From positions 1 to 24,000 of the forward strand of contig JAKBES010000005.1 in the NCBI GenBank assembly GCA_021833665.1: a DNA stretch of 24,000 nt. Reading direction: 5' to 3'. Within the stretch, counting starts at the first letter, position 1. Every line of letters starts with the position of its first letter. Of this stretch, positions 1 to 24,000 are shown piece after piece. This DNA is from Acidobacteriota bacterium. GTDB taxonomy: Bacteria > Acidobacteriota > UBA4820 > DSQY01. Both the position numbers and the translations under genes were made by a program. The notes below the pieces were generated by a model. It did no database searches. It saw only the letters and a list, made by a program, of their open reading frames with translations, and was not told where the DNA came from.

Positions 1-16
1 TGATATCCTTCTTCAT
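1..16 (-). CDS. 5' end of an unidentified minus-strand ORF that runs off the window (MKKDI...)
   Basis: ATG at 16-14 on the minus strand, preceded by GGAGA about 7 nt upstream. Only 5 codons are visible, so no product can be assigned. Confidence 0.2.
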
Positions 17-155
17 GGCCGGTCTCCTTTGGGCTTCGTGCCCTTAACCCTGGGGCCAGTTTACTGGACCCCGTGGAGGCCGGCCTCTTCATCCCATCTC
101 GCCTCTCCCCCCTCGCTTCTCGCACCTAATCGCTTCTTTTTTCGGCCTTTAGCCA

Positions 156-185
156 TTGACAGCCGCCGCTACCGGGGCGTATACT
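156..185 (+). promoter_or_regulatory. sigma70-like promoter for rpsA
   Basis: TTGACA (156-161), 18-nt spacer, TATACT (180-185). The predicted leader contains a 7-bp hairpin TTCCGTT/AACGGAA (192-210) and AGGAGG (227-232). Confidence 0.55.
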
Positions 186-241
186 TAGCGCTTCCGTTCT
201 AGCAACGGAAAATCGAAACCCAAAGCAGGAGGTAGTTGTAC

Positions 242-2029
242 ATGACCACAACTGACGAGAAGGGCCACACGGGTGAAATCGAGACCCCGAGCGTGCCCGC
301 GGATTGGCTCAACCTGACGTCCGACAACATTGGTGAAGGGTCCCCCGTTGATATGGGCGCCCTCCTCAAGGCCAACGTTGCGGAGCACACCGAGCGCCAG
401 CTAATCACGGGCCGCGTGGTGGCCATCACGCCCACGGACATCCTCATCGACGTGGGCCTGAAGAGCGAGGGCGTCGTTCCTCGCGAGGAGTTCACGAACG
501 GGCGCGGCGAGGTAATCGTCCAGCCCGGCGACGTGGTGGAGGTCTTCCTGGAGCGGATGGAAGACGCCAACGGCCACGTGGTCCTCAGCAAATCCAAGGC
601 CACCAAGATGAAGGCCTGGGAAGAGGTGGAGCACGCTTACAAGGAGGGCCGCCCCATCAAGGGCGTCATCCTCGACCGGGTCAAGGGCGGCTTGGCGGTG
701 GACGTGGGCGTCCGCGCCTTCCTCCCCGGCTCCCTCGTGGACCTGCAGCCCGTGCGCAACCTGCGCGCGCTCAAGGGCCAGGAAGTTGAGATGAAGGTCA
801 TCAAGGTCAACCGGAAGCGCGGCAACATCGTGCTCTCCCGGAAGGCCTGCCTAGAAGAGAAGGTCTCCGTTCAGAAGGAGCGCATTCTCGAAGCCGCCAA
901 GGCCGGCATGCCTCTCAAGGGCGTGGTCAAGAACCTCACCAATTTCGGCGCTTTCGTGGATCTTGGCGGCATCGATGGCCTCCTGCACGTGACGGACATG
1001 TCCTGGAAGCGCATCAACCATCCCTCCGAGATGTTCCAGGTGGGCGATGAGGTCGAGGTCCTGATCCTGAACTTCGACGAGGAAAACGGGAAGCTGCAGC
1101 TCGGCTTCAAGCAGAAGGATCCGTCGCCCTGGAAGAACGTGACCGACCGCTACCCCATCGGCAGCAAGGTTCGGGGCAAGGTCATCTCCCTCACCAACTA
1201 CGGCGCCTTCGTCGAGCTCGAGCCGGGCATCGAAGGCATGATTCACGTATCCGAGATGTCGTGGACCAAGAAGGTCAAGCACCCCTCCGCCGTCCTGAAC
1301 GTGGGCGACCTGGTGGAGGTGATCATTCTGGACATCGATTCGGACGCCCAGCGCATCTCCTTGGGCCTCAAGCAGGCCGAGCCGAACCCGTGGGATATCA
1401 TCACGGAAACGTACCGCGAGGGCGATCACGTCCGCGGGAAAGTCCGGAACATCACGGACTTCGGCATCTTCGTCGAGGTGCTGGACGGGGTGGACGGCTT
1501 GGTGCACATCTCCGACCTCTCCTGGAAGCGCGTGAACCACCCGAGCGAGATTCTCAAGAAGGGCGACGAGGTGGAGGCGGTCATCACCAACATCGACGCC
1601 GTGAACCAGCGCCTCTCCCTGAGCATCAAAGCGCTCCAGCCCGACATCTGGGAGAAATTCTTCCAGACCCATTACGTGGGTGACGTGGTCCCCGGCGCCG
1701 TGACCAAGATCGTGGACTTCGGCGCTTTCGTGGATCTGGGCGATGGCGTGGAAGGCCTCGTTCATATCTCCGAGCTCTCCGACAAGCACATCAGCAACTG
1801 CGCCGAGGTCGTCGACGTAGGCCAAACCTACCCCTTCAAGGTCATCCGCCTCGAGCCCGGCGACAAGCGCATCGGCCTCTCCCTCAAAGAGGGACAGAGG
1901 CGCGAGCGCCAGCACCGCGAGCGCGAGGAGGAAGTGTCCCGCCCGGCCCCCACGGATGAGAGCCGCACCAGCCTGGGCGACGTGGTGGACTTCCGGGGAT
2001 TCCAGAAAACGGAGGAGGAGGAGCAATGA
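242..2029 (+). CDS. rpsA: 30S ribosomal protein S1
   Basis: Six consecutive S1 OB-fold modules, e.g. VRGKVISLTNYGAFVELEPGIEGMIHVSEMS and VPGAVTKIVDFGAFVDLGDGVEGLVHISELS. The ATG at 242 lies 9 nt after AGGAGG; the ORF-track start at 236 is a TTG two codons upstream. Confidence 0.95.
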   Translation: MTTTDEKGHTGEIETPSVPADWLNLTSDNIGEGSPVDMGALLKANVAEHTERQLITGRVVAITPTDILIDVGLKSEGVVPREEFTNGRGEVIVQPGDVVEVFLERMEDANGHVVLSKSKATKMKAWEEVEHAYKEGRPIKGVILDRVKGGLAVDVGVRAFLPGSLVDLQPVRNLRALKGQEVEMKVIKVNRKRGNIVLSRKACLEEKVSVQKERILEAAKAGMPLKGVVKNLTNFGAFVDLGGIDGLLHVTDMSWKRINHPSEMFQVGDEVEVLILNFDEENGKLQLGFKQKDPSPWKNVTDRYPIGSKVRGKVISLTNYGAFVELEPGIEGMIHVSEMSWTKKVKHPSAVLNVGDLVEVIILDIDSDAQRISLGLKQAEPNPWDIITETYREGDHVRGKVRNITDFGIFVEVLDGVDGLVHISDLSWKRVNHPSEILKKGDEVEAVITNIDAVNQRLSLSIKALQPDIWEKFFQTHYVGDVVPGAVTKIVDFGAFVDLGDGVEGLVHISELSDKHISNCAEVVDVGQTYPFKVIRLEPGDKRIGLSLKEGQRRERQHREREEEVSRPAPTDESRTSLGDVVDFRGFQKTEEEEQ

Positions 2030-2301
2030 CGAAGGCGGATCTCATCGAACTCATCGCCAAGCGCTCCGACCTTCCCAAGAAGCCCGCGGAGATCGTCGTC
2101 AACACCATTTTCCAGTCCGTGACGGAAGCCTTGGAGTCGGGCGAGAAAGTGGAGCTTCGAGGCTTCGGCTCCTTCCGCATGAAGGTGCGCGAAGCACGCA
2201 CCGCCCGCAACCCCAAGACAGGCGAGAAGGTCCAAGTGGACAAGAAGAAGGTGCCCACGTTCCGCGCTGGCAAAGAGTTAAAGGAAGCGGTAAACAAGTA
2301 G
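2026..2301 (+). CDS. ihfB: HU/IHF-family DNA-binding protein, IHF beta-like
   Basis: 91 aa with MTKADLIE...LRGFGSF...ARNPKTGEKV...FRAGKELK, typical of the HU/IHF fold and retaining the beta-arm proline. ATGA overlap with the rpsA stop. rpsA-ihfB is a classical synteny. Confidence 0.85.
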   Translation: MTKADLIELIAKRSDLPKKPAEIVVNTIFQSVTEALESGEKVELRGFGSFRMKVREARTARNPKTGEKVQVDKKKVPTFRAGKELKEAVNK

Positions 2302-2304
2302 TCC

Positions 2305-2334
2305 GTGATCGGGTGATCTTGTGATCAGGTGATC
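2305..2334. repeat. tandem array of 4 x GTGATC with an 8-bp period
   Basis: GTGATC at 2305, 2313, 2321 and 2329, each followed by 2 variable nt (GG, TT, AG, GA). It lies between the ihfB stop and the terminator hairpin. Confidence 0.85.
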
Positions 2335-2343
2335 GAAAGACAT

Positions 2344-2396
2344 GGGGCACGGAGCTGGGCAGCGATGGCCGGGTTCCGTGCCCCTTCTCCTTTTCC
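2344..2396 (+). terminator. probable intrinsic terminator of rpsA-ihfB
   Basis: 10-bp stem GGGGCACGGA (2344-2353) / TCCGTGCCCC (2375-2384) with a 21-nt loop, followed by the T-rich tail TTCTCCTTTTCC. Confidence 0.55.
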
Positions 2397-2462
2397 CGGT
2401 CCCATGACCTCTTGATCTCCCGGTCGTCCCATGGCCAGGCCCGCGTCAAAGGGGGAGGTCCT

Positions 2463-2954
2463 ATGCGTTTCGTCTTTTCACCCTGGCGGCTGGACTACGT
2501 GACGTCGAAGAAATGCCCCGACGGATGCGTCTTTTGCCAGGCCTTCGAACGGGAACCCTCCCCCGACAACCTGGTCCTCTACCGCGACGAACGCCTGGCC
2601 GTCATGCTCAACCGCTACCCGTACACCAACGGGCACATGATGGTCATCCCCCGCCCCCACGTGGATACGCTTACCGGTTTGGAGGCGGGCACCCGGGCCG
2701 CATCCGCCGAGGCCATTACCTTCTGCGAGGCCCTGCTGCGCCGCCTCTACCATGCCCACGGCGTCAACGTGGGCCTCAACCTCGGTGACGCGGCGGGAGC
2801 GGGTATCGCGGAGCACCTCCACTGGCACATCCTGCCCAGGTGGAACGGGGACACGAACTTCGTGACCCTCATCGGCGAGACCCGCGTCATTCCCGAGGAT
2901 CTATCCTCGACCTTCGCCCGGTTGCGGCCCGAATTCCCGGACCGGATCGAGTGA
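2463..2954 (+). CDS. HIT-family nucleotide hydrolase/transferase (Ap4A-phosphorylase-like branch)
   Basis: Histidine-triad motif HLHWHILPRWNGDTNF, N-terminal PWRLDYV...CVFC, and NRYPYTNGHMMVIP. The ATG at 2463 lies 4 nt after GGGGGAGG. The ORF-track start at 2412 adds an implausible 17-aa extension. Confidence 0.85.
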   Translation: MRFVFSPWRLDYVTSKKCPDGCVFCQAFEREPSPDNLVLYRDERLAVMLNRYPYTNGHMMVIPRPHVDTLTGLEAGTRAASAEAITFCEALLRRLYHAHGVNVGLNLGDAAGAGIAEHLHWHILPRWNGDTNFVTLIGETRVIPEDLSSTFARLRPEFPDRIE

Positions 2955-3017
2955 AAACCTGACCACGCGCGGCGGCGCGACACCCGGGGCCAGGTGCCGT
3001 CGAACCATCCCACGCAG

Positions 3018-4787
3018 TCAACCATCCGCGCGGACGATCCTGTTTTTCCCCTGATCCTTGGCTTGGTAAAGCGCCTCATCCAACCGCCGAAGGATATTTG
3101 GGAGATCCTGCTCGCCCTTGAGGTCGTCGGAGTGGAGGACACTGACGGAGCAACCCAGATGGAGGCCGAAGGCCTCCTCCTTGGGGAGGCCCGAGGCCGC
3201 CACCATGGCCCGGACCCGCTCGGCCTTTTCCATGGCGTCGGCCGGCGGGCAATTGAGCAGAAGCATGATGAACTCGTCGCCCCCATACCGGGCAGGGACG
3301 TCCTCGCGGCGCGTGGCCTTTCGGAGCAGTTCCCCGATGCGGTGAAGCACCTTATCGCCGCCGCTGTGGCCCAAGTGGTCGTTCACGGCCTTGAAGTCGT
3401 CCAGGTCCAACATGAGGAGGGCGAAAGGAGCCCGGTGCCTGCTGGAGTAAGCCAATTCCTCGTCTAGCCTGTAGATGAAGTAGGACCTGTTGTACAGGCC
3501 CGTGAGCGGGTCCTGTATGGCCTGCAAGTGCAGGAAGCAGTTCTCCAGTGCCACGACGAGCGTCTGGCCGCACGTTTGAAGGAGCCACTCGCGTTCGTCG
3601 AGAGGAACTCCCTTCTTGTACGAGTAAACGACGATGCCACCGAAGGGCTCTCCCCCGTGCATCAGCGGAAGCCCAAAGACCGAGTCGGGGATCATGAAGG
3701 GTGCCGTCTCCAGAGGCATGAGGAATTCAAAGAGCCGCTCACCAAGCCGCTTGCTGGGCTCCGACAGGGGAAGTTGGTCGTATTGGAACCGCTTCTCTTC
3801 AGAGAGGTACGTGGAGCGGCTTTTGCCACCTTCCACCTGGACCAGGTAAATGGCGTTGGCGTAGCGCTGATAGAACACGACGCCGATGCCATCCGTGGGC
3901 AGCGATTCGGCCAAGGCCCGAGTGTAGGATTCCACCATGGGCATGACGTCGAGGCCCGAGCTGGCCGCCGCAGATACGCGGCTCAAGATGGTCAAATCCT
4001 CCACCCGGCGGTGGAGCTCCGCCTGCGTGCTGGTGAGGGTGCCCAGGAGCCACGAGGCGGAGAGGATGAACCCTCCCAGCATGACGAAGGAGCCGAATCC
4101 CAGCAGGTGGACGACGAGAACCATGAGGAATCCCAGGGAGCAAATGGCGAAGGAGTGGATCACGTCCACGGTGAACGTGTCCTTCATGTAAGCCTTGAGG
4201 TCCTCGCCTTTTAGGAAGTCGCGGGGCATGTAGAAAAGATTGTTCACCAGGAAGTAGGCCAGGAACGCCGCCACGGCGGGCCAAAGCTCGCGCTGCTCCG
4301 CGGTGGGCACCAACTCCCCTCCCGCGAGCTTGTACACGATCCACGCGGACCCGAACCGCAAAAGGCGGTTGCCAACGTTCCCGAAGAGGGTGTCCGTCCA
4401 TGCCGGCCACAGCCCGCTCTTGTCTTTGGCCCGGTAGGCAAAATCCACCAGGCTCGTGAGGGCGGCGAGGGCGGTGCCGGCCGCCGGGGAAACCAGGAAG
4501 AAGGCCGCCGTCGCGAAAGAGATGTCGAAGGAGATATAGTAGCCCCCGGCCATCCTGAATTTCACCCGGACGGCCGCCCATGACGCCGCAAAGAGGCTCA
4601 CGAGGATGACCAGAAAACCTGCCGCGGAGCCCAAACCCAGAACCCGGGCGGGGGCGGATGAGAAGGAGTACGCCCCTGGCGGGCCCCATAGGGCTATGGC
4701 TCCCCACAGCGAGAGGCCGAGGGCCAGTTGGATGTAACCGTAAGCGTTAAGGAGGCGTTCCTTCGCCCGCTCCATGCCCACGAGCAT
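3018..4787 (-). CDS. membrane-bound diguanylate cyclase (multi-TM sensor, GAF, GGDEF)
   Basis: The N-terminal ~260 aa form multiple hydrophobic helices, followed by a central GAF-like region. The C-terminal GGDEF domain has LTGLYNRSYF and RYGGDEF, with an RRED I-site 5 residues upstream. Confidence 0.9.
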   Translation of the reverse strand: MLVGMERAKERLLNAYGYIQLALGLSLWGAIALWGPPGAYSFSSAPARVLGLGSAAGFLVILVSLFAASWAAVRVKFRMAGGYYISFDISFATAAFFLVSPAAGTALAALTSLVDFAYRAKDKSGLWPAWTDTLFGNVGNRLLRFGSAWIVYKLAGGELVPTAEQRELWPAVAAFLAYFLVNNLFYMPRDFLKGEDLKAYMKDTFTVDVIHSFAICSLGFLMVLVVHLLGFGSFVMLGGFILSASWLLGTLTSTQAELHRRVEDLTILSRVSAAASSGLDVMPMVESYTRALAESLPTDGIGVVFYQRYANAIYLVQVEGGKSRSTYLSEEKRFQYDQLPLSEPSKRLGERLFEFLMPLETAPFMIPDSVFGLPLMHGGEPFGGIVVYSYKKGVPLDEREWLLQTCGQTLVVALENCFLHLQAIQDPLTGLYNRSYFIYRLDEELAYSSRHRAPFALLMLDLDDFKAVNDHLGHSGGDKVLHRIGELLRKATRREDVPARYGGDEFIMLLLNCPPADAMEKAERVRAMVAASGLPKEEAFGLHLGCSVSVLHSDDLKGEQDLPNILRRLDEALYQAKDQGKNRIVRADG

Positions 4788-4831
4788 ACACCCGGCGAGG
4801 CCAGATAGCTAGTGAAATGCTTGCCGCATGG

Positions 4832-6040
4832 CTATTCGAGACGCCTCACGAAGACCGCCGTGCGATCGTCCACGTAGGAGCCCGGGGCGGCCCAGGCGGC
4901 GGCTTCCTCCAAGAGGCCGAGTACCACATCGCGGGCTGGGCTCCGCTCGGCCCGCGCGCGCACGTAGTCGAGGATCCTCCGCTCGCCGAACTCTTCGCCC
5001 CCCGCGTTCATGGCCTCGCTGATGCCGTCCGTGTACATGATCACGAAGTCCCCCGGTTCCAGCTTGAAAAAACCTCTGAAATACGTGGATGTGGAGGATG
5101 GCCCCAGGACCATTCCCCCTTCGCTCATGGGGTAGAACCGGTCTTTCTTGCGCCGGTAGTAGAAGGGCGGCAGGTGGCCCGCGTTGCAGTAGATCATGTT
5201 GCCTCCCGCATCAAGCTCCGCGTAGAAGAGGGATACGAACCTGGACGTGAGCCTTGACCGGTGGATGACCTTGTTGAGGCGCTCGAAGACCTTCACCATC
5301 TTCTGGTCCTCGGAGATCCCCATCCGCAGCCCCGTGATGACGTCACGAGCCTGGAGAGCCGCGGGCAGCCCGTGCCCCGTGGCATCTCCGATGGCCATCC
5401 CCAGGATGTGCGGATTAATCTGGACGAAATCGTAAACGTCTCCCCCCACGATTTCGGCGGGCTGAGAGCGCCCTGAGATTTCGTAACCTGGAAAAACTAC
5501 ATCCCCTTCGGGCAGAAGCGAGAGCTGGATTTCCTGGCTCTGGAGGATGATGCTCTCCAGCTTCTCCTTGGCGAGCTTGAGGTTGATGGAATGTCGTATG
5601 CTGGAAAGGGCGAAAAGGACGTCGTCCCCGTTGTCCTCCCGTTCCGGCTCGATGCTGAAGGCCACCACGTAGCCGTTCTCTGCGCCCACGGTGATGGCCG
5701 TGAAGCGCTCCACGCCGAGCTGTTCCTCGATGGCGGGATCCACACCCTTGGTATCCAAGCCGGCATAGATGATCCCCGAGCGCATGAGAGCAGCGATGGG
5801 CGGATAGCTCATGGGAATGCTGAACCCGATGGGCGCCTGCGTCCCCGCCCCAAACCTGGCCTCCAGCCGGTAGAACCCCTCGTCTCGCACGTAGAGGCGG
5901 GCCCCCGTGAAGCCGAATTCCTCGGCGAAGTCCGACAGGATGCTCTCGATGATGAGCCCAAGGGTTTGGGTGAGGCTCTGCTGGTTTTCGATGTCGTTGA
6001 GGTGTCTCTCGACTTTTCGGAACAATTGCCGGTAGTCCAT
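4832..6040 (-). CDS. GAF-domain PP2C/SpoIIE-family serine phosphatase (RsbU-like)
   Basis: N-terminal GAF-like region, then SpoIIE motifs GGDVYDF, IGDATGHGLPAAL, YCNAGHLPP, MYTDGISEA and DDRTAVFVR. Confidence 0.9.
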   Translation of the reverse strand: MDYRQLFRKVERHLNDIENQQSLTQTLGLIIESILSDFAEEFGFTGARLYVRDEGFYRLEARFGAGTQAPIGFSIPMSYPPIAALMRSGIIYAGLDTKGVDPAIEEQLGVERFTAITVGAENGYVVAFSIEPEREDNGDDVLFALSSIRHSINLKLAKEKLESIILQSQEIQLSLLPEGDVVFPGYEISGRSQPAEIVGGDVYDFVQINPHILGMAIGDATGHGLPAALQARDVITGLRMGISEDQKMVKVFERLNKVIHRSRLTSRFVSLFYAELDAGGNMIYCNAGHLPPFYYRRKKDRFYPMSEGGMVLGPSSTSTYFRGFFKLEPGDFVIMYTDGISEAMNAGGEEFGERRILDYVRARAERSPARDVVLGLLEEAAAWAAPGSYVDDRTAVFVRRLE

Positions 6041-6075
6041 CGGTTCGCCTTCCGGAGAAGAGGCCTCTGCCAGCG

Positions 6076-6103
6076 AAAAAAGCCCCAGGATATTCCTGGG
6101 GCT
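6076..6103 (-). terminator. intrinsic terminator downstream of tRNA-Pro
   Basis: The minus strand reads AGCCCCAGG-AAUAU-CCUGGGGCU followed by UUUUU. The stem is 9 bp and perfect. Confidence 0.8.
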
Positions 6104-6119
6104 CTTGTGAACGGTTTAG

Positions 6120-6196
6120 TGGTCGGGACGACTGGATTTGAACCAGCGACCCCTTGCACCCCAAGCAAGTGCGCTACCAGGCTGCGCCACGTCCCG
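6120..6196 (-). tRNA. tRNA-Pro (anticodon GGG)
   Basis: The reverse complement folds as a 77-nt cloverleaf. Acceptor CGGGACG/CGTCCCG, D-arm GCGC-AGCCTGGTA-GCGC, anticodon arm CTTGC-TTGGGGT-GCAAG (GGG, G37), T-arm GCTGG-TTCAAAT-CCAGT, discriminator A and an encoded CCA. Confidence 0.95.
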
Positions 6197-6251
6197 ACCA
6201 GTGAAAAGGGAGCAGACGCTCCCGGGGACATGATTTATACCACAGGCCGGC

Positions 6252-6665
6252 TCAGCTGTCAAAAGGCCGCGGACGATTCAAGATGTCGTGCAGGCGAAGC
6301 AGGCCTTCGCGGAGCTGCCCCAGCAACTCTCCCGAACCCTGCGCCCCCCCCTGATCAAGTTGCACCCCATCCTTCCAGGAGCTCAGCGACTCTCTGGCGC
6401 CTTTGATGGTGAACCGCTTGCTGTACAGGAGGTCCTTGATGTGGAGAATGACCTGGATGTCCCTCTTTTTGTACAGACGGTGGCCCGACCGCGTCTTGTT
6501 GGGGGCGAGTTGGGGAAACTGCTTCTCCCAGAACCGGAGCACGTGGGAAGGCACGCCCGTGATGTCGCCCACTTCGCCGATCTTGTAGTACAACTTCTGG
6601 GGAAACGCGTCCGCCGTGAACGGCGTCTCCCCTGGAGGTGCGTTTTTCTTAGCCGTGCTTCTCAT
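6252..6665 (-). CDS. MerR-family transcriptional regulator (short type, no obvious effector domain)
   Basis: YKIGEVGDITGVPSHVLRFWEKQFPQL...SGHRLYKKRDIQVILHIKDLL is the MerR HTH/wing signature. A MerR gene between ihfA and tRNA-Pro is a common synteny. Confidence 0.85.
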   Translation of the reverse strand: MRSTAKKNAPPGETPFTADAFPQKLYYKIGEVGDITGVPSHVLRFWEKQFPQLAPNKTRSGHRLYKKRDIQVILHIKDLLYSKRFTIKGARESLSSWKDGVQLDQGGAQGSGELLGQLREGLLRLHDILNRPRPFDS

Positions 6666-6939
6666 GGTCTTCCGTTGCCATCCATTGACGTGACGGAACG
6701 AAAACGACCGTCTTCCGCTCCGGTATTGAGACGGGTTTTCCCTTGCTCAGGTCTCTGCCCGTCCGCGCTTTCCGCTTGACGACCCGAAACGTCCCGAAGC
6801 CGGAGAGAACCAGGCGGCCTTCTTGGCAAATGCCTTCCGTCATAGCATCGAGCACTTGCTCGACGACTTGTTGAGCGGAGGCATACGTCATCCCCCCGTG
6901 AGCGAGATACACCCTTCTGGCCAAATCCGCACGTGTCAT
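6649..6939 (-). CDS. ihfA: HU/IHF-family DNA-binding protein, IHF alpha-like by synteny but with a divergent beta-arm
   Basis: 96 aa: MTRADLARRV...LSGFGTFRVVKRKARTGRDLSKGKPVSIPERKTVVF. The ATG at 6939 is preferred; the ORF-track start at 6969 is a TTG lying inside the predicted promoter. Overlaps the MerR start by 17 nt. Confidence 0.7.
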   Translation of the reverse strand: MTRADLARRVYLAHGGMTYASAQQVVEQVLDAMTEGICQEGRLVLSGFGTFRVVKRKARTGRDLSKGKPVSIPERKTVVFVPSRQWMATEDHEKHG

Positions 6940-6960
6940 GTGGGCATCCGATCCTTGGTG

Positions 6961-6989
6961 AGTATACAATCTTAACTATTCTTTTGCAA
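6961..6989 (-). promoter_or_regulatory. sigma70-like promoter for the ihfA-like/MerR/tRNA-Pro unit
   Basis: The minus strand reads TTGCAA (6989-6984), 17-nt spacer, TATACT (6966-6961), in an AT-rich spacer. Confidence 0.55.
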
Positions 6990-7008
6990 CTCCTTCGGAC
7001 CGAAGGAG
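6990..7008 (-). terminator. hairpin downstream of thiD (weak terminator candidate)
   Basis: CTCCTTCG-GAC-CGAAGGAG, an 8-bp stem. No proper U-run follows on the minus strand (TTGCAAAAG). Confidence 0.3.
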
Positions 7009-7054
7009 ATTTGAGTCTGTTCGTCCGCCGTCGGCCCCTCGTGAGACCTCTATG

Positions 7055-7843
7055 TTACATGGGAACGGTGTGGTTGAGCGGGCCCTTGCCCTTGCCAATC
7101 TGGAAAGGGTGCTGGACGGCCTTGGCGATGTATTTTTTGCTCCTGTCGATGGCCTCCGCCGGGAGGCAGCCCTTGGCAAGGAGGGCGCAAAGGGACGCCG
7201 AGAAGGTATGGCCTATGCCCAGGACGTTCTGGCTTGCCAGGCGGGGGGCATCGAAGAGGTGGTAACCCTGGCCGTCGTACCAAACGTCGATGGCCCGGGT
7301 GCCCTCCAGGGCCCCACCCGTAACGATGACATTGCGGGGGCCCATCTGCTGGATCCGCCTTGCCGCCTCCTTGGCTGAGGGGATATCCGTCACGGCCATC
7401 CCGGAAAGGGCCTCCGCCTCATGCCGGTTGGGTGTGGCCACAAAGGCCAGGGGAAGAAGCTTATCCTTCATGGCTCGTAGGCCTTCCTCGTCCAGCATGG
7501 GCTCCCCGGTGGCCGCCAAGATGACAGGGTCGAGGACATACCCGTCTTTGAGGTGAAACGCATCAATGAGGGACGCCACGATCTGCACGTTGGCCGCCGT
7601 TGCCAGGATTCCCGACTTGACACCGTGGACTTTCATGTCTGAGGCGATCGCTTCGATCTGCTGCCCGACCATCTCCATGGATACGGCGCTGAGAGCCTGA
7701 ACGGCCAGCGAGTTCTGCGCCATGATGGCCGTAACGGCGGCGGCCCCGTACACCCGAAAGGTCTGAAACGTCTTGAGGTCGCATGCAACGCCCGTGGCGC
7801 CCGAAGAATCAAAGGCGGATATGGTCAAAATCGTTCTGTTCAT
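7055..7843 (-). CDS. thiD: hydroxymethylpyrimidine/phosphomethylpyrimidine kinase
   Basis: ILTISAFDSSGATGVACDLKTF...VKSGIL...PNRHEAEAL...VTGG...GIGHTFSASL is the ThiD/ribokinase-fold signature. The ATG at 7843 lies 10 nt after GGGAGG and gives a typical 262 aa. Confidence 0.9.
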   Translation of the reverse strand: MNRTILTISAFDSSGATGVACDLKTFQTFRVYGAAAVTAIMAQNSLAVQALSAVSMEMVGQQIEAIASDMKVHGVKSGILATAANVQIVASLIDAFHLKDGYVLDPVILAATGEPMLDEEGLRAMKDKLLPLAFVATPNRHEAEALSGMAVTDIPSAKEAARRIQQMGPRNVIVTGGALEGTRAIDVWYDGQGYHLFDAPRLASQNVLGIGHTFSASLCALLAKGCLPAEAIDRSKKYIAKAVQHPFQIGKGKGPLNHTVPM

Positions 7844-7943
7844 GTTCGCCTGGCCTCCCAAGGTTTCTATCATACCTCCGAAGGCTTCTCATGAGGGCCA
7901 CCCCTGCGTCCCCACCGCGAAGATAACCTACGGGGCTGGGGTG

Positions 7944-7972
7944 TTGACAACAACCAGGCGCGGGTGTAGAGT
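7944..7972 (+). promoter_or_regulatory. sigma70-like promoter upstream of the lipoprotein/Ldt cassette
   Basis: TTGACA (7944-7949), 17-nt spacer, TAGAGT (7967-7972). Confidence 0.5.
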
Positions 7973-7978
7973 ACGCCA

Positions 7979-8070
7979 TGGTGAACGGCCTCTCGTGGGT
8001 CCAACACCACCGGCGCTGGGCCTCAACCCATAGGTGGCTCGGGCTGGATCGGAACGGTCGAGTCATTTTT
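7979..8070 (+). promoter_or_regulatory. possible structured 5' leader or ~90-nt small RNA ending in a terminator-like hairpin
   Basis: Downstream of the predicted promoter, GGCTC (8036-8040) pairs with GAGTC (8060-8064), enclosing an inner GATC/GGTC stem. ATTTTT (8065-8070) follows. Alternative GGTGG/CCACC pairings exist upstream. No match to any riboswitch I can recognise. Confidence 0.25.
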
Positions 8071-8136
8071 AGCTCTAGCGGTACCAGCGCATGCGCGCTG
8101 GCGAAAAAGGTACGGGTTCAGAAAGGAGCGGAGGAA

Positions 8137-8736
8137 ATGAGGAAACTTTACGCTGGTCTGTTGGTTCTTGCCCTGATCGCCCTGGTCGCTTGCGCCAAGC
8201 CGCCGCAGCAGCAGATTGATGCCGCCAAGGCCGCCCTGGCCGCCGCAAAGGCTGCCCAGGCTGACGTTTATGCTCCCGATTCCCTCAAGGCCGCGCAGGA
8301 CAAGGACGCTGCCCTGGACGCCGAGCTGGCCACCCAGCAGAGCAAGTTCTTCAAGAGCTACAAGGTCGCTACCCAGATGACGACCGATCTCCAGCAGCTC
8401 GCGGACAAGGCCAAGGCCGACGCGGTTGCCGGCAAGGAAAAGGCCAAGGCTGACGCCGAAGCCGCCATCACCGCCGCCGACACGGCCGTGAACACCGCTC
8501 GCGAGGACCTCAAGAAGGCCCCCAAGGGTAAGGGCTCCACCGCCGACATCGCCGCCATGACGGGCGATGTGGACACTGCTGCCAAGGCCGTGGAAGATGC
8601 CAAGGCTGACGCCACCGCCGAGAAGTACTTCGACGCCAAGACCAAGGCCGAGAGCGCCAAGGCCCAGGCCGAGAAGGTGTCCGCCGACATCGCCGCCGCC
8701 ATCGAAATGAAGAAGGGTGGCAAGAAGGCGAAGTAA
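8137..8736 (+). CDS. Ala/Lys-rich helical lipoprotein (DUF4398-like), C-terminal Lys
   Basis: AAGGAG lies 8 nt upstream of the ATG. The signal peptide ends in the lipobox LVA|C (Cys19). The mature ~180 aa are dominated by A/K/D/E/T/Q, with YAPDSLKAAQ-type helical repeats, and end ...EMKKGGKKAK. The ORF-track start at 7978 would bury the signal peptide. Confidence 0.85.
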   Translation: MRKLYAGLLVLALIALVACAKPPQQQIDAAKAALAAAKAAQADVYAPDSLKAAQDKDAALDAELATQQSKFFKSYKVATQMTTDLQQLADKAKADAVAGKEKAKADAEAAITAADTAVNTAREDLKKAPKGKGSTADIAAMTGDVDTAAKAVEDAKADATAEKYFDAKTKAESAKAQAEKVSADIAAAIEMKKGGKKAK

Positions 8737-8767
8737 GCCTTCCGCGGATGTACGAATCACCGAAAGA

Positions 8768-8793
8768 GGGGCGGCTTTGCCGCCCCTTTTTTT
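8768..8793 (+). terminator. strong intrinsic terminator after the lipoprotein gene
   Basis: GGGGCGGC-TTT-GCCGCCCC followed by TTTTTTT (8787-8793). Confidence 0.85.
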
Positions 8794-8800
8794 CTCGTGG

Positions 8801-9976
8801 ATGAGACAAGCCAGCATGCGCAAACTCTTCAAGATCATCCTCAAGGTTCTTGTCACCGGCCTGATGGTCGCCCTATGCTGGGCCGGCCTTTTGGCCCTGT
8901 CCTTGTACCTCGATGGGAGCCAAATCCCGCCTGTGGACCCTACGGGCCTGGGAGCGGAGCGAATCTTGGCGTCGGTCCACAGGGCGGGCGGCAAGATTCT
9001 CGCCCCCAAAAGGTTCGGAGCCTGTGAGGACAGCCTGAGGCGGGCCAGAATCGAGATGAACCTTCAGCTTGCAGGGCTGTGGGGAACGAGGAATTTCAGC
9101 CGCCCTACCCGGCTGATGGACGAGGCCCAGCGGGACACGGTCCGGCTATGGCGGGACGTCAGCGCGCACCGCACCGCCACCAAGGCCTCCGCGGAAAGGG
9201 CCATCTCCGCCGCATCGACCGATCTGAGCCAAGCCGAAGCCGTGACGGCCGTGAGCGCCCAGGAGCCTTACGTCCACGCCAGACTCGCGGCGGCGTCCAT
9301 CAACCTCCAGCGGTCTCGTGCCTACCACAAGGATGGACGCTACGACCAGGCGCTCTCCTGCGCCCTGGATTCGATCCGCGACAGCGGCCTCGCCCATCGC
9401 CGCTCCAGCATCGCCCTTGCCCGATACGACGATCCCGGGCACCTGCGAGCCTGGCATAGCTGGATCCGGCAAGCCATAGAGATCTCCCGGCAGACCGGGG
9501 GCGTCAGCTTCGTGGTGATCAAGGAGCGGCATCGCCTGGAGGTTTACCGGGCCGGGAAGCTCGTCAAGTCGGTCCCCGTAGATTTGGGCGCCAATTCCAT
9601 CAACCAGAAGCTCCACGCCGGCGATCGCACCACGCCGGAAGGGCTCTACCACATCACCAAGAAGAAAAGCTACGGGCAGAGCAAGTTCGGCATGGCACTC
9701 CTGTTGGACTACCCCAACGCGGAGGACCGGCGCAGGTTTCAAGCCGCCAAGGCCCGAGGGGAGCTGACCCGGCGCACGGCCATCGGCGGCCTCATCGAAA
9801 TCCACGGCGAAGGAGGGAAGGGCTACGATTGGACCGACGGGTGCATCGCCCCTGATAACCGCGCCATGGAGACCTTGTTCAAGGAAGCGTCTGTCGGTAC
9901 CATGGTGGCTATCGTGGGCAGCGACGGCGGGGATGGCCCCGTCCGTTCCGCCCTCAGGCGAGCGGGGAGAAGCTGA
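8801..9976 (+). CDS. membrane-anchored L,D-transpeptidase-fold protein, YafK-like catalytic domain
   Basis: N-terminal TM helix (ILKVLVTGLMVALCWAGLLALSLYL) and a helical region with DUF4398-like segments. The C-terminal domain has VVIKERHRLEVYRAGKLV...TPEGLYHI...LLDYPNAEDR...IEIHGEGG...TDGCIAPDN. The start is 8801 or 8816 and no clear SD is present. Confidence 0.8.
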   Translation: MRQASMRKLFKIILKVLVTGLMVALCWAGLLALSLYLDGSQIPPVDPTGLGAERILASVHRAGGKILAPKRFGACEDSLRRARIEMNLQLAGLWGTRNFSRPTRLMDEAQRDTVRLWRDVSAHRTATKASAERAISAASTDLSQAEAVTAVSAQEPYVHARLAAASINLQRSRAYHKDGRYDQALSCALDSIRDSGLAHRRSSIALARYDDPGHLRAWHSWIRQAIEISRQTGGVSFVVIKERHRLEVYRAGKLVKSVPVDLGANSINQKLHAGDRTTPEGLYHITKKKSYGQSKFGMALLLDYPNAEDRRRFQAAKARGELTRRTAIGGLIEIHGEGGKGYDWTDGCIAPDNRAMETLFKEASVGTMVAIVGSDGGDGPVRSALRRAGRS

Positions 9977-10722
9977 TGGACTTCCTGGATTCCGCCCCGA
10001 GTTCCTCCGGAGGACCTTCACTCGGCGTTGACAGGCCCGAGAAACGCAGAGCGTGGATCTTCCGCGCCGCGGGGCTCACGCTCCTCCTGGGCACGATGGG
10101 ATTGATGGCTCTGGCCGGCCTCTTTTACCTCTCCACGGGCTACGGCCTTCGCAAGCTGACCCCGGCTTACGTGAGCGATCACCTTATCCAAGGCCCCCTC
10201 CTGCTCACGGACGACAAGGGAGACCCGTTGCCGCCCCCAGACCCGAAGGCCCTGGCCAAGCTAGCTCCCAAAGGGGGCGTCTACATCGTCATCGACCGGG
10301 TCCACAACCGCCTCCACCTCTTCGAAGACGGGAAAAACATCCTGACCGCCGTCATTTCCGCTGGAGCCGGCTCGATCCTGGATGACCCGTCGGGCAAGCG
10401 GAAATGGGTCTTCGACACGCCCACGGGCCGTTTCTTCGTCAAATCCAAGAGGGAAAACCCCACATGGACGGCCCCCGATTGGGATTACATCGAATCGGGT
10501 GAACCCATGCCACGAAACTACGCGGACCGTGTCCAGGAAGGGATGCTCGGCGAGTACGCCCTTGATCTCGGCGGCGGCCCCTCGGGCTATATGATCCACG
10601 GGACCCTCTACACCCGTCTCCTGGGACGGAACGTGAGCCATGGCTGCATCCGCGTGGGGCGGGACGACCTGAGGATTATTTGGAAGAAGGCGCCGGTGGG
10701 CACACCGGTGTTCATGTACTGA
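9976..10722 (+). CDS. L,D-transpeptidase (YkuD domain), N-terminal membrane anchor
   Basis: TM helix LLLGTMGLMALAGLFYL. The YkuD domain has VYIVIDRVHNRLHLFEDGK...PTGRFFV...GYMIHGT...SHGCIRVGRDDL. The start overlaps the upstream stop (TGATG). Confidence 0.9.
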   Translation: MDFLDSAPSSSGGPSLGVDRPEKRRAWIFRAAGLTLLLGTMGLMALAGLFYLSTGYGLRKLTPAYVSDHLIQGPLLLTDDKGDPLPPPDPKALAKLAPKGGVYIVIDRVHNRLHLFEDGKNILTAVISAGAGSILDDPSGKRKWVFDTPTGRFFVKSKRENPTWTAPDWDYIESGEPMPRNYADRVQEGMLGEYALDLGGGPSGYMIHGTLYTRLLGRNVSHGCIRVGRDDLRIIWKKAPVGTPVFMY

Positions 10723-10723
10723 C

Positions 10724-11413
10724 ATGAAAAAGCTGATGATGATCGTGTTGCTGGCGGCCCTCTCGCTCCTGGCCCTGGCGGGCAAACCCAAAGCCAAGCC
10801 GCAGCCGGCTCCAGTGCCGCCACCCCCCCCGGCGCCGGGCGAACGGCTGGCCGATGAGCGGGGGCGCCTTGCCCTTTCAAACCAGTTCTACCTGGAGCTG
10901 GCCGTGGGGGCCCGGGAAATCCGCATCTGCCATTCCGGCGTCGCCGTAGCCACGTACAAGCTCGATTCCTTGGCCCTCGCCTACCCCCGGGTCTTCTGGG
11001 TGGCCCGCCAGCATTCCGGGCCGTGGATTGACGACGTATGGTTCAACGCCCACCTCGATCCGCCCAAGGTCGTTCAGCGGGTCAGAATCATCCCCGGCGA
11101 CGCCTCCACCATTCCCACACCCGACAAAGCCGACGTCATCCCTCCCACGCTCGAAGAACTCACCCCCGTGCCTCCCGTCTTCGTGATCCGATGCGACGGG
11201 GGCCGCGCCATTCACCTCCACCTCGAGGGAATCGTCCCCGGAGCGGTCATGAAAGTCACGGACCCTCACAGCCGCTGGCACGACTTTCTGGCGGCCCTGA
11301 CCTTCCGCCAGAGGGACGCGTTGCGGCTCACCGCGACCATCCCTTCGGCCGAAGGCGCCGCCCTCTTCAGGTCCTTCCCGGACGGAAATCTCGATCTGCT
11401 GGTCCTGCCCTGA
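10724..11413 (+). CDS. secreted hypothetical protein with a Pro-rich linker; possible degenerate YkuD-like fold
   Basis: Signal peptide MKKLMMIVLLAALSLLALA followed by KPKAKPQPAPVPPPPPAP. The start is 1 nt after the upstream stop. GC3-rich codon usage matches the neighbouring genes. Confidence 0.7.
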   Translation: MKKLMMIVLLAALSLLALAGKPKAKPQPAPVPPPPPAPGERLADERGRLALSNQFYLELAVGAREIRICHSGVAVATYKLDSLALAYPRVFWVARQHSGPWIDDVWFNAHLDPPKVVQRVRIIPGDASTIPTPDKADVIPPTLEELTPVPPVFVIRCDGGRAIHLHLEGIVPGAVMKVTDPHSRWHDFLAALTFRQRDALRLTATIPSAEGAALFRSFPDGNLDLLVLP

Positions 11414-11461
11414 GCCGGTAGAATCCGCCGGGTGAGATGCCGCAAAACTAGACGCAATAAC

Positions 11462-11488
11462 GAGGCGGGCCCGCCACGGGCCCGCCTC
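11462..11488. terminator. GC-rich hairpin between convergent operons (possible bidirectional terminator)
   Basis: GAGGCGGGCC(C)-GCCAC-(G)GGCCCGCCTC, a 10-11 bp stem. Only short T-runs flank it on either strand. Confidence 0.5.
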
Positions 11489-11506
11489 CGCAGTTTTCGG
11501 GCCCCC

Positions 11507-12520
11507 TCAATACCCCGGCGTGGACCCGTCCACCTTGCCCATGAAGACCGAGTAGATGTAGACCGTGTACCCCAGCACCAGAGGAACGCCGATGAGCGCC
11601 AGGATGAGCATGGTCTGGAGGGTCAGGGGCGACGAAGATGCATTGAAGGCCGTGAGGCTGTAGTCCAGGTTCGTGCTGGAGGGTGCCAGCATGGGATAGG
11701 CGGAGAGGGCCAAGGTCGAGGTGAGTCCGGCAATAGCAAGGGAGGACGACGCAAAGGCCCATCCGAACCTGCGCCCTTTCAGAAATACCGGGAGCGCCAC
11801 CATCGCCGCCACGAAGAGCGTGATGGTCACCCAGTGCCAGCCGACTGAATAGTAACGGTGGTACAGGTGCGGGGACACCCCCAGCGTCCAAAAGGCCGCC
11901 ACCAGGTACAGCACCGCGAAGGCCGCCCACAGCCGCATGGCCCAGCCTGAGACCCGCGCTCGCAGACCTCCGGCCGTGCGCAGCGCGAGGTACGTGGCCC
12001 CCTGGAGGGTGAACATGGCCAAGCTCACGATCCCCATGAACACCGAGTAGGGATTGAGCAGCCCCAGGAAGGATCCCGTGAAGGTGCCCGTCTCGTCGAT
12101 GGGAATGCCCCTCATGAGGTTGCCCACGGCCACTCCGAATAGGATGGAGGCGAGGAAGCTCCCCAGGAAGAAGAATTTGTCCCAGAGCGCCTTGAGGGAG
12201 GGCGACTCCACCTTGCTTCTGAACTCCACGCCCACGGCCCGCATGATGAGGGCCACCAGCACCAGCATCATGGCCAGGTAGAACCCCGAAAAGACCGTGG
12301 CGTACACGGGAGGAAAGGCCGCGAACAGGGCGCCCCCGCCCGTGAGCAGCCACACTTCGTTCCCGTCCCAAACCGGGCCGATAGACTTGATGAAAAGGCG
12401 CCGCTCCTCCTCGCCCCTGGCAAAAAGGTGCAAGTTGCCCACCCCCAGGTCGAAGCCGTCGAGGATGGCGTAAATGGTCATGAGAACGGCGATCAGCAGG
12501 AACCAGATGGTGTTGAGCAT
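11507..12520 (-). CDS. cydB: cytochrome bd-type quinol oxidase subunit II
   Basis: MLNTIWFLLIAVLMTIYAILDGFDLGVG is the characteristic CydB N-terminus. Polytopic membrane protein lying 3 nt after cydA. Confidence 0.93.
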   Translation of the reverse strand: MLNTIWFLLIAVLMTIYAILDGFDLGVGNLHLFARGEEERRLFIKSIGPVWDGNEVWLLTGGGALFAAFPPVYATVFSGFYLAMMLVLVALIMRAVGVEFRSKVESPSLKALWDKFFFLGSFLASILFGVAVGNLMRGIPIDETGTFTGSFLGLLNPYSVFMGIVSLAMFTLQGATYLALRTAGGLRARVSGWAMRLWAAFAVLYLVAAFWTLGVSPHLYHRYYSVGWHWVTITLFVAAMVALPVFLKGRRFGWAFASSSLAIAGLTSTLALSAYPMLAPSSTNLDYSLTAFNASSSPLTLQTMLILALIGVPLVLGYTVYIYSVFMGKVDGSTPGY

Positions 12521-12523
12521 GGG

Positions 12524-13849
12524 CTACCCCCTCTTCCTGCTTGCTTCGGCCTCCGGGCCCGCCAGGACGTGCTTCCGGACGGCGTAGAAGCCCAGGGCGA
12601 AGAGCCCGGCGAAGATGAGCGTGAACAGGATGATGGAGAACAGAATCTGCCCCGCGGGAACCGTGGGCGAATAGGCGTCCGCCGTACGCAGAAGGTGATA
12701 GACGGCCCAGGGCTGGCGGCCGATCTCGGCGGTGAACCACCCGATCTCGTTGAGGGCGAAGGGCACCGGAATGAGCCAGAACAGGGCCTTGAGAAAGCGC
12801 CTGCTGTCGTAGAGTCTGCCTCGCTTCAACAACAAGGCTCCGTACAACATCACGAACATACACATGAACCCGGGCCATACCATGGCGTGGAAGGACATGG
12901 CCGTGAAGGTCACGGGAGGAAGATCCTGGGGCGGGAAGGCGTCAAGTCCCTTGACCTGGGCGTTAGGGTCGAAGTAGACCATGAGGCTTAAAAGCTTCGG
13001 GATTCCAAGATCGGGGAGTGGGTAGCCCAGCAAAAGGAGGGGGGCGCCGCTCTGGGTCTTGAAAAGGGCTTCCATGGCGGCGAACTTCTCGGGTTGGGTG
13101 TGGGCCACCTGCCGGGTGTGCCAGTCCCCCGCCATCGCCGAACCCAGGGTCGCGATGACCCCGGCCACGATGCCGATGGCCAGCGATCTCCTTGCAAAAT
13201 CCACGTGCCGGCCCTTCAGCAGGTACCATGCGCTGATCCCCGCCACCACGAACGCCGCCGTCACCAGGGCGCCCGAAACGGCGTGAAAGAACCTGGGAAG
13301 CGTGGAGGGATTGAAGACCGCCGCCGCGAAGCTCGTGAGTTCGGCCCGGACCACCTTGCCTGCCCCGTCCGTGACGAGCTTGTATCCCGCCGGTGTCTGT
13401 TGCCAGGAATTGGCCACGATGATCCAGAAGGCCGAGAGCACGGACCCGAGGGCCACCATGAGAGCCGAGAAGAAGTGCACCCGTTTGGAGACGCGGTTCC
13501 AACCGAAGACCAGGACAGCCAGGAAACTGCTTTCCAGGAAAAAGGAGAAAATCGCTTCGGCCGCCAGCGGCGCGCCGAAAATGTCTCCCACGTATTTCGA
13601 ATACGTGGACCAGTTCGTGCCGAACTCGAACTCCATGATGATGCCCGTGGCCACGCCGATGGCAAAATTGATGGCGAACAGCTTGGTCCAAAACCGCATC
13701 ATCTGGTCGTAGATGGGTTCCGCGCGTCTCAGGCGCAGCCAAGCCAGGACCACGAGGATCCAGGCCAGCCCGATGGTGAGCGGCGGGAACAGGTAGTGAA
13801 ATCCCGCCGTCAGTCCGAACTGAACGCGCGACAACGTCATCGCATCCAT
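12524..13849 (-). CDS. cydA: cytochrome bd-type quinol oxidase subunit I
   Basis: LSRVQFGLTAGFHYLFPPLTIGL...GDWHTRQVAHTQPEKFAAMEALF...EIGRQPW are typical CydA motifs. The ATG at 13849 lies 5 nt after GGGAGG; the ORF-track start at 13855 is a GTG inside the SD. At 441 aa it is the short Q-loop size class. Confidence 0.93.
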   Translation of the reverse strand: MDAMTLSRVQFGLTAGFHYLFPPLTIGLAWILVVLAWLRLRRAEPIYDQMMRFWTKLFAINFAIGVATGIIMEFEFGTNWSTYSKYVGDIFGAPLAAEAIFSFFLESSFLAVLVFGWNRVSKRVHFFSALMVALGSVLSAFWIIVANSWQQTPAGYKLVTDGAGKVVRAELTSFAAAVFNPSTLPRFFHAVSGALVTAAFVVAGISAWYLLKGRHVDFARRSLAIGIVAGVIATLGSAMAGDWHTRQVAHTQPEKFAAMEALFKTQSGAPLLLLGYPLPDLGIPKLLSLMVYFDPNAQVKGLDAFPPQDLPPVTFTAMSFHAMVWPGFMCMFVMLYGALLLKRGRLYDSRRFLKALFWLIPVPFALNEIGWFTAEIGRQPWAVYHLLRTADAYSPTVPAGQILFSIILFTLIFAGLFALGFYAVRKHVLAGPEAEASRKRG

Positions 13850-13939
13850 GCACACCTCCCCTCAGAATCTTGACCCATGACCACTCTCATCTTAATGGCT
13901 CCCTCCGCTGGGGCGCAAGGGTGAGCGCCTCACTGCCGG

Positions 13940-14368
13940 CTATGGGACGGATTGCGGATCGCGAATCTCCCTGGCCAAGTCACCGAAGGTGACTCCCGTA
14001 AGGAAAGCGGCCAGGTGCTGCGTGGCTCCAACCCAGGCCTGCTGAACCGGACACGTTACCGCGAGGGGGCAGACCGCCGGCGAAGCCACGCAGACGTTGA
14101 GGGACAGGGGTCCCTCGAAGGCCTCCACCACCTCCCGGAGAGTGATCTGCGCGGCGGGGCGGGCCAAAGCTATGCCTCCCCCGCTGCCCCGCACCGTGGC
14201 CAGGACACCCACTGCCGATAAGCGGCTCACGATGCGCCTGATGAACGCCGATGGAATCAGCCTTCTGGAGGCGATGTCCGCCGCCGTCACGCGGGCACCC
14301 GGCTCAAGGCAGGCCAGGTGAAGCACGATGCGCGAGGCGTAATCGGTGTTGCGGCCTATGGTGAACAC
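13940..14368 (-). CDS. Rrf2-family transcriptional regulator with a three-cysteine cluster motif
   Basis: The N-terminus TDYASRIVLHLA...ITAADIASRRLIPSAFIRRIVSRLSAVGVLATVRGSGGGIALA is an Rrf2 winged HTH. C-x6-C-x5-C (NVCVASPAVCPLAVTCP) sits at the position of the Fe-S ligands of IscR/NsrR. GTG start after GGGAGGGG. Confidence 0.9.
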   Translation of the reverse strand: MFTIGRNTDYASRIVLHLACLEPGARVTAADIASRRLIPSAFIRRIVSRLSAVGVLATVRGSGGGIALARPAAQITLREVVEAFEGPLSLNVCVASPAVCPLAVTCPVQQAWVGATQHLAAFLTGVTFGDLAREIRDPQSVP

Positions 14369-14401
14369 GCCCCTCCCTTCGTAATGTTACCAGAATAGTA
14401 A

Positions 14402-14421
14402 TCTTTCTCTAAAGAGAAAGA
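14402..14421. promoter_or_regulatory. perfect 9-bp inverted repeat in the AT-rich region upstream of the Rrf2 gene (operator candidate or weak glyS terminator)
   Basis: TCTTTCTCT-AA-AGAGAAAGA, 34-53 nt upstream of the Rrf2 GTG and 61 nt downstream of the glyS stop. On the minus strand it is flanked by TTGACC and TACTAT/TAACAT promoter-like hexamers. Confidence 0.4.
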
Positions 14422-14481
14422 AGGTCAAGGGCCAGTTGCCAGGCGTTCGCGCCATTGGGGTATTTGGCCCTTTTCCCCTGA

Positions 14482-16575
14482 TCAGATTTCTCGGGGCACG
14501 ATCTCGCTCAGGTCCGCCACCCTGTTGAAGAGGCCCACGACGCGCTGGAGGAGGGCCAGCCGGTTGTTTTGGAGCGCGGTCTTGCCGGGATCCTTACCCT
14601 CCGGGTCGCACATGACCAGCACGTCGTCGAAGAACCTGTCCACGGACGGACGGAGGGTGGACAGCCGGCGGAGGGCGCTCTCGTAATCGCCCGCATCCAG
14701 CGCCCTGGACGCTTCCTCCGCGACAGCGCTGTAGGCTTGATAAAGGGCCCGTTCCGCGTCCCCCTCCTTATGACCCTCGGGGAGGAATTTCGAAGGATAC
14801 AGGCCATGTTCCGGAAGGCCCTTGAGGATGTTCCTGACGCGCTTGAAGGCCACGGACAGGTGATCAAAATCCTCGGCCGCCTCGTTGCGTACCCCGTGCA
14901 GGGCCTGAAGGCGGGCGTGCGAATCGGCCAGATCGTGAAGTCCCGTGGCCAGGACGGCGTTCACCTCGTCGTAGGCGAAGCCTTCGCCCTCCCACTTGTG
15001 CCGCGCGCGTTCTCCAAGGAACTGAACCAGCGGCTCGCTCCCCTGCCCCGCCCAGCGGCCGATCAGGTCCGCTAGGTCTTCCCGGCGCACGTCCGGCCGG
15101 ACCGCTTGGAAACGGTCTGACAGGATGGCCACGGCTCCAGACGCGGCCCGCCTCAAGGCGAAGGGGTCCTTAGATCCCGTGGGCGCCTGTCCGATCCGGA
15201 AGAACTCCACGAGGGTGTCCAGTTTGTCGGCAAGAGACACGGTCATCGCCACCGGGCCAGCGCTAGGCTTAGGGTCATAGTGCACCTTGATGGCCTCGGC
15301 TACGTCCGGGTCTTCGCCCTGGGCCTCCGCATAGAGTCCCCCAGCCACGCCCTGCAATCCCGTGAACTCCTTCTCCTGGACCAGGAGGGAGGCCAGATCG
15401 CACTTGCAGAGTTTGGCGGCCCTTGCGGCCTTCGCGGGGGCAGCACCGAAGTAGGGTGCCAGCTCCCTGGCATGGGCCTCCAACCTCACCGCCTTGTCGA
15501 AGTAGGTACCGAGCTTGGGATGGTAGACGATGCCCTTGAGCTCCTCGAGCCGTCGTTCCAGAGGAACAGCTTTATCGTGCTCATAGAAGAATCGCGCGTC
15601 CGACAGCCTGGACCGGGACACGTTCTCCAAACCGCGCCGGACGAGGCCCTTGGGGTCCGCCGGGGCGTCCATCACGGCCAAGAAGTAAGGCAGGGCGCAC
15701 CCCTGGTCGCCGAGAACCACGAAGAAGCTCTGGTGTTCCCGCAGGCACGCCACGAGGATCTCGGATGGCAGCGAGAGGAATTCAGGATCGATCCCCCCCG
15801 TGAGCACGCGTGGCCCTTCGCACAGGTAGACGAGCTTCTCCACGAGTTCCGGGTCTGACGGCACCCGTCCGCCCAGGGCGGCGGCCTGCTCCGCCAGCTC
15901 CGCCCGGATTCCGCGGCTCCGCTCTTCCGGGTCCGCCACTACGAACTCCCGCTCCAGCAGTGGAAAATAGTCCTTCACCGCCGGGATCTCCACGTGCTCC
16001 GAGCCGAAGATCCTCCGCCCCCGGCTCGCGCGCCCGGCCATAACGCCCTTCACGGCCAGGGGCACCACCTCGCCGTCCAGGAGCGCCACGACCCAGCGCA
16101 CGGGGCGAACGAAGAGGTACTCCCCAGCTCCCCATTTCATTGCCTTCGGGAGATACATGGCGTCCACGGCGGCGGGAACCGCTTCGGCCAGGATGTGCGC
16201 CGAGGTCCGCCCCTTTACGTCGCGTTCGAACCCGATGCAGCTCCCCTTGGGCCCCTGAACTTCGATGCACGCGGCCAGGTCCACGCTCTGCTTTCTGGCG
16301 AAGCCCTCGGCGGCCTTCGTCCAGGCGCCCGCGGCATCCCTGGCGATGGAGAGGGCAGGCCCTATCACCGTCTCCCGCCTGTCCTCCTGTCTCGCTGGCA
16401 GGCCGCGCAGGACGAAGCCGATGCGCCTCGGGGCAGCGATGAGGGCCTTTCCGGAGGGCGCCAGCCCCGCGGCCTTCAGGCCGCCCGTGACGCGGTCGAG
16501 CAGTTCTTCGGCTAGGCCCCGGACCATGCCGGCGGGGATTTCTTCCGTCCCGATTTCTAGGAGGAAATCAGCCAC
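14482..16575 (-). CDS. glyS: glycine--tRNA ligase beta subunit
   Basis: MADFLLEIGTEEIPAG N-terminus, 697 aa, overlapping glyQ by 8 nt. Confidence 0.96.
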   Translation of the reverse strand: MADFLLEIGTEEIPAGMVRGLAEELLDRVTGGLKAAGLAPSGKALIAAPRRIGFVLRGLPARQEDRRETVIGPALSIARDAAGAWTKAAEGFARKQSVDLAACIEVQGPKGSCIGFERDVKGRTSAHILAEAVPAAVDAMYLPKAMKWGAGEYLFVRPVRWVVALLDGEVVPLAVKGVMAGRASRGRRIFGSEHVEIPAVKDYFPLLEREFVVADPEERSRGIRAELAEQAAALGGRVPSDPELVEKLVYLCEGPRVLTGGIDPEFLSLPSEILVACLREHQSFFVVLGDQGCALPYFLAVMDAPADPKGLVRRGLENVSRSRLSDARFFYEHDKAVPLERRLEELKGIVYHPKLGTYFDKAVRLEAHARELAPYFGAAPAKAARAAKLCKCDLASLLVQEKEFTGLQGVAGGLYAEAQGEDPDVAEAIKVHYDPKPSAGPVAMTVSLADKLDTLVEFFRIGQAPTGSKDPFALRRAASGAVAILSDRFQAVRPDVRREDLADLIGRWAGQGSEPLVQFLGERARHKWEGEGFAYDEVNAVLATGLHDLADSHARLQALHGVRNEAAEDFDHLSVAFKRVRNILKGLPEHGLYPSKFLPEGHKEGDAERALYQAYSAVAEEASRALDAGDYESALRRLSTLRPSVDRFFDDVLVMCDPEGKDPGKTALQNNRLALLQRVVGLFNRVADLSEIVPREI

Positions 16576-17443
16576 GGGACACCTCCTCAGCCTGTACCGG
16601 TTTGCTGCGCTTTACGTAGGCCTCCGCCGCCCCGCATGCCAGCCGCCGGACGCGCTTGATATAGTCCGCCCGGGCCGCTACGCTGATGGCTCCCCTGGCG
16701 TCCAGGATATTGAAGGTGTGGCTGGCCTTGAGGCAGAAGTCGTAGGCGGGGAGATAGAGCCCCAGGTCGAGGAGGCGCTTGCTTTCGGACTCGTATTCGT
16801 CAAACCAGCGGCTCGCCAGATCGGTCCGGGCCGCTTCGAAGTCGTAGGCGGAGAACTGCCGCTCCGCCTCCCGCCTCATGTCGCCGTAGGTGAAGCGCTC
16901 GTTCCAGGGAATCTCGTAGATGTTCCCGATGCCGTTGAGGAACATGCACAAGCGCTCGATGCCGTAGGTGATTTCCACGGTGATGGGCCTCAGGTCCAGG
17001 CCCCCCGCCTGCTGGAAGTACGTGAATTGGGTGATTTCAGTGCCGTCCAGCATCACCTGCCACCCTACGCCCCAGGCTCCGAGGGTCGGGGCTTCCCAGT
17101 TGTCTTCCTCAAACTTGAGGTCGTGCTCCTTCAGCATGATCCCGAAGGATTGCAGGCTGGCCAGGTAGCGCTCCTGGATGTCGTCGGGACTGGGCTTGAT
17201 GATGACTTGAAATTGGTGGTGCTTCTCGACGCGCTGCGGGTTTTCGCCGTACCGGCCGTCCCGCGGCCTGCGGCAGGGTTCCACGTAGGCGCTGGCGTAG
17301 GGATCGGGGCCCAGAACCCGAAGGAAGGTTTCGGGGTTCATGGTGCCGGCTCCCTTCTCAAGGTCGTAGGGCTCGGCGATGAGGCACCCTTCCCCCGCCC
17401 AGAAGTGCTTCATCTTTTCAATGAGGGCCTGCATGGTGAGCAT
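16568..17443 (-). CDS. glyQ: glycine--tRNA ligase alpha subunit
   Basis: MQALIEKMKHFWAGEGCLIAEPYDLEKGAGTMNPETFLRVLGP...QVIIKPSP...EDNWEAPTLGAWGVGW is highly characteristic. GGAGAA lies 5 nt upstream of the ATG. Confidence 0.96.
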   Translation of the reverse strand: MLTMQALIEKMKHFWAGEGCLIAEPYDLEKGAGTMNPETFLRVLGPDPYASAYVEPCRRPRDGRYGENPQRVEKHHQFQVIIKPSPDDIQERYLASLQSFGIMLKEHDLKFEEDNWEAPTLGAWGVGWQVMLDGTEITQFTYFQQAGGLDLRPITVEITYGIERLCMFLNGIGNIYEIPWNERFTYGDMRREAERQFSAYDFEAARTDLASRWFDEYESESKRLLDLGLYLPAYDFCLKASHTFNILDARGAISVAARADYIKRVRRLACGAAEAYVKRSKPVQAEEVSRG

Positions 17444-17501
17444 CGTTGTTCTCCGAAGGATCGTCTCGCAAGCGTGATCGCCTGATCACCCGATAACCGA
17501 C

Positions 17502-18242
17502 TCATCCGCTGACGTGGTCCCCCGACGCGAGCGGCCTTCCCAGGTAGGAGACAAGCGCTAAATATACCACGGCTTTCAGGCCCTTCAAGGCTTCTGGGCT
17601 CGGGCTTCGGGCGGCCAAGCCGGGCAAGGACAAGCGGAACACGCCTCCGAGCGCCTCCCTGGTGGCGGAGGATACGTCGATGCCTTGCTCCAGACGGCTT
17701 CTCGCGCATTCCCTGCAGATCCATCCTCCCGCTCCCGCGTCGAAGTGGCCCGTTTCCTTGGCGGCGCCGCAATGGGCGCATCGGCCAGGGCGGCCGAGTA
17801 CCCCGTGGAGGCGGAGGAACCACGACGCGAAGTAGACCCAGGCCAGAGCCGGAGAGACCCCTGATCTCATGGCATCGAGCACCGCACCGACGAGCCTGTA
17901 GGTCTCCTCTTCGGTGCTGTGCTCCGCAAGCCCTCGGTCCAACACCTCCACGACGGCCAAGAGGATCCCAGCGGCGGGCCACCGGCCGAAGAGATCCAAG
18001 GCGCTCTCCTCCAGGTCGGCTGACATCAACGTGCCCAAGTCGCGGCCCTCTCTCAGGCTCAGGTCAACCCGCACGCGGTTGAGCGGTTCGAGGGCTCCCC
18101 TGAAAGACGACTTTGTACGCCGGGCGCCTTTCGCTACGGCCCGCACCTTGCCCTCGCGGCGGGTGAGCAGACACACGATCCACGAGGATTCGGTCAAGGC
18201 GCTTCGGGACAAGACGAAGGCATCCGAGCGGAGGGAGGTCAT
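17502..18242 (-). CDS. recO: DNA repair protein RecO
   Basis: N-terminal OB-fold signature DAFVLSRSALTESSWIVCLLTRREGKVRAVAKGARR and a C-terminal zinc motif CAHCG...CRECA. recO-glyQS is a common synteny. Confidence 0.88.
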   Translation of the reverse strand: MTSLRSDAFVLSRSALTESSWIVCLLTRREGKVRAVAKGARRTKSSFRGALEPLNRVRVDLSLREGRDLGTLMSADLEESALDLFGRWPAAGILLAVVEVLDRGLAEHSTEEETYRLVGAVLDAMRSGVSPALAWVYFASWFLRLHGVLGRPGRCAHCGAAKETGHFDAGAGGWICRECARSRLEQGIDVSSATREALGGVFRLSLPGLAARSPSPEALKGLKAVVYLALVSYLGRPLASGDHVSG

Positions 18243-18247
18243 GGGGA

Positions 18248-18275
18248 AGTGAGGAGTGAGGAGTGAGGAGTGAGG
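18248..18275. repeat. 4 perfect tandem copies of the heptamer AGTGAGG (minus strand CCTCACT), directly upstream of the recO start
   Basis: AGTGAGG at 18248, 18255, 18262 and 18269. The recO ATG is at 18242. Confidence 0.9.
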
Positions 18276-18384
18276 GGGAAAGGCAAGGAGGCCATCTCCA
18301 GTCGCGTTTCAAGAAAGGGGATTGGAACTACTTCTTCTTGTCCACCAAGGCGGGCTCGCGCCGCTCCCTTGCTTGGCACTTCTT

Positions 18385-18405
18385 ACTTTTCACTTTTCAC
18401 TTTTC
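18385..18405. repeat. 3 tandem copies of the heptamer ACTTTTC (minus strand GAAAAGT) spanning the stop codon of the Wzy_C-family gene
   Basis: ACTTTTC at 18385, 18392 and 18399, with a degenerate fourth unit. It encodes the ...KSETKSEK* tail. Confidence 0.85.
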
Positions 18406-19595
18406 GTTTCACTCTTCTCGCACGCCAGCCCCATGAGGAAAAAGAGCAGCGTGGCCACCTCCACGTCTCCGCCGTTGTACTCGAAGAGTCCTCCTACCAA
18501 GAAGGCCACCAGGGCCGCGAGGACGCCCCACTTGAGCGCAGCGTCTGGCTGGCGCCAGATCCGGACGATCACGGCCGCAAGAAAACCGAGAAAGAGGAGG
18601 AGCCCGACGAGGCCCGTCTGGAGAGCGATCATGAGGTAAAGGTTGTGACAGTGTCCCGTGGTCTGAAAACCGGCTGGGCGTCCCGGGTAATGGATGAACC
18701 GGGCGTAGGGCGCCTTGTAGGGCCCTGCGGTGAGCGAATAGGTGCCGGGGCCCCAACCCAACAGAGGCCTAGCGCGCCACTGCTCCAGCCCCGCCTTCCA
18801 GAGGTAGATGCGTTCCGCGCTGCTTGGATTGTTGAGATCCCACAGGGACCGGAACCGTGCTCGAACGGAAGGCGGGCCGGCCACCGCGAGGGCGAGCACC
18901 ACGACGACAGCCAGACCCGCCGCCTGAAGGATTTTCTTTCGCCCCCGCGGGTACAGGAGCACAGGAATCGCCGCCGCGAGCCCTACATAGTAGCTTCTGG
19001 CCAAACTCAGGATGATCCCTGCAAGGCCCGCCGCCATCCCCGCCCAGTGCATGGCGCGCCTTTTTTCATCTCCATAGAGGAGCAACCCTCCGAGGAGGCA
19101 GGTTCCGATGGCCATGGACCCCGCGTAGGTCAGGTGCTGGCTAAAAAACCCATAGGCGTTCACCGCGCCCACGGGAACTTTCTGAACCAGGGCCTGGTGG
19201 TGAAAAATGTCCGTTCCAAGAAAGAACTCGGTAAGGCTCGCGGGGATCGTGAGCACCATGGAAAAGGCCAAATAGCCGGACCACTTGCCCAGATGCTGTC
19301 TTACCGACCACGGGATGGCCGTCGCCGTAAGGAACGCCGTCCACGACCAAAAATTGAGGACGCCGTTCAACGCCTCGGCCCGAAGGGGGCTCACCAGGGC
19401 GCAAACGACCGACCAGCCGAACCACGCCGCGAGCAGGAGGGCGGGAGGGTCCGGGCGCCACCGGCCCCGGGCGAGGCGCGCCAGGAAGAACAGGGTGAGC
19501 CCCCCTTGAGCGGCGTTGAGCGCCGCGATGCTGAGGGGGGCGGCTACGGCGAAAAGGTAGAAAAAGAAAAGCTCAGCGGCGGCCACGGAAGGCAT
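18390..19595 (-). CDS. O-antigen ligase/polymerase-family (Wzy_C) integral membrane protein
   Basis: About 10 hydrophobic helices and a periplasmic loop followed by GHCHNLYLMIALQTGLVGLLLF, a Wzy_C-type His motif. The start is uncertain; it overlaps the upstream GT stop by 23 nt. Confidence 0.78.
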   Translation of the reverse strand: MPSVAAAELFFFYLFAVAAPLSIAALNAAQGGLTLFFLARLARGRWRPDPPALLLAAWFGWSVVCALVSPLRAEALNGVLNFWSWTAFLTATAIPWSVRQHLGKWSGYLAFSMVLTIPASLTEFFLGTDIFHHQALVQKVPVGAVNAYGFFSQHLTYAGSMAIGTCLLGGLLLYGDEKRRAMHWAGMAAGLAGIILSLARSYYVGLAAAIPVLLYPRGRKKILQAAGLAVVVVLALAVAGPPSVRARFRSLWDLNNPSSAERIYLWKAGLEQWRARPLLGWGPGTYSLTAGPYKAPYARFIHYPGRPAGFQTTGHCHNLYLMIALQTGLVGLLLFLGFLAAVIVRIWRQPDAALKWGVLAALVAFLVGGLFEYNGGDVEVATLLFFLMGLACEKSETKSEK

Positions 19596-20715
19596 CCCAT
19601 TCGGAGTCTACCAGGGCCCGCATCTGCGACACGTAGCGTTCCGTGGAGAATTTGGCCGCCTGGGCCGTGGCGGCTTCTGGCTTGAACGCATGGCCCGCGC
19701 GTTCAAAGCGCCTCAGGGTTTCCGCCAGCGACTCGGCCGAGGGTTCCCCGAAGAAGAACCCCGTAGCCTGCGAAACATCCTCCCCTTCGGGCGGGACGAC
19801 CGTCTCCAGAGCCCCGCCACTTCCGTAGGCGATAACCGGGGTGCCGGCCGCCTGGGCTTCCACGGGCGTAATGCCGAAATCCTCCTCGCCGCAGAACAGG
19901 AGGGCCCGGGCGCGGGCCATTTCCGCCGCCACGTCCGCGTCCGAGATTCGGCCGAGGAACTGCACCGAGGGTCCCGCCAGCCGCTTTAACCGAGCCATCT
20001 CGGGCCCGTCGCCGGCGATCCGCAATGGAAGGCCCAGCCTCGTGCACGCCACCACGGCCAAGTCCGTCCTTTTGTAAGGCACCATCCGCCCTACCACGAG
20101 GAAGTGCTCCCCGCGCTCGGCGGCGGGCCTGAATCTTCCCACGTCGACGGGCGGGTATACCACCGCGGCCTCCTTGCCGTAGACGCGGCGAATTCTGCGA
20201 GCTACGCATTGGGAATTGGCGATGTAGGCGTCCACGCGTCCGCCGGCCGCCGCATCCCAGAGGCGGACATAGTGGAGAACGGCCCGCGCGAGCCACGACT
20301 TGGGTCCCGCCGCCAGACCCGAGAGTTTGAGGTAGGAGTGGTACAGGTCCCAGACGTACCGGATGGGGGTGTGACAGTAGCAGAGGTGCAGGGTGTCGGA
20401 ACGCACGAGCGCTCCGTGGGCCACGCTGTGGCTGAAGGAGAGAACCACGTCGGGCCGCCCCAGGTCGAGCTGCTCGATGGCGAACGGGTACAGCGCGAGA
20501 AAGGCCCTATAGCGGTTCTTGAAGAGAGGCTTGTTCAGAAAAGTGGTGTGGATGAGGTGGCGGGAGATTTGGGAGTTTCCGAACTGGCGGGGATCGTAAA
20601 ACATGCAGTGGATGGGCGCATGGGGAAACTCGGGACAGAGCGCGTCCAAACACCGCTCCGCGCCGCCGAAATCCACCAGCCAGTCCTGCACGAACGCCAG
20701 GTTGAGGTCAGTCAA
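19573..20715 (-). CDS. glycosyltransferase, GT4 family (GT-B fold)
   Basis: The C-terminal half has FLVVGRMVPYKR...IAGDGPE...FLG...LFCGEEDFGITPVEAQAAGTPVIA, the EX7E-type Glycos_transf_1 signature. Confidence 0.9.
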   Translation of the reverse strand: MTDLNLAFVQDWLVDFGGAERCLDALCPEFPHAPIHCMFYDPRQFGNSQISRHLIHTTFLNKPLFKNRYRAFLALYPFAIEQLDLGRPDVVLSFSHSVAHGALVRSDTLHLCYCHTPIRYVWDLYHSYLKLSGLAAGPKSWLARAVLHYVRLWDAAAGGRVDAYIANSQCVARRIRRVYGKEAAVVYPPVDVGRFRPAAERGEHFLVVGRMVPYKRTDLAVVACTRLGLPLRIAGDGPEMARLKRLAGPSVQFLGRISDADVAAEMARARALLFCGEEDFGITPVEAQAAGTPVIAYGSGGALETVVPPEGEDVSQATGFFFGEPSAESLAETLRRFERAGHAFKPEAATAQAAKFSTERYVSQMRALVDSEWDAFRGRR

Positions 20716-20755
20716 TGGACCCGCTCCCTCATGGCCTCATCTCCTCATCTCCCCA

Positions 20756-21895
20756 TTACCCCTCTCCCAAACACAGCTCCGCGATCCGCTCCATCTGGCG
20801 TTCGGGATGGAACATCCGCTCCACGCGCGCTCGCCCCGCCTCGCCCATGCGCGTTCGCAGGAGCGCGTCGGCCACGAGGGGCTCGACCGTCTCCCGAATC
20901 GACTGGGCAGATTTGTCCGCGTGAAACCCCGTCACGCCGTCTTCCACGATTTCCGTCAGTCCGCCGCTCCGGGTGACGACGACAGGGAGGCCCCGGGCCA
21001 TGCCCTCCACGGCCACGAGGCCGAAAGGCTCATCCCAGCATGACGGTACCACCAGCACGTCGAGCGCGTCCAGGAAGGGCAAGGGTTCCACCATAGCGCA
21101 GGTCACGGTGATCCTGTCCGGGGCACGGGCCGCGAGGGCCTTCACGGCGGACTCCTCGTCCGGATCCTCGAAGTCGGCGGCGCCGGCCACCAGGAGCTTG
21201 AGGCGTGGATGGAGGGAAAGAAGGGGCATGAGGCCTTCCAGAAAGAGCCGCTGGCCTTTGGTTGTGGAGATCCTTCCGAGGACGCCCACAGCGATGTCCG
21301 AACCCCTGAGGGCGTACGCCGCGCGCGCGGCGGCACGATCGGCGGGCCGCTCCAGAAAGGGTGGGCTTACCCAATAGAGGACCTTCGTTCCCTTGTCCCC
21401 CGTCGCCCCGCGAAAGGGCCCCGCCACGGCCTCAGAGCAAAAGATGACCCTCCTCACCGACGGGCTGCGAAAACACCAACTCAGGAGCCGGTGCTCCAAG
21501 CCTCGCCGAAAAATGAGATGGAGGCCGCAGGCCACGGGGATCCCGCTCTTCTTCGATGCCCAAACCGCGGGAAGGACGGTGCGGGGGCCGTTGGCGTAGA
21601 TGAGGTCCGCTCCCTCCGCTTCGAGGGCACCCGCGATGGCGACGGCGGCACGGCGGGCGTGGACGAGGTAGCTCGCCTTCTCGCGAAGCGTCTTGCGCCC
21701 TGGCGTCATGGCAGGGAGGGGCAAGGCAATGACCTCGAAGTCCCCCGCCGCAAGATCGGAAGCGGTCCTTCCTTCTCCCGGGAGCATGACGCGGACCCTG
21801 TGGCCCGCGCCCCGGAACGCCCATGCCAGGTCCATCAGGACCCGCTGTCCCCCGCCCAGTCCCGCGTATTGATCCAGCATCAGGATACGCGCCAT
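20756..21895 (-). CDS. glycosyltransferase, GT4 family (GT-B fold)
   Basis: MARILMLDQYAGLGGGQRV N-terminus. The C-terminus has VGVLGRISTTKG...LLVAGA...VVPSCWDEPFGLVAVEGMARGLPVVVT. Confidence 0.9.
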   Translation of the reverse strand: MARILMLDQYAGLGGGQRVLMDLAWAFRGAGHRVRVMLPGEGRTASDLAAGDFEVIALPLPAMTPGRKTLREKASYLVHARRAAVAIAGALEAEGADLIYANGPRTVLPAVWASKKSGIPVACGLHLIFRRGLEHRLLSWCFRSPSVRRVIFCSEAVAGPFRGATGDKGTKVLYWVSPPFLERPADRAAARAAYALRGSDIAVGVLGRISTTKGQRLFLEGLMPLLSLHPRLKLLVAGAADFEDPDEESAVKALAARAPDRITVTCAMVEPLPFLDALDVLVVPSCWDEPFGLVAVEGMARGLPVVVTRSGGLTEIVEDGVTGFHADKSAQSIRETVEPLVADALLRTRMGEAGRARVERMFHPERQMERIAELCLGEG

Positions 21896-22027
21896 GAGCC
21901 AAGGATACGTGGCCAGGAGCCTGACGGCAAGGAGCCCCTGACAACGAACCCCGTCCGCAGGGCCGGAACCGCTCCGTCCGCACGTGGTCTATACGCTCAG
22001 CACCACGGTCATGAAAGGAGGCGCCCC

Positions 22028-22744
22028 ATGTTTGAGAGCTTGGGATACGACGGAAAACCGGAAGTCTCCGCGCGCAGGTTCCTGTCCCTTCCCCTGGCCG
22101 CGGCGGCCCAGGTGGGCGTGGCGTCCGTGTACGCCATCTACTCGCTGTTCAACGTGGAGGCTCTCCCCCCACCCACCGCATGGATCGCCCCATTTCCTGT
22201 GATCCCCATCAGCCTCCAAGGCGGGGGCCGGCCCAAAGCTCCCAATGAAAGCCCGCGCGCCCGTCGTGGCAAGGACGCGCCGATGGTCGCGCCGAACACT
22301 AAGGGGCTCGTCCCTCCGGAACGTCAGCCGGAGGCGGCACTCGGCGGCACGACGGATTTTGCCCGCGAAGGGCCAGGAATCCCTGGGTTGGAAGGCATCC
22401 CTCCCATCGGAGATTTCGGCCCTCAACCCACGAGCCCCATCGACATTCGGCCTCCCATTTTGAACGTCTGGGAGGTGACCCCACCCAAGCTCGTGCGCCA
22501 GGTCACACCCGCCTATCCCCCGGCTGCCCTCGCCATGGGGCTTCGGGGCCGTGTCACCTTGCAGGTCGTGGTGGACGAAAACGGCCGCGTCTCGGAGGTC
22601 AAAGTCCTGGGCCGCACGAATCCCATCTTCGATGGGGCAGCCATGGACGCCGTGAGGCAGTGGCAATACACCAGGCCGATCGCCCGAAGCGGCCAGGCCG
22701 TGGCGTGCTACATGACGGTGGTGGTGAGCTTCGAAACAAGATAG
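22028..22744 (+). CDS. TonB-family protein (TM anchor, Pro-rich spacer, TonB C-terminal domain)
   Basis: AAGGAGG lies 6 nt upstream of the ATG at 22028. The TM helix is LSLPLAAAAQVGVASVYAIYSLF. The C-terminus VTPAYPPAALAMGLRGRVTLQVVVDENGRVSEVKVL...FDGAAMDAVRQWQYTRP is TonB_C-like. The 5' 819 nt of the 511-aa ORF-track entry are antisense to the GT gene and are discarded. Confidence 0.8.
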   Translation: MFESLGYDGKPEVSARRFLSLPLAAAAQVGVASVYAIYSLFNVEALPPPTAWIAPFPVIPISLQGGGRPKAPNESPRARRGKDAPMVAPNTKGLVPPERQPEAALGGTTDFAREGPGIPGLEGIPPIGDFGPQPTSPIDIRPPILNVWEVTPPKLVRQVTPAYPPAALAMGLRGRVTLQVVVDENGRVSEVKVLGRTNPIFDGAAMDAVRQWQYTRPIARSGQAVACYMTVVVSFETR

Positions 22745-22789
22745 CCGGGGCCTTCAGCCGCGAACGCCGGGGCAGGATCCGCAGCGCCT

Positions 22790-23686
22790 TCAACCGAAGA
22801 GAGGATCGAGGAACAAGGCCGCCATGACAAGCAAGGCGAAGAGATTGATGTGCATGAACGCTCGCCGCAGGCGCTGGCGGCCGGCCGTCCCGAACAGGAG
22901 TCTCAGGGACACGAAGGCGAGCCAGGCCGCCGAGGCGGCCAGAAGGATGAAAGACGGGAAGGAGGCGGTGGCACCGAAGACGGGCACGAGGAACACGGAG
23001 ACGGCGGCGGTGCTCATCCACGTGACGGTAAGCCGCGTAAGGCCCGGGACCCCCAGGCGCCGCGTCAGGGTCGGGAATCCCCCGCGCTCGTAGTCGTCGC
23101 TGTACATGAGGAGCAGCAGCCAGAAATGGGGAACCTGCCAAATGAAGAAGACCGCGCAGATGGCCAGGAGCGCGGGGGCCTCCAGCTTTCCACCCGCGGC
23201 CACCCAGCCGATGGCCGGGGGCAACGCCCCGATGAGGGACCCGGGCAGGACGGCGAATGGAGTGACCCGCTTCAGCGGCGTGTACACGCCGTTGTACCAG
23301 ACCATGGCCAGGGCTCCCAGCAGAGCCGCGCCCACGCCGTGGGCGATCAGGAGGATCAGAAAGCCCGCCGCTCCCAACCCGAGCGCGATGGCCAAGGCGC
23401 CAGCGGGGCTGAGATAGCCCTCGGGCAGGGGGCGGTGCCGCGTGCGCACCATACGGGCATCCAGGTCCCGCTCCTGGACCTCGTTCATGGCGCTCGCGCC
23501 CATGGCGAGAAGCAGCGTCCCCAAAACCGCCGTGAGAACGCCGGGGCGCACGCCCCGCGCGAATGCCACGTACCCGGCGGCAGCCGTCACCGTGGACATG
23601 CCCGAGATGGGCACCTTGGTGAGGTCCGCCAGAACCTTCACGATCCCAGGCGTCTTGGCGTGCTCCAGAACCGCCGTTGTGCTCAC
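22790..23686 (-). CDS. ctaB: protoheme IX farnesyltransferase (heme O synthase, UbiA family)
   Basis: MNEVQERDLDARMVRTRHRPLP is the NxxxDxxxD / RT..RPL motif, and the protein is polytopic. The GTG at 23686 lies 6 nt after AGGAGG and gives a typical 298 aa. The longer ORF-track version overlaps the cytochrome c gene. Confidence 0.88.
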   Translation of the reverse strand: MSTTAVLEHAKTPGIVKVLADLTKVPISGMSTVTAAAGYVAFARGVRPGVLTAVLGTLLLAMGASAMNEVQERDLDARMVRTRHRPLPEGYLSPAGALAIALGLGAAGFLILLIAHGVGAALLGALAMVWYNGVYTPLKRVTPFAVLPGSLIGALPPAIGWVAAGGKLEAPALLAICAVFFIWQVPHFWLLLLMYSDDYERGGFPTLTRRLGVPGLTRLTVTWMSTAAVSVFLVPVFGATASFPSFILLAASAAWLAFVSLRLLFGTAGRQRLRRAFMHINLFALLVMAALFLDPLFG

Positions 23687-23720
23687 GTCTTTCCTCCTGG
23701 CGCCGGTTACGGCCTGCGGC

Positions 23721-24000
23721 TCACTTGAGCGACTTGATGTAGTCCAAGACCTGGGACAATTCCGCCGGGCTGAGCGCCGCGGGCGGCATGGTGGGCGGAT
23801 AGCCCTTGACGATGGAGGCCTCGGGGGCCTGGATGGCCACCTTGAGATAAGCATCATCCACCTTCACCGCACGCTCCTTGCCGCCCGACACCACCGTCTC
23901 CGTTGAGCCGTAGAGGCCCTTCAGCGTGGGGCCCACCATGGGTTTGCCGTCGACGGAATGGCACATGAGACAGTCCTTGGCCCGGAGGAGGGCCAAAACC
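23721..24000 (-). CDS. class I c-type cytochrome domain (partial; N-terminus off the window), possibly the C-terminus of a cytochrome c oxidase subunit II
   Basis: CLMCH heme-binding motif, then GPTLKGLYG...VKGYPPTMP (Met ligand region). The frame stays open to the window edge; the ORF-track M at 23996 is really a TTG Leu codon. ctaB lies immediately downstream. Confidence 0.8.
   Translation of the reverse strand, partial: VLALLRAKDCLMCHSVDGKPMVGPTLKGLYGSTETVVSGGKERAVKVDDAYLKVAIQAPEASIVKGYPPTMPPAALSPAELSQVLDYIKSLK

Follow-up and report, generated by a model that had tools for sequence, protein, structure and literature searches.

Does the gene cluster at positions 8137 to 11413 of the window (a 24,000-nucleotide stretch of contig JAKBES010000005.1, from an Acidobacteriota bacterium) specify a lipoprotein that becomes bonded to the cell wall, along with the enzymes that form and undo the bond? 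Braun's lipoprotein (Lpp) is confined to four gammaproteobacterial orders according to the literature, and DpaA-like proteins occur in phyla lacking Lpp, Acidobacteria included, where their substrates are unknown (DpaA paper). The cluster and its putative expression signals are laid out as follows.

7944..7972, + strand: sigma-70-like promoter candidate upstream of A, TTGACA, 17 nt, TAGAGT (consensus scan, 10/12 matches, weak)
8137..11413, + strand: genes A (lipoprotein) and B, C and D (cell-wall enzyme-like)
8137..8736, + strand: gene A, 199-aa lipoprotein, mature part predicted to be an all-helical rod (ORF, lipobox, AlphaFold2)
8762..8795, + strand: intrinsic terminator separating A from B, with a G+C-rich hairpin of 14 bp and a T-run after it (fold energy)
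8816..9976 (alternative start 8801), + strand: gene B (ORF, Pfam YkuD, hhalign)
9976..10722, + strand: gene C, membrane-anchored canonical L,D-transpeptidase (Pfam YkuD, PDB profile)
10724..11413, + strand: gene D, secreted 229-aa protein (AlphaFold2, Foldseek, hhalign)

A sequence-only reading of this DNA had described a strong terminator followed by three tightly coupled genes, and both junctions and the terminator were reproduced. The start codon of C overlaps the stop codon of B (TGATG, 9974-9978), and C and D meet at TGAcATG (10720-10726), both exactly as described. The hairpin (GGGGCGGC-TTT-GCCGCCCC, then the T-run, approximately 8762-8795) was missed by a consensus terminator scan; the 8737-8800 segment has a fold energy of -29.8 kcal/mol (z = -3.9) that 200 shuffled sequences all fail to match. 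Similar hairpins lie 3′ of A in the closest relatives and at some other loci. In Aminicenantes and Nitrospirota, many loci have no such hairpin and an A-B gap of 1-35 nt; the terminator is lineage-specific. Upstream of A, the consensus scan found two sigma-70-like sites against 0.6 expected, the promoter candidate being a weak consensus match only.

The arrangement is far from what chance would produce, and its order recurs across phyla. Among 50 species-level loci, each with at least 2.5 kb of downstream DNA, the A-B-C order and strand are kept in essentially all, and D, sought with a profile, follows C in about 38. Carriers of A-B-C(-D) belong to Acidobacteriota, Nitrospirota, Desulfobacterota, Zixibacteria, Gemmatimonadota and Eisenbacteria, with the complete four-gene set also present in Gemmatimonadota (L051) and Eisenbacteria (L053). 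This synteny bears out the proposal of a self-contained module, and sequence comparison identifies A-B-C-D as a single conserved unit, presumably of the cell envelope.

Translation of A reproduced every element initially described: 199 residues, a signal peptide (MRKLYAGLLVLALIALVA) ending in an LVA-C lipobox with the predicted lipidated Cys19 (codon 8191-8193), Ala at +2 and the C-terminal end EMKKGGKKAK. The family comprises 293 clusters at 50% identity (E <= 1e-30), all of approximately 195-205 aa; the lipobox is found in 136 of 146 diverse representatives and its Cys is 99% conserved. The window protein matches no Pfam or NCBIfam model. The absence of a Pfam LPP match and of any Lpp in a PDB search with the A profile bears out the view that A is unrelated in sequence to Lpp. 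The label "DUF4398-like" held only as a distant resemblance. A helical motif (...YAP..L..A...L..A...) is common to A and the DUF4398 (PF14346) lipoproteins, and 19 of 35 relatives give weak matches (best E = 8e-5); the window protein itself does not match Pfam DUF4398, and all matches in the A family, as well as the weak ones given by part of B (see below), fall under the gathering score. DUF4398 has no known function in the literature, and A is about twice as long as its model.

The AlphaFold2 model of A (pLDDT 90.5) contains helices at 24-39, 42-45, 47-68, 76-126, 134-160 and 164-197. From this predicted secondary structure we infer a rod in which two three-helix bundles are stacked and have the 51-residue helix in common, which would make it about 7.5 nm long. 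Lpp is close to this length. The lipid anchor would lie at one end of the rod; the other end would hold the basic C-terminal tail together with a conserved loop, A-P-x-G-K-G. The top Foldseek match of the model is the N-terminal helical domain of Borrelia burgdorferi BB0323 (6rjx, 9q9v; probability 0.85-0.92, TM-score 0.43-0.56), which is not significant since the E-value is about 1. A combined profile of A and the related part of B does not recover BB0323, and the resemblance appears to be at the level of fold only. BB0323 is a periplasmic lipoprotein required for outer-membrane integrity, and carries a LysM domain according to its PDB molecule name. Asp at +2 occurs in no A-family member examined, so that A is probably anchored in the outer membrane; this sorting rule is that of E. 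coli and may not hold in these phyla. Codon usage suggests that A is highly expressed and the lipoprotein abundant: with a single gene, rpsA, as reference, its codon adaptation index (CAI) is 0.68, versus 0.32-0.53 for the neighbours and about 0.5 for B, C and D. The separate terminator of A points the same way.

Two of the remaining genes encode YkuD proteins, with the following parts.

~8912-9424, + strand: helical domain of B paralogous to A (hhalign)
~9512-9913, + strand: YkuD domain of B, hydrolase (DpaA/Csd6) type (Pfam, profile versus PDB)
9842-9844, + strand: catalytic Cys codon of B
~10279-10713, + strand: YkuD domain of C
10645-10647, + strand: Cys224 codon of C

Pfam YkuD (PF03734) matches both B (E = 1.2e-15) and C (E = 6.6e-23) above the gathering score, and the motifs previously noted are present in each: TPEGLY, LLDYPN, IEIHGEGG and TDGCIAPDN in B, MIHGT...SHGCIRV in C. 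The first enzyme had been placed at 8801-9976; its end was reproduced, and 8816 is the more likely start because a database entry of 386 aa matches B with full identity across 99% of the query. The description of C as an enzyme of the classical SHGCIRV type is well supported. Its best PDB match is the transpeptidase 4lzh (E = 2.6e-11, PTWT loop included), its NCBIfam matches are to models named as L,D-transpeptidases (PRK10260, LdtE and PRK10190, all far under cut-off), and across 43 sequences H208, H222, G223, C224 and R226 each reach at least 98% conservation. By these marks C is a canonical L,D-transpeptidase. N-terminal hydrophobic helices predict that both B and C are anchored in the inner membrane.

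Assignment of B to the YafK branch was likewise upheld. The B-family profile ranks DpaA (8ikr, 9.7e-9), Bd1075 (3.2e-7), Csd6 (3.8e-6) and Pgp2 (6e-5), the C82.A01/DpaA-like proteins of E. coli, Bdellovibrio, H. pylori and C. jejuni, above any transpeptidase (4lzh, 1.7e-4), and its sole NCBIfam match is LdtF_DpaA_YafK (21.5 bits, far under the cut-off of 365). K265, H330 and C343 are invariant, with K265 aligned to Lys83 of DpaA and corresponding to Lys107 of Csd6. The residue at Cys+2 is Ala (A345, at least 90% conserved); lack of Arg at this position marks DpaA-like enzymes and L,D-carboxypeptidases (DpaA paper). Together, these features place B on the DpaA/YafK-Csd6 hydrolase branch of YkuD enzymes. 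The spacing from His to Cys is 13 residues in B; by our own count it is 8 in DpaA and 16 in Csd6. Unlike DpaA-like hydrolases, B is predicted to be membrane-anchored and to carry a 170-residue helical stalk. Profile alignment makes this N-terminal half a full-length paralogue of A (hhalign probability 99.2%, E = 2.4e-19; A 17-191 aligned to B 38-208), and the stalk is also the source of the weak DUF4398 matches in B. The A-like domain may be a mere spacer.

D, the "accessory protein" of the sequence-only reading, is indeed commonly retained and can be recast as a probable dead YkuD protein. Its sequence has no match in Pfam, NCBIfam or PDB. When its AlphaFold2 model (pLDDT 80) was searched against PDB with Foldseek, 45 of the top 46 matches were L,D-transpeptidase structures, the exception (rank 4, 4xxt) being an amidase/peptidoglycan-binding fusion protein; the best matches have a probability of 0.97-0.98 and E = 7e-3, at a TM-score of only about 0.3. 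An hhalign comparison with the YkuD domain of C is colinear (E = 1e-3, probability 19%). Where the catalytic Cys would stand, D is variable; the family invariants include H70, S71, G72, R201, R216-S217-F218 and a C-terminal Pro. D is probably a degenerate YkuD fold that lacks both catalytic residues, Cys and His.

Where on A might such enzymes act? Three features near the predicted distal tip are relevant.

8518..8547, + strand: loop A128-P-K-G-K132-G-S-T-A-D137, between the long helix and helix 134-160 (conservation)
8530-8532, + strand: codon of K132, candidate acceptor lysine (Lys-specific conservation)
8704..8733, + strand: basic C-terminal tail EMKKGGKKAK (sequence)

In 166 close and mid-range A sequences, K132, A128, P129, A136 and D137 are each 100% conserved. 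Across 147 aligned sequences (the 146 diverse representatives and the window protein), position 132 is Lys in 97% and Arg in four; A128, P129 and G131 stand at 96%, 97% and 92%, and K130 is Lys in only 28% and Arg in 30%. K132 is the only Lys-specific conserved position of A, the other basic positions exchanging Lys and Arg freely. The paralogous domain of B does not have the A-P-x-G-K-G loop; hhalign leaves a 7-residue gap there. An invariant Lys in a Gly-rich turn could also serve binding or folding.

In the reading we favour (probability roughly 0.42), K132 is the residue by which C would couple A to peptidoglycan, and B would free A again. C would be acylated by the meso-diaminopimelate of a tetrapeptide in peptidoglycan and would pass the acyl group on to the epsilon-amine of K132, creating a covalent link between membrane and wall. 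B, acting as a DpaA-like cysteine hydrolase, would undo this link, its stalk either raising the catalytic domain off the inner membrane so that it reaches the wall, or packing against A. D would bind the stem peptide or A without catalysing a reaction. Attachment away from the C-terminal residue has precedents in the outer-membrane lipoprotein LimB of Coxiella burnetii, whose internal Lys21 is joined to meso-DAP, and in Legionella Lpg1810, linked through its penultimate Lys (PMC12729407).

In the initial proposal, by contrast, the C-terminal Lys would carry the bond and A would be the functional counterpart of Braun's lipoprotein. Lys is indeed the last residue of the window protein and of 73% of its close relatives (Arg 18%, other 9%), the tail probably shares the distal tip with the conserved loop, judging from helix topology, and OutB and Dickeya Lpp use a C-terminal Lys-Lys (PMC12729407). 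The tail is nonetheless generically rich in Lys and Arg, with no conserved terminal Lys: among the 146 diverse representatives the last residue is Lys in just 18% (Arg 35%, other 47%), Lys is no commoner at position -1 than at -2, and 46 proteins have none in their last eight residues, all 46 of which keep K132. The B and C genes persist where the A tail lacks Lys (e.g., L031, L037, L040, L051). Attachment through the C-terminus is, as a result, highly improbable.

A greater challenge to attachment through K132 comes from the idea that no bond to A is formed at all, A and D being non-covalent scaffolds or regulators: A a lipoprotein ruler or activator comparable to LpoA/LpoB, D a dead-enzyme adaptor. 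C would then make 3-3 cross-links and B would be an L,D-carboxypeptidase or endopeptidase on stem peptides, like Csd6, Pgp2 and Bd1075, while the K132 loop and basic tail bind peptidoglycan or enzymes. DpaA-like enzymes and L,D-carboxypeptidases appear inseparable by sequence, so B and C could act on stem peptides only; B scores nearly equally for the carboxypeptidases and for DpaA, and some DpaA-like proteins may themselves be carboxypeptidases (DpaA paper). The paralogy between A and the B stalk suggests a protein-protein relationship, A and B are duplicated as a pair in one locus (L039) in which C and D are single-copy, and a generically basic tail suits electrostatic binding. Against this, the residue two before the His is an invariant Glu in B (Met in DpaA), where carboxypeptidases carry the Trp of the D-Ala pocket; pure electrostatics leave the Lys-only position 132 unexplained, all other basic positions tolerating Arg; and a regulator need not be the most codon-optimised gene of its locus. 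We regard this account as a real possibility, if a doubtful one. It is unlikely that A instead stays in the inner membrane, linked to the wall from there or assembled with the B stalk. Lipoproteins of these phyla may be sorted by other rules than in E. coli, B and C are themselves predicted to reside in that membrane, the membrane helix of B leads straight into its rod, whose start is in register with the lipidated Cys of A, and Dickeya OutB is an inner-membrane protein that serves as an Ldt substrate (PMC12729407). Yet nothing speaks positively for retention, and the lack of Asp at +2 argues against it to the extent that a rule valid for E. coli-like Lol systems applies.

The proposed attachment through K132 invites comparison with the E. 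coli system of Lpp, LdtA/B/C (attachment) and DpaA/YafK/LdtF (release). Both would combine a small helical lipoprotein, apparently abundant and basic at its C-terminus, with a canonical YkuD transpeptidase and a DpaA-branch YkuD hydrolase. In contrast to Lpp, a 58-aa trimeric coiled coil, mature A has 180 aa and is predicted to be a monomeric double three-helix bundle, with an internal loop Lys rather than a terminal one as candidate acceptor; all four genes are grouped in a single operon, a paralogue of the lipoprotein forms part of the hydrolase, and a further, probably dead YkuD-like protein is encoded. LimB would resemble A in the non-terminal position of the attachment Lys and resembles it in having a host without Lpp, but it is Coxiella-specific and its attaching Ldt is unknown and unlinked (PMC12729407), whereas the enzymes of A are genetically linked. 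The LimB Lys is so near the lipid anchor that the tether is short, about 3.5 nm; the Lys of A would lie at the far tip of a long rod. Since several phyla without Braun's lipoprotein encode A, an uncharacterised lipoprotein, beside three proteins that resemble cell-wall enzymes, it may be a new covalent link between a membrane and the cell wall.

The module occupies 8137-11413 on the plus strand and consists of four genes, designated A to D, the first preceded by a good Shine-Dalgarno sequence:

8137-8736, plus strand: gene A, lipoprotein precursor (MRKLYAGLLVLALIALVA↓CAKPPQQ..., Cys19)
8762-8795, plus strand: terminator 3′ of A, a 14-bp G+C-rich hairpin with a T-run (fold -29.8 kcal/mol, z = -3.9)
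8816-9976, plus strand: gene B, open reading frame; this start is more likely than the alternative at 8801
9976-10722, plus strand: gene C, joined to B by TGATG
10724-11413, plus strand: gene D, joined to C by TGAcATG

Genes, terminator, junctions and YkuD motifs were all re-derived, and the observations of the sequence-only reading on this interval proved correct throughout. The flanking genes are unrelated to the module (thiD, cydAB, an Rrf2 regulator, tRNA-Pro, a MerR/HU pair, a SpoIIE-type phosphatase, GGDEF, rpsA and glyS). On the minus strand, cydA and cydB, encoding cytochrome bd oxidase, adjoin the Rrf2-family regulator gene (11507-14368), a block that borders the module in the closest relatives alone. 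Also on the minus strand (6252-6969), a MerR-family regulator gene and the gene of an HU/IHF-like DNA-binding protein share 17 nt (6649-6665); GC3 of the HU-like gene is unusually low (0.62 vs about 0.8), and its codon adaptation is the lowest of the region (CAI 0.32). A tandem of a GGDEF diguanylate cyclase (589 aa) and a SpoIIE/PP2C-type phosphatase (402 aa) at 3018-6040, minus strand, lies upstream of the tRNA-Pro(GGG) at 6120-6196.

B and C both match the YkuD domain (PF03734) above its cut-off of 23.4 bits, B with 58.8 bits (E = 1.2e-15) and C with 82.3 bits (E = 6.6e-23). The catalytic residues of C, H222 and C224, are 98% conserved, as is R226, the Arg two positions after the Cys in SHGCIR, and the best solved relative is 4lzh, an ErfK/YbiS-like transpeptidase (E = 2.6e-11). 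On sequence criteria C is a canonical L,D-transpeptidase (Ldt) with an N-terminal membrane helix, in agreement with the classical motif previously ascribed to the second enzyme. In B, the catalytic H330 and C343 are invariant, and a search of the PDB with the B-family profile ranked DpaA (YafK/LdtF) first.

Matches of the B-family profile in the PDB
Rank 1: 8ikr, DpaA, E = 9.7e-9
Rank 2: 7o21, Bd1075, E = 3.2e-7
Rank 3: 4xzz, Csd6, E = 3.8e-6
Rank 4: 6xj6, Pgp2, E = 6e-5
First transpeptidase: 4lzh, E = 1.7e-4, over the C-terminal 44 residues only

The Arg at Cys+2 is a feature of canonical transpeptidases that is absent from DpaA-like enzymes and L,D-carboxypeptidases (PMC8263019); B has Ala at this position (GC[IV]A, A345 being at least 90% conserved). 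DpaA-like enzymes and carboxypeptidases have in common a Lys in loop L1 (DpaA Lys83, Csd6 Lys107; PMC10653827), and the invariant K265 of B aligns with DpaA Lys83. L,D-carboxypeptidases are further characterized by an aromatic D-Ala pocket, with Trp at His-2 and Tyr in loop L2 (PMC10653827). In this respect B departs from carboxypeptidases of the Csd6/Pgp2/Bd1075 type, the Trp of the pocket being replaced by Glu: in the sequence (not structural) alignment, an invariant Glu at His-2 of B (IEIHG) stands opposite the Trp of Csd6 (GIWVHG). The PDB ranking, the Ala at Cys+2, the Lys aligned with Lys83 and the Glu at His-2 together identify B, at the sequence level, as a hydrolase-branch YkuD protein that is neither a typical Csd6-type carboxypeptidase nor a DpaA equivalog. 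The sole NCBIfam match of B is the DpaA/YafK/LdtF equivalog NF040599, which scores 21.5 bits, below the cut-off of 365. Hence, the earlier placement of B on the YafK branch holds for the ranking and for the hydrolase-type residues; it does not extend to equivalog status, nor does it fix the substrate.

The N-terminal helical domain of B, or stalk (window 8912-9424), was aligned with A by hhalign at a probability of 99.2% (E = 2.4e-19), residues 17-191 of A covering 38-208 of B. According to this alignment, the N-terminal half of B, on the periplasmic side, is paralogous to A over nearly the full length of the latter. The alignment begins with the lipidated Cys of A in register with the end of the B membrane helix, and the stalk does not have the basic tail of A. 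When A and the stalk were combined into one profile, it retrieved designed helical bundles alone, a compositional effect.

The lipobox of A (LVA↓C) includes Cys19, which is 99% conserved in the family; the mature protein abounds in Ala, Lys, Asp and Glu, and ends in EMKKGGKKAK. Pfam searches with A gave nothing credible (four chance-level matches, E 0.09-0.45). DUF4398 (PF14346, gathering score 27.9 bits) does not match A of the window and matches 19 of 35 relatives weakly, all below threshold (best E = 8.4e-5); the stalk of B is likewise sub-threshold (E = 0.17), and the literature on DUF4398 was not informative. The claim that the proposed tether is unrelated in sequence to Braun's lipoprotein (Lpp) was borne out, as A has no PF04728 match at E <= 1 and the A-family profile found no Lpp in the PDB. 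The AlphaFold2 model of A (pLDDT 90.5) is all-helical, with helices at 24-45, 47-68, 76-126, 134-160 and 164-197. The lengths of the helices and their tight connections lead us to infer two stacked antiparallel three-helix bundles with a common 51-residue helix, a structure of about 7.5 nm; the superposition of a designed three-helix bundle of 100 residues (98 alignment columns, 2.5 Å) fits this picture. This topology would place the lipid anchor at one end, and the loop 127-133 and the C-terminus at the opposite end. BB0323, the top Foldseek match of A, was rejected as a homologue (E about 1), the resemblance being at the fold level only. The codon adaptation of A (0.68, with rpsA as the single reference gene), compared with 0.48-0.53 for B, C and D and 0.32-0.50 for other genes, points to an abundant protein.

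The sequence-only reading had A attached through its C-terminal Lys and had set conservation of this residue beforehand as a refutation test. The model was tried on three samples of growing diversity. Among 166 close and mid-range sequences, the last residue is Lys in 73%, Arg in 18% and another residue in 9%, and position -2 is as Lys-rich (78%). Among 146 diverse representatives of the family (median identity 36%), the shares are 18% Lys, 35% Arg and 47% other, and 46 of these proteins have no Lys in their last eight residues. B and C are retained in loci where the tail of A is Lys-free (e.g., L031, L037, L040 and L051). Terminal-Lys attachment as a family feature was thus rejected, the last residue not being conserved. 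The variation at this position, the equally Lys-rich position -2 and the Lys-free tails indicate that, as far as sequence can tell, the terminal Lys is a compositional trait of a generically basic tail and no conserved attachment residue.

Besides the lipobox, the best-conserved part of A is the loop A128-P-x-G-K132-G-[ST]-x-A-D (in the window protein, APKGK followed by GSTADIAAMTGDVDTAAK). Position 132 is Lys in 100% of the 166-sequence set and in 97% of the diverse set (Arg in four), and K132 is kept in 46 of the 46 proteins with Lys-free tails, despite the overall excess of Arg over Lys in that group. Lys and Arg swap freely at K130 and at other basic columns of A. Lys itself, beyond mere positive charge, appears to be needed at 132, as expected of an amine nucleophile. 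Coxiella LimB (Lys21) and Legionella Lpg1810 are precedents for attachment through a non-terminal Lys (PMC12729407). The A-P-x-G-K-G loop is absent from the stalk of B and from a diverged A paralogue in a Nitrospirales locus (L039). Reading G-K-G-[ST] as a Walker A motif was discarded, since the Lys is not directly followed by Ser/Thr and A is a secreted helical lipoprotein. An APKGG segment preceding the YkuD domain of C was also dismissed as an echo of the loop; 93% of C orthologs have a gap at its second Gly.

D has no Pfam match and no sequence match in the PDB. With its AlphaFold2 model (pLDDT 80) as query, 45 of the 46 best Foldseek matches are Ldt structures, the exception being 4xxt (rank 4), an amidase/peptidoglycan-binding fusion protein; the best match has a probability of 0.98 and E = 7e-3, yet a TM-score of just about 0.3. 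D is also colinear with the YkuD domain of C by hhalign (E = 1e-3, probability 19%). D orthologs show no conserved Cys or His where the alignment puts the catalytic residues. D is probably a dead YkuD fold, an assignment with moderate support. The idea that D might be an active Ldt in other phyla was abandoned, as the HG...GC motifs are missing from distant orthologs as well. The invariant residues of D include ICHSG, R201, RSF and the C-terminal Pro; in several orthologues, such as P0264, P0265 and those of loci L032 and L038, a lipobox takes the place of the plain signal peptide.

With an alignment of A homologues, 50 species-level loci were recovered, in Acidobacteriota (Thermoanaerobaculia, Vicinamibacterales, Holophagales, Terriglobia and Aminicenantes), Nitrospirota, Desulfobacterota and Zixibacteria, and a search begun from B showed the same four genes in Gemmatimonadota (L051) and Eisenbacteria (L053). 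Each of the 53 related loci (L001-L053) comes from a metagenome-assembled or metagenome-derived contig, L036 under the label Desulfonema limicola; the closest public contig, L001, is from an Acidobacteria metagenome-assembled genome, and relatives carry the label Thermoanaerobaculia. In loci with enough downstream DNA, orthologues of A, B and C follow one another on the same strand, with two exceptions: C comes directly after A, without B or D, in L043 (4036-5613), and B is apparently disrupted in L050. D follows C in about 38 loci. The D profile, built from acidobacterial sequences, found matches in phyla outside its training set (E = 1e-8 to 1e-17). L031 and L040 have A-B-C but no detectable D. 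Among loci long enough to judge, the synteny is conserved across phyla, in the order A-B-C(-D), save in L043 and L050. Since thiD and cydB lie beside the module in close relatives only, the four genes form the conserved unit. Run against 1.8 billion cluster representatives, the A profile matched 293 clusters (50% identity) at E <= 1e-30, all of about 195-205 aa, making the module common in environmental phyla.

Variations on this layout were observed. L039 (6875-12516) reads A-B-A′-B′-C-D, with the A-B pair doubled and C and D single; A′ has neither the G-K-G loop nor the basic tail. In L034, an extra A-like lipoprotein gene (6289-6951) lies immediately upstream of A, its product reading MKGKQ where A has PKGKG and carrying a tail very rich in Lys (KIKKGKKKK). 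The terminator between A and B is retained in the closest relatives and in a few other lineages, and near-overlapping A-B junctions replace it in many Aminicenantes and Nitrospirota loci. It was rejected as a universal feature, being absent from loci with an A-B gap of 1-35 nt. Because the terminator is kept only in some lineages, uncoupled expression of A is lineage-specific.

We interpret A-D, with a probability of about 0.4, as a covalent tether module in which C attaches A via K132, B removes it and D binds. C would move the meso-DAP acyl group of a stem peptide onto K132, at the far tip of A; B, a DpaA-like hydrolase mounted on an A-like stalk, would take the stem-peptide link off A; D would serve as a non-catalytic binder. 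The main alternative, substantial though doubtful, is that B and C act on stem peptides only, in 3-3 cross-linking and trimming, and that A and D are non-covalent scaffolds or regulators. The sequence data are compatible with this alternative, given that DpaA-like enzymes and carboxypeptidases are close relatives (PMC8263019). Attachment through the terminal Lys as the mechanism of the family is very unlikely, because the last residue of A is not conserved as Lys, and there is a small possibility that A resides in the inner membrane.

The covalent tether reading can be carried further, to a proposal that we regard as tentative and somewhat doubtful: the module may represent a widespread non-Lpp covalent membrane-peptidoglycan tether, spanning six diderm phyla or more (Acidobacteriota including Aminicenantes, Nitrospirota, Desulfobacterota, Zixibacteria, Gemmatimonadota and Eisenbacteria), with C as writer, B as eraser and D as reader. 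A rod lipoprotein would be linked via an internal tip-loop Lys (A-P-x-G-K-G) by a dedicated operon trio; B would recognise its substrate through the built-in paralogue of A, and D would be a dead-enzyme reader.

A literature search found no publication describing the A family or the A-D operon. Ldt-mediated protein attachment and DpaA-mediated release are already known; the tether family, the internal tip-loop acceptor, the operon layout, the substrate-like hydrolase stalk and the dead YkuD partner would be new. Even if the link were non-covalent, an enzyme stalk paralogous to the partner lipoprotein and a conserved YkuD-like protein without catalytic residues would be novel for YkuD systems. 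How the outer membrane is fastened to the wall in most diderm bacteria is only partly known. Lpp is limited to four gammaproteobacterial orders. The role of DpaA-like enzymes in Lpp-less phyla, e.g., Acidobacteria, was left open by the DpaA paper (PMC8263019). The module supplies a concrete, testable candidate substrate, down to one residue, along with candidate attaching and detaching enzymes, and makes that question directly testable. If true, the widespread tether would be the missing substrate for the DpaA-like enzymes of Lpp-less bacteria.
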